Shown here: one piece after another, positions 1 through 64,000 of the stretch
Layout: each line of letters opens with the position of its first letter
How positions within the stretch are numbered: position 1 is the first letter of the stretch
Origin: Methanoregula sp.
GTDB taxonomy: Archaea; Halobacteriota; Methanomicrobia; Methanomicrobiales; Methanospirillaceae
Length of the DNA stretch: 64,000 nt
NCBI GenBank assembly: GCA_039698055.1
Contig: JBDKTL010000007.1
Coordinates: 32,001 to 96,000 of the forward strand
Direction of reading: 5' to 3'
Made by a program: the position numbers and the translations under genes
The notes under the pieces: generated by a model
What the model was told of the DNA's origin: nothing
The model's input: the letters and a program-made list of their open reading frames with translations, nothing else
Database searches by the model: none

Positions 1-635
1 ATATCTTTCATGAGGGGATCGATTCTCGACCATCCGATAAAGTTGCGGATCAGGTAATACTGGATCTTGAAGATCGTGGACTTCTCAAGAGTGAGTCCAT
101 AGTCATCCAGCAACCGGTACATTTTTTCAAGGAGGACTGTTTTCCGATCCTTTTTGATCTCGTCAGAAGTCAGGATCAGAACGTCCCGGAGGTCCTCGAA
201 CAGTCGTTCGAGCAGCTCATATTCAAATTCAGAGAGGCTTGACTCAAAGAGATGGTATTCATTCTGGTTTGTTTTTTTGTTGAGGGTAATATATACCAAT
301 GTCCGTCCTTCATCGATCCAGTACTGGTCGATTAATTCGTGTCCTTCCGGGACTTCCCCCTCAACAAGGGTCCCGTCTTTCTCAAAATTATATTCATCAA
401 TGGTAGATCTCTTTTTACCGCGTATCAGTTCCAGGTAATGGTGAAAGGTGTTATCGGGTTTTTTTGGTTCCGTCCGTTCCGGTGCGGAAGTTGGCACCGA
501 TAGAGTTTCTTTGAATTTTTCTGCCAGGATATCATCTGACGTTGGCGCCGGCTCAACAAGACCGGTTACCGCTGTTTCCATCTCTTTTTTCTGTGGAGAT
601 TTTCGAAGGGCTAAAAAAAAATCAGACAGACGCAT
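1..635 (-). CDS. Archaeal type II/IV secretion (FlaI/PilB-like) ATPase, N-terminal part; runs off the window edge
   Basis: Not in the ORF track; read manually from the ATG at 635: MRLSDFFLALRKS...YHLFESSLSEFEYELLERL...QYYLIRNFIGWSRIDPLMKD, typical of the N-domain of archaeal pilus/archaellum ATPases. Confidence 0.85.
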   Translation of the reverse strand, partial: MRLSDFFLALRKSPQKKEMETAVTGLVEPAPTSDDILAEKFKETLSVPTSAPERTEPKKPDNTFHHYLELIRGKKRSTIDEYNFEKDGTLVEGEVPEGHELIDQYWIDEGRTLVYITLNKKTNQNEYHLFESSLSEFEYELLERLFEDLRDVLILTSDEIKKDRKTVLLEKMYRLLDDYGLTLEKSTIFKIQYYLIRNFIGWSRIDPLMKD

Positions 636-999
636 ATTACCCGTTCCTTACACACAAAAGAGGAATCCTTCCCCGGTTTAATAGTTCGGGAGAGATTCTA
701 TATATAGTGTTTTACCAGATCCTATCTTTGATCATATACAGTAGTGTTCTATACTGGGTAATACTGGGTTTTACATAACTGGATCGCAATCCACAATAAT
801 CAATCCGGCAGGAGCCCGCAGGGTAGCATTTTTCTCTCCGGTTGATGGTTGCACAGACAAAAAAATCGCGGGGTTTTTCCTGGTGCATCAGACCACTTCG
901 TCGTTGGGGATCTCCGTGAAAAACGACAGATATCTTTATCAGTGTTTCAAAGATAGTTCATTTGCGAATGTTCTTTTATTGTTTTTATGAGGGGGTATA

Positions 1000-1827
1000 A
1001 TGCAGGAAACCATACAACAGCGAATGCCAACCGGGATTACCTCGCTTGATCCGATCCTTGAAGGGGGTGTCCCTATGGGATCGGTTATCCTTCTTTTAGG
1101 AGAGATCGGGGCAGGCAATTACGAGTTTGTGTATAGTTCCATAGTAAATACCCTTGGACTCATGAAAGCGCCGGCACAACCGGGAGTGATGATACCAAAA
1201 AAGATCCGTTATGTGACGTTCACCCGGATAAAAGAAGACGTTGTGCATGAGATTGTCCAGTCGTTCCATGCTGAGGGACTCCCCGATGTGGTAAGCACGA
1301 TCCAATTTGATGACCTTTCCGATCTGTATTTTGATCGCAGCATTGTTCCTGATGAGTGGTACAGCCATAGTGATATCCTGACCCGGCTCCAGAAACGATC
1401 GGACCGGGAAAGCATCTTTGTAGGGCTGTCGTCGATTTTTAATGCAGCGGAACACGACAGTATTATTGTGCTGGATTCCATTACCGATATCGCCACCCAG
1501 ACAAACATCCCCAATCTCTGGCAGGATCTGACCGGTATTCTCCGGGGGATCCAGCGGGTTGCAAAACAGCGGAATATTACCACGTATCTCCTGCTCAGTA
1601 AAGGAATTCTTGATTCTGCAAAAGAGGTGGAACTTTCTGATATTGTCGATGCCGTGCTGCTCTTCCGGTGGGAGGAGAGCACAGGTGCGCGGAGGCAGCG
1701 GGTGATGTATTTTGAGAAGTTCAGGGGAGTTATGCCTCATCTTGAAGAGCAGGATCTGGTGAAATTTGCGGTGCGGATATCGACAACAAGCGGGTTTGAC
1801 GTGAGCAATATACGGGTGATCATATGA
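1000..1827 (+). CDS. RAD55/KaiC-like RecA-fold protein with degenerate Walker A
   Basis: PTGITSLDPILEGGVP N-terminus, GEIGAGNYEF (no catalytic Lys), IIVLDS, FEKFRG. Confidence 0.85.
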   Translation: MQETIQQRMPTGITSLDPILEGGVPMGSVILLLGEIGAGNYEFVYSSIVNTLGLMKAPAQPGVMIPKKIRYVTFTRIKEDVVHEIVQSFHAEGLPDVVSTIQFDDLSDLYFDRSIVPDEWYSHSDILTRLQKRSDRESIFVGLSSIFNAAEHDSIIVLDSITDIATQTNIPNLWQDLTGILRGIQRVAKQRNITTYLLLSKGILDSAKEVELSDIVDAVLLFRWEESTGARRQRVMYFEKFRGVMPHLEEQDLVKFAVRISTTSGFDVSNIRVII

Positions 1828-2522
1828 GTCCGGAGCGGGTGAAAGTCGGGATCCCCGGGCTCGATGACATGCTCGGGGGAGGCCTCTTCCCCGGGAGTAT
1901 CTGTTCCATTATCGGTACGTATGGTACCGGAAAAACCACCTATTCGCTCATGTTTGTCTGGGACGGGTTGAAAAAAGGAGAGCGTGTCATTTATATCAGC
2001 CTTGAGGAGCGGGAAGACCGTATTATCCTTTATATGAAGCAAAAAGGCTGGGATGTGGATCAATACCTGAACAAGTCGCTGTTTGTTATCAAACTCGACC
2101 CGACAGATTTCAATCTTGCAAACAACCGGATAAAAAACGAACTCCCGAACCTTATCAGCGAAGTTCATGCCACCCGCGTGGTCATTGATCCTATCTCGCT
2201 GTTTGAAGATCTGTTCGAGACCGATTCCATACGACGCCAGGAGATGTACCGGTTCGTAGAGGGGTTGCGGGACAAACAATGCACGATTATGTTGACATCC
2301 GAGACCCACCGGGATAATGTATTCTCGAGCAGGCATGGTCTCATCGAGTATCTCGCTGATACAGTAATCCTGCTGCGGTATGTCCGGCCAAGCGATCTCA
2401 CTGATGTCCACCTCGCGCTTGAAGTAGTAAAAATGCGTATGTCGGCCCACTCCCGTGAGATTAAACCCTATGAGATCGAACAGGAGCAGGTCATGGTATA
2501 TTCTGAGGCCAATGTGTTCTGA
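1824..2522 (+). CDS. KaiC domain-containing ATPase
   Basis: GIPGLDDMLGGG, GTYGTGKT, SLEE, RVVIDP, VVKMR; ATGA overlap with the upstream gene. Confidence 0.92.
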   Translation: MSPERVKVGIPGLDDMLGGGLFPGSICSIIGTYGTGKTTYSLMFVWDGLKKGERVIYISLEEREDRIILYMKQKGWDVDQYLNKSLFVIKLDPTDFNLANNRIKNELPNLISEVHATRVVIDPISLFEDLFETDSIRRQEMYRFVEGLRDKQCTIMLTSETHRDNVFSSRHGLIEYLADTVILLRYVRPSDLTDVHLALEVVKMRMSAHSREIKPYEIEQEQVMVYSEANVF

Positions 2523-2845
2523 TTTTTCCTGCGGGAATGGAATGGGGTAAGCGGAGAGTCACTACAGAACCTGCGGGGTTTCAGGTTTATGGATTACCGA
2601 CGCGATAAAAAAATTCAGGATCATTATCGCGTTTGGTAAAAATACGTCAGGATCTTTTCATGATCCGCTATTTTTTTCGATCGCGATCACGATCGGTCTT
2701 TAAAAAATAATATTTTCCGGACAATGTTTCCTGTCATAATCAATCCATTGAGAGAACAGGTAACCCCGGCATCGGCATACAAAAAAGTCCGGGAATGTTG
2801 TTTATCCCGTTGGTTGTCCTGAGGTGTTTTTTTTGGTTTTTATGG

Positions 2846-3115
2846 TTATATCGTGACACCAAGAATGCTGAGCAGCACCAGGATCAGCACGCCGGGAAGC
2901 CCGCCGATAGCACAGATCAGGATGGTGGCAAGGCTGTACCCGAGATCGGGTTTACCTATCCATTGCATGACCTGCAAAGAATTCAGGACGAACAGAAACA
3001 GGAGACCCAGAACCCCGTTGACGACAAGAACCGCGAGTTTTTTTACCAGGTAATATGCAATGGCGAGGAGCGCGATAATAATAATAATCGAAATAAGAAC
3101 TGAATCCATTATCAT
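2846..3115 (-). CDS. BofA-family (pro-sigmaK processing inhibitor-like) small membrane protein
   Basis: 89 aa, about three hydrophobic segments, VVNGVLG and GGLPG motifs; ATGA overlap with the pmbA stop. Confidence 0.75.
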   Translation of the reverse strand: MIMDSVLISIIIIIALLAIAYYLVKKLAVLVVNGVLGLLFLFVLNSLQVMQWIGKPDLGYSLATILICAIGGLPGVLILVLLSILGVTI

Positions 3116-4398
3116 TTACCAATGATATGCAGCTTATTAATTTTAATCGAAGGAAGAATGTAAGAGCCAATTGATCGGCTCTCTTTACTTAATCCAACGA
3201 TATTTTTGTGGATCTCAAACACATTTCCCGAGAGCATCGCGCTTTTTATGGGATCCTGGAAATCCCCATCTTCCATCCAGAACGGGTTGGATAATTCCAC
3301 TGAGAAGTCCCCGCTCATGGGATTTGCTGTATGGGCACCGACAACGCTGTGCACATAAATGGCACGTTCATCCGCGATGTTCTCCCGTTTTCCGTCAACC
3401 GTGAAATTGTAATGGCCAATCGAGGGAAGCCCGGCAAATCCTCCCCGCACTGCACTTCCCGTCGATATTTTGCCGAACCGGTACGCGGTTTTGAGATCAT
3501 ACGCAAACGCTTCAAGCATCCCGTCCCGGATAAAATCAACCCTCCGGGTCGGCGTTCCCTCAGCATCCCACCATGCACTCCCACCTTCCCGGGGAATATG
3601 CGGGTTGTCGTACATATCGATCCCGGGAGCCGTTACCATCGTTCCTGATGCTTCGGCAAGTTTGGAACGCCCCATATTGACATTTCTCCCGCTTAACGCA
3701 GGGACAAAGACGTTCGAGAGAAGCTCCGCGTACGCGAGAGGTGAGAGAATAATATCATAATCTCTCGTGGGGATATCTGCGCCGCCGGCAGAGCGGGATG
3801 CAAAAAATGTTGCCCGTTCACCGACTTTCCCCGGATCGATGTCATCGATAAATGCCGCATGGTCAAATTCATACCCGGTGGACTGCCCGCTGATCGCTTC
3901 AAGAGAGACAGAAACCCCGGAGCTCCGGTGAGTGTAGAAAATACCCTGTGAGTTGGCAAACGTGAGGTCGCCTGAGGATAGATCCGCGGAACCTGATGTG
4001 ACATCTGCCGGGTGTGCGGCTGCACTTTCAAGCATCGTTTCAAGGAACTGCTGTGCAATGCCGGGTTCGAGTTTGAGTTTGGGATCAAATGACAGATCGA
4101 CAGCAGGAACCGATGACGGCTCCGGAAGACCATTCCACGTCTGGGGTGTTGCAAGATTTCCGCTGGCAACAGCCGCATCCAGGCATGCTTTCCACTGGTC
4201 CGGGTTGTTGGTGTACGATGCCCCGATCCTTCCCTGGTGAATTGTCCGTATGCACAGCCCGCAATCTTCTGAGGAGGTTGCAATACTGATCTTTTTTTGT
4301 TTCAGGCTGGCGGATATCGAGATCCCGTTAACGTAATAAACCTCCAGTTCGTCAACTTTCTTTGATCCTTCTTTTAAGAGCGTTTCAATCCAGTCCAC
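3112..4398 (-). CDS. pmbA: TldD/PmbA family protein (PmbA/TldE, non-catalytic)
   Basis: DAEGTPT and ANPMSGDFS motifs, no HExxxH; GTG start at 4398 preferred over the ORF-track start. Confidence 0.88.
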   Translation of the reverse strand: MDWIETLLKEGSKKVDELEVYYVNGISISASLKQKKISIATSSEDCGLCIRTIHQGRIGASYTNNPDQWKACLDAAVASGNLATPQTWNGLPEPSSVPAVDLSFDPKLKLEPGIAQQFLETMLESAAAHPADVTSGSADLSSGDLTFANSQGIFYTHRSSGVSVSLEAISGQSTGYEFDHAAFIDDIDPGKVGERATFFASRSAGGADIPTRDYDIILSPLAYAELLSNVFVPALSGRNVNMGRSKLAEASGTMVTAPGIDMYDNPHIPREGGSAWWDAEGTPTRRVDFIRDGMLEAFAYDLKTAYRFGKISTGSAVRGGFAGLPSIGHYNFTVDGKRENIADERAIYVHSVVGAHTANPMSGDFSVELSNPFWMEDGDFQDPIKSAMLSGNVFEIHKNIVGLSKESRSIGSYILPSIKINKLHIIGK

Positions 4399-5734
4399 TG
4401 CCACCCACCACCGCATCGCATAACAGGACATAGGGTGCCCCGTCACTAACCGGCACGCTCTGCCCGCCTTTTCCACAATATCCCGGGTTCATCAGCCGGG
4501 TCTTCCCGCACAGGGTAATACCGTGCAGGGTGGTCAGGATCTCACCTGATAGGGATACATCCCGGATCATTTTTGTGCGTTCACCATTCTCGATCAGGTA
4601 CCCGTATTCCGCGTTGAACTGGAACACCCCCCTGCCCGGATCGACCTGTCCCCCCCGGGAACCTTTGAGGAATATTCCATTCTTACATTCAGCAAAAATT
4701 TCCTCATCGGTCGCATCCCCCGCTTCAATGAAGGTATTGCTCATCCGCACAAGAGGAGGCTCGCCAGCCATCGCCCGTGCATGTCCGGCACTACCGTTCC
4801 CCACTGACGCGAGGGTTTCACGGTTGTGGAGAAACGCGTTGATCGCACCGCGTCTGATGATCTCCGTACGGCAAACTGCGACACCCTCCGCATCCACCGG
4901 ATCAAACCCGAATTCATGGATACCGGGATCATCGACAATCGTGAGCTGTTCGTTTGCGATCTTCTGTCCGGTCCTGCCTTTGAGAACGGAGTTTCCTTCC
5001 TGGATCAGGTCGCCTTCGCTGGCGTGTCCCACGGCTTCATGCGCAAACACACCGGCAAGTCCGGGATCGAGAACAGCATGCATCTTCCCGCCTTTTGCCG
5101 CGCCGGCATCGAGAAGGGCAACTGCCACATCTGCCGCTTTTTTACCTTTCTCTGCCTGGTGCCGGAGGTTGAAACCGTGGATGGTGTGATCGCGTTCATA
5201 ACCCATCTGGATATTGCCGTTCCGTGATGCCACCGCCATGACAGAAAATCCTGACCGGCACATTTCATAGGTATATTCGTTGCCGGAACTGTCCAGAAAA
5301 TGGATATTCTCAATTTTTTCCGTATAATTCGCCCGCCGGTTTACTACGAGAGGGTTGGTTGCTGAGCGTTCGATTTCCGATAAGAGTGCAGATTTTTCTT
5401 CGATGCTGATTGAACGGCAGTCTTCCTTTGTTGGGACGGTCGGCAGCATGCCATGCCGCACATCTCCAAGAATAACCGGCTCTTCGGTAATCTGGGCGAG
5501 TTTGTTGGCATCGTTAAGAATAGTGTCGAATTTTTTTCCGGAGCCGGGAATGTAATTGTCTACTTGGACAATTCCCCATCCTCTCGGGCCAAGAACCCGT
5601 ATCACGGCTTTATTGAAAAATGAAGTTCCGGCAGATTCCACCGTTCCATTATCAATATCGATATGGGTGTTCTGCCCGCAAACATGCCGGAGATCATAGT
5701 AACGGATTCCACCAGGTTCGGGCATGATGTTCAT
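4385..5734 (-). CDS. tldD: TldD metalloprotease subunit
   Basis: HEAVGH zinc motif, [19 protein letters not shown]. Confidence 0.92.
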
Positions 5735-7674
5735 GCCACGGTCTGGTTGATCGAAGGTGTCTCTGCAACCATCGCGGTCGATCGTATCGCCATTTTTTTG
5801 AGCTTGAGGAGGAAGCCTTCTGCATTCTCCGGCACAAGCGCATGTTTGAGCACATCATTAATGGTATCGACCGGGATAACCATGACAAGGGATTTGTACC
5901 GCTCTTCAATGAGGACATCATTGATATTTGTCCGGGGGATGAGGACCGTCTTGATGCCGGCTTTTGCCGCTGCTTCAATCTTGAATGTGACCCCGCCCAC
6001 GGGGAGAACATCGCCCCGTACCGAAAGTGATCCTGTCATGGCAACATCCTGCCTGACCGGAATGCCTTCAATCGCACTGATGACAGCAGTTGCTACACTG
6101 ATCGATGCAGAATCTCCTTCAACACCGCCATAGGTGCCAATGAACTGGATGTGGATATCGATATTTCTCACATCTTTCCCGGTGAATTTTTTCAGGATCG
6201 CACTGACGTTCTTAATGGACTCCTGCGCGATCTCCTTTAACATGCCCGTTGCGATGACGGTTCCGCTTGCGCCCTGTGCGGGAGTGACTTCAGCCATGAT
6301 GGGAAGCACGGACCCGGAATCAGTTCCCATAACCGCAAGGCCATTTACCCGGCCGATGCGTGTGCCTTCAATAACCGTCAACTCGTATTCCCGGCTCCTG
6401 CGGATATATTCATCAGATACCTGATCTTCAATCGACCGTGCGGTTATCTTTGCCGCAGTGACATGGGTGGCTGAGGTTAATGCCGCTCCTTCCTGCCGGG
6501 CAATATCCCCTGCAACCCGGATCAGGCCACCCATATCCCGCAGTTTGAGGGTGAGGTGCCCCTTGCGGTTCGAACGGCGTCTGGCTTCACGGATGATTTC
6601 ATCAATCGCGCCGGGGTCAAAATGCGGGATCTTACCATCATTTTTCACTTCCTGCGCGATGAACCGGATATATTTTTCCCGGTTTTCCGGTGTATCGTCC
6701 ATGCTCTCGGACATATAGACTTCATACCCGTATCCACGGATACGTGACCGCAATGCCGGGTGCATTCCCTGGATCGCATCGAGATTTCCTGCTGCTACCA
6801 TCACAAATTTGCAGGGCACCGGTTCAGTGCGGACCATCGCACCACTTGAACGTTCGCTCTGGCCGGTAATGGGAAATTCTCCCTCCTGGAGTGCGGTGAG
6901 CAGGTTCTGCTGGGAGTGAGGGTCCAGTGTGTTGATCTCATCGATGAACAGGACTCCGCCGTTCGAACGGTGGATTGCTCCTGCCTCGACACGGTCGTGT
7001 GCCGGGGTTTCCAGTCCGCCGCTCTGGAAAGGATCGTGTCTCACATCGCCAAGAAGGGCACCGGCATGCGAACCGGTACCGTCAATAAAGGGGGCAGCAC
7101 TCTTGGTATCATTTGAAACAAGCAGTTTTGGCACCATCGCTTCTTCGCGGGGAGTTGTATAGCGCAGCGCCATAAACACAAACGCCGCGGCGATAATACC
7201 CATCAGCCACTGGTAGGTAAGGAAGGCATAGCCGATGATGCCTATCACCAGAATCATCAGGAGCGTATTCCTGAATTGTGTCTTCTTTTTAGCTTCGGCC
7301 TTGTGAGCGGCAACAATCTGTTTGCCCCGCCCCATGGCAACAGTCCGTATGACAGGATTATTAGGATCGTCGGAATTGGGATAAACCATAATATCCAGCA
7401 AATCCTCTTTTGGCAGGAGCTCAGCCATTGCTTTTGCAAGCATGGACTTCCCGGTTCCCGGGCTGCCGATCATCATGACATGCCGGCGCTGTATTGCCGC
7501 TTTCCTGATGACTTCTACAGCATGCTCCTGGCCAATTACCTGATCGATCAATTTGGCAGGCACTTCGATCTGTGACGATGCTCCGGGAACAATGATCTCG
7601 GGGGCTGGCTGATTTACGGGGGCCTCGGTCTTCACTTCGTCGATTGCCTCAACGGGCTGTTCTGCATTTTCCAT
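5731..7674 (-). CDS. lonB: ATP-dependent protease LonB (membrane-anchored)
   Basis: [10 protein letters not shown] insertion in the AAA+ domain, IDEI, catalytic VEGDSAS and [10 protein letters not shown]. Confidence 0.96.
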
Positions 7675-7875
7675 TGGAGATTTTACCTCTTTTTAACCCT
7701 TCGGTATCCATATAATTTGGCCCATAATAGTTTAAGTACTTTCAGCTGATTGCACAGGTCGATTACGTCAGTCGTAAAATCCCAGTAAAAACAATGCATA
7801 ATAATACAAAACAGAAGGGCGTATACTAAAACCAGAAATATGTTTTATCCCCTTGGTTGGTAAAGGAACATTAAC

Positions 7876-8724
7876 ATGAGAGTGATCAGCACAGAAAAAT
7901 CCCAGATTCTTGCTGCCCGTATTGCCGAGGCACTCAGCATACCGGTCGTGGATGTCAAATTCTCACGGTTTCCCGATGGCGAACATTACCTTGCTGCCGG
8001 AGATCTGGATGATGAAACCATCATTGTCGGGAGCGTTGTGGATAACGATGCGCTAGTCCAGCTGCTCCTCCTGATTGATGCCTGCGACAGTTCATCCAAC
8101 CGGCTGGTCATTCCCTATATGGGGTATGCACGCCAGGATAAACGCTTTAAGCAGGGAGAGCCCATCAGCGCCCGCGCCATTGCACAGGTATTAGGACGGG
8201 GGGTCGAATCGTGCATCACCGTCAATATTCATGAACCCGAAATCCTGAAATATTTCACTGCCCCGACAACAAATCTTTCACTTGCTCATGAAGTCGGAGA
8301 GTATATCCGTCGTGCAGATATTCCCGATCCGCTTATCCTTGCACCTGACGATGGGGCACTGGCATTTGCCCGGGATGTGGCAGCTGTCGGTGGATGGGAT
8401 TACGACCACCTTGAAAAGACCCGGTTGAGCGGGGTGGAAGTGAAAATGGCGCCGAAAAAGTTGTGCGCCGCTTCACGGTCAGTGGTCATTGTCGATGATA
8501 TCATATCCACCGGGGGAACGATCGCGACTGCCGCTGGCATGCTCTATCAGCAGGGAGCAAAAGATGTGTATGCATCCTGTGTTCACGGGGTGCTTATCGG
8601 CGGTGCTTATACCCACCTGAAATCAAATGGCATCAGGGATATTGTCTGTAGCGATACCATTGAACGGGGATGCAGTAAAATTTCCGCAGCGGGGTTGATC
8701 GCGTCGGCGCTCACCAGGGAATAA
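7876..8724 (+). CDS. prs: Ribose-phosphate pyrophosphokinase
   Basis: FPDGE, YARQDK, APDDGA, VDDIISTGGT. Confidence 0.96.
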   Translation: MRVISTEKSQILAARIAEALSIPVVDVKFSRFPDGEHYLAAGDLDDETIIVGSVVDNDALVQLLLLIDACDSSSNRLVIPYMGYARQDKRFKQGEPISARAIAQVLGRGVESCITVNIHEPEILKYFTAPTTNLSLAHEVGEYIRRADIPDPLILAPDDGALAFARDVAAVGGWDYDHLEKTRLSGVEVKMAPKKLCAASRSVVIVDDIISTGGTIATAAGMLYQQGAKDVYASCVHGVLIGGAYTHLKSNGIRDIVCSDTIERGCSKISAAGLIASALTRE

Positions 8725-8773
8725 TGATACGACCGGGATTTTCTTTTTTGCCATACCAAGGAGGAGTCAGATC

Positions 8774-9229
8774 ATGAAATGCGTTCTTGACTCTACCGTT
8801 TTTTTTCTGGATTTCCCGGTTTCCGGTGAATTATATACGACGCCACTGGTCATGGGAGAACTTATCGATCTCCCCTCCAAATGCCGGTTTGAAAAATACG
8901 TTTCAGCCGGTCTCCGGGTTCTCGCACCGCAGAAGGAGATCATAAAACTGGTCCGGACAGCTGCTGAAAAAACCAGAGATTCTGGTGTGATTTCTGAGAC
9001 GGATTGTGAAATTATTGCGCTTGCCCTCGATTTGAAAGCGGTCATCTATACCGATGATTTTGCTATCCAGAACATTGCAATGGAACTGCACATTCCCGTA
9101 CATCCAATCCAGCAGAGAACCACAAAAAAGATCGTCTGGAAGTACCGGTGCAGCGGGTGCGGCAGGTATTTTGAAACCGACGGGGAATGTCCCATCTGCG
9201 GCTCAAAAATTAAACGAAAACTTAAATAG
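8774..9229 (+). CDS. nob1: Nob1-family PIN endonuclease with Zn ribbon
   Basis: VLDS, TDDFAIQN, CSGC...CPICG. Confidence 0.9.
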   Translation: MKCVLDSTVFFLDFPVSGELYTTPLVMGELIDLPSKCRFEKYVSAGLRVLAPQKEIIKLVRTAAEKTRDSGVISETDCEIIALALDLKAVIYTDDFAIQNIAMELHIPVHPIQQRTTKKIVWKYRCSGCGRYFETDGECPICGSKIKRKLK

Positions 9230-9250
9230 ATAACGACAAATCTTTTGTCC

Positions 9251-9859
9251 ATGTCTTCCCTTGACGATCTGATCATGCGGGCAAAGATGCTTCTTTCTGA
9301 AGGTCACAGCCCGGGCCAGATTGCTGATGAGCTCTCCCTTTCCATGGAAACGGTAACTTGGTTGCTTACCCAGGTGAAAGGTTCCGCCGCACCAAAAGAT
9401 GTTCATATTGACTGGTCCGCTGTAAGCTGCCAGGCGCCATTGCTGGAAGAAACAGCGTTGATGTTGTTGAACCGGTACTATGGATCGCAAAACGAAGAGA
9501 TGAGCCACCCCAGTGCAGCGGGTGTTATTGTCGGGATCGCGCTGTCCGGGATTCCGCTTGCGACGCTGATTGCGGTTCAGGAGAATGCAAAGCTGGCCAT
9601 CTATCACCCGGCAAAACAAAATGCGAGCGAACACCCTATCGGATCTATCAGTGGGAATTTTGCATCGGTCGCAGGAGAAAGATGCATCATTGTCGATGAT
9701 GTTATCACGTCAGGCAATACGATGAAAGAAGTAGTGAAATATTTAAAAAAGCATGGCGCGACACCGGTCGCAATCTGGGTAATCTTTGATAAGCGCGGTA
9801 TCACGGATGTTGAAGGAGTACCGGTATATTCGCTCTTTAAAATTTCCCGGATTGATTAA
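9251..9859 (+). CDS. gfcR: Orotate phosphoribosyltransferase-like protein with N-terminal HTH (GfcR-type)
   Basis: [21 protein letters not shown]; [11 protein letters not shown] motif. Confidence 0.85.
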
Positions 9860-9939
9860 TCATACATCTTTTTGGATCAAGGAGAGAATAATTTATATAG
9901 AAGTTCAATTCCACCTTTTACAGCATCGGAGGATCAAAT

Positions 9940-11532
9940 ATGTTAGAAGGTCAACCAATTGTTATTTTAAGAAATAATGTCGAGCGAAATCGCGGGAAGG
10001 ACGCCCAGCGCTCGAATATTATGGCGGCAAAAGCTATCGCCGGAGCGGTAAGGACAACCCTTGGTCCACGGGGAATGGACAAGATGCTTGTCGGTTCTGT
10101 TGGGGATATCGTCATCACCAACGATGGCGCAACGATTCTGTCAGAGATCTCAGTCCAGCACCCCGGTGCGAAGATGGTCATCGAAGTTGCAAAAACGCAG
10201 GATGACGAAGTCGGGGACGGCACCACCACCGCAGTGGTTATTGTCGGCGCACTGATGGAGCAGGCTGAAGACCTGCTCGAACAGGGCATCCACCCAACGG
10301 TGATCGCACAAGGTTACCGGATGGGCATGGATAAAGCCCTTGAGATCACAAAGGGACTTTCATTCAAAGTCGACCATGAAGACAGGAAGACTCTTGTAAA
10401 GATTGCAGACACGGCAATCACGGGAAAATCCATCGAATCTGTAAAAGGAAAACTTGATAGTATTATCGTCGATGCTGTGATGGCTGTTGCAGAGAAGGTA
10501 AACGGCACCTTCCTTGTTGACGAAGACGATGTCATGATCAAGAAACAGAAAGGAAAGTCGATGGATGACGCAGAGCTGATCCGCGGCGTTGTTCTCGATA
10601 AGAAGCGGGTAAATGAAGGAATGCCCCGCAAGGTCTCAAAAGCAAAAGTCGCACTCATCGCGATGCCTATGGAGATCACAAAAACCCAGGTGAAAGCAAA
10701 GATCAAAATCACCGATGCAGAACAGATCACCGCTTTCAGTGAGCAGGAGAGGGAAGCACTCAAGAAACTTGCTGATGCAGTCATCAACAGCGGTGCAAAT
10801 GTCCTCTTCTGCCAGAAGGGTATTGCAGATGCAGTTCAGTTCTTCCTTGCAAAGCACGGGATATACGCAATCGAAGATGTTCCCGAGAGTGACATGAAGT
10901 ATGCCGCTCGTGCACTTCATGCAAACATCGTCAACAAACCCGAAGAACTGACGGCAAAAGATCTGGGAAGTGCCGAGACAGTTGAAGAAGACAACGACGT
11001 TGACATTACCCGTATCTCCGGGTGCAAGAACCCAAAGACCATTACCATCCTTCTCAGGGGTTCCAGTGACTATCTTCTCGACGAACTGGAGCGTGCAGTT
11101 GTTGACGGAACACGGGTAGTCATGGATGCCATAGAAGATGGCACATACGTTGTCGGTGGTGGCGCTGTCGAGACGGAACTTCTCATGAAGATCCGGAATT
11201 ATGCAGAGACCGTCGGGGGAAGAGTTCAGCTCGCAATCGAGGGGTATGCAACGGCATTTGAGACAATTCCCCGAACCCTTGCAGAGAATTCCGGGTACAA
11301 CCCCATCGATAAACTCGTCGAACTCAAGAATGCCCATGCAAAAGGCAAGAAGAATGCCGGGCTCAATGTCTATACAGGAGCAGTTGTGGATATGCTTGCT
11401 GAAGGTGTTCTTGAACCACTCCGATCCAAGCGCCAGTCAATCCAGAGTGCTTCTGAAACGGCGATCATGCTCATCCGTGTCGATGATATGATGATCACCC
11501 AGTCAAAACCCCGTATGCCACCAGGCATGTAA
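9940..11532 (+). CDS. ths: Thermosome (group II chaperonin) subunit
   Basis: [22 protein letters not shown]. Confidence 0.97.
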
Positions 11533-11714
11533 ATAAAAAATAATAAATTTTCTTTTCCGGAGTGTGCCCGACACTCTTTTTTCAGCCGGTATTACCTGAA
11601 AAACACAATCAGGGCATAAATAATACTCAAAACAACATCGTACCCGATCAGAACCAGCGAAGGTTCTTCAGATAACTATTAGAGGAATTGGCAAGAGAAA
11701 TATCTGAACCGGGT

Positions 11715-11799
11715 GCCGAGGTAGTCTAGTCCGGGAAGGCGGTAGCCTCGAAAGCTACTGGCGCTTTGCGCCTCGGGAGTTCAAATCTCCCCCTCGGCG
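11715..11799 (+). tRNA. tRNA-Ser(CGA)
   Basis: Acceptor GCCGAGG/CCTCGGC, anticodon loop CTCGAAA, long variable arm, GTTCAAATC T-loop, discriminator G; CCA not encoded. Confidence 0.95.
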
Positions 11800-12103
11800 T
11801 ACAAGGAAACGGTCTGAATATTTTAAAAAAAGAGACCTTTTTTATCTAATCCATGAGTGATATTTCACTCTTAAATGTTCAAATTCCTGAATAATATCCA
11901 TTAATCAAATTCCTCTTTGACGCGTCCTTAATCAGGTCAAAGCAATATGCATTCACGTAAGCGTATGAAAAAAATCTTCGCAGGATTCCCCTTAAATAAT
12001 AATTAATAAATATGACTTATTATAAGTATATTTTATCGGTCAATACAATAACCTGATGACGTGGGTTTCATCTGGATAATATCGAAACAAGGGAGACAGG
12101 AAT

Positions 12104-12307
12104 ATGGTCAGGATAAAGAAAAACAAACCACCCATTTCTGGAGAGGCTCGTTCGTTTCGAACGGTACGAAGGCTGAATCTGAACCAGACGTATATCCCGA
12201 TAAAGATTGGGGTCATAGCCGGGTATATACTTCTCGGACTCCTTTCTGCATCCACCTCGATGTTTGGGATCCTTGTCGGAGCTCTTCTTCGATTGGCAGG
12301 ATTCTGA
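12104..12307 (+). CDS. Small hypothetical membrane protein
   Basis: 67 aa, basic N-terminus and hydrophobic C-terminus; purine-rich upstream sequence after an AT-rich promoter-like tract. Confidence 0.45.
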   Translation: MVRIKKNKPPISGEARSFRTVRRLNLNQTYIPIKIGVIAGYILLGLLSASTSMFGILVGALLRLAGF

Positions 12308-12403
12308 TCTCCCAACAGGAAATTCAGGCTCCCACAAATGTACATCGCGCTTCCTGCCGGGTTGGGCATGAGATCATTTTTTTAACGGAAAAAAAAGTGT
12401 TTC

Positions 12404-12844
12404 TTACTTCACAACGATAGTCCCATGCATCGAGCGATGGATAGCACATGAATAGTCAAATGTTCCGGCAGTATCGAATTTTACCGAGCAGGATTGGCTT
12501 GGAGAGAGGAGGCCCGTTCCACACGCAAGCCCCGACTCTTTTGTGAAGGTTACGGTGTGGGGGGTATCATCATAGTTCACCCACCGGACAATTGCGCCTT
12601 TAGTAACAGTCAGTGTTGCAGGGTCATACGCCATGTTCTGAATGCTGATCGTATTCGCTGATACCGAATCGGTCTTCGTTGGCGCAGCAGTCGCAGTCGC
12701 GATCGCAACCGGAGGTGATTCCCTGGGGGTTATTAGTGTCGCTGCAGGAGTGCCCGTGGGAGGCGGCGATACGGTCTGTGGTTGCGAACATCCGCATACC
12801 AGCAGCAGGATAATGACGGTAATGGGCAGGAGGACTGGTTTCAT
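12404..12844 (-). CDS. Cupredoxin (plastocyanin/halocyanin-like) lipoprotein
   Basis: Lipobox-like LVCGC, P/T-rich linker, type-1 Cu ligands in PHTV and C-A-I-H-R-S-M. Confidence 0.88.
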   Translation of the reverse strand: MKPVLLPITVIILLLVCGCSQPQTVSPPPTGTPAATLITPRESPPVAIATATAAPTKTDSVSANTISIQNMAYDPATLTVTKGAIVRWVNYDDTPHTVTFTKESGLACGTGLLSPSQSCSVKFDTAGTFDYSCAIHRSMHGTIVVK

Positions 12845-12848
12845 AGAA

Positions 12849-15071
12849 TCAGGTATCCTCCGTATTACTATAAGAGTATGGGTCGGGAAACAAAACCTCT
12901 GTAGGTATATTGTTATTATCAGGAGCGCGAGGACCTTTTATCGCATCCGGCTCACCAAGCACCGTAACCGGTACCCGGCCGATAACATCCTGGAACGATT
13001 CAATATGGAAATAATCAGACAGGATCATATCCTTAAAAGCGGTAGCCGGAAGCGCCCTGGCAAATTTCCAGTTCTCATGAGACGGGAGGGAAAGGGCAGA
13101 TCCAATCTCCGTCCGGGAAAGCGCGGGGATTTTTTGTATTGCGTTTGCAACGATCTGTAACCCATCCTCCTTTCCCGCTCTCATCACGAATATCCGAAAA
13201 TCATCATACCGGACCTGAACATGTCCGCCGATAATTTTCCTGATAAGACTGCCAAGGACCCGGTTGAACGGGCTTCCGTAAAAAGAGTACACGACAACCA
13301 TCGTACCCCGCCTGCCATGCTCCTGACAAACATAGATTCCCCGTTCGCCGACACCCTCAGGGTAAGGTGCAAGCGCGTGTTTGAGCGATAGTTTCTCCTC
13401 CTTTCCCAGCGGCAACAACGTATCCTGCCGGGCAATTATCCTCTGGACTGCATTGCATACCAAGGAGGAATACCCTTGTTCCCCGCCCCCGGACCAGAAA
13501 ACACGGGATTTTTCGCTCGCGTGGGGAACAACAACAACCAGGTTATGCTGTTCGTCACACTTCACCATTGACCAGCTCTGGCCGCCAAGAGAGAATTCCC
13601 CGGAATCCGGGCTGTTGACAAACCGTGCATCCAGTTTTCCTACAAAATCCCCATCTGGAGTGACGGCACGGTACTCTCCGCTGCCGCTGATGACCGAGTA
13701 CAGATCTTTCCAGTTCGAACGCCCGAACACCCGCTCTGCCTCGATTCCCGGCATGACCATGTCCCCATCAGGAGCGAGATACCCTTCAACAACAAGATGG
13801 GATACGATCTCTTCACAACCAGCTAAAGGCAGTGCAGAAAAAGCCGGATGGGCTCGCAGTTCGCGGACAAGTCTTTTCCTGCTGATGCGGGAGGCATGGA
13901 AGAGAAGGAGGAACAATTGCTGAAGAAAAACATTGTAGGGTTTTAAGAGCGGCTGGAGGTGTTCAACTTCTTTATTGATGGCACACTCCATGATCGCACA
14001 GCTGCAGAGAAGGTCACCGGGGTTTGCAAGAATCCACGCAACAAACGCAGACCCTCCTCTCCGTCCGGTTCGTCCCATCCGCTGGAGAAATGATGATACC
14101 GATCCCGGCGGGCCAATTTGTACGACCACGTCAAGATCCCCGATATCGATTCCCAGTTCAAGAGTACTTGTACAGATAATACAGGCACCATCGTCACGGT
14201 GGAATGCATCTTCAGCAGTTTTCCGGAGGGCTGTCGAGAGCGACGAATGATGGATATGCAGGTTCAAAATACGCCCGCACGCCGATTTCATGATCCGTTC
14301 AGCGATACTGCGGCTGTTGACAAACACCAGCGCCTTTCTGCCGGCAACGATGCGGACAAGTGCATCAACCTGTTTTTCTTCATCTTCCTCGACAACGAAG
14401 AGGAATTCATTTTTTTTCGGCGGCGACACCATCTCGACAACCTTGTTGTCCCGCCGCATATCAGAGAGCCATTTCAGGATCTCTACCGGATTTCCGGCAG
14501 TCGCTGAAAGACCGATGCGCTGGATTGGATACAGGGTGATACGGTCAAGACGGTCGAGAAGGATTTTCAGGTGCACTCCCCGCTCTGATTCAACAAAGGC
14601 ATGGAGCTCATCAATAATGACGTACCTTATGTTGTGGAGGTCCGGGCAAATTTCTTTTTCCTGAAGGAGGACTTCAAGTGATTCCGGCGTGATCATCAGA
14701 ATATGCGGCGGTTCCCCATCTTTCCATCGCCGATCACCTTTGGGAACATCCCCATGCCATTTTTGTAAAGTGACGCCTGTCGGGACGCAGAATGCAGAAA
14801 AACGTTCTTCCTGATCGTTGATAAGCGCCTTTAACGGGGAGATATACAGGCAGGTGATCCCGGTCCTGCCATGTTTTAAAATATCATCCATAACAGGGAT
14901 CAGCGCCGCTTCAGATTTCCCACCGGCAGTCGGCGCGAGGACAAGTACATCGCTCCCTTCGGTTATCGCTTTATACGATCGCTCCTGGACTTCCCGCAGT
15001 TCATTCCACCCCAGCCGCTGGTTCAGCACATGCTGGAGAGATTCATGCAGGATGGAAAATACTGGTGCCAC
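12849..15071 (-). CDS. Lhr-like DEAD/DEAH box helicase
   Basis: APTAGGKSE, TPESL, DELH, SAT, TSTLELGID, QRMGRTGR. Confidence 0.9.
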   Translation of the reverse strand: MAPVFSILHESLQHVLNQRLGWNELREVQERSYKAITEGSDVLVLAPTAGGKSEAALIPVMDDILKHGRTGITCLYISPLKALINDQEERFSAFCVPTGVTLQKWHGDVPKGDRRWKDGEPPHILMITPESLEVLLQEKEICPDLHNIRYVIIDELHAFVESERGVHLKILLDRLDRITLYPIQRIGLSATAGNPVEILKWLSDMRRDNKVVEMVSPPKKNEFLFVVEEDEEKQVDALVRIVAGRKALVFVNSRSIAERIMKSACGRILNLHIHHSSLSTALRKTAEDAFHRDDGACIICTSTLELGIDIGDLDVVVQIGPPGSVSSFLQRMGRTGRRGGSAFVAWILANPGDLLCSCAIMECAINKEVEHLQPLLKPYNVFLQQLFLLLFHASRISRKRLVRELRAHPAFSALPLAGCEEIVSHLVVEGYLAPDGDMVMPGIEAERVFGRSNWKDLYSVISGSGEYRAVTPDGDFVGKLDARFVNSPDSGEFSLGGQSWSMVKCDEQHNLVVVVPHASEKSRVFWSGGGEQGYSSLVCNAVQRIIARQDTLLPLGKEEKLSLKHALAPYPEGVGERGIYVCQEHGRRGTMVVVYSFYGSPFNRVLGSLIRKIIGGHVQVRYDDFRIFVMRAGKEDGLQIVANAIQKIPALSRTEIGSALSLPSHENWKFARALPATAFKDMILSDYFHIESFQDVIGRVPVTVLGEPDAIKGPRAPDNNNIPTEVLFPDPYSYSNTEDT

Positions 15072-15163
15072 GTTCGTACAAGAGCATTATCCCGGACGTC
15101 TTATGGTCTTTTGGGCGGGGGTGATTTTTTTAATACACCGCTTTGAAGTAAATTTGCAAACAG

Positions 15164-15171
15164 TTATATAC
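15164..15171 (+). promoter_or_regulatory. Putative TATA box of the symporter operon
   Basis: TTATATAC preceded by a purine-rich BRE-like GCAAACAG, about 20 nt upstream of the structured leader. Confidence 0.55.
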
Positions 15172-15191
15172 AAATATCCGCATAGAAAAAA

Positions 15192-15330
15192 TCTGGTAAA
15201 CAAATGACAGCACCATGGGTTTGTAGTACCGGTTTTTTCCTTAACCCATGCTTCGCATTCACTTTTAGATAGGGAACCAGGTATTTTCCCGGTTCCCTGT
15301 GCATTGTCGTGATTAACGTTTACCAGAGGT
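15192..15330 (+). ncRNA. Candidate structured cis-regulatory 5' leader RNA
   Basis: Nested stems TCTGGTAAAC/GTTTACCAGA, ATGACA-GCAC/GTGC-at-TGTCGT, CATGGGTT/AACCCATG and AGGGAACC/GGTTCCCT; the closing stem overlaps the GAGGT SD-like site. Confidence 0.55.
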
Positions 15331-15336
15331 TTTTGT

Positions 15337-15462
15337 ATGCTTCTTGGAATTCCTGACGTATGGATATTGATCGGCTATGGCCTTGCCATCGGCTTTACGT
15401 TCGCGTGTATTGTATACGGTTACCTGCACTGGAATGAGGGGGGTAAACCGGATGGCAGTTAA
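15337..15462 (+). CDS. Symporter small accessory protein (41 aa, one TM)
   Basis: Below the ORF-track cutoff: MLLGIPDVWILIGYGLAIGFTFACIVYGYLHWNEGGKPDGS; SD GAGGT; overlaps the symporter start. Confidence 0.85.
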   Translation: MLLGIPDVWILIGYGLAIGFTFACIVYGYLHWNEGGKPDGS

Positions 15463-17023
15463 TCCGCTTACGATGGCGATTCTGGTGCTCATCTATCTTG
15501 CAGCAACCCTCATAATCGGGTACCTTGGATATAAAAAGACAAAAAATTCCGAAGACTATCTTGTCGCAGGCAGGTCCAGTCATCCGGTGATTATCGCACT
15601 CTCTTATGGCGCGACGTTCATCTCTACGTCCGCAATTATCGGTTTTGGTGGCCAGGCTGCGAATCTTGGGATGGGGCTTATCTGGCTCACGGTTTTAAAC
15701 ATCGGTGTCGGCATCCTTCTCGCGTTCGTCATGTTCGGGAAAAAAACACGGGAGATTGGCCAGCGGGTTAAAGCGGTTACATTCCCTGACCTGATGTGCA
15801 AAATCTACAAATCCCCGCTCCTGCAGTACATCAGCGGATTTGTCATCGTTATTTCGATGCCACTCTATACGGCCGCTATTCTCATCGGAGGGGCGAGGTT
15901 CATAGAACCGACACTCAACATTTCGTATACCGTATCGCTCATTTTATTTGCTTTAATAACTGCCGTCTATGTTATTTTCGGCGGCATTATCGCTGTAATG
16001 TATAATGATGCTTTCCAGGGCACCATCATGCTGATCGGGATGAGCCTGCTGCTTGTGCTGACCTATGTTGCTGTTGGCGGGATCTCTGCAGGCAACCTGG
16101 CTCTTACAAATATGGCTAATCTTGTCCCAAAAGCGCTTGCGGACCAGGGGATGACCGGCTGGACAACTATGCCCTCATTTGGATCGCCAATATGGCTTAC
16201 GCTTATTACAACGATTGTCCTGGGGGTTGGTATCGGCGTTCTCGCGCAACCGCAGCTGGTTGTGCGGTTCATGACGGCAAAGGATAACAAATCACTGAAC
16301 AGGGCGATTCTGGTTGGTGGCCCGTTTATCCTGATGATGACCGGTGTCGCATTCACGGTAGGCGCCCTGACAAACGTATATTTCTTCCAGACGTCCGGCA
16401 CGATAGCTCTTACTGCCGCTGGTGGAAATGTCGATGCTATCATGCCGCTTTTCATTAACCAGGCGATGCCGGACATTTTCGTAATCATCTTTATGCTCAC
16501 CCTGCTCTCAGCAGCCATGTCTACCCTGAGTGCGCTGTACCATGCGATGGGTACAGCGATAACCTGCGATCTCTGGGGCAGAGGGCGAGCGTGTGCGCTC
16601 TCCCTCCGGCATAACCAGTACGGAATAATCGTTATGATGGTCATAAGCACGCTCCTTGCATTCGCACTGCCCGTAAGCATCATCGCACGGGCAACCGCGA
16701 TGTTTATGGGACTTTGTGCGGCGGCGTTCCTCCCGGCATTTGCCATCGGGGTGTACGCGAAAGTACCGTCAACGAAGGCCGCACTGTGCAGCATGATTTC
16801 CGGTGCAGTGATCTGGTTTTTCTGGACGGCATTTATCCACACAGCAGAGGCGAAATCGCTTGGCATCTGCCAGTTCATCTTCAATAAGCCATCGCTCCTG
16901 CCACTTCCCTGGTCAGTTGTCGATCCGATTGTTATCGCCCTGCCAATATCCATGGCGATTATGATCGTCTTACAATGGAACTCTTCCCGCCAGCAGTCCC
17001 TCCCCACGGGGGTAACCGGATAA
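15452..17023 (+). CDS. Sodium:solute symporter family protein
   Basis: DYLVAGR, ATFISTSAIIG, about 13 TMs, AAMSTLS; ATG at 15452. Confidence 0.93.
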   Translation: MAVNPLTMAILVLIYLAATLIIGYLGYKKTKNSEDYLVAGRSSHPVIIALSYGATFISTSAIIGFGGQAANLGMGLIWLTVLNIGVGILLAFVMFGKKTREIGQRVKAVTFPDLMCKIYKSPLLQYISGFVIVISMPLYTAAILIGGARFIEPTLNISYTVSLILFALITAVYVIFGGIIAVMYNDAFQGTIMLIGMSLLLVLTYVAVGGISAGNLALTNMANLVPKALADQGMTGWTTMPSFGSPIWLTLITTIVLGVGIGVLAQPQLVVRFMTAKDNKSLNRAILVGGPFILMMTGVAFTVGALTNVYFFQTSGTIALTAAGGNVDAIMPLFINQAMPDIFVIIFMLTLLSAAMSTLSALYHAMGTAITCDLWGRGRACALSLRHNQYGIIVMMVISTLLAFALPVSIIARATAMFMGLCAAAFLPAFAIGVYAKVPSTKAALCSMISGAVIWFFWTAFIHTAEAKSLGICQFIFNKPSLLPLPWSVVDPIVIALPISMAIMIVLQWNSSRQQSLPTGVTG

Positions 17024-17112
17024 CCGAAGGATAAAAAAGACACGGGGAATGGATTAAATTGGCCATCCTGACCACAGATACTTTTTTTTGGTCAAAGAAA
17101 CGAAAATTAACC

Positions 17113-17445
17113 ATGGAACTCGCGCAGAAAAAATGTTCTACGTATAAGCCCGGATCCCCACCCCTCACCAGAAAGGATACTATTGAACTTTTAAAGGAAG
17201 TTCCCGGATGGTCAATGGATAACGGGCATCTCACACGGACATTCACCTATGACGACAGTGGAAAATCCATTGAATTCGTTAATGATGTTCTCACGCTGTC
17301 CACGCAGGAAGGACACATTCCGGATATCGCTATGAAAGAAGGGCGGTTTGTCACCGTGTCATTTTACTCGTATCCAGCGGGAGGGCTCACCCTGAATGAT
17401 TTTATTATGGCCGCAAAAATTAATGAACGAGATATTACTAAATAA
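17113..17445 (+). CDS. Pterin-4-alpha-carbinolamine dehydratase-like protein
   Basis: EGHIPDI (HHP-like) and GGLTLNDFIMAAKI. Confidence 0.8.
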   Translation: MELAQKKCSTYKPGSPPLTRKDTIELLKEVPGWSMDNGHLTRTFTYDDSGKSIEFVNDVLTLSTQEGHIPDIAMKEGRFVTVSFYSYPAGGLTLNDFIMAAKINERDITK

Positions 17446-17480
17446 TCATCCCCGTTTTTACATTTTGTTGACTCGTCTCT

Positions 17481-17885
17481 TCACTGGGGGAAATTCCGGA
17501 TTACCTTCTCCCGTATTGCTTCTTTTGGGTACGCGCCGATAATACGGTCTACCATCTTCCCGTGCGAGAAGAGAACAATATTTGGAATTGCTGATATGTT
17601 GAACTGCAGGGCAATCGCCTGGTTTTCGTCGGTATTGCATTTGCCAAAGGTGACCTTTCCGGCAAATTCCTGTGCGAGCTCCTCAATTGCAGGAGCAACC
17701 CGTTTGCAGGGACCGCACCAGTCTGCCCAGAAATCGATGACAAGGGCAGGATTTTTTGCTAATATCTCCGCAAACTGCAACTGGTTTATCTCAATTACCT
17801 GCCCGCTTGTTCCCGCATGATCCATTTTCTCTTTGAGTTCATGCATCCGTTTCTCACGGAGCGTCTTGAGATCTTCATCATCCAT
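17481..17885 (-). CDS. trxA: Thioredoxin
   Basis: DFWADWCGPC, cis-Pro AIP, archaeal N-terminal helix. Confidence 0.93.
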   Translation of the reverse strand: MDDEDLKTLREKRMHELKEKMDHAGTSGQVIEINQLQFAEILAKNPALVIDFWADWCGPCKRVAPAIEELAQEFAGKVTFGKCNTDENQAIALQFNISAIPNIVLFSHGKMVDRIIGAYPKEAIREKVIRNFPQ

Positions 17886-17994
17886 AGTTTCCCGTATACA
17901 AGCGCTGCTAATTGAATGTAACGAACAGGGCCATGCGGCGCAAGTGAGTAAAGTATATCAGCGCCTGCCGACAATAGTATTACCCTGACTGTGC

Positions 17995-18069
17995 AGCGAG
18001 GTAGGGTAGTCAGGATATCCCGACGGGCTCATAACCCGTAGATCGATGGTTCAAATCCATCCCTCGCTA
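17995..18069 (+). tRNA. Initiator tRNA-Met(CAT)
   Basis: A1:U72 acceptor AGCGAGG/CCTCGCT, GGG/CCC anticodon stem, CTCATAA loop. Confidence 0.95.
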
Positions 18070-18113
18070 CTTTTCCTTTTTATCCCCGTAAACTGCCGGG
18101 TTATTGTGCCGGA

Positions 18114-18818
18114 TCAATCCTGCTGGCAGAAGAGTGATGTCGGTCCTTTCCGGGCAACGGTTACGATAAAATTACGGTTTCTGTACACAACATCTACATC
18201 GGAAAAACCGGCCTCGTGCAGCCACCCGAGCAGCATCGAAAGTTTCTCGTTCCTGTCCAGCGTGTCCCGGCGCCGGCGGATCTCCGCATTCTCTGGTGTA
18301 TTCAGCGGCCCGTTTTTTAAAAAATCGTCCCAGTACTCACGGTACTTCCCGGTGAAGTACGGCGTCTCGCCATCGGCCTGGTCGGCGTTGACAAAGACCC
18401 CGCCAGGTGCGAGCACGGAAAAGATCCGCTCGAAGAGCCGGCGCTTGTCATCGGGTTCAAGGTGATGGATCGAGAGCGCGGAGCAGACGAGATCGTACGG
18501 CCCGCCGAGGTCCGCCTGCGAATAATCGCCGGCCCGGAAAACGATATTTTTGTGGCCCAAGAACCGTTCCCGGGCAACGGCAAGCATTTTCTCCGAAATA
18601 TCCAGCAGGGTAAGGGTTGCAGCCGGGTATTTTTCCAGCAGCATCGCACTTAAAAGCCCGGTTCCTGCGCCGACATCGAGAATTGCAGGCATTGAGGACG
18701 GACTTTCGGCGGCCCATACCGCAACGCCGTAAAACTGCCGCATGTCGGGAATGACATACTCACGCTGGGCATCATATTCTGTTGCAACGGCATCGAAGGC
18801 TTTCCTGATATGCTCCAT
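18114..18818 (-). CDS. Class I SAM-dependent methyltransferase
   Basis: ILDVGAGTG, SALSIHHL, LAPGG; ATG at 18818. Confidence 0.9.
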   Translation of the reverse strand: MEHIRKAFDAVATEYDAQREYVIPDMRQFYGVAVWAAESPSSMPAILDVGAGTGLLSAMLLEKYPAATLTLLDISEKMLAVARERFLGHKNIVFRAGDYSQADLGGPYDLVCSALSIHHLEPDDKRRLFERIFSVLAPGGVFVNADQADGETPYFTGKYREYWDDFLKNGPLNTPENAEIRRRRDTLDRNEKLSMLLGWLHEAGFSDVDVVYRNRNFIVTVARKGPTSLFCQQD

Positions 18819-18928
18819 TCTTCCTGCACCTGAATAATCCCGGAAACCGTATACTGGATTTATTCCGGGTTGTCCGTGTAAGCACAAAAATATAGTACAA
18901 AACAGGGAACGGGTAAAAAGAAAAACCC

Positions 18929-20359
18929 TTACGATGTCCCGGATTCAAACGATTCCAGATTGGACTGGTACGTCCCGTCAATAAAATTAACCTGGCGCGG
19001 ATCGGCGGTCTCTCCGGTTATAGGAAGGGGATAGCATCCGGTGAGGCATCCGGTACAGAGATCCGAGCGGGAAAACCCAATCGCTTCAACCAATGCATCA
19101 AGAGAGATATGGTGGAGAGAAGTCGCCGTGATGCTATGCCGGACTTCATCCTGGACTTTATCGCTTGCTATGAGTTCTTTTCTGGTAGGCATATCCACGC
19201 CAAGGTAGCAGGGCGCCTTTATCGCAGGCGAGCCTATTCTCATATGAACCTCACGAGCCCCGGCATCGCGCATCATTTCAATAATCCGCTTTGACGTTGT
19301 GCCCCGCACAATACTGTCATCTACAAGGACGATGGATTTGTTTTTCAGGTGTGCAGGAATCGGGTTGAGCTTGATCCGCACTGCCCGTTCCCGCTCCTTC
19401 TGGGTCGGCATGATAAATGTCCGCCCCATGTACCGGTTCTTCATCAGGCTTTCGACAAACGGAATTTTTGAATATTCCGCGTACCCGATTGCATACGCCG
19501 TCCCGGAGTCAGGAACCGAGCAAACCGAGTCGGCTTTCACCGGAGCCTCTTCATGAAGTTTCTGCCCAATGCTCCGCCGTACATCATAGACCAGGACCCC
19601 ATCCATTACCGCATCAGCACGGGCAAAATAGATATATTCAAAGATACAGTGGGCGCGTTTGCCGGCAACAGCGATTTGATTGCACCGGACCCCCTCCGCA
19701 TTCATCTGGATGAGTTCTCCGGGCTTGATGTCACGAAGGAACCTTCCTCCCAGTGCATCTACGGCAACGCTCTCCGATGCCACAATATACCCCTTTTCAA
19801 GTTTCCCGAGGCAGAACGGTTTGATGCCCAGAGGATCGCGGAACGCATAGATTACGCCATCGATCATGATGACGACCGAATATGAACCCTGCATTTTTTG
19901 CATGCAGAGTCGCACAGCATCCTCGACACACCCTGATTCACTGATCTCATCGATCAGGATCTTTGCAATAATCTCGGTGTCTGTCGTGGTAATAAAAATC
20001 TGCCCGGCCTTTTCATACTTATCGCGGAGTTCGCACGTATTAACAAGATTTCCGTTATGCGCGATCGAGATAAAATGATCCTTGAACTGGAAATTGAGCG
20101 GCTGAATATTTTCGGGAAGGTTGGCACCCGTTGTCGGATACCGGACATGACCGATACCGGCAGTCCCTTTAAGATCTTTTAAAACAGAAGGAGAAAAAAC
20201 GTCGGCAACAAGTCCCTGCCCCTTGAATTTGCAGAGATTTGTGCCATCGAATGTAGATATCCCAGCGCTTTCCTGGCCACGATGCTGCAGCGCGTACAGG
20301 GCATAATACAGTTGGATGGAAACACCGCCAGCATCGACGATGCCAACGATACCACACAT
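18929..20359 (-). CDS. purF: Amidophosphoribosyltransferase
   Basis: MCGIVG, QHRGQE, VDDSIVRGTTS, Fe-S cysteines. Confidence 0.97.
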   Translation of the reverse strand: MCGIVGIVDAGGVSIQLYYALYALQHRGQESAGISTFDGTNLCKFKGQGLVADVFSPSVLKDLKGTAGIGHVRYPTTGANLPENIQPLNFQFKDHFISIAHNGNLVNTCELRDKYEKAGQIFITTTDTEIIAKILIDEISESGCVEDAVRLCMQKMQGSYSVVIMIDGVIYAFRDPLGIKPFCLGKLEKGYIVASESVAVDALGGRFLRDIKPGELIQMNAEGVRCNQIAVAGKRAHCIFEYIYFARADAVMDGVLVYDVRRSIGQKLHEEAPVKADSVCSVPDSGTAYAIGYAEYSKIPFVESLMKNRYMGRTFIMPTQKERERAVRIKLNPIPAHLKNKSIVLVDDSIVRGTTSKRIIEMMRDAGAREVHMRIGSPAIKAPCYLGVDMPTRKELIASDKVQDEVRHSITATSLHHISLDALVEAIGFSRSDLCTGCLTGCYPLPITGETADPRQVNFIDGTYQSNLESFESGTS

Positions 20360-20368
20360 GGTAAATCT

Positions 20369-20551
20369 CTAATGCGTTGGGATTTTTGGTCTTTTGGTAT
20401 TCCACTTATTGCTGACCAGTTTCGTGCTTCTGCCAAAACCACAGGCAGAGCAGACTTTTTTCTGGGCGTGATACGAGATCTTCCCACAGCGCCGGCAGGC
20501 GATATGGGTCTTCTTGTTTCTCTTGCCCATTGACGGAGTGCCTTTTGTCAT
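20369..20551 (-). CDS. rpl37e: 50S ribosomal protein L37e
   Basis: [15 protein letters not shown]...CSAC. Confidence 0.96.
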
Positions 20552-20561
20552 GTTAATTCAC

Positions 20562-20864
<303 letters not shown>

Positions 20865-21001
20865 TCAGAAACCGTAAAACTCAAACGATGATTTTGTTTT
20901 TCCGGATCTGCCTGCTGATATGTACGGAGTAACTGGTATTAATCTTTTTTAGCGGTGGCAAATTTTTTCATACCGGGAAGATGAATGTAAAAACAGAAAC
21001 A

Positions 21002-21499
21002 ATGAAAAAAATTATCGTAAAAAAACGGCATTCAATCCGCAAAAGCCAGGCACAGGATCTGCTTGAGCGCTTATCTCTCCAGATAGGGCCGTCTTCTTTG
21101 CTCTTCCATGCCGATATGATTGAAATTCTTGAGACCAACGCGGATATTGCAATTTACCTGGTGAACAAAAAACCGCTGCTGATGGATACCGGGGATTGGG
21201 TATTTCCCACGCTTAAAGGTGCGTTACAAATCCCCTTCCCGGAGCGCAGGGTGAGAGTGGATGCCGGTGCAATTCCCTACGTGATCAACGGGGCAGACGT
21301 GATGCGCCCGGGAATAGTTGGCGTTTCTGACGACGTAAAGGCAAAGGGACCCGTTCAGATCGTAGATGAACGGCATGGTAAACCTCTTGCTATCGGGGTT
21401 GCCCTCTTTGAGGGTCCCGCAATCCTTGAAAGCGTGTCGGGAAAAATGTGCAAAAATGTTCATCACGTCGGTGATGAATTATGGAGCCTGGAATTGTAG
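21002..21499 (+). CDS. PUA-domain RNA-binding protein (MCT-1/DUF1947-like)
   Basis: FPTL, VDAGAIPYVINGADVMRPGI, HHVGD. Confidence 0.9.
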   Translation: MKKIIVKKRHSIRKSQAQDLLERLSLQIGPSSLLFHADMIEILETNADIAIYLVNKKPLLMDTGDWVFPTLKGALQIPFPERRVRVDAGAIPYVINGADVMRPGIVGVSDDVKAKGPVQIVDERHGKPLAIGVALFEGPAILESVSGKMCKNVHHVGDELWSLEL

Positions 21500-21621
21500 A
21501 TCGCGCAAAAACAATAAAATCGGAAAAATAATCCCCGTTTAAGCAGTTTAATCAGAAAAAATGACTGCCGGAGCCTCTTCAAATAGATACTATTAAATAA
21601 GTATCATCATACAGTTTTTTT

Positions 21622-21990
21622 ATGGTTAAGATCATAGACACACTTCTTGGGAAGAGTTCCGCAAGCACGGACGATGATTACATGGAACTCGATCTCGCCT
21701 CGTATGAGGAACATGGCGGTTCTGCCCCGGCACTTCTTGTAAAAATTGCGACCATCGCAGATCTTAAAGACACTCCCCGTGTCAAGGATGAAGTTTACAA
21801 CGGGAACATTGTAATTGTCGACATCTCACGCCTTAAAATGGACAAGATCTCCTATGAGCGCGTCCTAAAGGACTTAAAAGAAGTCGCAAAAGATGTAAAC
21901 GGGGATATCATCGGCCTTGGAGACCAGCGGTATGTTGTCCTTACACCAATGTCGGTGAAGATCTCGCGCGACAAGATCGGTGGGGCATAA
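21622..21990 (+). CDS. sepF: Cell division protein SepF
   Basis: Amphipathic N-terminus, GNIVIVDI, GDI...VLTP. Confidence 0.88.
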   Translation: MVKIIDTLLGKSSASTDDDYMELDLASYEEHGGSAPALLVKIATIADLKDTPRVKDEVYNGNIVIVDISRLKMDKISYERVLKDLKEVAKDVNGDIIGLGDQRYVVLTPMSVKISRDKIGGA

Positions 21991-22512
21991 GTGCGACAGA
22001 TCGTACCAGGTCCGTGTCCATCCTGCAATACTGAAATAGAATATCTGTATCAGACGGAAAATATTCCTTTTTTTTCAGACATTCTTATAATTTCTGCCAT
22101 CTGCCCGTGCTGCGGTTATCGGTATGCGGATACCCAGCTCCTGAAACAGGCCGATCCTGCACGATACACCCTGGCAATCGAGACGGTGGATGACCTCTCG
22201 GTCCGCGTGGTGCGGAGTATGAGCGCGGCCATTGAGATCCCGGAACTGGGGACCCGGATCGACCCGGGGCCCTCATGTCAGGGATTCGTATCCAATGTGG
22301 AGGGAGTACTCGACCGTATAGAAACGGTCGTGAAGGGCGCCCTGCAGTGGGGTAACGATGTCGAGAAGGAGAATGCGGCGGCACTTCTTGTGGATATCGC
22401 TAAGGTAAAGGCCGGGGCGTTTCCCATCACGTTGATTCTGGAGGACCCGAACGGAAACAGCGGGATCATCGCAGATACCGCGGTGAAATCCGCATACGTA
22501 CCGGAAGAGTGA
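21991..22512 (+). CDS. ZPR1 zinc-finger protein
   Basis: CPSC...CPCCG, IPELG, NVEG, DPNGNS. Confidence 0.92.
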   Translation: MRQIVPGPCPSCNTEIEYLYQTENIPFFSDILIISAICPCCGYRYADTQLLKQADPARYTLAIETVDDLSVRVVRSMSAAIEIPELGTRIDPGPSCQGFVSNVEGVLDRIETVVKGALQWGNDVEKENAAALLVDIAKVKAGAFPITLILEDPNGNSGIIADTAVKSAYVPEE

Positions 22513-22627
22513 GTCCGGTTCAATTTCCAGCCCTTATTTTCTCTCAACAATTTTCATTTCCTGATGCCGCAGGATCACAAGAAAAAGAAGAAAGAGTTTA
22601 TTACGCCCTGCTTTCAGTGATCACACG

Positions 22628-22726
22628 ATGAAGATCCTTGGCATTGCATCCAGCCCGCGAAAAGGCGGAAACAGCCAGATGCTTGTTGAACACATTCTTT
22701 CCGGTAATACGGTATCGCCCACAGAG
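22628..22726 (+). pseudogene. Truncated flavodoxin-family (NADPH-dependent FMN reductase/Isf-like) gene remnant
   Basis: MKILGIASSPRKGGNSQMLVEHILSG matches the N-termini of the intact paralogs at 36838 and 37461; similarity then stops at the repeat element. Confidence 0.7.
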
Positions 22727-22841
22727 TGTACCCATGCGACCCCTTCAAACCCACAATCCCCTTCACACTGCATTTTTCGTCGAAATTTTTCAGAAAATAA
22801 GGGCTTTCCGGAAAACCTGATGGGGGGGTCGCATGGGTACA
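22727..22841. mobile_element. MITE/REP-like element with 17-bp terminal inverted repeats
   Basis: TGTACCCATGCGACCCC (22727-22743) and GGGGTCGCATGGGTACA (22825-22841); no transposase or clear target duplication. Confidence 0.55.
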
Positions 22842-22932
22842 AACTGTTTTCACGCGAGTCAGAGACCCGGTGAATTGGCAGAAAAATACGACGGAAATTC
22901 CCTGCCGGCGCCTGCCCGGCAGGATACCGGTC

Positions 22933-22949
22933 TGTACCCATGCGACCCC
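22933..22949 (+). repeat. Third exact copy of the 17-bp end motif
   Basis: TGTACCCATGCGACCCC identical to 22727-22743. Confidence 0.85.
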
Positions 22950-23074
22950 CAACTTCACGTCAGATCCCGTACGTTCATAATAGCGAACAGTTCCGGCACT
23001 CGCATGCAGGGGCAATTTGTAAAATTTTTTTCCGGAATGAAAAGAAAAAAGAGAACTTAAAAAAAATTGTCTGG

Positions 23075-24067
23075 TTATGTTATCTCCATCTCGCCGAGCC
23101 ATGCCCCCGGCTCCTTCACAACTTCCCCAACAACCTGCGCTCCGGGGACCATCTTCAGCACGCAGGTCACGCTTGATTTCGGTACGACATACGCATAGCC
23201 CATACCCATGTTGAAGGTGCGATACATCTCTTCAGCGGTGATGTCGCCGGCCTTCTGGATCCAGCCGAAGATGTCGGGCGGGGCGATGGGGGTGTCGAAC
23301 CGGAACCCGTACTTGCTCAGGCGGTTAAAGTTCAGGAGACCCCCACCGGTGACATGGCACATGCCATGCACCGTGCAGGATGCGGCAACCTTCAGGCTCT
23401 CGTGGTAGATCCGGGTAGGCGTGATGAGTTCCTGCCCGAACGTCTTTTTGCCCTTGAACTTCTTGTCGTAACCCGCGTACTTCTCGACAACTCGGCGGGC
23501 GAGCGAGAGGCCGTTGCTGTGGACACCGGTCGAGGGGACGCCCATGATCTTCTCGCCCGGCTTGATCTTGTCACCGGCAATGATCTTGTCCTTCTTCTGA
23601 ATCCCGAGGCAGGTGCCAGCGAGATCGAGGCCGTTCACCAGCCCGCGAAGCGAGGCGGTTTCACCACCAACAATATCGATATTTGCCTGCCGGGCGCCTT
23701 CGTTGAGCCCGATACCGATCTGGGCCATCTTGTCAATCGAGAGCTTGTCGGTGGCAATGTAATCGACAAACGCAATTGGCTCCACATTCATAACGTAGAG
23801 ATCGTTGACATTCATCGCGATGCAGTCAATCCCAACCGTGCTCCAGTCCTCCTGCTGGTCGGCAACAAGCATTTTTGTGCCGACGCCATCGGTCGTGAGG
23901 GCAAGCACCTGTTCCCCGAAATCAATAAGACCGGCAAAATGCCCGACATTCCCGAGCATCGTATGCTTCCCTCTCCGCCGGTAACCCAAGTTTTTTATCA
24001 GCGATTTTATTGCGGTTGCTTCAAGGTCAATATCAACCCCTGCATCCCGGTAGGCATTTTCAGTCAT
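23075..24067 (-). CDS. purM: Phosphoribosylformylglycinamidine cyclo-ligase
   Basis: YRDAGVD, TDGVGTK, GGETA, HSNG, TFNMG. Confidence 0.96.
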   Translation of the reverse strand: MTENAYRDAGVDIDLEATAIKSLIKNLGYRRRGKHTMLGNVGHFAGLIDFGEQVLALTTDGVGTKMLVADQQEDWSTVGIDCIAMNVNDLYVMNVEPIAFVDYIATDKLSIDKMAQIGIGLNEGARQANIDIVGGETASLRGLVNGLDLAGTCLGIQKKDKIIAGDKIKPGEKIMGVPSTGVHSNGLSLARRVVEKYAGYDKKFKGKKTFGQELITPTRIYHESLKVAASCTVHGMCHVTGGGLLNFNRLSKYGFRFDTPIAPPDIFGWIQKAGDITAEEMYRTFNMGMGYAYVVPKSSVTCVLKMVPGAQVVGEVVKEPGAWLGEMEIT

Positions 24068-25460
24068 TACATTCCTCTGAGAGACGGAACTCATCGTGGA
24101 GCACCCGCACTGCACGGGGACCATCCTCTTGTTTTACGACAAACGAGATGTTGGCCTCACTTGACCCCTGCGATATCATCATCACGTTTACCCCTTCACG
24201 GCCAAGAGCGGTAAAGATCCGTCCTCCCGTCCCGGCTGCACCGGCCATACCGGCACCCACAACTGCCACCGCACAGACATCATGGTTATGCGTCACCTCG
24301 CGCACAATACCCTGTTCGACAAGGAATGCCAGTGCGTTCACTGCGGCGGAGAGGTGGGACTCATCAACGATAAGCGAGATGTTGGCCTCACTTGACCCCT
24401 GCGATATCATCATCACGTTCACTTCGTTGTCGGCAAGTGCTGAAAAGATGGCTTTTGCTACACCGGGCCTGCCGATCATCTGGGCGCCATTGATATTGAT
24501 GGAGCCAACTTTCTCAATATACGTAAGGGCCTTGACCACCCGGCTGTCGCGATGGCCGTTCCTGACAATTTTTGTTCCGGGGTGCGAGGGATTGAATGTA
24601 TTTTTTACCCGGACAAGGATGTTTTTTCTCATCGCCGGATCGATCGAGCGGGGGTGCATGACTTTTGCGCCAAAGTAGGAGAGTTCCATTACCTCGATGT
24701 ACGAGAGACTTTTCATTACCCGCGCATCACTGATCACCCGGGGATCGGAGGTCATAATGCCATCCACATCTGTCCAGATCCAGATCTCATCTGCGTCGAT
24801 GCCGGCACCAATAATCGATGCGGAATAGTCCGACCCGCTTCGTCCAAGAGTGGTGACAATGCCCTCGCATGTGCAGCCCATGAAGCCCATGATAACCGGT
24901 ACTTCTTTATTCAGGAGTTCCCCGACCCGTTTTTTAATGAGCGCATCACTTTCCGGGAGAGCAGTGGATTCTCCATGCTGGGGGGTGGTAAGGATACCGG
25001 CTTCGCACCCGTCCATTACGGTAGAGGGGATGCCCTGCTGGCGGAGAGCAGCACTAACGATTGGTGCAAGGATACGCTCACCGTAAGAGATAATGTAATC
25101 TCTGGAGCGGGGGGTGAGCTCCCGCAAATTGTACACGGCGTAAAGGATACTCTGGAGGCTGATGAGTCGTTCGTCGATGACAGATCCAACTTCTGCAACA
25201 TAATCGGGTGCCGCACCTTCAAGTGTGGTCATATGCCGTTTTCCCAGGGACTGGATCAGGGGTGCAATCGCCGAACTGTCCTTTGCGGTTGGAAGGGTGC
25301 CGGCAATTTCAATGAGCTGATCCGTCACACCCCGCTGTGCAGAAACGACAACTGCCATTTCGTCGCCAGCCTCACGGTGTTTTTTAAGAATATCAACGAC
25401 CCTTTTGATACACTGCGCATCAGCAACTGATGTTCCGCCGAATTTCATCAACAATCTCAT
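24060..25460 (-). CDS. lysC: Aspartate kinase (two ACT domains)
   Basis: MKFGGTSV, TLGRSGSDYSA, DVDGIMTSDPR. Confidence 0.96.
   Translation of the reverse strand: MRLLMKFGGTSVADAQCIKRVVDILKKHREAGDEMAVVVSAQRGVTDQLIEIAGTLPTAKDSSAIAPLIQSLGKRHMTTLEGAAPDYVAEVGSVIDERLISLQSILYAVYNLRELTPRSRDYIISYGERILAPIVSAALRQQGIPSTVMDGCEAGILTTPQHGESTALPESDALIKKRVGELLNKEVPVIMGFMGCTCEGIVTTLGRSGSDYSASIIGAGIDADEIWIWTDVDGIMTSDPRVISDARVMKSLSYIEVMELSYFGAKVMHPRSIDPAMRKNILVRVKNTFNPSHPGTKIVRNGHRDSRVVKALTYIEKVGSININGAQMIGRPGVAKAIFSALADNEVNVMMISQGSSEANISLIVDESHLSAAVNALAFLVEQGIVREVTHNHDVCAVAVVGAGMAGAAGTGGRIFTALGREGVNVMMISQGSSEANISFVVKQEDGPRAVRVLHDEFRLSEECND
24144..24419. repeat. Exact 45-bp direct repeat within the lysC ACT domains
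   Basis: CGAGATGTTGGCCTCACTTGACCCCTGCGATATCATCATCACGTT at 24144-24188 and 24375-24419. Confidence 0.9.
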
Positions 25461-25523
25461 TTGTGTTCCCACACTTGCACGTACCATTTATTTATGTAAC
25501 TATACGACGCACAGAATAATAAG

Positions 25524-27152
25524 ATGCATGCAGAAGACGTGGTTGACTGCCACGTGCTGGTTATCGGGAGCGGTGGGGCAGGAGTGCGTGCGGCTATCGA
25601 GGCTTCAGGCTATGGGAACACCGTGCTCATCTCAAAAACGATCGTGGGAAAAGGTGGCTGTACCACGATGGCTGAGGGGGGGTTAAATGCAGTCCTGCGC
25701 AAAGAGGATTCATGTGAGATTCATTTTGAGGATACGCTCAAAGGCGGAGCATACCTCAACGAACCTGAACTGGTAAAAATTCTGGTGCATGAATCTCCCC
25801 AACGGATGAACGATCTTATCCAGTGGGGTGCCGTTTTTGATTTTACTGACAACGACGAAGTTGCCCAGCGTCCCTTTGGCGGCCAGAGATTTCCCAGAAC
25901 CTGCTATGCGGGAGACCGCACCGGTCATGAGATGATGACCACGCTTGTCGAGCGTCTTGATGCCTGTGGCATAACGACTCTTCAGGAAATGACCGTCATC
26001 GATCTCCTGAAAGAGGGCAACCGGGTGATCGGAGCGATGGCTCTTGATGAGAAAGGCGCAATGATCCTTTTAAAAGCGGACAGCACCATCCTCGCAACCG
26101 GTGGAGGAACAAAAGTCTATGATATCTCCACAAACTCTTCCAGCGGTACCGGGGACGGGTACGCGATTGGGTACCGTGCCGGCGCTGAACTTATCGATAT
26201 GGAACTGGTGCAGTTCCACCCGACCGGCGCAGTATTCCCCTATGATGCACGGGGCAGGCTGGTAACAGAAGCCGTGCGGGGAGAGGGGGGGATCCTGAAA
26301 AATTCTCTTGGAGAGCGGTTCATGAAACGATATGACCCCGACCGGATGGAGCTCTCCACCCGTGATGTTGTTGCCCGTGCGATTGCCACGGAGATCCTCA
26401 AGGGAAGAGGAACAGAACATGATGGGGTGTACCTTGATGTCACGCACCTCCCGCGTGAACAGATCGAGTCCCGGCTTCCGGTCATGCTCGAACAGTTCCT
26501 CAAATTCGGTGTAGACATCCGGGAAAAAGCGATGGAAGTGGCGCCGACCGCACACCACATTATGGGAGGTCTGCGGATCACACCGGAATGCAGGACGACC
26601 ATTCCGGGATTATTTGCATGCGGTGAGGTCTCCGGTGGGGTGCATGGCGCCAACCGGCTTGGGGGAAACGCCCTCGCTGAAACACAGGTGTTTGGCAAAC
26701 GCGCTGGTGAATATGCAGGAAAATCTGAGAGAACGCAGACAAAAATCGATCCTGTGCAGGTTGAAACGGCGCAACGGAATCTCGGTGCATTCCTCAAGGG
26801 AACAGAAAACCCGGCACGGGTTAGAAAAGAACTTGAACTGGCAATGTGGCACGGTGCCGGGATATTCCGGAACGAGACCGATATCAAAAAGACTCTTGAT
26901 ACCGTCAATCGTCTCTCCCTGATGTCACTCCAGGCAAAATCCCCACAAAATCTTGCGGATTGCGCCATACTCAGGAATATGTGCCTGACTGCATCGCTGA
27001 TCTGCCGGTGTGCGCTGCTGCGCCCTGAATCCCGTGGTGCCCACGTCCGGGTTGACATCAGCCAGGAATGGGACGCCCTGCATTCCCCCTACAGTCATAC
27101 TTACATCTCGCAACACCGTGAAGGCATCCAGAAGATGGAGGGCAGATTATGA
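25524..27152 (+). CDS. tfrA: Thiol:fumarate reductase (CoM/CoB) flavoprotein subunit
   Basis: GSGGAG, QFHPT, HGANRLGGN, ESRGAH; lacks the covalent-FAD His (GCTTMAEGG). Confidence 0.92.
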   Translation: MHAEDVVDCHVLVIGSGGAGVRAAIEASGYGNTVLISKTIVGKGGCTTMAEGGLNAVLRKEDSCEIHFEDTLKGGAYLNEPELVKILVHESPQRMNDLIQWGAVFDFTDNDEVAQRPFGGQRFPRTCYAGDRTGHEMMTTLVERLDACGITTLQEMTVIDLLKEGNRVIGAMALDEKGAMILLKADSTILATGGGTKVYDISTNSSSGTGDGYAIGYRAGAELIDMELVQFHPTGAVFPYDARGRLVTEAVRGEGGILKNSLGERFMKRYDPDRMELSTRDVVARAIATEILKGRGTEHDGVYLDVTHLPREQIESRLPVMLEQFLKFGVDIREKAMEVAPTAHHIMGGLRITPECRTTIPGLFACGEVSGGVHGANRLGGNALAETQVFGKRAGEYAGKSERTQTKIDPVQVETAQRNLGAFLKGTENPARVRKELELAMWHGAGIFRNETDIKKTLDTVNRLSLMSLQAKSPQNLADCAILRNMCLTASLICRCALLRPESRGAHVRVDISQEWDALHSPYSHTYISQHREGIQKMEGRL

Positions 27153-28618
27153 ATGAAATAACGGTAAAGGTGCGGAGATTCGATCCTGAACATGATACCA
27201 CCTCACGTTTGGAAACCTATACCGTGCAGGTGCATGACGGCGCCCGTGTGCTCCATGTACTTCATGCCATTCACAACGAATGCGATCCAACGCTTTCCTA
27301 CCGGTATTGTTGTGGGTCCGGGCAGTGCGGGAGCTGTGCCGTCCGGGTGAACGGTGAACCGGTGCTCGCATGTATGGAAGAGGCGAAAAATAACATTATC
27401 ATCGAACCGCTGAACCTCCCGGTCAAAAAAGACCTCGTCGTTGACCTTCTGCCAAAACTCGCGACCATCGCCGCTTTACAACCGTGTCAGGAATGCATCA
27501 TCCCCAAAAAAGCAGAGATCGATTTGATAAAGCCGTTGAGAGACTGCATCGAATGTCTTGCCTGCGTATCCGTTTGTCCCGCGATGGATGTGACATCGTT
27601 TATCGGTCCTACGGCCATGCGCCAGGAAATGCGCCTTGCTCTTGACCCCCGGGATTGCGCTGACCGTGTACCGGACGCAATAAGAGATGGGCTTTTTACC
27701 TGTACATCATGCCAAGCATGCGCAAAAGTCTGCCCGAAGCATATCGAGATCCCCGGTAAGGCAATAGAGAAACTCCGGGCACTTGCTAACAAGCGCGGGT
27801 TCACGCTCCCCCGGCACCAGGAAGTCGCAGCGCTGGTAAAAGCTACCGGCAGAAGTGTCACCCGTATTGAACCCACGTTCCTTGAACAAGTCGGGGATGT
27901 GCTGGAGCCCTATGGACCGGTCAAAGCCACGGTAGGATTCTTTGTTGGGTGCATGTACAATATGCGCCTGCCTCAAACTGCCTTGGACGCGATGGAAGTA
28001 CTGAGACGCAATGGTATCCGGGTTATTATCCCGCACGATCAGGTCTGTTGCGGTTCTCCCCTTATCCGGACCGGGCAGATCGCATTTCTGGACACGCTGA
28101 AATCCAAGAACATTGAGGTATTCTGTTCCCGTGGAATAGATACGGTCATGACCATGTGCGCAGGATGTGGCTCCACGCTGAAAAATGATTACACAACCCC
28201 CTTTGCAATCATGGACATCAATGAGGTGCTCACAAAATACGGGATCGAACCTCCGGCCCGACTACCGTTAAAAGCCACCTATCATGATCCCTGCCACCTG
28301 TTACGGGGTCAGGGCATTCGTGAACCCCCCCGGGAGCTGATCCGCCAGGTTGTCGATCTTGTTGAGATGCCGTCCATATGCTGCGGGTCCGGTGGGGGAG
28401 TGAAAGCTGGAGTGCCGGATGAAGCAGCAGCGCTTGGAAAACGTCGGGGTGAAGAGATCCGGAAAACCGGTGCCGAACTGGTAATTTCATCCTGCCCGTT
28501 CTGCGAATTCCATATTGCCGGGCATACGGATAAACCCGTTAAAAATATCACGACAGTTCTTCTTGAAGGGTACCAGGAAAAGGACAGAAAAAAGAATGCC
28601 CCGCCTCAAACCTGGTAG
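27149..28618 (+). CDS. tfrB: Thiol:fumarate reductase Fe-S subunit with CCG domains
   Basis: 2Fe-2S CCGSGQCGSC, two 4Fe-4S motifs, two HdrD-like CCG domains. Confidence 0.92.
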   Translation: MNEITVKVRRFDPEHDTTSRLETYTVQVHDGARVLHVLHAIHNECDPTLSYRYCCGSGQCGSCAVRVNGEPVLACMEEAKNNIIIEPLNLPVKKDLVVDLLPKLATIAALQPCQECIIPKKAEIDLIKPLRDCIECLACVSVCPAMDVTSFIGPTAMRQEMRLALDPRDCADRVPDAIRDGLFTCTSCQACAKVCPKHIEIPGKAIEKLRALANKRGFTLPRHQEVAALVKATGRSVTRIEPTFLEQVGDVLEPYGPVKATVGFFVGCMYNMRLPQTALDAMEVLRRNGIRVIIPHDQVCCGSPLIRTGQIAFLDTLKSKNIEVFCSRGIDTVMTMCAGCGSTLKNDYTTPFAIMDINEVLTKYGIEPPARLPLKATYHDPCHLLRGQGIREPPRELIRQVVDLVEMPSICCGSGGGVKAGVPDEAAALGKRRGEEIRKTGAELVISSCPFCEFHIAGHTDKPVKNITTVLLEGYQEKDRKKNAPPQTW

Positions 28619-28663
28619 TGGCGACACGCATCACATTTTTCCTGGCATATGAAATGAAACGCT

Positions 28664-29815
28664 CTATTGCTGCGTGAGGTACTCATATGCTTCCAGCGCG
28701 GCTTTTGCCCCGTCACCGGACGCGATGATGATCTGTTTGCTTTTTACTGACGTGACATCTCCGGCCGCGAAAATACCCTCCGTGCTCGTATGGCAGTTGA
28801 GATCTATAATAATCTCTTTTTTATCGTTCAACTCAACAAGACCATCCAGCATTGTCGTATTTGGGAGCCATCCAATCTCGATGAACACACCCTCAACATC
28901 AAGATTCTGCTCCGCACCGTCATCACTTTTTAAGGTAATGCCGGAAAGGAATTTGTCACCGTGAAGTGCCGTGATGTGCGAATGCAGGTGGACGGTAATA
29001 TTTTTCTTTGCCTCAAGGTTTTTCAGGTACACGGGATCTGCTCGTATCGTGGAACGGACAATAAGGCTTACGGATTCTGCAATAGCGCTCATTTCCACCG
29101 CCGTCTGGAGCGCCGAATTTCCTCCCCCGACAATAGCAATTCTCTTGCCTTTGTACAGCGGGCCGTCACAGGTAGAACAGATCGAGAGGCCGCGACCAAG
29201 GAACTCCTCTTCCTTTGGCACGCCGAGCCTACGCGGCTGTTTACCCTGCGTCAGGATCAGGCTTTTTGAGGTAAGAGTGAGATCGGAAGCCGTCTTTACA
29301 ACAAAGAGGCCGGCTTCTTTTGCAATACCGGTAACCTGATCCAGTTCAAGCCGGATATCGAGTGTCTGAACCTGTTCCTCAAATTTTTTCATCAGATCTT
29401 CACCCGTAACCATCCGGTATCCCATATAATTTTCAATTGCCCATGATTCAGTTGCCTGGCCACCGATGTTTTCACTGACAATGATCGTTTTAAGCAGTTT
29501 CCGTGCGCAGTAGACCCCCGCCGTAAGCCCGGCTGGCCCGGCACCGACAATGATGACATCATACTGTTCATCGGATGAAGTGGTCCCAAACAGTTCATTG
29601 AGCCGGTGGGAATCAAACCCGACAATGACTTCATCGTCAACCACGATAACCGGGACGCCCCGTTGGCCGGAAAGTGCAATCATTTTTTGTGCCGCACCAG
29701 AATCTTCACCGACATCGATGCTCTCGTACACAACACCCTGCTTATCCAAAAACGCCTTGGCCATACGGCAGTAGGGACAATTTTTTGTTGAATATACGGT
29801 GACTTTACTCATCAT
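28664..29815 (-). CDS. Glutaredoxin/NrdH-thioredoxin reductase fusion
   Basis: N-terminal CPYC...GVP domain; GAGPAG, CSTCDG, GGGNSA, FAAGD. Confidence 0.9.
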   Translation of the reverse strand: MMSKVTVYSTKNCPYCRMAKAFLDKQGVVYESIDVGEDSGAAQKMIALSGQRGVPVIVVDDEVIVGFDSHRLNELFGTTSSDEQYDVIIVGAGPAGLTAGVYCARKLLKTIIVSENIGGQATESWAIENYMGYRMVTGEDLMKKFEEQVQTLDIRLELDQVTGIAKEAGLFVVKTASDLTLTSKSLILTQGKQPRRLGVPKEEEFLGRGLSICSTCDGPLYKGKRIAIVGGGNSALQTAVEMSAIAESVSLIVRSTIRADPVYLKNLEAKKNITVHLHSHITALHGDKFLSGITLKSDDGAEQNLDVEGVFIEIGWLPNTTMLDGLVELNDKKEIIIDLNCHTSTEGIFAAGDVTSVKSKQIIIASGDGAKAALEAYEYLTQQ

Positions 29816-29947
29816 TTCGAAAAGGATTTAGCGTACTATAAAGGTATGTGATTATCATCACACATGGAACATATTCATCGCAACTTTCTTTTTAGCCAAG
29901 ACCACATACACCATTAGCAAAGAAGGAAAAAGGACAGGATCCCCATC

Positions 29948-31267
29948 ATGGATACACACGCTGGATGGTACATAACCTTAAGAGGTTGTTTTGCATTGCT
30001 GATCCTTGTCACGGGCGTTTTTGCAGGCCCTGTTACCACAGCCGGTTCGGCTGATCCCGTCATGTATCTCAATTTCAATGAAGGGAGTGGCATTTACGCA
30101 CTTGATGCATCTGGCCATGGGAGCACCGGCACCATATATGGCGCCACCCGCATCGATAACGGGGGCTGCGGCAGAGCACTTTCATTGAACGGTATTGACA
30201 ATTACGTGGAGATCCCTTATAGTTCGAATAATCACCCGGAAAAGGAGATCACGGTTTCCTGCTGGTTTTATGTAAATTCTTACGATCCGCAAGTGCTCGT
30301 ATCCAGCTATCATGACGGAGGTTACCGGCTCGCATTTGCTGACGGCCAGGACCTGTGGTGGACAATCAATCTTGACGAAACCGGAGATGTATCCCTCCCA
30401 ATCCGGCACGACAGCATTTCACTGAAGAAATGGCATTACCTGACCGGATCCTACGATGGGACAACATCCAAGATCTATCTCGATGGGATTTTACTTGCCC
30501 AGCAGAATACGACCGGCACAATACGATATAGTACACAAAATTACGTGATGCTCGGTGCAGATGCAGGAGATGCGACAAAACCCTCTCCCGTGTGCCCGGA
30601 ATATCTTTCAGGAGGACTTGATGAAGTCAGGATTTACAACCGCGCGCTGACGTATGGTGAAGTGCTTGACGATAAGTTACGCTGCCCAACCGAGCCGGGC
30701 GTCCCGGAGAAGGCCACACGAGCAGTCGCAACGCCCGAAGTATGTATGCCATTATCCGGGACAGTGACGCTTGACAGCGGCCATCAGGAAACATGGGATG
30801 TTCGTTTTATGAACATAACGGATGAGTCCGTCTGGCAGGTGCATGTTCCGCAAGGCTCTACGCTCACGGTCAGTGCAGCTGATGCCTACTCGCAGGATTT
30901 GCCGGATGCCTGGTATGTGGAGATCGCTGAGGGAAACCAGAAGATTGCAAGAACAGTTGCATTCCCAAATGTCTTCAACTCGCCGTCACGAGGTGTTGTC
31001 CAAAATGGAAATGCAACTGTGCGCGTGCATTATTTTGACGGCCCGGGCAGGTTCCCGGCACAGGTAAATGTCCTGTTTGAGTCCAGCGTAACCCCGACCG
31101 CACCTCTCATCCCTAAGGCGATCCTTGAAAATCCCATTATTGTCATTTATTCGGCGTCATGGGCAACCCTGATCGCTATCGTCATCGTGATCTTCTGGCT
31201 TCACAGGCGAAGAAAGAACAGGATGAGTGAGTCCAAAGACCAGAAAGAAGAAAAGATTATAGAGTGA
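29948..31267 (+). CDS. LamG/ConA-like domain surface protein, C-terminally anchored
   Basis: Signal peptide, WHYLTGSYDG, LDEVRIYNRAL, C-terminal TM followed by RRRK. Confidence 0.85.
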   Translation: MDTHAGWYITLRGCFALLILVTGVFAGPVTTAGSADPVMYLNFNEGSGIYALDASGHGSTGTIYGATRIDNGGCGRALSLNGIDNYVEIPYSSNNHPEKEITVSCWFYVNSYDPQVLVSSYHDGGYRLAFADGQDLWWTINLDETGDVSLPIRHDSISLKKWHYLTGSYDGTTSKIYLDGILLAQQNTTGTIRYSTQNYVMLGADAGDATKPSPVCPEYLSGGLDEVRIYNRALTYGEVLDDKLRCPTEPGVPEKATRAVATPEVCMPLSGTVTLDSGHQETWDVRFMNITDESVWQVHVPQGSTLTVSAADAYSQDLPDAWYVEIAEGNQKIARTVAFPNVFNSPSRGVVQNGNATVRVHYFDGPGRFPAQVNVLFESSVTPTAPLIPKAILENPIIVIYSASWATLIAIVIVIFWLHRRRKNRMSESKDQKEEKIIE

Positions 31268-31760
31268 TTTCCCGGAACTGTTTCCCGAAAACACCACATA
31301 TCGGACATTTTTCCGGCACAATACCGATCTCAATGTTACCGCATACCGGGCAAAGGAATATTTTTTCCCGTCCCAGATCGTGTCCTGCTTTTAAAGCGGC
31401 AAGTGCCTTTTTGTAGTGGTTTGCATGGACCTGCTCGGCTTTCATCGCAAATGTAAACACAAGAACTGCATCGCTCTTGCTTTCTTTTTCTGCCTGCTTG
31501 ACAAAATCCGGGTACATCGAAGTGTATTCGTGTGTTTCACCCTCGATGCTGGTCTCGAGATTGTTCTCCGTCGGGCCAATCGCGGCAAGTATCTTCAGGA
31601 GTTTTTTTGCATGGATCGCTTCTGCTTCCGAAGCTGCTTTGTAAAGCGTCGCAATATTTTTGAACCCCTCTTCGGCTGCTTTATCGGAAAACGCCTGATA
31701 TTTCCTGTTTGCCTGGGATTCCCCGGCAAATGCTTCTATCGCATTCTCTTTGGTTGCCAT
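31257..31760 (-). CDS. rbr: Rubrerythrin
   Basis: AFAGESQA, EAIH, EQVH, CPVC...CPIC. Confidence 0.93.
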   Translation of the reverse strand: MATKENAIEAFAGESQANRKYQAFSDKAAEEGFKNIATLYKAASEAEAIHAKKLLKILAAIGPTENNLETSIEGETHEYTSMYPDFVKQAEKESKSDAVLVFTFAMKAEQVHANHYKKALAALKAGHDLGREKIFLCPVCGNIEIGIVPEKCPICGVFGKQFREITL

Positions 31761-31909
31761 GAGAGATGATTTGGAAAGGGGGTTACTTAAAGATTCTTCA
31801 TGCGGCAGGAAGATCTGCCAACATAAAAAGCAAGAGTTTATCGATGCCTCAATACCCACGCATACGTACGCATTCCGTTTTTTGTACGGTAATGATACCA
31901 GAGTCTGCC

Positions 31910-32575
31910 ATGAAAAAAATGAAAGAAGTCCCTGAACTGGACCGGCCCAGGGAAAAAATTGCCGTTAAAGGAGCTCGGGCACTTTCCGACACCGAGCTTA
32001 TCGAGGCCATCATCGGGAGGGGTGTAAAAAACAAGGATGTCCGGGAGATCGCCCGGGATATCTCGCATATCCTCAAGCTTAAAAAAACCGGGATCCGATA
32101 TGAGGATTTGCAGGAAATTGAAGGCATTGGTCCGACAAAGGCGTCCCAGATCATGGCATGTTTTGAACTGGGACGCCGGTATTTCAAGACGGATGATGCA
32201 CCGGTAAAGATCTTAAAACCTGAAGATATCATTCCGGTGGTGGCCTGGCTTCGGGACCGACACCAGGAGCATTTTGTCTGCATCACGCTCAATGGTGCAG
32301 GGGAAATGCTCAACAGCCGTACTGTAACGGTCGGTCTGTTAAATCACAGCCTTGTACACCCAAGGGAGGTGTACGCTGATGCCATCACCGACAGGGCTGC
32401 ATCGATCATCTGTGTCCACAACCATCCTTCAGGTTCCCTTGACCCAAGCAGCCAGGATATCGCCATCACCCGCCAGATCCAGGAGGCCGGCACCCTGCTT
32501 GGCATCCAGTTGCTGGACCATATCATCATCACAAAAAAAGGATTTTCAAGTATGAAAGAGCGCGGACAGCTCTGA
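31910..32575 (+). CDS. radC: RadC/JAB-domain protein
   Basis: RPREK, HhH GIGPTKA, VHPRE, HNHPSG, LLDH. Confidence 0.92.
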   Translation: MKKMKEVPELDRPREKIAVKGARALSDTELIEAIIGRGVKNKDVREIARDISHILKLKKTGIRYEDLQEIEGIGPTKASQIMACFELGRRYFKTDDAPVKILKPEDIIPVVAWLRDRHQEHFVCITLNGAGEMLNSRTVTVGLLNHSLVHPREVYADAITDRAASIICVHNHPSGSLDPSSQDIAITRQIQEAGTLLGIQLLDHIIITKKGFSSMKERGQL

Positions 32576-32640
32576 CAAGGGATGCACGATGACCTCCCCG
32601 AATTTTTAAGGGTAACGGATCCCTGATTCAGGCAGGAAAA

Positions 32641-33255
32641 CTATTCTGTCGGTTTGTGCGGCGCTGCATCAAACGTTTTTCCCAGCAAATACCCTTTTTT
32701 ATATGCCGCATCAAGAAGGTCTGGCTGTGTTTTGATTTCCCGGATAGAGTCCATATCGCTAATCAGCAATTCGTCATGATACTGGCAGTCTATGATATCA
32801 AAAAACGCCCTCACGGCCATTTTTGCGCCGACAAAAACCTCGGGGATATCCATGCCTGATATGCAGATAAAAAGACCTTTTCTCTCCATTTGCCGTTTTT
32901 TATTAAAAAAAGGCTTGTTCCGGACGTATTTTGCCATAAAAAAAACCTGGAACCGGTCCATGAACGATTTGAGCCTGCCAGGAATGCCCATCGTCATGAC
33001 CGGCGTGGCAATGATGATGCCGTCCATTTCCCTGAATTTCTGGTACATCTGCTGCATGTCGTCGTCTATAATGCAGGTTTCATGATCCCTGCAGAACATC
33101 ATCTCCATACATCCCTGGAAGTCCAGGCTGTTGACAGAGATTTTTTCGACGGTGCAACCGGCATCTGATGCTCCTTTGAGAGCCATATCGAGCAACTGTG
33201 CTGTATTTCCCTCAGAAACGGGGCTCCCGAGTAGCCCGATAACCATTTTGGTCAT
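32641..33255 (-). CDS. Flavodoxin-family (Isf-like) protein
   Basis: GSP..GNT, CMEMMFC..C, KSFMDR. Confidence 0.85.
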   Translation of the reverse strand: MTKMVIGLLGSPVSEGNTAQLLDMALKGASDAGCTVEKISVNSLDFQGCMEMMFCRDHETCIIDDDMQQMYQKFREMDGIIIATPVMTMGIPGRLKSFMDRFQVFFMAKYVRNKPFFNKKRQMERKGLFICISGMDIPEVFVGAKMAVRAFFDIIDCQYHDELLISDMDSIREIKTQPDLLDAAYKKGYLLGKTFDAAPHKPTE

Positions 33256-33367
33256 AGTAGGACTTGGGTAAAAGCCGCATTATAGCTTTTGCAAACATGG
33301 GTATGAAAGGGAGAATAATCGCCGGAAATGTGTGCATCAACACAACTGATAAATATCTTTGACGTAG

Positions 33368-33619
33368 ATGAGAAGTTTGGTGATTTTTCTGACCGAACAA
33401 AAGACATATTCAGCAGGACAGAAGGTTGGCCCGGGAAAATACGTCTGTATTGACTGCGGCAAGGAATATACCCTTGACAAGAGCGAGCAGGATCTCCGGA
33501 AATGCCCGTCCTGTTCCTGCGAAGAATACCAGTGCTTTCCCATGACTCACATCCGCCCGGATATCAAGACACCCGAAGACGCCAGAAATCCGCCAAAACG
33601 CGGGAAAAGCAACCAGTAA
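33368..33619 (+). CDS. Small zinc-ribbon/rubredoxin-like protein (start uncertain)
   Basis: GPGKYVCIDCG...CPSC. Confidence 0.7.
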   Translation: MRSLVIFLTEQKTYSAGQKVGPGKYVCIDCGKEYTLDKSEQDLRKCPSCSCEEYQCFPMTHIRPDIKTPEDARNPPKRGKSNQ

Positions 33620-33751
33620 CCACTTATTTTTTACCGGCCGTACTGCTATCTGAATGCTGGTGGGGCACGCCACAGGAATTCGTGCAATTGTCAACCGGCA
33701 GGAGGGGCCTTTACCATTCCGTTGCCGGTTCTTGAAGGGAACGTTTTCATC

Positions 33752-33880
33752 ATGGTTAACGTGTCAAAAGAAGGACAGGTCTTCAAATGCGAGATCTGTG
33801 GAAATGTTGTTATCGTGAAAGAAGCCGGAGGCGGGGAATTAATCTGCTGCGGCGAACCAATGCAACTGGAGAGTGATTGA
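33752..33880 (+). CDS. Desulforedoxin (stand-alone FeS4 domain), 42 aa
   Basis: Below the ORF-track cutoff: [42 protein letters not shown]. Confidence 0.92.
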
Positions 33881-33882
33881 TT

Positions 33883-34272
33883 ATGGTAAAAAAAGTATCG
33901 GCTATTAAGAAAGTGACGGCAAAAAAGGATACGGCAAAAGACCTCAAAGACCTCGAGAAGAAGATCGGAAAAGTGCCGAAATTCTTCAAGGAACTGACCA
34001 TTAAAGATCCCGATATGTACGAGATGGTAATGAAGTTTGAGAAGCATATCTGGGACGACGGGAAATTGTCACGGAAGACAAAGAAGCTGATCGCAATTGC
34101 CATCGCCGCTGCACTCCGTGACCAGCACGCGGTTCGTGCCCAGCTTGCCGGTGCAGCTAACCTTGGGGTTACCAAAGCAGAGATCGAGGAAGCACTCCGT
34201 GTGACCTTCCTGCTCTCAGGTATGCCCGCATACGTGTACGGCAAGGCGCAGATGGATGATGTGATGAAGTAA
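33883..34272 (+). CDS. Carboxymuconolactone decarboxylase/AhpD-like protein
   Basis: LSRKTKKLIAIAIA, GVTKAEIEEAL, SGMP; contains no Cys. Confidence 0.82.
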   Translation: MVKKVSAIKKVTAKKDTAKDLKDLEKKIGKVPKFFKELTIKDPDMYEMVMKFEKHIWDDGKLSRKTKKLIAIAIAAALRDQHAVRAQLAGAANLGVTKAEIEEALRVTFLLSGMPAYVYGKAQMDDVMK

Positions 34273-34285
34273 CGGGGGAGACCCC

Positions 34286-34930
34286 ATGGAAGAAGAGACT
34301 TGTATCAGTTTCCCGGTGCTCGGAGAACCCGCACCGGACTTTGAAGCGGAGACAACGCAGGGTCCAATTAAACTTTCTGACCAGAAGGGAAAATGGGTGG
34401 TGCTTTTTTCGCATCCTGCCGATTTTACTCCCGTGTGTACTACCGAGTTCATGGCATTTGCCGCAATCCATGATGAGCTTGTAGCGCTCAATGTCAAACT
34501 GATTGGACTTTCAGTGGACAGTATATCGGCACATCTTGCCTGGCTGCACAACATCAAGGAGAAGATGGGGGTAACCGTTCCGTTTCCGGTTATTGCTGAC
34601 CTGAATATGAAGGTAGCAAAAAAATACGGCATGATCCACCCGAGCCAGAGCTCGACAGCGGCAGTAAGATGTGTGTTCTTTATCGATGATAAGGGGATTA
34701 TGAGGGCGATGATCTACTACCCATTGCAAAACGGGCGGTTCATGCCTGAGATTATTCGTCTTGTCAAAGCACTCCAGATGACGGACAAGAATAAAGTGTC
34801 CACACCTGCCAACTGGCAGCCGGGCGATAAAGTAGTTGTGGCGCCCCCTAAAACCGCTGCCGAAATGGAGAAGCGCTTAAGTGAAGGGTACGAATGCAAA
34901 GACTGGTACCTGTGCTTTAAGAAAGTATAA
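34286..34930 (+). CDS. Peroxiredoxin (Prx6/archaeal type)
   Basis: HPADFTPVCTTE, TPANWQPG, C-terminal CKDWYLC. Confidence 0.95.
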   Translation: MEEETCISFPVLGEPAPDFEAETTQGPIKLSDQKGKWVVLFSHPADFTPVCTTEFMAFAAIHDELVALNVKLIGLSVDSISAHLAWLHNIKEKMGVTVPFPVIADLNMKVAKKYGMIHPSQSSTAAVRCVFFIDDKGIMRAMIYYPLQNGRFMPEIIRLVKALQMTDKNKVSTPANWQPGDKVVVAPPKTAAEMEKRLSEGYECKDWYLCFKKV

Positions 34931-35114
34931 GATGCCCGGGTTTATCTTCAGGAAAATCTCTTTTTCATATTTTTTTGCTCTCGTGAGAAGTTTTAAGGCT
35001 CCCGGGACCTCTTAAACCCCGATGCGATGAGAGGAGACATGTTGCCTGATGATAAATATAGCTTAAACCCTGTTTCTCCGGTAAAAAAACATGATGGATA
35101 AGAAATTTTTTTTT

Positions 35115-36602
35115 TTAAATTATTATTGGCCCCTCATCGTCGGGCTTGTCAAGATAATCCGGGTGGATCTCACTCTTTGCTACGATTGCAAGGATGAGGA
35201 TAACAATTCCAAGGACAAACGACAGAAGGAATGCAAAGTCAAAGCCGGCCGAGAGGACTTTGCGTTGAATATCGACCGGTGCTGACCGGGTAACATCATA
35301 ATTTGCTGCAATGGTGGCAATTCCTTGGACAAAGATCAGGTTAAAGGCAGCAATACCGAGGGTAAGCGGTGCAAACCGTTCGAGACTTGTCAGGCTCGAT
35401 ATCATTCCCTGTTTTGATTTTGCGACTGAATTCATGATCATGTTTGAAACAGGAGTAATCATCAAGCCAAGACCAAAACCAATGAGTACCAGGCTTGAAA
35501 CAACGAATCCCGCTGATGTGTCGGTATGGAGCCGGGTCATCATGAAGTACCCAACCATCAGCGGAATGGCAGCCGATATGCAGAGTATCCGGGGACCCAG
35601 CCGGTTATACAATACCCCTGAAAGGATGCCGGCACCCATCATGGCAAACGAGAGGGAGGTCATGATCAGCCCTGCGGAGGAAGTGTCATAACTGCGGACA
35701 TACTTGAGATAAAATGGCAGGAGATAGTTGATCCCAGAAAAGCTGAAAAAAACCAACGACAGAAGCAGGTTCGTCACAAGAAAATTCCGGTTGTGGAAAA
35801 GGCTGAAATCGAGCAGTGGGTCAGCCGCATTTAATTCGTGCACGACGAACCATGCAAGGGTTACCACGGCAATGAAGGCGAGACTCAAAATGGGCAGTGA
35901 CAGCCAGCCAAGGGTTGCGCCTTCTGACACGACGAAGAGAAGCGAGGCCAGACCCACAAATACCAGGCCGGCGCCGATACGATCAAACCCGGTCAGTTTC
36001 ACCTGTCCAATTGATTCAGGGATGACTTTTGCGCCCAAAATGACCGCAAAAATACCTACGGGTACATTGATGAAGAATATCCAGTGCCATGAAAGATACT
36101 GGGTCAGGACACCGCCGATAGTCGGGCCAAGGGCTGTGCCGAGTGCAGCAAACGTCATGACAATGCCCATCGCCTTTCCTTTTTGTTTCATCGGGATATA
36201 GGCAGCAATCATGGCAGGGGCTATTGCCGTTATCATCGCCCCGCCAACGGCCTGGAGAACCCGTGAGCCGATAAGGGAGGGGAACCCGCCGATAATTTCC
36301 GGTAAAAGGCCGCAGAAAAAAGAGCCAAGAGTGAAAATGGCAAAGCCGGAGAGGAATACTTTTTTGAACCCGATCATATCGGATATCTTACCAAAGACAA
36401 GGACACAGCCGGCCATCACCAGCAGGTATGACGTGGCAACCCAGCTGACGGTGCTCGAAGAGAGGTTAAACGCTTCGGAGATAGTCGGGAGGGCAATATT
36501 GACGATCGTACCGTCAAGACCTGACATAAACGTGGCAAGCGAGATGGAGACGATGAGGAGCCCCAAACCAGCCCCCATGTTCCTGCAACCGGTATTTCCC
36601 AT
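35115..36602 (-). CDS. MFS drug:H+ antiporter (DHA2)
   Basis: LDGTIVNIALP, GKISDMIGFK, WHWIFFINVP. Confidence 0.9.
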   Translation of the reverse strand: MGNTGCRNMGAGLGLLIVSISLATFMSGLDGTIVNIALPTISEAFNLSSSTVSWVATSYLLVMAGCVLVFGKISDMIGFKKVFLSGFAIFTLGSFFCGLLPEIIGGFPSLIGSRVLQAVGGAMITAIAPAMIAAYIPMKQKGKAMGIVMTFAALGTALGPTIGGVLTQYLSWHWIFFINVPVGIFAVILGAKVIPESIGQVKLTGFDRIGAGLVFVGLASLLFVVSEGATLGWLSLPILSLAFIAVVTLAWFVVHELNAADPLLDFSLFHNRNFLVTNLLLSLVFFSFSGINYLLPFYLKYVRSYDTSSAGLIMTSLSFAMMGAGILSGVLYNRLGPRILCISAAIPLMVGYFMMTRLHTDTSAGFVVSSLVLIGFGLGLMITPVSNMIMNSVAKSKQGMISSLTSLERFAPLTLGIAAFNLIFVQGIATIAANYDVTRSAPVDIQRKVLSAGFDFAFLLSFVLGIVILILAIVAKSEIHPDYLDKPDDEGPIII

Positions 36603-36837
36603 TGGTAAATATTACCAACTCTTCTTCATGAGAGTTGTGTTATGGAGACGACATTTAATCGGCAAAAATGCCGACATCCATTGTATGGTTGTAGGGAGCC
36701 TTCGGGAATACCGGTTCTTAAAAAAAAGATGCCGTCTGACAATTTGCATACGTCAAATGCCATTTACTGTAACCGGCTCTTTTTAATCCCTGCTCCCAAT
36801 CCAATCTTTTTTCACCCCGTATCGCCAAGCATCATCT

Positions 36838-37464
36838 ATGCCTATTAAAGTCCTCGCGTTTGCAGGCAGCCCGCGCCGGCATGGCAATTCGGAGACACTT
36901 CTTGACTGGGTACTGGCCAGCATGAGCGGGGAGCCGGATGTCGTGGTGGAAAAAGTCGCCCTCACTCAGGCAGATATCAACCCCTGCCGAGGCTGTAACG
37001 CGTGCGAAAAGCTTAACAAATGCATCCAGCGCGACGGGATGGTCATCTACCATGACAAAATTGTCGAGGCGGACTGCATCGTGCTCTCATCACCAATTTT
37101 TTGTATGGGACTTGCATCGCAGGTAAAAGCACTTGTAGACCGGGCCCAGGTCTTCAGGTCCCGGAAATATGTGCTCAAACTCCCCATCGTCCCTCCCGAA
37201 CGGAAAGGAAAGCGCCTCGGCGTGTTCCTTTCAACCGCAGGACAGGACTGGCCGAATGTTTTTGATGCGGCGGTCCCTTCGGTAAAATGCTTCTACCATG
37301 TGATCGACATAAAAGACGCAGATATCAGGTACCTGATGATCAACGGGGTGGATGAGAAAGGAGCAATCGATCGGCATCCCACTGCACAGGCAGATGCAGC
37401 AAAACTCGGGATAGCCGTGATTGCCGACCTCAGGGAACGGCTGGCTACAGGTGAGCAGGCATGA
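36838..37464 (+). CDS. Flavodoxin-family/iron-sulfur flavoprotein
   Basis: GSPRRHGNS, CRGCNAC.....C. Confidence 0.88.
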   Translation: MPIKVLAFAGSPRRHGNSETLLDWVLASMSGEPDVVVEKVALTQADINPCRGCNACEKLNKCIQRDGMVIYHDKIVEADCIVLSSPIFCMGLASQVKALVDRAQVFRSRKYVLKLPIVPPERKGKRLGVFLSTAGQDWPNVFDAAVPSVKCFYHVIDIKDADIRYLMINGVDEKGAIDRHPTAQADAAKLGIAVIADLRERLATGEQA

Positions 37465-38066
37465 CGGTCACCGTTCTTGGCATCTCCGGGAGTCCTCACC
37501 GGCATGGGAATACGGAAACGCTGCTTGACAGTTTCCTTGACGGGGCGAGAGCGGCTGGTGCGACGGTTGAGAAAGTCGTGCTCAAGGAATTCCAGTATTC
37601 GCCCTGCCGGGGGTGCAACGCCTGCCATAAAACCGGTAAATGTGTTGTTAAGGACGACGCAGTTGCGATCTTTGATAAAATTCTTGCGGCAGACTGCCTT
37701 GCTGTCGCTTCTCCCATCTATAGCATGGGCATCACCGCTGAACTCAAAGGTCTTATCGACAGGGGACAATATCTCTGGGCACGCAAATTCATATTAAAAA
37801 CCCTCTTCTTTACCGATGAACATATCAAACGCCACAAAGCACTGTTCATCTCTACCGCCGGCCAGTCATGGGATCATGTATTTGACGGGGCATTTCCCAT
37901 GGTCACGGCACTTTTTAACGGCGTCGGGTTTGAATATTATGACAATATCATCGCCAACAACATGGACAAGTACGGCGGGATTAAAAACCACCCGACCGCG
38001 ATAAAGGATGCATTCCTGAAAGGCCAGAAAGTCGTGCATGTGCTGGAAAAACTCCAGCAACAATAA
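37461..38066 (+). CDS. Flavodoxin-family/iron-sulfur flavoprotein (tandem paralog)
   Basis: GSPHRHGNT, CRGCNAC.....C; ATGA overlap. Confidence 0.88.
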   Translation: MTVTVLGISGSPHRHGNTETLLDSFLDGARAAGATVEKVVLKEFQYSPCRGCNACHKTGKCVVKDDAVAIFDKILAADCLAVASPIYSMGITAELKGLIDRGQYLWARKFILKTLFFTDEHIKRHKALFISTAGQSWDHVFDGAFPMVTALFNGVGFEYYDNIIANNMDKYGGIKNHPTAIKDAFLKGQKVVHVLEKLQQQ

Positions 38067-38131
38067 TTCCTGCACGAGTATCCAAAAATTGTATTTGTAT
38101 AATGTCAAGCGGGACTATCCGATAAAAAAAA

Positions 38132-38788
38132 TTAGACGAAATAATAAAATGACGCGATCAGAACACCGAACGCTGCGACGATAAGGGTTACAAAGACCGG
38201 CACGTTCCAGGACAGTACTTTCCTCCCGTCCAGCACACTGACCGGCAACATATTGAACGCTGCAATCATCGCGTTGACCTGAAGCCCGATCATGCCGACC
38301 AGAGTTATGAGATTCGCGCCTGAACCACCAAACGTGACGCCGTAAAAGAACAGGCCGGCAAACGGGATGCAGAGAAGCAGGTTCGTGATCGGTCCTGCTG
38401 CAGAGATCTTTCCGTTCTCTTCCCGGCTGATTCCTCTTCCATCGGTTGGATTATTGTAGATGACGGTTGCTCCGGGCGCTGCAAAAACCACCCCGACAAG
38501 GGACGCAAGAGCAACAGCCACAAGCAGCATCATGTTGTCCTTGCGGAATTCCGCCCAGTACCCGAATTTTATCGCGGTAAACTTATGTGCCATCTCGTGA
38601 AGAATAAACCCGATACCGACGGTTACAAGGGAGATGCCAAAATAGATAAGTGCGGTCGCTGCAGTGACCCGGCCATTGAAATTGAGAATTCCGCCAGGGG
38701 AGATAAATATAATCGTAAACGAGAGGGCTATAGCCAGCCATGCAATAAAGAGGTCCGCTTCTTCGCGCCGGTGGATACGTTCTAGCAT
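38132..38788 (-). CDS. Site-2/M50 intramembrane metalloprotease
   Basis: HEMAH, AAGP, NMLP..LDG. Confidence 0.9.
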   Translation of the reverse strand: MLERIHRREEADLFIAWLAIALSFTIIFISPGGILNFNGRVTAATALIYFGISLVTVGIGFILHEMAHKFTAIKFGYWAEFRKDNMMLLVAVALASLVGVVFAAPGATVIYNNPTDGRGISREENGKISAAGPITNLLLCIPFAGLFFYGVTFGGSGANLITLVGMIGLQVNAMIAAFNMLPVSVLDGRKVLSWNVPVFVTLIVAAFGVLIASFYYFV

Positions 38789-38887
38789 GAGATCACTGGA
38801 TCAGATAGGGTGGTTCTTGCATATCTGTTTTTAGAGCAGCCATCCGGGTCATCATATTTATCCCTTGTTCCTGCCCATTACTTGCAT

Positions 38888-39187
38888 ATGTCTTTGGAGG
38901 AAGTCAGGGCGGAGATCACTCATATTGACGAGGAGATCATCCAGCTCATCGCACAGCGTCAGGCGCTTGCCGGAAAAATTGCAGCAATCAAGCAGGAGGC
39001 CAGTGTTTCGGTTCATGATCGCCAGAGAAAAAACGATGTTCTCGCATACGTCATGCAGGTTGCAAAGGAGAAAGGTATTGATCCCGCCCCGGTAAAAACC
39101 ATCTTTGAAACACTGATCGCCATGAATGAAAAACAACAGCATGCCATCATAGGAAAGAAATCCCCGTCAGGAAAAACCAGCCGGTAA
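38888..39187 (+). CDS. Chorismate mutase (AroQ)
   Basis: LEEVRAEITHIDEEIIQLIAQR...K. Confidence 0.85.
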   Translation: MSLEEVRAEITHIDEEIIQLIAQRQALAGKIAAIKQEASVSVHDRQRKNDVLAYVMQVAKEKGIDPAPVKTIFETLIAMNEKQQHAIIGKKSPSGKTSR

Positions 39188-39254
39188 TTACCTGAAATTT
39201 TTTTCTATACTTACTGTTCTTTTTTTTTAATGAGACGGGAATCTGTCCCGTCTT

Positions 39255-40334
39255 TTACAAAAACACCGGACTTGCGAGGATAATGATACCGACAAGTATC
39301 ATGGCAATACCGATTGCCAGCCGGAGCATCCGGCGGTTTTCCAGTCTCCACATATTCACCTGTTCAGGAGGTATACCAAACACAACCAACAGCAGGATCA
39401 GGATCAAGGGCAGGATGAAGATAAAATTATACAGGACGAGATACGGCAATCCCTGTGAAAGCGTAAGGCTGTTGCTCATAAGCCCAAGTATTGCTAGGTA
39501 AATACCACCGGTACAGGGCAGTTCGAAGATCCCAACAAGGACACCCAGAACAAAAGCGGCGGGCAGGGTTGCCACTTTGATGTACCGGTCGATTAACGGT
39601 TTTCTGGATTCCGGAATAGCAAGGATAAATCCCTGCTTGTGGCGGAGGGTATCGATGATATTCACGATCCCGAGGATGATGGAAAGGATCGCAGCTGCCG
39701 TCGCAATCAGGGACGATATGCCGGAGACATGGACAAAGGAAAATATCCCAATACCCGAGAGAAAGTAGAAGCAGAAGACGGCGATAATATAGGTACTTCC
39801 CACCATCAGGACCTGTCGCCGGCTCTGGAGCGACACGATCGACAGGAGCAGGATGATCAGCACTGAGAAAGCACAGGGATTGACGCTGTCGATCAGGGCA
39901 CAGGAAATGATGAGCGGTAGTGTTAATGCAGTTGCTACTCCGGGACAATTACCCGACGCGGAAACATTTGACGGGCTGCCCGGCACCACTCCCTGCTGCT
40001 GTTCAAGAATTGCCTGCTCAAGATCCTCGCGGATCTGTCCTTCTCCGACAAGCGCATGTGAGCCGATAATAAGTGTGGGTACACCGGGACTGGGGATGCC
40101 AAATGCCTGAATCATCCGGGAAAATGTTTGCTGGTTTGTACTGTTATGATATACTTCAAGCATCTGGAGATCAAGGAATGGGTAGCGGGACTGGACATCG
40201 GCAAGATATGGTTTAACGTTATCGCAATGGGCGCATCCATCGCCATAAAAAAAATACCCGGTGATCTGTTCGGATTGGTTTGCCCGGATTGCAGGAGAAA
40301 AAGAGGAGATGATTTGAGAGGGATCGGTCTCATT
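39255..40334 (-). CDS. Thioredoxin-fold (CAHC) plus CcdA/DsbD-type membrane domain; frame has no canonical start upstream of the CxxC
   Basis: The frame extends 57 codons upstream of the ORF-track ATG (40163): NETDPSQIISSFSPAIRANQSEQITGYFFYGDGCAHC...; membrane part has NPCAF and LPCTGG. Confidence 0.75.
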   Translation of the reverse strand, partial: NETDPSQIISSFSPAIRANQSEQITGYFFYGDGCAHCDNVKPYLADVQSRYPFLDLQMLEVYHNSTNQQTFSRMIQAFGIPSPGVPTLIIGSHALVGEGQIREDLEQAILEQQQGVVPGSPSNVSASGNCPGVATALTLPLIISCALIDSVNPCAFSVLIILLLSIVSLQSRRQVLMVGSTYIIAVFCFYFLSGIGIFSFVHVSGISSLIATAAAILSIILGIVNIIDTLRHKQGFILAIPESRKPLIDRYIKVATLPAAFVLGVLVGIFELPCTGGIYLAILGLMSNSLTLSQGLPYLVLYNFIFILPLILILLLVVFGIPPEQVNMWRLENRRMLRLAIGIAMILVGIIILASPVFL

Positions 40335-40735
40335 TATTTTTTTTTTAATTGTTCGAGAATCAGCCCCTCAAGTTTGTCGGGAATGTCACGTTCACCAACA
40401 AGCACCGTCTTTCCGATGATCACTTCAGGAACACCCGGGGCTGAGATGCCTGCCTTGTTATTCATCTCAACATAGATCTCCTGATTTGTCTGGTTATGCC
40501 AGGTTTCAAGGATCTGGAAATTGACATCAGGATATTTTTTTGTCAGGTTAAGAATAAACGGCATCACGACATGGCAATGCGAGCACTCCTCGCCATAAAA
40601 AAAATAGACGACCGGGTTTCCCGCAGTGATGGCGGTATCTTCAGCCGGGTGAAGGATACTCCCGGCAAATACTGCAAGACAACCAATGATGACAACAATA
40701 ACCAGAGCGACACAAATTTTCAGGATTTTATCCAT
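40334..40735 (-). CDS. Membrane-anchored thioredoxin/glutaredoxin-fold protein (CSHC)
   Basis: N-terminal TM, FFYGEECSHC, GVP; ends TTA AAA AAA AAA TAA. Confidence 0.85.
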   Translation of the reverse strand: MDKILKICVALVIVVIIGCLAVFAGSILHPAEDTAITAGNPVVYFFYGEECSHCHVVMPFILNLTKKYPDVNFQILETWHNQTNQEIYVEMNNKAGISAPGVPEVIIGKTVLVGERDIPDKLEGLILEQLKKK

Positions 40736-40795
40736 CTGGTACTCCTGTTCTTTTATTGAAAGTATATTCATTTAAAAGATTGGCAGGTAAAAAAA

Positions 40796-41671
40796 TTATT
40801 TCAGGGAGATCATCGTCCCGACACCATCATGGGTGAACAGCTCAAGGAGCAGGTTGTGCTCCACATTCCCGTTGATAATATGGGAATAAGGGACTCCATT
40901 TTCCACGGCTTTGATGACGGACTGGACTTTTGGGATCATTCCCTCCCCTATTTCCCCGGATTTGAACATTGAGTGCGCTTCCACAATAGTCAGTTTCCTG
41001 TATACCTGGGTGCGTTTGGCATCCATAACACCATCCACATCGGTCATGTTGATCAGTTTGAACGCTTTAAGGGCAACCGCGATATCCCCTGCCGCCGTAT
41101 CTGCATTGATATTCAGGATGCCTCCAAACCGATCGATGGCGATAGGGGATACGACAGGTATATAGTCCCGTTCGAGCAGTGTCGTGAGAAGAGCCGGATC
41201 AATCCACTCGATCTCGCCGACGTGACCGAGATCCACTTCCTTTTCCACACCCTTATCCGTCACTTTCTGGGGGTCCATCTTTCGGGCAATGATCATGTTC
41301 CCGTCGCTGCCAGACAGCCCGACACCCCGTGCACCACATTTTGCAATCAGGGATACGATGCCTTTATTGATCTTTCCCACGAGCACCATCTGGGCAATTT
41401 CGAGGGTCTCTGCATCAGTTACCCGCAGGCCTCCGACAAACACGGATTCCTTGCCAAGCGCTTTCATCTTCTCGGAGATTTCAGGCCCGCCTCCGTGAAC
41501 GAGCACAACATGGATTCCCACGTAATGCAGGAGCACCGCGTCCCTGATGGCATTCTCAAGGACAACCGGGTCCACCATTGCATGCCCGCCGAGTTTTATG
41601 ACAATCGTCTTGCCATGGAACTGCTGGATATACGGGAGGGCTTCCATGAGGACGTCCTCGCGCTTCATCAT
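40796..41671 (-). CDS. argB: Acetylglutamate kinase
   Basis: IKLGG, VHGGGP, GLRVTD, NINAD, GMIPK. Confidence 0.96.
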
Positions 41672-42825
41672 GTGGTGTACCTCCCGTTGATCTCAACGTA
41701 CTTTTCTGTCAGGTCGCAGCCCCATGCAGTTGCCTCGGCCTCCCCGGCTGCGAGGTCCAGATCGAAGATAACTTTTTTCCCGTGCATGGCCTCTTTTGCC
41801 TTTTTGAGGTCGGCAATAATCTCCCCGGATTTCACAAGGAGATACCGGTGGGTTCCATCGCCGATCCACAGGGAGCAGGCGTTTGGATCGAACTTTACGC
41901 CCGCACGCCCGGCTGCTGCCACGACCCGCCCCCAGTTGGGATCTTCACCATATACCGCAGTTTTCACAAGCGGTGATTCAATAATTGTCCGTGCGACTTT
42001 AGCCGCTGCATCTTCTTTTGGCGCACCGCGAACCGTCATCTCGATCAGTTTCGTCGCACCTTCCCCGTCCATCGCTATCTGGATGGCAAGGTTTTTACAG
42101 CATTCCTCAAGCGCCGCGGAAAATTCATCGGGGTTGACTCTGCCAGCCTCACCGGTTGCCGTACAGAGCGCAATATCATTGGTGCTGGTATCGCCATCAA
42201 CGACAACCCGGTTAAATGAACGCTTTGTGGCCTGCTTCAGCGCGGCGGCAAGCGGTTTTGCCGCTATCTCTGCGTCCGTGTAGACGAACGCAAGCATGGT
42301 TCCCATGTTTGGTGCGATCATACCGCTTCCCTTTGCAATACCCCCGATACTGAATGTTTCCCGCTGCACCAGCGCGTGTTTGGGAAACGTATCGGTCGTC
42401 ATAATTGCTTTGGCGGTGAGTGCTTCAGTTTCTGCGGTGTGCCCGAGTTTTAAAGCGGTAGCGGCACACTGGCGGCGGATAAGCGGAAGATCGACAAAGC
42501 GTCCGATCACTCCGGTGCTTGCCACACCGACATGGGATGCCTCCACACCCAGCGCAGAACCGGCAAATTCTGTCATGGCAACAGCATCGTCATACCCTTT
42601 TTTCCCGGTATAGGCATTTGCACACCCGCTGTTTGCAATGACGGCATCGAGCGCTCCTTTTTTTATCTGCTTTCGCATCAGCTCAATGGGTGCCGCTCGT
42701 GCAAGATTTTCAGTAAATACACCAGCAGCTGTCCCGCTTGCCCGTATAAGGGCCAGCCCAAATTTTCCTTCCTTCACACCGTAGGCTGTTACACCCGGTA
42801 TGGCACAGATGCTTTTCATCTTCAT
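41668..42825 (-). CDS. argJ: Ornithine acetyltransferase
   Basis: [33 protein letters not shown]. Confidence 0.96.
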
Positions 42826-43319
42826 GTGTTCATTCCTTCGTTAGCCTTTGTGTAGGATGATCCCAGTGCCTGAATAATATCTGCCCTGGTAAGAATTCCC
42901 ACGAGTTGTTTTCCCCTCACAACAGGGAGCCGGGTAATACCCTCTTTGAGCATCAGCGCCGCTGCTGCCTCGATATCCATATCCTCTGTTACTGTGATCA
43001 CACGGTGCGTCATCACTTTCTTTACCGGTGTATCCCCAATATTGCGCAGGGCATGTTTGGTTTTTTCCCAGTTGACATATTCCCGGATCGGGACCTCGAT
43101 AATCTCCAGCGGTGAAGGGAGCCAGAGATCATCAGATATCCGTTCTGTCTGGAGCTGCGCGATGACATCTGATTCCGTGAGAATCCCTGCAAGTTCATCA
43201 CCGTCCATCACCGGAAGCCCTCCGATATGGTGCAGCCGCAGCAGTCCGACTGCTTCACGGAGGGGTGTATTGAGTGTGCATGTGATTGGGGTTTTTGTCA
43301 TGGTTTCAAAAACAAGCAT
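42822..43319 (-). CDS. CBS-domain pair protein
   Basis: Two CBS repeats (GLPV..GILT, RLPV..GILT). Confidence 0.9.
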   Translation of the reverse strand: MLVFETMTKTPITCTLNTPLREAVGLLRLHHIGGLPVMDGDELAGILTESDVIAQLQTERISDDLWLPSPLEIIEVPIREYVNWEKTKHALRNIGDTPVKKVMTHRVITVTEDMDIEAAAALMLKEGITRLPVVRGKQLVGILTRADIIQALGSSYTKANEGMNT

Positions 43320-43329
43320 ATCTGATCAC

Positions 43330-44316
43330 CTATGGTAGTATACCGGCAGCCATAAGACCGTCGGTTTCCTTAAACCCGCACATCAGGTTCATGTTCTGGA
43401 TCGCCTGCCCACTCGCACCTTTCACGAGATTATCAATTGCAGATATCGCAACAACCCGTAATCCTTCGCTTTCAACCATTATGTCGCAGAAGTTACTGCC
43501 GCGTACGGCAGAGAGCATGGGTTTCTGGTACCGGACAAAATATTCATTTTTGTAATAATCTTTGTACAGTTTTTCAACCTCTTTTGTGTCCATCGGCTCA
43601 TTGAGCAGGATATGGGCGGTAGTCAGGATGCCCCGGTTTACGGGTACGAGATGGGGTGTGAAGTAACATCGTGCGGTTGAGCCTAATCCTGCAAGTTCCT
43701 GTTTCATCTCCGCAAGATGCCGGTGGGAGGTCAGTTTGTAGGCTCCGACATTGTCACCGACATTGGGGTAGTGGGTTGTCGCTGAAGGGTTGTCACCGGC
43801 ACCACTCACACCTGTTTTTGAGTCGTAAATAACGGTATGGGCATATTTTGCAAGCGGAGCTGCAGCAAGCGTTGCGCCGGTGGGGAAACAGCCGGGATTT
43901 GCCACAAATTTCGCATTTATGCATTCTTTGCGGTGGATCTCAGGGATACCATACGGTGCTTTGAAATAATCAGTATGGGTGACACCGTATGTTTTTTCAT
44001 AAATATCCTTTGGCAACCGGTAATCTGCGCTTAAATCGACGACTTTGATCCCCCGGGACAGAAGTGCGCCGGCATAGGTCATTGCAGCAGTATGCGGGAC
44101 GGCAAGAAATGCAACGTCTGCATCGATCGAATCCGTCTGCGGGTTCTCAAACATGAGATTTGTGAACCCTTTCAGATGAGGATGGATCTGATCAAGCGGT
44201 GTGCCTGCCAGTTTGCGTGACGTGGCAGTGACCACCTCCGCAGAAGAGTGCTGGTACAGGAGGCGGATCAGCTCCCCACCGGCATACCCGGACGCTCCGA
44301 TAATCGCAACTTTCAT
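43330..44316 (-). CDS. argC: N-acetyl-gamma-glutamyl-phosphate reductase
   Basis: [30 protein letters not shown]. Confidence 0.96.
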
Positions 44317-44452
44317 AAAAGAATATCTGGTTGCCAAAACTTAACCTTTATTGGAAGAGAAGAGGAAAATTCTGGCAAAACCAGTTTATTTTTCGTGAAA
44401 TCCGGAGTATAACAGATTCCGGGAATTGTTTTACACATGAAAAACAAGTGAT

Positions 44453-45367
44453 CTATTTCAGGTCAAGCTTTCGGTTGTAGATGCTGAACAGGCGCTGGGC
44501 AATAAGTTCAATCCTCTGCCGGTCTTCGAGACCATCAAGGAGATCGGCCGGAATTGCGCCCATACCTTTGCTCGCACCAAGGTATGCTCCGCAGAGAAAC
44601 GCGATGGTATCCGTGTTACCCCCGGTATTTGCCGCGACGGTCAGGAGATCGGCAGGCCGGGTATATCGCCGGATCAAAAAAAAGGTGATAGGAAGGGTCT
44701 GGAAAAGGGAGACATCGTTGCCTATTTTTAAAAGTGCGGTTTCTACATCCATCCCCTCTTTTTCAAGAATAAGGGCGTTATGTATTCGGCCGCCAAGCAC
44801 TTCATCTTCACATGAAGCTTTCTGCTGCGCCAGTTCAATGGGGTTTGGGCTGTCGTGCAGGGTATGATAGATCAGGGACACAAACGTCGATACTGCGGCA
44901 TGTGCAGCCGGGTGGGACTGGGTAACATTTGCGGCCCGGACTGCCCGTTCACACGCTTCATTAAGATCCGGGTAGGAAAGGGCAAACGGGATCGATACCG
45001 GCAGGCATCCGGCAGTTGTGGATTTTACCCCGCTTGGGCGGTGCACATCCTTTATGAGATGATCACACGCAACCGACACCGAGCTATCAGGGAAACGTAT
45101 GACTTCACGAAGATAAAGCTCTTTTAATGCTTCGGCATACCGCTCATCGGTATACCGTCCATCGGCAAGAAGTGTTGCAATCAGGATCATTATCTGGGTA
45201 TCATCAGTATACTGCCCGGCTTTTAACCCTTCATTTGGGTGACCCTTGTAGGCATTCCTGTACCCGTACCGCATTTTATTGATACTGGGCGTCGTACTTT
45301 CGTTTGGCATACCCAGTGCGTCCCCCACTGCAGCACCAAGCATACAACCCTTCATTTTATCCAGCAT
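44453..45367 (-). CDS. ADP-ribosylglycohydrolase family protein
   Basis: GAAVGDALG, YTDDT, GGNTDT; start uncertain. Confidence 0.85.
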   Translation of the reverse strand: MLDKMKGCMLGAAVGDALGMPNESTTPSINKMRYGYRNAYKGHPNEGLKAGQYTDDTQIMILIATLLADGRYTDERYAEALKELYLREVIRFPDSSVSVACDHLIKDVHRPSGVKSTTAGCLPVSIPFALSYPDLNEACERAVRAANVTQSHPAAHAAVSTFVSLIYHTLHDSPNPIELAQQKASCEDEVLGGRIHNALILEKEGMDVETALLKIGNDVSLFQTLPITFFLIRRYTRPADLLTVAANTGGNTDTIAFLCGAYLGASKGMGAIPADLLDGLEDRQRIELIAQRLFSIYNRKLDLK

Positions 45368-45578
45368 TAATAGAGTATTGAAATACACCGCTAGATAATT
45401 CTTCTTCTGATTTTTTGCTTTTTTTTAGAATCCGGTCGATATTGTGTATTTTTCCGCCAGAATACCACCCAGTCCAAATATCTTCTGAATTACGGGATAT
45501 GATATCCTCTGATTTATTCAACCGCCCAAATTTAATATATAGTAATGCCATGATTAATAATGTAGAATCGGGGGAGGC

Positions 45579-47477
45579 ATGACCGAAGACTTTGATGTCA
45601 GACTGGTTGAGAATGCAAAGTACTACACGCCAGGTGAGGAATACAAAAGGGATTCATGGATCGGCGATTACCAGAAAGCGTATGACCGGTTCCTTGCAGA
45701 TCCGGTTGCGTTCTGGAACGGAATTGCCCAGGATCTTGAATGGATTCAGCCGTGGGACAATGTCCGTGAATGGAATTACCCGTACGCGAAATGGTTCGTA
45801 AACGCCAAACTCAACATCACTGCCAACTGCCTTGACCGGCATGTTAAAAACGGCAGGCGCAACAAAGTTGCCCTGATCTGGCGGGGTGAAGGCGGCGCAG
45901 AGCGGGTATATACCTACCAGCGGCTGTTAAGCGAAGTGATGCGTTTTGCCAACGGCCTTAAAAAACTGGGCGTAACAAAAGGCGATGTTGTCTGTATCTA
46001 TATGCCCATGATTCCCGAGCAGATCATTGCAATGCTCGCATGCGCCCGAATTGGTGCAGTCCACAGCGTCGTATTTGCCGGATTTGGTTCCACCGCACTC
46101 AATATGCGGATCCGTGATGCAGGGGCAAAAATTGTCATCACCTCGGATATCTCCATCCGGCGGGGAAAAGCGATACCCCTTATCACCATTGTGCAGGAGG
46201 CAATCAACAACACGCCGACTGTAGAGCATGTCATTATCCACAGCAGGCGCAGGGAACCGCCGGTCAATATCCACCCGGATTTTGAGCTGGATTTCTACGA
46301 GATCATGGAGGGTATTGACCGGGAATGCCCGCCGGAAGTTATGGATGCAGAAGACCCGCTCTTTATTCTCTACACCAGCGGTTCTACCGGTACCCCCAAA
46401 GGAGTTGTCCACACGTGCGCCGGTTACATGGTGGGAACGTATTATACCTGCAAAGCAGTCTTTGACATCAAGGATGAGGATATTTACTGGTGCACTGCAG
46501 ATCCCGGCTGGATCACCGGTCACAGCTACCTTATCTATGGACCGCTGGCAGCCGGTGCCACGGTATTTGTGACAGAAATGACCGCCGATTTCCCGGATCC
46601 GGGGAGCTGGTGGAAACTGATCGAGGAGCAGCAGATCAATATCTTCTACACCGCCCCAACCGCGATCAGGATGTTCATGAAACTGGGTGATCAGTGGCCA
46701 AAAAAATATGATCTCAGTTCGCTGCGTATTATCGGATCTGTCGGGGAGCCCCTGAATCCTGAAGCGTTTGAATGGTATTACAAAGTGATCGGAATGGAGC
46801 GGTGTCCCGTAGTGGATACGTGGTGGCAGACGGAAACCGGCATGCAGATGATCACGACAATTCTCGGAGAGCGGATGCGGCCGGGGTTTGCCGGAAAAGC
46901 AATCCCGGGTGTGATAGCAGATGTTGTGAATAAAACAGGTACACCGGTTCCAACGGGAACCATGGGATTCCTTGTCATCAAAGAACCGTGGCCGTCAATG
47001 TTTCGCACGGTTTACAAAAACGATGAGCGATACCGGAATTACTGGTATACAATCAAGGACTGCTACATGGCCGGAGATCTCGCGGTTAAAGGCAACGACG
47101 GGTATATTATGGTGCTCGGGAGATCGGACGATATCATCATCGTATCCGGGCACAACATCGGAACTGCCGAAGTGGAAAGCGCTCTCGTATCCCATCATGC
47201 AGTCGCCGAATCGGCAGTGATTGGGAAACCCGATCCCCTCAAAGGCAACTCGATTAAGGCGTTCGTAATCCTGAAACTGGGGAACCAGCCAAGTGAAAAA
47301 CTCACCAAAGACCTGATCTATCATGTTCGCATGACCCTTGGCCCCATCGCAGTGCCGCATGAGATAGAGTACGTGGATAAACTTCCCAAAACAAGAAGCG
47401 GGAAGATCATGCGGCGGGTGCTTAAGGCAAAAGAGATGGGTATCGATCCCGGTGACACCTCAACGCTGGATGAATAA
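45579..47477 (+). CDS. acs: AMP-forming acetyl-CoA synthetase
   Basis: [29 protein letters not shown]. Confidence 0.96.
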
Positions 47478-47545
47478 TCACCATTTTCACGTTTGATGGT
47501 AGCAACTCCTGAACAAATCCCAACAAAAATCTTTTGAGGAAATAC

Positions 47546-48805
47546 ATGAGCGAAATGGTTATAGAAAAAATATTCGGCATGGAACCTGAAACCGGGCGAT
47601 GGACAATGGTCATACTCGGTATGATCATCAACCTGTGTCTTGGCGCTATTTATTCCTGGAGCGTCTTTGTCCAGCCGCTCACAGACTACTTTACCAAAAC
47701 ACTGGGCCAGCAGGTAACCGCAAGCGAGATCCTTCTTCCGTTCTCCGTCTTTCTCGCATTCTTTGCCATAGCGATGCCATTCACCGGTAAATACATAGAC
47801 CGGTTCGGACCACGAAATGTGATCATCGTCGGGGGAATCCTGACGGGGCTTGGCTGGCTGCTCGCATCTTTTGCACAGTCGGTGCCGATGCTGTACGTGA
47901 TGTATGGTGTAATCGGAGGGGTTGGCGTCGGGATTGCATATGGTGTGCCGGTGGCAGTCTCTGCCCGGTGGTTTCCTGACAAGCGAGGGCTCGCAGTCGG
48001 GCTCACGGTGCTCGGTTTCGGATTCTCTGCATTCCTGACTGCAAACATTGCGGGACTGTTTATCTCCTCGTATGGGGTGATGAACACCTTCAGGATATTT
48101 GGCATTGCATTTGTTGTTCTTACGATACTGCTCGCACTGCCTTTGAAATTCCCCCCCGTGGGCTGGGTTCCAAAAGGATGGGCTCCCCCTGCACTTAAAC
48201 CGGGCGAGCAGAGGGGTTGTGAGATGAACCGGGCGCAGATGCTTAAAACAACTTCATTCTACGGGCTCTGGTGCTGCTATTTCATCGGGTGTCTTGCCGG
48301 CCTTACGGCAATTTCTATCGCAAAACCCGTCGGAACAGAGGTTGTGCACATCGGAGCAGGACTTGCCATATTCCTTGTCGGGTTCTTTGCTATATTTAAT
48401 GGGGGCGGACGACCGGTTTTTGGTGCGTTCACGGACCGGTTTACTCCACGGAACACAGCTATCCTCTCGTTTATCCTCATCGCATTTGCTTCACTCATCA
48501 TGTGGCAAATCCCGAAAGAACCGGTGTACATCCTTGCCTTTGCACTGCTCTGGGGCTGCCTCGGGGGCTGGCTTGCAATCGCCCCAGCAACCTGTGGCAG
48601 TTATTTTGGCACCTGCGATTATCCTAGATGTTACGGAATTCTCTTCCTTGCCTATGGGGCAGGGGCCATTGCAGGGCCGCAGCTTGCAGGATTTATCAAA
48701 ACGTCAAGCGGTTCGTACCTGGGTGTGTTTCCCTGTGTGCTTGCCCTCGCCATCATCGGTATCGGTATTGCCGCATTCACCCTGAAACCACCAAGGGCAT
48801 TATAA
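47546..48805 (+). CDS. OFA-family (oxalate:formate/monocarboxylate) MFS transporter
   Basis: GAIYSWSVF, WFPDKRGLAVG, FNGGGR. Confidence 0.88.
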   Translation: MSEMVIEKIFGMEPETGRWTMVILGMIINLCLGAIYSWSVFVQPLTDYFTKTLGQQVTASEILLPFSVFLAFFAIAMPFTGKYIDRFGPRNVIIVGGILTGLGWLLASFAQSVPMLYVMYGVIGGVGVGIAYGVPVAVSARWFPDKRGLAVGLTVLGFGFSAFLTANIAGLFISSYGVMNTFRIFGIAFVVLTILLALPLKFPPVGWVPKGWAPPALKPGEQRGCEMNRAQMLKTTSFYGLWCCYFIGCLAGLTAISIAKPVGTEVVHIGAGLAIFLVGFFAIFNGGGRPVFGAFTDRFTPRNTAILSFILIAFASLIMWQIPKEPVYILAFALLWGCLGGWLAIAPATCGSYFGTCDYPRCYGILFLAYGAGAIAGPQLAGFIKTSSGSYLGVFPCVLALAIIGIGIAAFTLKPPRAL

Positions 48806-48833
48806 AAAGGATTTTTTTATTTTTTAGATTCGT

Positions 48834-49949
48834 TCATGTGATGCACATACCAGGATGGCAGATTGTCTTTCGTTGTGCAATCCGGTACCCTGATATTACC
48901 AGTATACTCTCCCCAAATGCTGCGTCAAGAATTGGATCGCCGGTATCTACATAGAGCAGCGGGGTGTCCCGCAGTTTGTGTGGTGTCGCAACAACGATGA
49001 TACCGCATACACCGACTTTTCTAAGCACCTCTGCACTAATCTGCTGGTTTCCCCTCCCAAAAACAAATCCCTGTGCACCGATAGGACTGACAATAATCCG
49101 GACGTCTTTTTCTTTTTCGATGAGATTGATAAGGCTTTTTTCATTGACATCACGGGCGACAAGCTTTCCATTTTGTATCACATCGACGCCCAGAAGAGTT
49201 TTGCCAACACCCAGACTGCGTGCGATGGCTTCCGTGGTTGTCCCGGCACCAATGATACACAGGGTATCCGGCTTGATCACTTCGCCCATGAACCTCGCAA
49301 TCTCATTCTTGGCACGCTCTTCGTCCTCCTCTTCAAAAACCTGCTTTGCGTGCTGCATTGTTCCCGGAAGTGACGGAACCCGGGCAATGCCATAAAGCCG
49401 TGTCTTTAATTCCCCGGCACGATACGCATCCTCATCGACATCCATGATCTCAGCATCCCGCAGAACGATTGATGTATCGTCCTTTACCAGCTCTGCGGCA
49501 GTTGCCGGGTTGACGGCAAACACCGCAGAATACATCTTCACTCCTGCAGGGATGCCCAGCAGGGGAACCCTTCTCTTTACTCTATCAAAAATATCACGGG
49601 CTGTGCCATCACCGCCGCAGAACAGGATCAGGTCACAGCCTTGTTCCACGATAATCTGCGCTGCCCTTTGTGTGTCCTGTGCGGAACTTTCGCCCTTGTA
49701 TTCATACACCACCCGATAATCGGTGATCCCAACCTCTTTGAGAGTATCTTCTCCCATTGCACCGGAGCAGGTTAAAAAACACAGGTCGCCGGTGTTCTTT
49801 ACGTGTTCAAGTGTAGTTTTTGCCCGCGTGGGAGATCGCGGCACGGCCCCCCGCTGGCGCGCTTTTTCTGATGCCCCATCGGTACCTTTGAGTCCGACGG
49901 ATCCTCCCATTCCGGCGATGGGATTAACGATCAGACCAACACGCTTCAT
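48834..49949 (-). CDS. ATP-NAD kinase-like (AcoX-type) protein
   Basis: NPIAGMGG..GLKGTDG, GGDGT, GRGNQQ. Confidence 0.85.
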   Translation of the reverse strand: MKRVGLIVNPIAGMGGSVGLKGTDGASEKARQRGAVPRSPTRAKTTLEHVKNTGDLCFLTCSGAMGEDTLKEVGITDYRVVYEYKGESSAQDTQRAAQIIVEQGCDLILFCGGDGTARDIFDRVKRRVPLLGIPAGVKMYSAVFAVNPATAAELVKDDTSIVLRDAEIMDVDEDAYRAGELKTRLYGIARVPSLPGTMQHAKQVFEEEDEERAKNEIARFMGEVIKPDTLCIIGAGTTTEAIARSLGVGKTLLGVDVIQNGKLVARDVNEKSLINLIEKEKDVRIIVSPIGAQGFVFGRGNQQISAEVLRKVGVCGIIVVATPHKLRDTPLLYVDTGDPILDAAFGESILVISGYRIAQRKTICHPGMCIT

Positions 49950-49960
49950 GAAAAACGGTT

Positions 49961-51319
49961 TTATGGTATTGCCGGCAGGCGGGCAAGTGCTTCCTGTACC
50001 AGTTCTGCCGGGTATTCATAGTCCACCAGTTTCCCCTGGTAGAACGCATCGTACGAGCTCATGTCGAAGTTGCCGTGGCCGGAGTTATTGAAGAGGATCG
50101 TCTTTGCTTCACCGGTCTTTTTGCAGATGAGCGCCTCATCAATCGCCGCTTTGACGGCATGGGCAGATTCCGGCGCGACAATAATTCCCTCAGTCCGGGC
50201 AAACGTCTGGGCGGCCTCAAAGACTTCATTCTGGTGGTACGCAACGGCCTCCATCACCCCTTCATGGACAAGTTTTGAGACGATCGGGGAATCACCATGG
50301 TAGCGGAGCCCTCCGGCGTGGATTGCCGCCGGGATAAAATCGTGGCCAAGCGTAAACATCTTCATCAGGGGAGTTAATCCTGCCACATCGCCGAAATCAT
50401 ACGCGTATAGCCCTTTGGTAAGGCTCGGGCAGGCAGCAGGTTCGGCACCGACAATCCGGACATCGGGATGTTTTCCGGTTATTTTGTCCCCGGCAAACGG
50501 GAACGAGATCCCGGCAAAATTAGATCCACCACCCACGCACCCGATCACGACATCCGGGTATTCCTCAACCATGGCAAGCTGCTCTTTTGCTTCGAGTCCG
50601 ATGATCGTCTGGTGGAGACAGACATGGTTCAGCACGGAGCCAAGCGAGTAATGAGTGTTGTCATGCGTCGCGGCATCCTCTACCGCTTCAGAGATCGCAA
50701 TGCCGAGGCTGCCGGGAGTATCCGGGTCTTTTTCGAGCATCGCTCTCCCGGATTGTGTTCGTGCCGTCGGGCTCGGGAGGCACTCCGCCCCGTATACCTG
50801 CATCATAATCTTCCGGTACGGTTTCTGTTCGTAACTCGACCTGACCATGTATACCGTGCAGTCAAGATCAAAAATTTTCGTGGCAAATGAGAGCGCCGAG
50901 CCCCATTGGCCGGCCCCGGTTTCTGTGGCAATGCGCTCAATGCCTTCTTTCATATTGTAGTATGCCTGTGGCACAGAGGTATTTGTCTTGTGGCTGCCGG
51001 AAGGACTGCCCCCTTCCCACTTGTAGTAAATCTTTGCCGGGGTCTTTAAGAATTTCTCCAGCCTGTGCGCCCGGAACAGCGGGCTTGGCCGGAACAGCCG
51101 CAGGATATCCCTCACGTCCTCTGGTATGTCGATATACCGGTCACGGGAAACCTCCTGTTTGATCAACTCCAAGGGAAAGATAGGGGCGAGATCCGCAGGC
51201 ACCACCGGTTTTTTTGTCTGTGGGTGAAGCGGGGGATCGAGAGGTGTCGCCAAATCTGCCTGGATGTTATACCATTTTTTTGGCATCTGCACCTCATCGA
51301 GGAGAATTTTTGTTTGCAT
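49961..51319 (-). CDS. trpB2: Tryptophan synthase beta, TrpB2 type
   Basis: [37 protein letters not shown]; ATG at 51319. Confidence 0.95.
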
Positions 51320-51390
51320 ATACAACCATTGGTGTGTATAAATATATACATTATGGAACAATTTTGTGTAATAATGGTATAAAATATACA
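51319..51390. promoter_or_regulatory. TRP-box-like operator dyads upstream of trpB2
   Basis: TGTATA-n4-TATACA (51335-51350), GGTATA-n3-TATACA (51376-51390) and TATACA at 51319-51324; one-mismatch variants of the TrpY box TGTACA (GGTATA has two mismatches). Confidence 0.5.
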
Positions 51391-51626
51391 TTTTAATGAA
51401 AGCACTACGTTTGCCGGATTCTGCAAGTACTGGTAAAGACCGCCCAAGAAGAATGCAGGCAGGAAATATGCCCGTCATCCATGAAATAACCAAAGAAAAT
51501 TGTGGTTCATTGTGTGTTTTTATGGAATTTTCACTCAAAAACATATTATGAACGTATTGATAAAACATATTGAGTTTTAAAAATCAAAATGCCGATTGAG
51601 ATCAATATCTTATGTGAGGATATAGG

Positions 51627-52295
51627 ATGGACAATTCGATTCTGGATATTCTGATAAACCCTGATTCATTCTTTGGGAAACGTGTAGCCGATAAGGAGAA
51701 CCTGAAAACACCCGCACTCATCGTACTTGCCGGGGCAATCATCGGAGCGATATACGGGTATATGGTCAGCGGGCTGACCGGTCGTATGCTTGCAGGACTC
51801 ATGCCCGGCATGGAGACCATCATTATAATCGCAACAATTGCCGGTGCTTTGATTGGATCTTTTCTGTTCTGGGCTATCTGGGCAGGAGTGTTCTATGTCA
51901 TCTCCAAGGCCTTCAAAGGAACCGGCACGTATAAACGATCTCTTGAAGTTGTTGGTTACGGTTTCCTGCCACAAATCATTGGTTCGCTTATAACACTGAT
52001 CGTTTCGCTCCAGTACATCCCGAAGGTCGTTGTGCCCCAACTAACATCCGCAGCCCTTCAGGATCCTACGGCAATAACAGAAGCCACAAAGGCCCTGATG
52101 CACGATCCCGCCATGATGGAACTGACCCAGATTGCTTCTGTCATCGCGATCGTGTTTCTTCTCTGGAGCGCGAACTGCTGGATTTTTGGAATGAAACACG
52201 CCCGTACGCTCTCCATGCGGGATGCCGCCATTTGTGTCGGCGCACCGGTGTTTGTGTACGTGCTCTACATCGTATATTCGATGGCTGGAGTCTGA
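51627..52295 (+). CDS. Yip1-domain membrane protein
   Basis: LINPDSFF, about five TMs, GYGFLP. Confidence 0.85.
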   Translation: MDNSILDILINPDSFFGKRVADKENLKTPALIVLAGAIIGAIYGYMVSGLTGRMLAGLMPGMETIIIIATIAGALIGSFLFWAIWAGVFYVISKAFKGTGTYKRSLEVVGYGFLPQIIGSLITLIVSLQYIPKVVVPQLTSAALQDPTAITEATKALMHDPAMMELTQIASVIAIVFLLWSANCWIFGMKHARTLSMRDAAICVGAPVFVYVLYIVYSMAGV

Positions 52296-53456
52296 ATGAA
52301 GACTATACTCTTGATTAGTCTGGTCACCATCTGCCTGCTGGCAGGGATGGGAGCTGTCAGCGCATATACCACCCCCGAATCAATCGTTGCCTCCGGGAAA
52401 GTGTATGTGTCAGGTATAACCTATGACCCTGCGGCATTTTTTTCCGGCGATACCGGCACGGTTGCATTTGACGTAACCAACGGCAATACCGACCAGGGCA
52501 TTGTCATCAATCATGCGACATTCGCCGATCAACTCTCAGATTTCAAGTTGTTGAGCGGTACCTACGATTACTCCGCAACGGTTGGCCCGGGAAAAACACA
52601 GACGTTTACGTTCAATATCAAAGCCGATGCATCCGACGGAACGTATTATCCCATGTTCTCCATAAGTTTCCGGGATGCGGATAGCCTGTGGGAAAAAACC
52701 ATGGTAAAAATCGACAACACGCCCCTCATCCTGACCGTTATCGATAAACCCGACGCGTTCACGGAAGGGCGCAAGAAAACCATTACGGTCCAGGTGGCAA
52801 ACCCAAGGAACAATGACGTGAAAAATGTTATCCTTGAAGCAACCGGTCCCGGCATCACCGCCACACCATCAAAGTATTTCATCGGGAATATGGCTTCGGG
52901 CGGCAACCAGTCCATCGATGTTGCAATTACACCGGACCGGGCATCCACCCTGACCCTTTCGCTCCAGTACAACAACGGCGACAACCTCCACACCGTCACC
53001 ACGGACCTGCCCCTGAACTTTGGTACCGATAAAAAAGAGGCTAACCCGATTGTCAGCAATATCATCGTGAAAACCGAAAACGGACTCTATCATGTTACGG
53101 GGGATGTGACAAATGCCGGCCTGGAAACTGCCAACTCGGTTACGGTCACTTCCCTTGACCCGGCTGTCCCGCAGGACCCCTACCGGAATTATGTTGTCGG
53201 GGCTCTCAAACCGGATGATTTCGGCAGCTTTGAAGTGACATTCTCTGCGACAAATGCAACAAAAGTCCCGCTCCAGATGTCATTTAAAGACGCCGACGGC
53301 AACCTCATTTCCTCCGTATATGACGTAAAAATACCGTCACTGTCAGCAACTTCCCAGAACAGCGGTCTCCCGATCGTCCCCATCATTGCAGTAATAATCA
53401 TCCTTGCTGTCTTTGTCGGGGGCTGGTTCTGGTACCTGCACAGGAAAAAACAGTGA
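52296..53456 (+). CDS. COG1361 S-layer-like/Ig-fold surface protein
   Basis: Signal peptide, beta-rich repeats, GALKPDDFGSFEVTF, C-terminal TM with basic tail. Confidence 0.75.
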   Translation: MKTILLISLVTICLLAGMGAVSAYTTPESIVASGKVYVSGITYDPAAFFSGDTGTVAFDVTNGNTDQGIVINHATFADQLSDFKLLSGTYDYSATVGPGKTQTFTFNIKADASDGTYYPMFSISFRDADSLWEKTMVKIDNTPLILTVIDKPDAFTEGRKKTITVQVANPRNNDVKNVILEATGPGITATPSKYFIGNMASGGNQSIDVAITPDRASTLTLSLQYNNGDNLHTVTTDLPLNFGTDKKEANPIVSNIIVKTENGLYHVTGDVTNAGLETANSVTVTSLDPAVPQDPYRNYVVGALKPDDFGSFEVTFSATNATKVPLQMSFKDADGNLISSVYDVKIPSLSATSQNSGLPIVPIIAVIIILAVFVGGWFWYLHRKKQ

Positions 53457-54142
53457 CCGGTACCATGGACGATACTCCCGTGATGGTGTTCTCGAACGTC
53501 ATCAAAGTTTATCCTCTCCCTGCCGGGGATGTCATCGCACTCAATAATGTGTCATTCCAGGTGAACCGGGGAGAGTTCATCTCCATCATGGGGCCATCGG
53601 GTTCGGGAAAATCCACGCTCCTGAACCTGATGGGGTGCCTGGACACCCAGACCTCGGGCGATATCCTCATAAGCGGGGAACAAATCCGGAATATGTCCGA
53701 TGAGGAATTGACCAATCTCCGCCGGGACCGGATCGGTTTTATCTTCCAGTACTTCAACCTCTTCCCGCTGTTAAACATCATCGAGAACGTGACATTTCCC
53801 ATGATGCTCAAATCACAAAAGATGGTGGACCCGGAAAAAGGGCGTGCCGTACTCCGCGCAGTCCAACTGGAAGAGAATCTTTTCACCCATACCCCCATGG
53901 AGCTCTCCGGCGGGCAACAGCAGCGAGTTGCCATCGCCCGCGCGCTCGTGAACGATCCTGATATTCTTCTCTGCGATGAACCCACAGGAAACCTCGACTC
54001 AAAAACAGGAGCCGGCATCATGGACCTGATGACCGAATTAAACCAGAAAGGAACGACAATCATCATGGTCACTCATGATCCCCATATTGCCGAGTACTCA
54101 CGGCGTACAATCCGGATCGCGGATGGGAGGATCGTGGAATGA
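53453..54142 (+). CDS. ABC ATPase (LolD/MacB type)
   Basis: [29 protein letters not shown]. Confidence 0.95.
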
Positions 54143-55323
54143 TCTTCTGGGAGATTGCAAAAAGGAATACCAAAATCCACATGCTCCGCTCGTTTCTTGC
54201 GATGCTTGGGATCGTTATCGGGGTAGTTGCAATTGCCACGATGGGCATTCTCGGGAACAGCATGGTGCTTGCGGTCACCGACAGTCTCCGGTCTGTTGGC
54301 GACAGCGTGATCGTAACCCCGCATGTCGGTGGTGGAAATGCATTTGGCGGTAGCGGGGTAAGTGCCGCAAACCTCAAAATTTCCGAACAGAATTTCGAGC
54401 AGATCAAACGTGCTTCCGCGCCAAATATAGCGATACCCGTTCTCCAGACGTCAGACCGGATGAAACTGGGTGTTGGGGGAGATGATATTGTCGCTGCGGT
54501 CTATGGCATCAATCCCGAAGATGTGCCTGACCTCCTGAAGTTAAAAGAGGGGGGATACAGCCGGGCAAACTCCGGGTGCCTTGTCGGGGCAAAATTTGCC
54601 GATGACAACAATGTCAAGGTCGGCTCACGGATCTCTATTGGCCCCGACGGGGACAAGGGAACCCTGCGGGTGACCGGTATTATCGAGGAGCGGGGAATGG
54701 CGTTTGACGTCAGCACCGATTCTGCGATTGTGGTGACCAAAGACTGGTTTGACAATGCATACAACCGCAATGATTACGACAAGGTAGTCGTGAAAGTGAA
54801 TAACCTCGATGATCTCCCCGTGGTAAAGGTGGCGATTGAAAAACAGATGAACAAGCGCGACAAGATCGTCGATGTGATGGATACCAGAAAGACCATGGAG
54901 ACAATCTTCCAGACATTTGGCCAGATCACGACATTTGTCTCGGCTATCGGGGGGATTTCGATGATCGTCGCCGGTGTTTCCATCCTCAATATCATGATGA
55001 TGTCAGTCACCGAAAGGATCAAGGAGATCGGCATCATGCGCAGTATCGGGGCGCAGAAAAAAGAAGTGATGTCGATGTTCATCTACGAAGCATTGATTCT
55101 GGGTGTCGTGGGAAGCCTGATCGGCGGTTTATTGAGCCTGATCGGAGGATATGCGATCAGCAGCCTGCTTCTCCAGACAACAAAATACCTTTTTGTGCCG
55201 TCAAGCCTGGTCAGCATTGTGTATGGGGTGAGCTTTGGTATCATCGTCTCCCTTGTCTGCGGGCTCTACCCGGCGTGGCGTGCGGCGAACTTAAGCCCCA
55301 TCGATGCCCTGCGACACGAATAA
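54139..55323 (+). CDS. MacB/FtsX-type ABC permease
   Basis: LAMLGIVIG, SVTERIKEIGIMRSIGA, YPAWRAANLSPIDALR. Confidence 0.93.
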   Translation: MIFWEIAKRNTKIHMLRSFLAMLGIVIGVVAIATMGILGNSMVLAVTDSLRSVGDSVIVTPHVGGGNAFGGSGVSAANLKISEQNFEQIKRASAPNIAIPVLQTSDRMKLGVGGDDIVAAVYGINPEDVPDLLKLKEGGYSRANSGCLVGAKFADDNNVKVGSRISIGPDGDKGTLRVTGIIEERGMAFDVSTDSAIVVTKDWFDNAYNRNDYDKVVVKVNNLDDLPVVKVAIEKQMNKRDKIVDVMDTRKTMETIFQTFGQITTFVSAIGGISMIVAGVSILNIMMMSVTERIKEIGIMRSIGAQKKEVMSMFIYEALILGVVGSLIGGLLSLIGGYAISSLLLQTTKYLFVPSSLVSIVYGVSFGIIVSLVCGLYPAWRAANLSPIDALRHE

Positions 55324-55392
55324 TATCCATCCTTTTTTGCCCGAAGATGCTTTAGGGAAATAATTTAACCGGTACCGGAGATACGTTATGCT

Positions 55393-56253
55393 ATGTGTCC
55401 TGCACCGCCGGTGACGGGTGAAGATATTGACTGGAATGAAGTCTGGAAAGCGCGGCAGATCCGGCACGAGTCCGCCCGGCTGTTTGATGATCCCTCCCAT
55501 GACTGGAACAAGCGCGAGAACGCACAGCGGTATGATACCAGCGCAAAGAGCGAATTCGACGAACGGATTAAGACGACTATTGCCGGACTGGACATCTCGA
55601 AAAATTCCCGGGTCCTGGATATCGGTGCCGGGCCGGGCACGCTTGCCCTCCCGCTTTCACCGCTGGTAAAAGAAGTCACCGCGATAGAACCCGGTGCCGG
55701 GATGATAGGTATCCTCAACGAGCATGTGGCAAAAAACCACATCGCGAACATCAGGACCATCCAGTCTCTGTGGGAAGATATCGAGCCTGCACGCGATCTT
55801 AAAGCCCCCTACGATATTGTGATCGCGTCGCTCTCGCTGACGATGGAGGATATCCGCGAATCTCTTACAAAGATGAACGCAGTTGCCAGCCAGTACGTGT
55901 ACCTGTACTGGTTCATGGACTCGCCCTTCTGGGAGCGGATGTATGGCGATCTCTGGCAATCGCTGCACGGGAGCACGTATTATCCCGGGCCAAAGGCTGA
56001 CTGCCTGTGGAATGTTCTCTGCCAGATGGGGATTTATGCAAACGTCGAGATCCTGCCGCTCCGCAAAGAGTACCGGTTCTCCACCCGTGAGGAAATGATT
56101 GAATTTTTCATGAAACGCTTCAACGCGAAAACTCCGGAACAGGAGCGGGGGCTGGTAAAATATATTACGCCGCTGATCCGGGAGGAGGGAAGTGAAGTCG
56201 TCATCTCCGGGGATTCAACGTTTGCGAAGGTGTGGTGGAAAAAGGAGCGATGA
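55393..56253 (+). CDS. Class I SAM-dependent methyltransferase
   Basis: VLDIGAGPGTL, YDIVIAS. Confidence 0.85.
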   Translation: MCPAPPVTGEDIDWNEVWKARQIRHESARLFDDPSHDWNKRENAQRYDTSAKSEFDERIKTTIAGLDISKNSRVLDIGAGPGTLALPLSPLVKEVTAIEPGAGMIGILNEHVAKNHIANIRTIQSLWEDIEPARDLKAPYDIVIASLSLTMEDIRESLTKMNAVASQYVYLYWFMDSPFWERMYGDLWQSLHGSTYYPGPKADCLWNVLCQMGIYANVEILPLRKEYRFSTREEMIEFFMKRFNAKTPEQERGLVKYITPLIREEGSEVVISGDSTFAKVWWKKER

Positions 56254-56305
56254 TGCATTACATCAGGCACGGTCGTTCGGGAGAGAATAAACAGATGATG
56301 TAAAA

Positions 56306-57055
56306 TCATACTGTTATTTCTGGCAATTTCATTACAGTTATTCCGCTGTTGAATTCAACCAATTTTTCCCAGTCGATCTGTCCGTTTACTTTACAAAAAA
56401 TATCCGTGAATTGTCTGGAGAATCGATTGATAAGCATGGAATATTCGTTCATGAACTCTTCATTTTTCTCTTTTGCCTTGTGTCCAAGTGGTTCGATGAT
56501 CTTCTTATAAAAGTCCGGATCTCCGGAAATAAATTCCCAGAACGATTGCCCACATTTTTTTATGTAATCTCCTTTATTCTCACTCCTATCCCTTCCGTAA
56601 CAACATCCATTCACACAAATAATGTTTCGATCTTTGAGGATTTTTCTAGCCTTTTTAAAGGCCGCCTTCATTTCTCTAATCTGACCGCTGTTTCCCCAGT
56701 TGGGACCTGATTTAATGGAAACAAGATATCGAGATCCATCACGGGTGAAATCAAGATCAAGTCCTTCCCCCGGTGTTTTGGAACCCCCATATGTTTTTTC
56801 ACACACAAATTGGGCGAGATCTTCCAAAAAGTCGCCAAACATCGTTTCTTCCTGTGATGAGAGATACGCATCAACAATGCTTCTGATAAAAACCTCAGAT
56901 GTAGTGATGTTCTTTGCTTTGAACAAGTAGGGATTTTTCCTTTTAAGCAATTGAGTTAGCTGAATTTTTTTGATGTTTTTTAATTTCGTCTCATGAAATG
57001 AGCCGATATTTTCATCGACAAATTTTGTTATTTCGTTCAGTGTGAGAGTATTCAT
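56306..57055 (-). CDS. Type II restriction endonuclease (EcoO109I/PmeII-like family)
   Basis: LKRKNPYLFKAK, SSQEETMFG, LDLDF...SIKSGPNWGNS (PD-(D/E)xK-like); AT-rich; follows the methyltransferase. Confidence 0.8.
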   Translation of the reverse strand: MNTLTLNEITKFVDENIGSFHETKLKNIKKIQLTQLLKRKNPYLFKAKNITTSEVFIRSIVDAYLSSQEETMFGDFLEDLAQFVCEKTYGGSKTPGEGLDLDFTRDGSRYLVSIKSGPNWGNSGQIREMKAAFKKARKILKDRNIICVNGCCYGRDRSENKGDYIKKCGQSFWEFISGDPDFYKKIIEPLGHKAKEKNEEFMNEYSMLINRFSRQFTDIFCKVNGQIDWEKLVEFNSGITVMKLPEITV

Positions 57056-57057
57056 CG

Positions 57058-57948
57058 TTACTCCAAAAGTGAATCAACCCTTTCTTTTGCTAATTGACAA
57101 TATTCGGGTTGCGTGTCGATACCGATGAAATGTCGATTATTTTTCTTTGATGCAACAGCTGTCGAACCTGATCCCATAAACGGATCCAACACAACGTCAT
57201 CCTTTGCAGTGAAGAGTTTGATGAACCATTCAGGTAAAGATTCAGGAAACGCGGCGCTGTGCTGCTTGTAACCGCACTCAGTAGCAATATTCAGTACATT
57301 TGTGGGATAAACCATTTCACGTCCAACCCAGTTTGCAATTTTTTTCCCAAAACCACTCTTGGTCTTGGACTCATCGCGGGTAAGATCAGTCTGATTAAGA
57401 TTTTTTAAGCGTGATTTAGACCAGTCACCAACGGGTATCATCACGGCATCCTGAAACATCTTAAATTTTTTTGTTTTGTTAAACTGTAGACAGCGTTCCC
57501 ATGAATCGCGGAATCGATTCGGCCATTTTCCTGGATAGCAGTTCTTCTTTGACCAGATAAATTCCTCAGTCCAGAACCATCCCTGTTTTCGCAATTCAAG
57601 GATTAACTCCAGAACAAAGGTATGCCTCTCACCATCTACCACTCGTTCCTTGATGTTGAGGATAAAAGAGCCATCAGGTTTCAGCACTCGCAAGAACTCT
57701 TTACTTTTCGGTAAAAACCAATCCACGTACTGATCCGGATGTATCCCCCCGTAAGTCTTTTTCCTCTGATCCGCATAGGGAGGCGAGGTCACAATAAGAT
57801 CAATACAATTATCAGGAAACGTCTTGAGAAGATCCTCACAATCTCCGCAAATGATTGTATCCAGTGGGAGTACATTGATTCGATTCAGCACAGTATGTTG
57901 CTGATAAAAATCACTCAGTTTTACGATCTTAATCGAACCAGTACTCAT
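57058..57948 (-). CDS. Beta-class N4-C/N6-A DNA methyltransferase
   Basis: TSPPY precedes DPFMGSGS; HSAAFP; SPPY favours m4C. Confidence 0.92.
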   Translation of the reverse strand: MSTGSIKIVKLSDFYQQHTVLNRINVLPLDTIICGDCEDLLKTFPDNCIDLIVTSPPYADQRKKTYGGIHPDQYVDWFLPKSKEFLRVLKPDGSFILNIKERVVDGERHTFVLELILELRKQGWFWTEEFIWSKKNCYPGKWPNRFRDSWERCLQFNKTKKFKMFQDAVMIPVGDWSKSRLKNLNQTDLTRDESKTKSGFGKKIANWVGREMVYPTNVLNIATECGYKQHSAAFPESLPEWFIKLFTAKDDVVLDPFMGSGSTAVASKKNNRHFIGIDTQPEYCQLAKERVDSLLE

Positions 57949-58023
57949 AGTCAATCTAATGTTACGATTCCTTATTAAAAAAGGTCGTTATGTGGGGGTT
58001 GAAAGTGCTATTCGTTTTGTCTT

Positions 58024-58057
58024 GACCCCACAAAACCTCAATCCCCATACACTCCAT
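58024..58057 (+). repeat. Degenerate relative of the element at 22727
   Basis: GACCCCACAAAACCTCAATCCCCATACACTCCAT versus GACCCCTTCAAACCCACAATCCCCTTCACACTGCAT at 22738. Confidence 0.5.
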
Positions 58058-58100
58058 GTTCCCCAAAAAACTGGACGGTGATCTGTATCCCCCGTACCTC

Positions 58101-59237
58101 TTACTTCCCCAGTCTTCGAATCCTTCCCATCGCTTCTTTTAATTTCTCCATCGACGTCGCGTAGGAAAGCCGGATCCAGCCCGGTGCATAGAACGCACTG
58201 CCGGGCGTCCCTGCCACATGGCCCTGTTCAAGCCAGCGGGTGGCAATCTCCATATCGTCGCCATCTACTTTTACAAACGCGTAGAATGCCCCGTCTGCCG
58301 GTGCCGTCTGGTATCCCATCAGGGCAAGTTCAGAGATGATGTATTTTCGCCGGCGGTCAAACTCCAGCCGCATCTCTTCAACACATCGCTGATCGCCTTT
58401 AAGTGCCGCGACAGCTCCCCACATCGCAAACGTTGTCGCCTGCGAAACCGAGTGCTGCTGCACCTTGGACATCTGCCGGATGATCTCAACCGGTGCCACC
58501 GCATACCCAAGACGCCAGCCGGTCATTGCATATGCCTTTGAAAACCCGTTGATGGTGATCGTCCGCTGCGCCATATCGCCGATACTTGCAAGCGAGATAG
58601 GCTCTTTGCCATATACCATCTTTTCGTAAATCTCGTCGGACATCGCGTAGATATCGTAATCCTCGCAGAGATCCGCAACAAGTTTCATCGACTTGGCGTC
58701 AAAAACGGCACCCGTCGGATTTGACGGTGAATTGACAACGATCATCTTTGTCCGGGCGTTCACCCGGTCAAGCAGGGAATCGTCGAGCTGGAAGGTTTTC
58801 GGGTTGATTGCATGTTTTACGGTTTTTCCCCCGGCAATCTGCACGCACGGCTCATACGACACCCATGCCGGCGTGAGCATGATCACCTCATCGCCCGGGT
58901 TGAGAACCGCCTCCATTCCCTCGTAAATCGCGTCCTTTGCGCCACAAGCGACAATCACCTGCTCGGGTTTGCAGGGGACATGGTTCTCTGTGGTGATCTT
59001 TTCGCTGATCGCCGACAGGAGTTCCGGGATACCGTTGCTTGGCGCATAGTGCGTCTCTCCCCGGTTCAGCGCATCAATACAGGCATCCGTGATATGCCGG
59101 GGTGTATTAAAATCCGGCTCGCCAATAGACAGGCTGATGACATCGATCCCCTCGCGCTGCATCCTTTTTGCCTTATCGGAAATCGCAATGGTCGCCGAGG
59201 GAGCAACCGCCGCGATCTTCTCCGAAAGCGATCTCAT
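58101..59237 (-). CDS. Class I/II PLP aminotransferase (aspartate aminotransferase-like)
   Basis: [31 protein letters not shown]. Confidence 0.93.
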
Positions 59238-59653
59238 TTCAATCGCTGGACAAGTTTGATGGCTGATTCAACGGCACGTTTTGCGTAATCGATACGCTCG
59301 TTGGCTTCAAGGCGTGTCATGCCGGGTCCCGAGATGCCAAGCGTTACCGGTTTGCCATATTCAAGTGAAAGATCGATGATCTTCCGTGACGCGTGCTGCA
59401 CGACAATTGCGTCATGACCGGTTGCGCCTTCAATCACGCAGCCGATAGTCACAACAGCGTCTACTTTCCCTGCGGCAAGCATCTTTTTTATCGCAAGCGG
59501 CATGTCGTACGCGCCCGGTACGTAGATGCATTCCGTCACTTCAGCACCAAGGAACGCGGCGTGTTCCCTGCCTTCAATCTCCATCATATACGTGATGTCG
59601 CGGTTAAATTCAGCCACAACAAATCCCAGTTTTATCGGTTTAGTATCACACAT
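59234..59653 (-). CDS. ribH: 6,7-dimethyl-8-ribityllumazine synthase
   Basis: [22 protein letters not shown]. Confidence 0.95.
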
Positions 59654-59703
59654 AATTGATCAACTCTTTTTTATCGATCCAGATAAAGCCGTACGCTTGT
59701 TAC

Positions 59704-61292
<1,589 letters not shown>

Positions 61293-61346
61293 GTGGATCT
61301 GCCCATACTATATTTATATAGACAGGATATAAGTTTGGATGGCAAA

Positions 61347-61739
61347 ATGGCAGACGTAGCAATAATTTCAGGATCTGCATCCGATGCAAAAATTACCGAC
61401 AAGGTCAAAAAAGTACTTGACGAGAACAAGGTGTCATATGACGCCCAGGTAATATCCGCTCACCGCGACCCCGACAAGCTGGAGGCGTATATCAAGGCAA
61501 GCGACGCAAAAATTTTCATCGCGATTGCCGGCCTTTCCGCAGCCCTGCCGGGTGTCATTGCATCAAGGTCCGACAAACCGGTTATTGGTGTCCCGGTGAG
61601 CGGGACGCTGAATGGCATGGATGCTCTCCTCTCAATCGCCCAGATGCCAAAAGGTGTTCCCGTGGCCTGCGTAGGAGTGGATAATGGCGAGAATGCTGCG
61701 TGGCTGGCAGTCCGGATCCTGAAACTGATGAGATCGTAA
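61347..61739 (+). CDS. purE: N5-CAIR mutase
   Basis: [23 protein letters not shown]. Confidence 0.95.
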
Positions 61740-61785
61740 TTCTCACAATCTTTTTTTCTATTCGATAATCAGAAAAACAATATTT

Positions 61786-62511
61786 TCACTTATTGACAGT
61801 CCCCTTTCCGGACTTCCTTCCATGCGGGCAGATATACAGGCACAGGCCGCAGACAGCAACACCCTTGGATCTCTCGATTTCCTTAAAATACCGGTCACAG
61901 GCTGCCGCATCGAATCGTGCCTCCCGCGGTTCATTGGGATCGAACGGTCTGCCGGTAAACGCCTGTTTCGGGCAGATATCCACGCACGCCGTGCATTGAC
62001 CGCACCGGGATTCCATCGCGGAACCGGTCGGTGTAAGTGGGGCATCGGTAAGGATAGTGACCCAGCGGACACGGGACCCGTGATCGGGTGTAACAAGCAG
62101 GCAACTCTTTCCGATCCAACCCATTCCCGCGAGGTGCGCGGCCAGTTTCTGGGAGAAGACACCGCTGATATGTTCATCGTCAGTCCGTTTGGATGCGGGG
62201 ACACAGAACACTGAAAAGCCCTCCTTCTGGACTGCATTTGCCACCCGGAGCGCGATCTGGTCGAGGGCAAGATTAACGACATCATATGCGGTGTGCCGGT
62301 ACAGTATTGCCCCAGCCTTGTCCTTATCCGGCAGGAGGTTGACAATGCTGTCCTGCAAAACCATCCCGATCGCAATTGCCCTCGGGTAATGTGCGACCCG
62401 CTCTCCTCCCTGCGCACGGATGAACTCCTTAGCCAATGAAAGATCGGCTACGCCATAATAGTCCGCTCCAAGGGATCTGACAAGCGCGCTGACCCGTTTA
62501 TCCAGATTCAT
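61786..62511 (-). CDS. QueG/reductive-dehalogenase-like 4Fe-4S protein
   Basis: AAHLAGMGWIGKS, TILTD, CGQCTACVDICP, CGLCLYICP. Confidence 0.85.
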   Translation of the reverse strand: MNLDKRVSALVRSLGADYYGVADLSLAKEFIRAQGGERVAHYPRAIAIGMVLQDSIVNLLPDKDKAGAILYRHTAYDVVNLALDQIALRVANAVQKEGFSVFCVPASKRTDDEHISGVFSQKLAAHLAGMGWIGKSCLLVTPDHGSRVRWVTILTDAPLTPTGSAMESRCGQCTACVDICPKQAFTGRPFDPNEPREARFDAAACDRYFKEIERSKGVAVCGLCLYICPHGRKSGKGTVNK

Positions 62512-62620
62512 ATTGATCGTTCATGTACCGGAAGCATGTCCGGCAATTTCTCAATTTCGGTCGGAGGGATGCTTAAGGGAGAGCGCATGCTCATCACGGA
62601 TCAAAACCAACGTTTTTCCC

Positions 62621-63994
62621 ATGACCAGCCCGGGTGAGAAGCGAATCCTGCTGTTTGTCGCTTCACTCGCTTCATTTCTCGTCCCATACACGGTTTCATC
62701 GCTTACGGTCGCCCTTCCCGCGATCAGCACATCGTTTGGCCTCGATGCCGTTACCCTTGGCTGGGTCACGTCCGCATACCTTCTTACCGCCGCGATCTTT
62801 ATTGTCCCGTTGGGAAAACTTGCCGATATATACGGGAGAAAACGGTTCTTTATCATCGGTAATGTTCTCTTTGCCGCAGGATCGTTTCTTGCTGCGGTTT
62901 CATGGTCGGGTTCCGTCATTATCACCGCCCGGGTCATCCAGGCGCTTGGTGGAGCGATGGTCTTCTCGACCTCGATTGCAATTGTAACTGCTGTCTTCCC
63001 GCACGGCGAGCGGGGAAAAGCAATCGGGATCGTCACCGCAACGGTCTACACCGGCCTTTCCCTCGGGCCATTCATCGGTGGCGTCCTTACCCAGAACATT
63101 GGCTGGCCAAGCATATTCCTCGTAAACATACCCCTCGCTATCATCGTCATCGTACTCACCCTCCTGTACATTCCTGAAGAATGGGCAGAGACCGGCAAAT
63201 CCTGGTTCGACGTCCGAGGATCGATACTGTATGGCGTGATGCTCTTTGGAGCCATTTATGGCCTCACGCTTCTCCCCTCACTGGAGGGGGTTTGCTGGAT
63301 GGTGTCCGGTCTTCTTCTGTTTGTCGCATTTGTATGGTGGGAACGCAGGGTAAAGGAGCCGATTATTGATCTCTCCCTCTTTACAAAGAGACCGGTATTT
63401 CTCTTCTCAAATATCGCCGCCCTTATCAATTACGCGGTCGTCTTTGCCGTCGGGTTCCTCCTCAGCCTGTACCTCCAGTACAACCGTGGCATCGACCCCC
63501 AGACGGTGGGACTGATCCTCATCGCCCAGCCGGTCGTGCAGATGATCATTTCACCGGTTGCCGGCCATGTATCCGACCGGATTGATCCCCGGATCCTCGC
63601 CACCGCCGGCATGGGATGTACGACGCTCGGCCTTGGGGTTCTCATGCTGGTCTCCCCCTCGACATCAATCATCATCATCATTATCGGTCTCCTGATCCTC
63701 GGGTTTGGGTATGGCCTCTTCTCCTCTCCGAACACCAACGCGATCATGAGCTCGGTCGAGGCAAAGCATCTCGGGATAGCCTCCGGAATGGTTGCAACCA
63801 TGCGGGCAATCGGCCAGATGCTCAGCCTTGCCATCGTGATGCTGGTCTTTTCAGCGGTTATCGGGACGGTGCAGATCACGCCGGCCGTGTATCCCCAACT
63901 CCAGCAGAGCATGAACATCGCGTTTGCTGTCTTCTTCGCAATCGGGCTTGTCGGGATCTGGGCGTCCTATGCGAGAGGGAAGACCCACGTCTGA
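62621..63994 (+). CDS. MFS drug:H+ antiporter (DHA2)
   Basis: VALPAI, GKLADIYGRK, GERGKAIG, FSSPNT; ATG at 62621. Confidence 0.9.
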   Translation: MTSPGEKRILLFVASLASFLVPYTVSSLTVALPAISTSFGLDAVTLGWVTSAYLLTAAIFIVPLGKLADIYGRKRFFIIGNVLFAAGSFLAAVSWSGSVIITARVIQALGGAMVFSTSIAIVTAVFPHGERGKAIGIVTATVYTGLSLGPFIGGVLTQNIGWPSIFLVNIPLAIIVIVLTLLYIPEEWAETGKSWFDVRGSILYGVMLFGAIYGLTLLPSLEGVCWMVSGLLLFVAFVWWERRVKEPIIDLSLFTKRPVFLFSNIAALINYAVVFAVGFLLSLYLQYNRGIDPQTVGLILIAQPVVQMIISPVAGHVSDRIDPRILATAGMGCTTLGLGVLMLVSPSTSIIIIIIGLLILGFGYGLFSSPNTNAIMSSVEAKHLGIASGMVATMRAIGQMLSLAIVMLVFSAVIGTVQITPAVYPQLQQSMNIAFAVFFAIGLVGIWASYARGKTHV

Positions 63995-64000
63995 ACGCAG

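Follow-up and report, generated by a model that had tools for sequence, protein, structure and literature searches.

The leader of a sodium:solute symporter operon in Methanoregula sp. carries a short upstream reading frame that ends in a cluster of phenylalanine codons and lies within a conserved RNA fold. We consider it likely that this leader is a ribosome-mediated attenuator, which reports the supply of charged tRNA-Phe and controls the uptake operon. The features located in the window, by which we mean the whole stretch of 64,000 nucleotides that was analysed, were as follows.

15164-15171, plus strand: TATA-like promoter box TTATATAC, read from the sequence
15195-15201, plus strand: P1 5' strand with the conserved core GGUAAAC; across 59 leaders, 98.3% of the cells in its 7 pairs are paired
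15204-15272, plus strand: upstream reading frame (putative leader peptide); 22 codons and TAG, 5 Phe codons, ending F-A-F-T-F-R-stop
15209-15213, plus strand: P2 5' strand, conserved version, within codons 2-4; from covariation
15214-15221, plus strand: P3 5' strand, within the upstream frame; from covariation
15243-15250, plus strand: P3 3' strand, within the upstream frame; from covariation
15252-15269, plus strand: terminal Phe-codon cluster (TTC 15252, TTC 15258, TTT 15264), then the Arg codon AGA 15267-15269
15271-15298, plus strand: P4 hairpin (strands 15271-15278 and 15291-15298), beginning within the stop codon of the upstream frame
15299-15308, plus strand: conserved joining strand 3' of P4, consensus about GUGUAAUG; from alignments
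15309-15313, plus strand: P2 3' strand, conserved version; from covariation
15318-15324, plus strand: P1 3' strand, core GUUUACC; from covariation
15326-15330, plus strand: GAGGU, the Shine-Dalgarno-like site for the accessory gene, 1 nt past P1
15337-15462, plus strand: gene for a 41-aa symporter small accessory protein, ATG at 15337; NF045580 at 50.6 bits (cut-off 35)
15452-17023, plus strand: sodium:solute symporter (SSF) gene; PF00474, 173 bits

The start of the symporter gene overlaps the end of the accessory gene (15452 versus 15462), and the PutP and PanF models scored far under their cut-offs on the symporter. A Shine-Dalgarno-like GAGGU was present in all families, and GAGGTTT at this site was invariant in 15 leaders. 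The promoter box, the GAGGT and the ATG of the accessory gene had been pointed out in an earlier, sequence-only reading of this region, and all three were found where it had placed them. Among 103 leaders, an A/T-rich 8-mer resembling TTATATAC started 30-62 nt upstream of the upstream-frame ATG in 81, and the start of a TATA-like box lay 35-44 nt 5' of that ATG in 72. Together with the usual spacing between the TATA box and the transcription start in archaeal promoters, the TATA-like box would place transcription initiation near 15195. The 5' strand of P1 is probably both the 5' end of the mRNA and a GG-rich site located 7-9 nt 5' of the upstream ATG. RNA contigs from three runs of one metatranscriptome study covered only 15353-15531 and 15931-16391, within the coding genes, and did so in run X1 alone; in such contigs a gap in coverage carries no weight as evidence.

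The sequence-only reading had proposed a riboswitch-like leader composed of four helices, P1-P4, with a competing fold. P1 (15192-15201/15318-15327, 10 bp), P3 and P4 were present in the window as described, and each covaried across leaders. In an alignment of 59 leaders that was fitted to the covariance model, and therefore favours the structure, 95.0% of the cells in P1, P3 and P4 were paired and 11 pairs showed double changes, a level reached by none of 500 shuffles; slid controls of the same structure gave 23-63% paired. All six modelled pairs of P3 had changed on both sides, with 92.6% of cells paired. The 5' and 3' halves of P4 from the same leader matched better than cross-genus pairings in 23 of 24 groups, and for P1 the leader's own partner was better in 15 of the 24 and worse in 6. 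The fourth pair of P4 alternated between A-U and G-C among leaders. Most relatives have a C.A mismatch at the third pair of the 10-bp P1 and share the core GGUAAAC/GUUUACC. Other families have GGUAUUCAG/CUGAAUACC, CUUUGG/CCAAAG and the like in its position, and families f2 and f5 have a weak P1 or none, with a local hairpin in its place. These results support the view that the leader, situated between a promoter-like TATA box and the ribosome-binding site of a transporter operon, acts in cis and has a conserved structure whose covariation is real.

The minimum free energy fold of 15185-15345 on the plus strand consisted of P1-P4, at -49.9 kcal/mol. This was better than dinucleotide shuffles of the leader, the comparison that the sequence-only reading had recommended (z -4.31; 200 shuffles, -33.9 +/- 3.7 kcal/mol, one of them equally good). 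The minus strand of the leader also folded well (z -5.80); the G.U pairs of the plus strand would read as C.A on its complement, an indication that the RNA is transcribed from the plus strand.

P2 and the proposed switch fared differently from the other helices. The P2 originally drawn (15204-15213/15299-15310) can be read in the window, but across leaders it was weak, with 74.5% of cells paired, mostly by invariant or G.U pairs, and 4 of 500 shuffles reaching this level. A conserved 5-bp version of P2 (15209-15213/15309-15313) was 81.8% paired with 22 double-change cells, and 0 of 500 shuffles reached it; the window itself has one mismatch in this helix (G15210.A15312). The competing pairing between 15227-15238 and 15271-15283 was not upheld, as it was 63.9% paired, a value reached by 309 of 500 shuffles, and a slide of one column gave 63.6%. 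A mutually exclusive pairing of the P3 5' strand with the P4 3' strand plus GUG, considered as an alternative that forms when a ribosome covers their partners, showed no own-versus-cross signal (13 groups versus 10) and was rejected. Also rejected as anti-Shine-Dalgarno sequences were the P4 3' strand (11 groups versus 10) and the Phe tract (9 versus 11). A K-turn-like internal loop between P1 and P2 (C-AAU-GA versus GA-G) was noted by eye in most Methanoregula leaders; the window and a divergent group do not fit it.

The covariance model matched 57 of 108 genomes of the genus Methanoregula and 74 of 151 genomes of the order Methanomicrobiales. Of 118 leaders, drawn from 26 genus groups and six families, 111 had an ATG...TAG frame of 20-32 codons (mode 22); this count depends on an author-defined pattern for the conserved stop site, and 4 of the 111 frames are longer than 32 codons under the start choice used. 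Every one of the 111 frames had 2-6 Phe among its last 8 residues, followed by Arg or Ser and then the stop. Phenylalanine accounted for 47.6% of the tail codons in frame (423 of 888) compared to 4.1% genome-wide, and the other two frames of the tail held 69 and 81 Phe per 777 codons. These Phe codons were not biased toward UUU (45% in leaders, 51% in the genome), and the residues between them varied among A, S, L, I, T, G, N, H, Y and V. The penultimate codon was AGA in 75 frames, AGG in 18, AGT in 15, CGA in 2 and CGT in 1, such that Arg was kept through four synonymous codons or replaced by Ser. In the 59-leader alignment, which was made without regard to frames, the distance from ATG to TAG was 60, 63, 66 or 69 nt, a multiple of three, in 57 leaders. 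The spacer from TAG to the main ATG did not follow multiples of three in the same leaders (11, 29 and 19 with residues 0, 1 and 2 mod 3), and the stop-to-main-ATG distance was 56-76 nt in 102 of 103 leaders.

The 20-nt strand between P3 and P4, which the sequence-only reading had described as single-stranded, is predicted to be unpaired and yet is the 3' end of the reading frame with its Phe codons. The Phe tract was less paired than the remaining leader in 23 of 24 groups (mean predicted unpaired probability, 0.56 versus 0.38); in Methanoregula its U tract is short, UUCUUCUUU. Judged by its codons, this conserved strand is coding, and the codon pattern suggests that the upstream frame is translated. 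With its most conserved "loop" being the Phe-rich end of a frame, the leader resembles a bacterial-style amino-acid attenuator rather than a metabolite-binding riboswitch.

The riboswitch that had been proposed would have the three-way junction bind a small molecule, with P1 as the expression platform and the frame incidental or secondary. The leader does share with three-way-junction aptamers a P1 beside the ribosome-binding site, two hairpins and covariation, all in the 5' leader of transporter genes, and the strand after P4 (about GUGUAAUG) is conserved order-wide in a way that coding does not explain. A search of 14900-15600 in the window against Rfam at E up to 10 returned no family at its gathering threshold; the sole match was to a vertebrate lncRNA model, with 11.8 bits where the gathering score is 50 (E 5.7). 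The sequence-only reading had not recognised the leader as a TPP, FMN, fluoride, SAM or lysine type, and a riboswitch here would be a new class. Against this, the most conserved unpaired stretch, the junction strand, is accounted for by codons, through the frame found in nearly all leaders, its lengths in multiples of three and its synonymous Arg codons. In addition, the region from P1 to the Phe tract differs freely between families in sequence and in hairpin number, unlike an aptamer core, and the proposed switch helix does not covary. As codons account for the strongest conservation outside the helices, direct ligand binding is no longer needed to explain it, and we regard the riboswitch as quite unlikely.

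The frame itself might encode a functional micro-protein, such as an additional hydrophobic transporter subunit, with the fold serving mRNA stability or translational coupling. Its conservation, and the fact that the operon already includes one accessory protein of 41 residues, are in keeping with this. However, only the Phe tail is kept, whereas the 12-25 residues at the N-terminus have nothing in common from one family to another and are often charged, the length varies over 20-32 codons, no stretch is long enough for a membrane span, and the leader also precedes the gene of an ABC-type binding protein. A functional protein is thus very unlikely, and a variable N-terminal part joined to a preserved tail is the pattern of a regulatory leader peptide. 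An element acting at the protein or DNA level, in which a regulator binds the U-rich tract or the hairpins, or the inverted repeats are operators, would make the frame a T-rich by-product. This would agree with the good folding of both strands and with the +1 frame 5' of the stop site, which is also open for at least 60 nt in 82 of 110 leaders and indicates that the T-rich sequence is poor in stops. It does not account for the frame lengths in multiples of three, the conserved ATG and in-frame TAG or the use of synonymous Arg codons; the G.U pairs are confined to the plus strand, and 108 of 110 leaders have a closed +2 frame. This open-frame control is weak, given that T-rich sequence also leaves the +1 frame open and that frame 0 is open by selection. 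We consider such an element very unlikely.

Arrest of the ribosome by the nascent peptide would preserve a role for translation but reverse the logic. A chain of the form ...FFF-x-F-R/S would stall at or near the stop when free Phe or another ligand is high, and the operon would be induced by its substrate. The TnaC arrest peptide senses tryptophan in the ribosome tunnel, and transporter operons are often induced by their own substrate. The conserved C-terminal tail, the fixed penultimate Arg or Ser and the invariant UAG set against a stable hairpin are consistent with arrest, as is the rarity of AGA, which makes up 6.3% of the Arg codons in the long frames of the genome. With variable residues between the Phe residues and a Phe number of 2-6, codon counting fits better than a defined arrest motif, and the UAG and the following GGG are also under the constraint of P4. 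Peptide arrest is therefore unlikely.

For the attenuator that we favour, the following sequence of events can be proposed. P1 would join the beginning of the transcript to the sequence immediately upstream of the main Shine-Dalgarno site, such that the three-way fold encloses the frame. When Phe is scarce, the ribosome translating the leader would stall on the Phe codons. In that position it would cover the 3' strand of P3, the U-rich tract and the base of P4, and the uptake genes would be expressed more strongly. When Phe is plentiful, the ribosome would finish and leave at the UAG, the closed fold would form and expression would fall. In this scheme phenylalanine would be the signal, and starvation the condition that turns the operon on. 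The step that couples the stalled ribosome to the downstream genes may take one of two forms, of which we favour the masking of the exposed U-rich tract from oligo-U termination; alternatively, the closed fold next to the Shine-Dalgarno site would be kept from forming. Archaeal transcripts are stated to terminate at oligo(dT)/U-rich 3' ends, and FttA to be specific for U-rich nascent RNA (PMC13681488); oligo-U serves both intrinsic and FttA-dependent termination in archaea.

Simple unmasking of the Shine-Dalgarno site by the stalled ribosome was considered and rejected. In constrained folding, with a 30-nt footprint on the Phe codons held unpaired and ribosome bulk, queued ribosomes and folding kinetics ignored, the mean unpaired probability of the site was 0.36 in the free and 0.36 in the stalled state. 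Leader by leader, it went up in 15 of 103 and down in 13 of 103. The main Shine-Dalgarno site does not lie within a helix in the leader. Neither a bacterial-type terminator hairpin with a U run nor a covarying alternative helix was found in the leader; these missing terminator and antiterminator helices lower the case for membership of the bacterial class, not for a mechanism that works by ribosome stalling.

A more specific version, which we put forward tentatively as possible but improbable, is that this is the first archaeal amino-acid leader attenuator and that its UUU/UUC sensor codons double as a U-rich termination signal, either intrinsic or read by FttA/aCPSF1, that is displayed by the fold and hidden by a stalled ribosome. 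In such an arrangement, the P1-P3-P4 fold would leave the Phe tract exposed, with no other long single strand in the leader. A ribosome short of Phe-tRNA would hide the tract, and RNA polymerase would continue into the uptake genes.

Bacterial systems provide several points of comparison. The gamma-proteobacterial pheL is described in the section cited as a short frame with a run or runs of Phe codons that controls pheA by transcription attenuation (PMC3082878). Both pheL (Phe_leader type) and the archaeal leader are short 5' leader frames that end in a run of Phe codons. They differ in that pheL precedes a biosynthesis gene, pheA, in bacteria, whereas uptake transporters lie downstream of the leader in this archaeon. 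Unlike pheL, the archaeal leader has no terminator hairpin and U run, no antiterminator pair was found in it, and no Rfam leader family matches it; its helices P1 and P3 enclose the frame, and P4 starts at the stop codon. In the TnaC/Rho system of the tna operon, in which one gene encodes a permease, and in leaders of the mgtL and mgtP type, a termination factor is kept from its RNA site by a ribosome held close to the end of the leader frame. By analogy, the factor here would be FttA/aCPSF1, or else an oligo-U signal would act, in place of Rho, and the quantity sensed would be tRNA-Phe charging. In translational attenuation of the ermC or cat type, a ribosome stalled in the leader frame remodels the RNA and frees the ribosome-binding site. 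The archaeal leader differs from these in having its Shine-Dalgarno outside a helix, and its masked folds show no consistent opening.

Leader-peptide regulation is well known from bacteria, where it is textbook material and relies on ribosomes trailing RNA polymerase. A search of openly accessible articles found neither this leader motif nor an archaeal amino-acid leader-peptide attenuator described. The cited sections of archaeal ribosome-profiling studies mention small frames in 5'-UTRs only as possible upstream frames (PMC11456600, PMC10117724). If the attenuator with the U-rich signal were true, it would offer direct functional evidence for regulatory transcription-translation coupling in Archaea. 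An order-wide leader of Phe codons would provide a natural, mutable test case for the interplay of the archaeal ribosome, RNA folding and termination, as well as a regulatory part for the engineering of methanogens. It may also offer a first clue that Phe or an aromatic precursor is what a widespread, uncharacterised family of symporters with accessory proteins transports. For candidate riboswitches in general, the result is a warning that conserved junction strands should be checked for reading frames.

The distribution of the leader was followed beyond the order. An 18-nt pattern spanning Phe, Arg, the stop and P4, applied to 401 genomes of the phylum, was found in 20 of 67 genomes within Methanomicrobiales and 2 of 333 outside it, with 4 matches for a reversed control. 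The two matches outside the order, and one second site in the genus, had neither an ATG frame nor an accessory gene. Because so narrow a pattern overlooks many true leaders, the leader should be called not found, rather than absent, outside the order. At 30 archaeal orthologous loci outside the order (Methanomassiliicoccales, Methanomethylophilaceae, Thermoplasmata and one unclassified Methanobacteriota MAG), no upstream frame had at least 3 Phe in its last 8 residues. Four Firmicutes loci yielded one 10-codon frame, 207 nt upstream, which is probably due to chance.

Within its own genome the leader is a single copy, and the 10 other matches were 14-23 nt long with E of at least 0.385; the leader is therefore not a dispersed repeat, the possibility that the sequence-only reading had raised against itself, nor a mobile element. 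Conserved, covarying, without an Rfam match and not repeated, it withstands three of the refutation tests which that reading had set. The same genome was scanned for other short frames with amino-acid runs ahead of a long frame, and the Phe-rich matches inspected lay upstream of promoters or inside other frames. The scan was insensitive, since its threshold of 4 of the last 10 residues missed the leader of the window itself, where 3 of 10 are Phe. The scan also turned up a Thr-rich frame of 13 codons.

The link to a transporter operon, which the sequence-only reading had drawn from one locus, holds across genomes, as the leader lies almost always directly 5' of the gene pair for the small accessory protein and the SSF symporter. 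Among the 59 matches in the genus, the symporter was downstream in 55 and the accessory gene in 57; order-wide, both genes were downstream in 21 of 22 and the accessory gene in 36 of 41. In two independent lineages the leader precedes a Liv-type substrate-binding protein (Peripla_BP_6, 160 and 186 bits). The SSF and Liv-type contexts together indicate that the element accompanies genes for solute and amino-acid uptake. At two loci the leader is 5' of a gene for a CPA2 cation/proton antiporter; this has no obvious connection with Phe and does not fit what is expected of a Phe attenuator. A gene similar to pterin-4a-carbinolamine dehydratase was downstream in 29 of 74 leader loci.

The most conserved part of the whole leader (window 15185-15345, + strand) was the stretch joining its helices P3 and P4, which reads approximately CUUUUUCUUCUUUAGAUAGGG across the order Methanomicrobiales. 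The sequence-only reading had described this stretch as a 20-nt single strand within a riboswitch-like three-way junction. It proved instead to be the 3' part of a short upstream reading frame:

Window 15204-15272 (+): upstream reading frame of 22 codons, running through P2 and P3 and ending with TAG at 15270-15272.

Every family had the upstream ATG, positioned a few nucleotides 3' of the 5' strand of P1, and the last bases of the TAG already belong to P4. A frame of 20-32 codons (mode 22) was found, by our own pattern for the stop site, in 111 of 118 leaders from 26 genus groups; four of the 111 are longer at the start choice used. Of the other seven leaders, two reach a TGA stop one codon too soon, four belong to loci that are decayed or divergent, and the last has lost its stop. 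All 111 frames carried 2-6 Phe within the last eight residues and had Arg or Ser directly before the stop; in the window the frame ends F-A-F-T-F-R-stop. Of 888 tail codons read in this frame, 423 encoded Phe, as against 69 and 81 of 777 codons when either alternative frame was read; in the long frames of the own genome, Phe made up 4.1% of codons. In a frame-blind alignment of 59 leaders, the distance from ATG to TAG was a multiple of three in 57 (60, 63, 66 or 69 nt), and the distance between TAG and the main ATG was distributed 11/29/19 over the three residues modulo 3. The N-terminal part of the peptide was unrelated between families. These sequence patterns are those of a leader peptide with a regulatory role that counts a single amino acid, in the manner of the bacterial pheL leaders (PMC3082878). 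Such a pattern is the signature of neither an aptamer core nor a working small protein, and the riboswitch reading loses its footing here, the best conserved unpaired stretch being the Phe-codon frame. The penultimate Arg codons were AGA, AGG, CGA or CGT. AGA, which makes up 6.3% of Arg codons in the genome's long frames, preceded the stop (window 15267-15269 and equivalents) in 75 of 111 leaders; this preference may reflect slow decoding or an RNA-level constraint.

The helices of the sequence-only reading were all present where it had placed them. The minimum free energy fold of window 15185-15345 was the nested structure, at -49.9 kcal/mol versus -33.9 +/- 3.7 kcal/mol for 200 dinucleotide shuffles (z -4.3). 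The reverse strand folded equally well (z -5.8), as is expected of any set of inverted repeats. An Rfam search at E up to 10 returned a single match, to a vertebrate lncRNA model, which is attributable to chance. When a P1/P3/P4 model was applied to the 59 leaders, in an alignment fitted to the model and hence favouring its structure, 95% of cells were paired and 11 pairs had changed on both sides; none of 500 shuffles reached this level, and slid controls were 23-63% paired. These helices covary among orthologous leaders. Across the order, each leader's segment was paired with its own partner and with the partners of other genera. The own partner was better in 23 of 24 genus groups for P4, in 15 of 24 for P1 (worse in six), and in 16 of 24 for the P3 region (worse in seven). 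The P1 core of the window, GGUAAAC (15195-15201) with GUUUACC (15318-15324), is replaced elsewhere by, for example, GGUAUUCAG/CUGAAUACC or CUUUGG/CCAAAG, with the outer GGUA/UACC kept. Judged from the alignments, the occurrence of G.U pairs on the + strand shows that selection acts on the RNA, and not the DNA, of the leader.

Other details of the proposed fold required revision. P1, drawn with 10 bp, was reduced to its conserved 7-bp core because most relatives have C.A at its third pair. P2 was weak across relatives, and an alternative 5-bp P2 covaried better. The competing fold found no support in the aligned leaders. Between P1 and P2, most Methanoregula leaders contain C-AAU-GA opposite GA-G, a kink-turn-like arrangement that the window, with AACG on the 3' side, does not fit:

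Window 15201-15207 and 15316-15318 (columns 20-27 and 177-179 of alignment A2): position of the internal loop that is kink-turn-like in most Methanoregula leaders.

The strand after P4 (window 15299-15308, approximately GUGUAAUG) is kept across the order, and neither coding nor any helix tested accounts for it. In family f5 it continues into a local hairpin with a 5' arm that resembles the 5' strand of P1.

In 72 of 103 leaders, a TATA-like 8-mer began 35-44 nt 5' of the upstream ATG. With the usual archaeal TATA-to-start spacing, the transcript is predicted to begin at the GG in the 5' strand of P1 (window ~15195), 7-13 nt 5' of the same ATG, which would explain the non-conserved outer three pairs of P1 as first drawn. 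The distance from stop codon to main ATG (window 15337) was 56-76 nt (mode 64) in 102 of 103 leaders, and a helix always ended 0-4 nt 5' of the main Shine-Dalgarno site (window 15326-15330). This helix was P1 in families f1, f4 and f6, and a local hairpin in f5, f3 and part of f2.

The sequences show a frame rich in Phe codons that is locked into a conserved fold before uptake genes. By analogy with the bacterial leaders, we infer that the leader senses charged tRNA-Phe via ribosome stalling. If the A site of a ribosome were placed on the last Phe codons, its footprint would extend over the 3' strand of P3, the U-rich tract and the base of P4, breaking the three-way junction. A TnaC-like arrest peptide, whose logic would be opposite to that of stalling upon starvation, is an alternative of low probability. 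For starvation stalling, holding a 30-nt footprint unpaired left predicted accessibility of the main Shine-Dalgarno site at 0.36 in both states (up in 15 and down in 13 of 103 leaders). Own-versus-other pairing of segments across the order revealed no covarying alternative helix, and the leader contained no bacterial-type terminator. Stalled and queued ribosomes might hold the 5' end away, so that P1 does not form next to the Shine-Dalgarno site. Alternatively, the U-rich Phe tract might be a termination signal that a stalled ribosome hides. In 23 of 24 groups, no other part of the predicted fold was as exposed as this tract. PMC13681488 describes oligo-U as the site of termination by archaeal polymerases and a preference of FttA for nascent RNA that is U-rich. 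Against this second route, Methanoregula leaders have a short U tract, and Phe codons of the leaders show no preference for UUU over UUC. RNA data on the locus consisted of low-depth contigs over coding genes only.

The genes around the leader were as follows:

Opposite strand, upstream of the leader: Lhr-like helicase gene.
Downstream of the leader: accessory gene, 41 aa (NCBIfam 'symporter small accessory protein', 50.6 bits, cut-off 35).
Downstream of the leader, overlapping the accessory gene: SSF sodium:solute symporter gene.
Window 17113-17445 (+), just 3' of the symporter: pterin-4a-carbinolamine dehydratase-like gene (PF01329; NCBIfam scores below cut-off).

A genome search found the leader in single copy in its own 2.26-Mb genome, which speaks against a dispersed repeat. 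Leader DNA was detectable in 15 of 36 same-genus genomes (identity 69-82%). A covariance model built from 15 leaders matched 57 of 108 genus genomes (30 of 50 in the high-quality subset) and, at E <= 1, 74 of the 151 genomes that sampled the order; all six families were represented, f3 by weak partial matches only. The genome sets sample their groups and include many incomplete assemblies. Related public records were titled Methanoregula, Methanoregulaceae, Methanospirillum and Methanomicrobiales. Within the genus, the symporter lay 3' of 55 of 59 matches and the accessory gene 3' of 57; across the order, weak and partial matches included, both followed 21 of 22, and the accessory gene was present at 36 of 41. 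In two family f5 genomes (loci L105 in G191 and L106 in G205), a second, paralogous set of leader, accessory and symporter genes has its own Phe-rich frame, the symporters sharing ~64% protein identity with that of the window. At four loci of Methanoregula relatives (L066, L067, L073, L074), the symporter was truncated or deleted and the leader still detectable; the Phe-Arg-stop core was degraded in all but L073, where the leader is cut after P4 and fused to the dehydratase-like gene.

Scores of the symporter against the PutP, PanF and ActP models were far under their cut-offs. At 29 of 74 related loci, each from a record titled Methanoregula, Methanoregulaceae or Methanomicrobiales, the dehydratase-like gene followed the symporter, and it was retained even where the symporter had decayed. 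In bacteria, this dehydratase family is the partner of phenylalanine hydroxylase. The leader also preceded a Liv-type periplasmic binding protein of an ABC importer in two unrelated lineages. Together with the Phe leader, these associations point to phenylalanine or an aromatic precursor as a possible substrate. At odds with this reading, a CPA2 cation/proton antiporter lay 3' of the leader and of a small accessory-like frame (NF045580, 20.7 bits, under the cut-off) at two loci, L072 (a second copy in genome G105) and L070 (G099). At L072 the stop codon of the leader frame was lost.

Outside the order, none of 30 orthologous archaeal loci (Methanomassiliicoccales, Methanomethylophilaceae and others) had a Phe frame, and some Firmicutes operons likewise lacked one. 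Orthologous operons there carried a palindrome instead:

About 60-130 nt 5' of the accessory gene, near the promoter (loci L177-L182, L188, L191, L195, L197, L203): inverted repeat GTGCTAA-(N)-TTAGCAC, in Methanomassiliicoccales, Methanomethylophilaceae, Thermoplasmata and a Firmicute.

By its sequence it looks like a transcription-factor operator, and control of the operon therefore differs there, being probably protein-based.

The proposed kind of regulation is known from bacteria; the domain, target genes and architecture appear to be new. Unlike bacterial leader-peptide attenuators, the leader has an archaeal host and uptake genes as targets, lacks a terminator, and encloses its frame within P1 and ends it in P4. 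The openly accessible literature searched, supplements aside, yielded no description of the leader motif or of any archaeal amino-acid leader-peptide attenuator. Elsewhere in the same genome (G000:C30:65293-65334, + strand, outside the window), a 13-codon frame with nine Thr overlaps the start of a 481-aa frame by 4 nt, and may be a candidate leader peptide or a chance occurrence.
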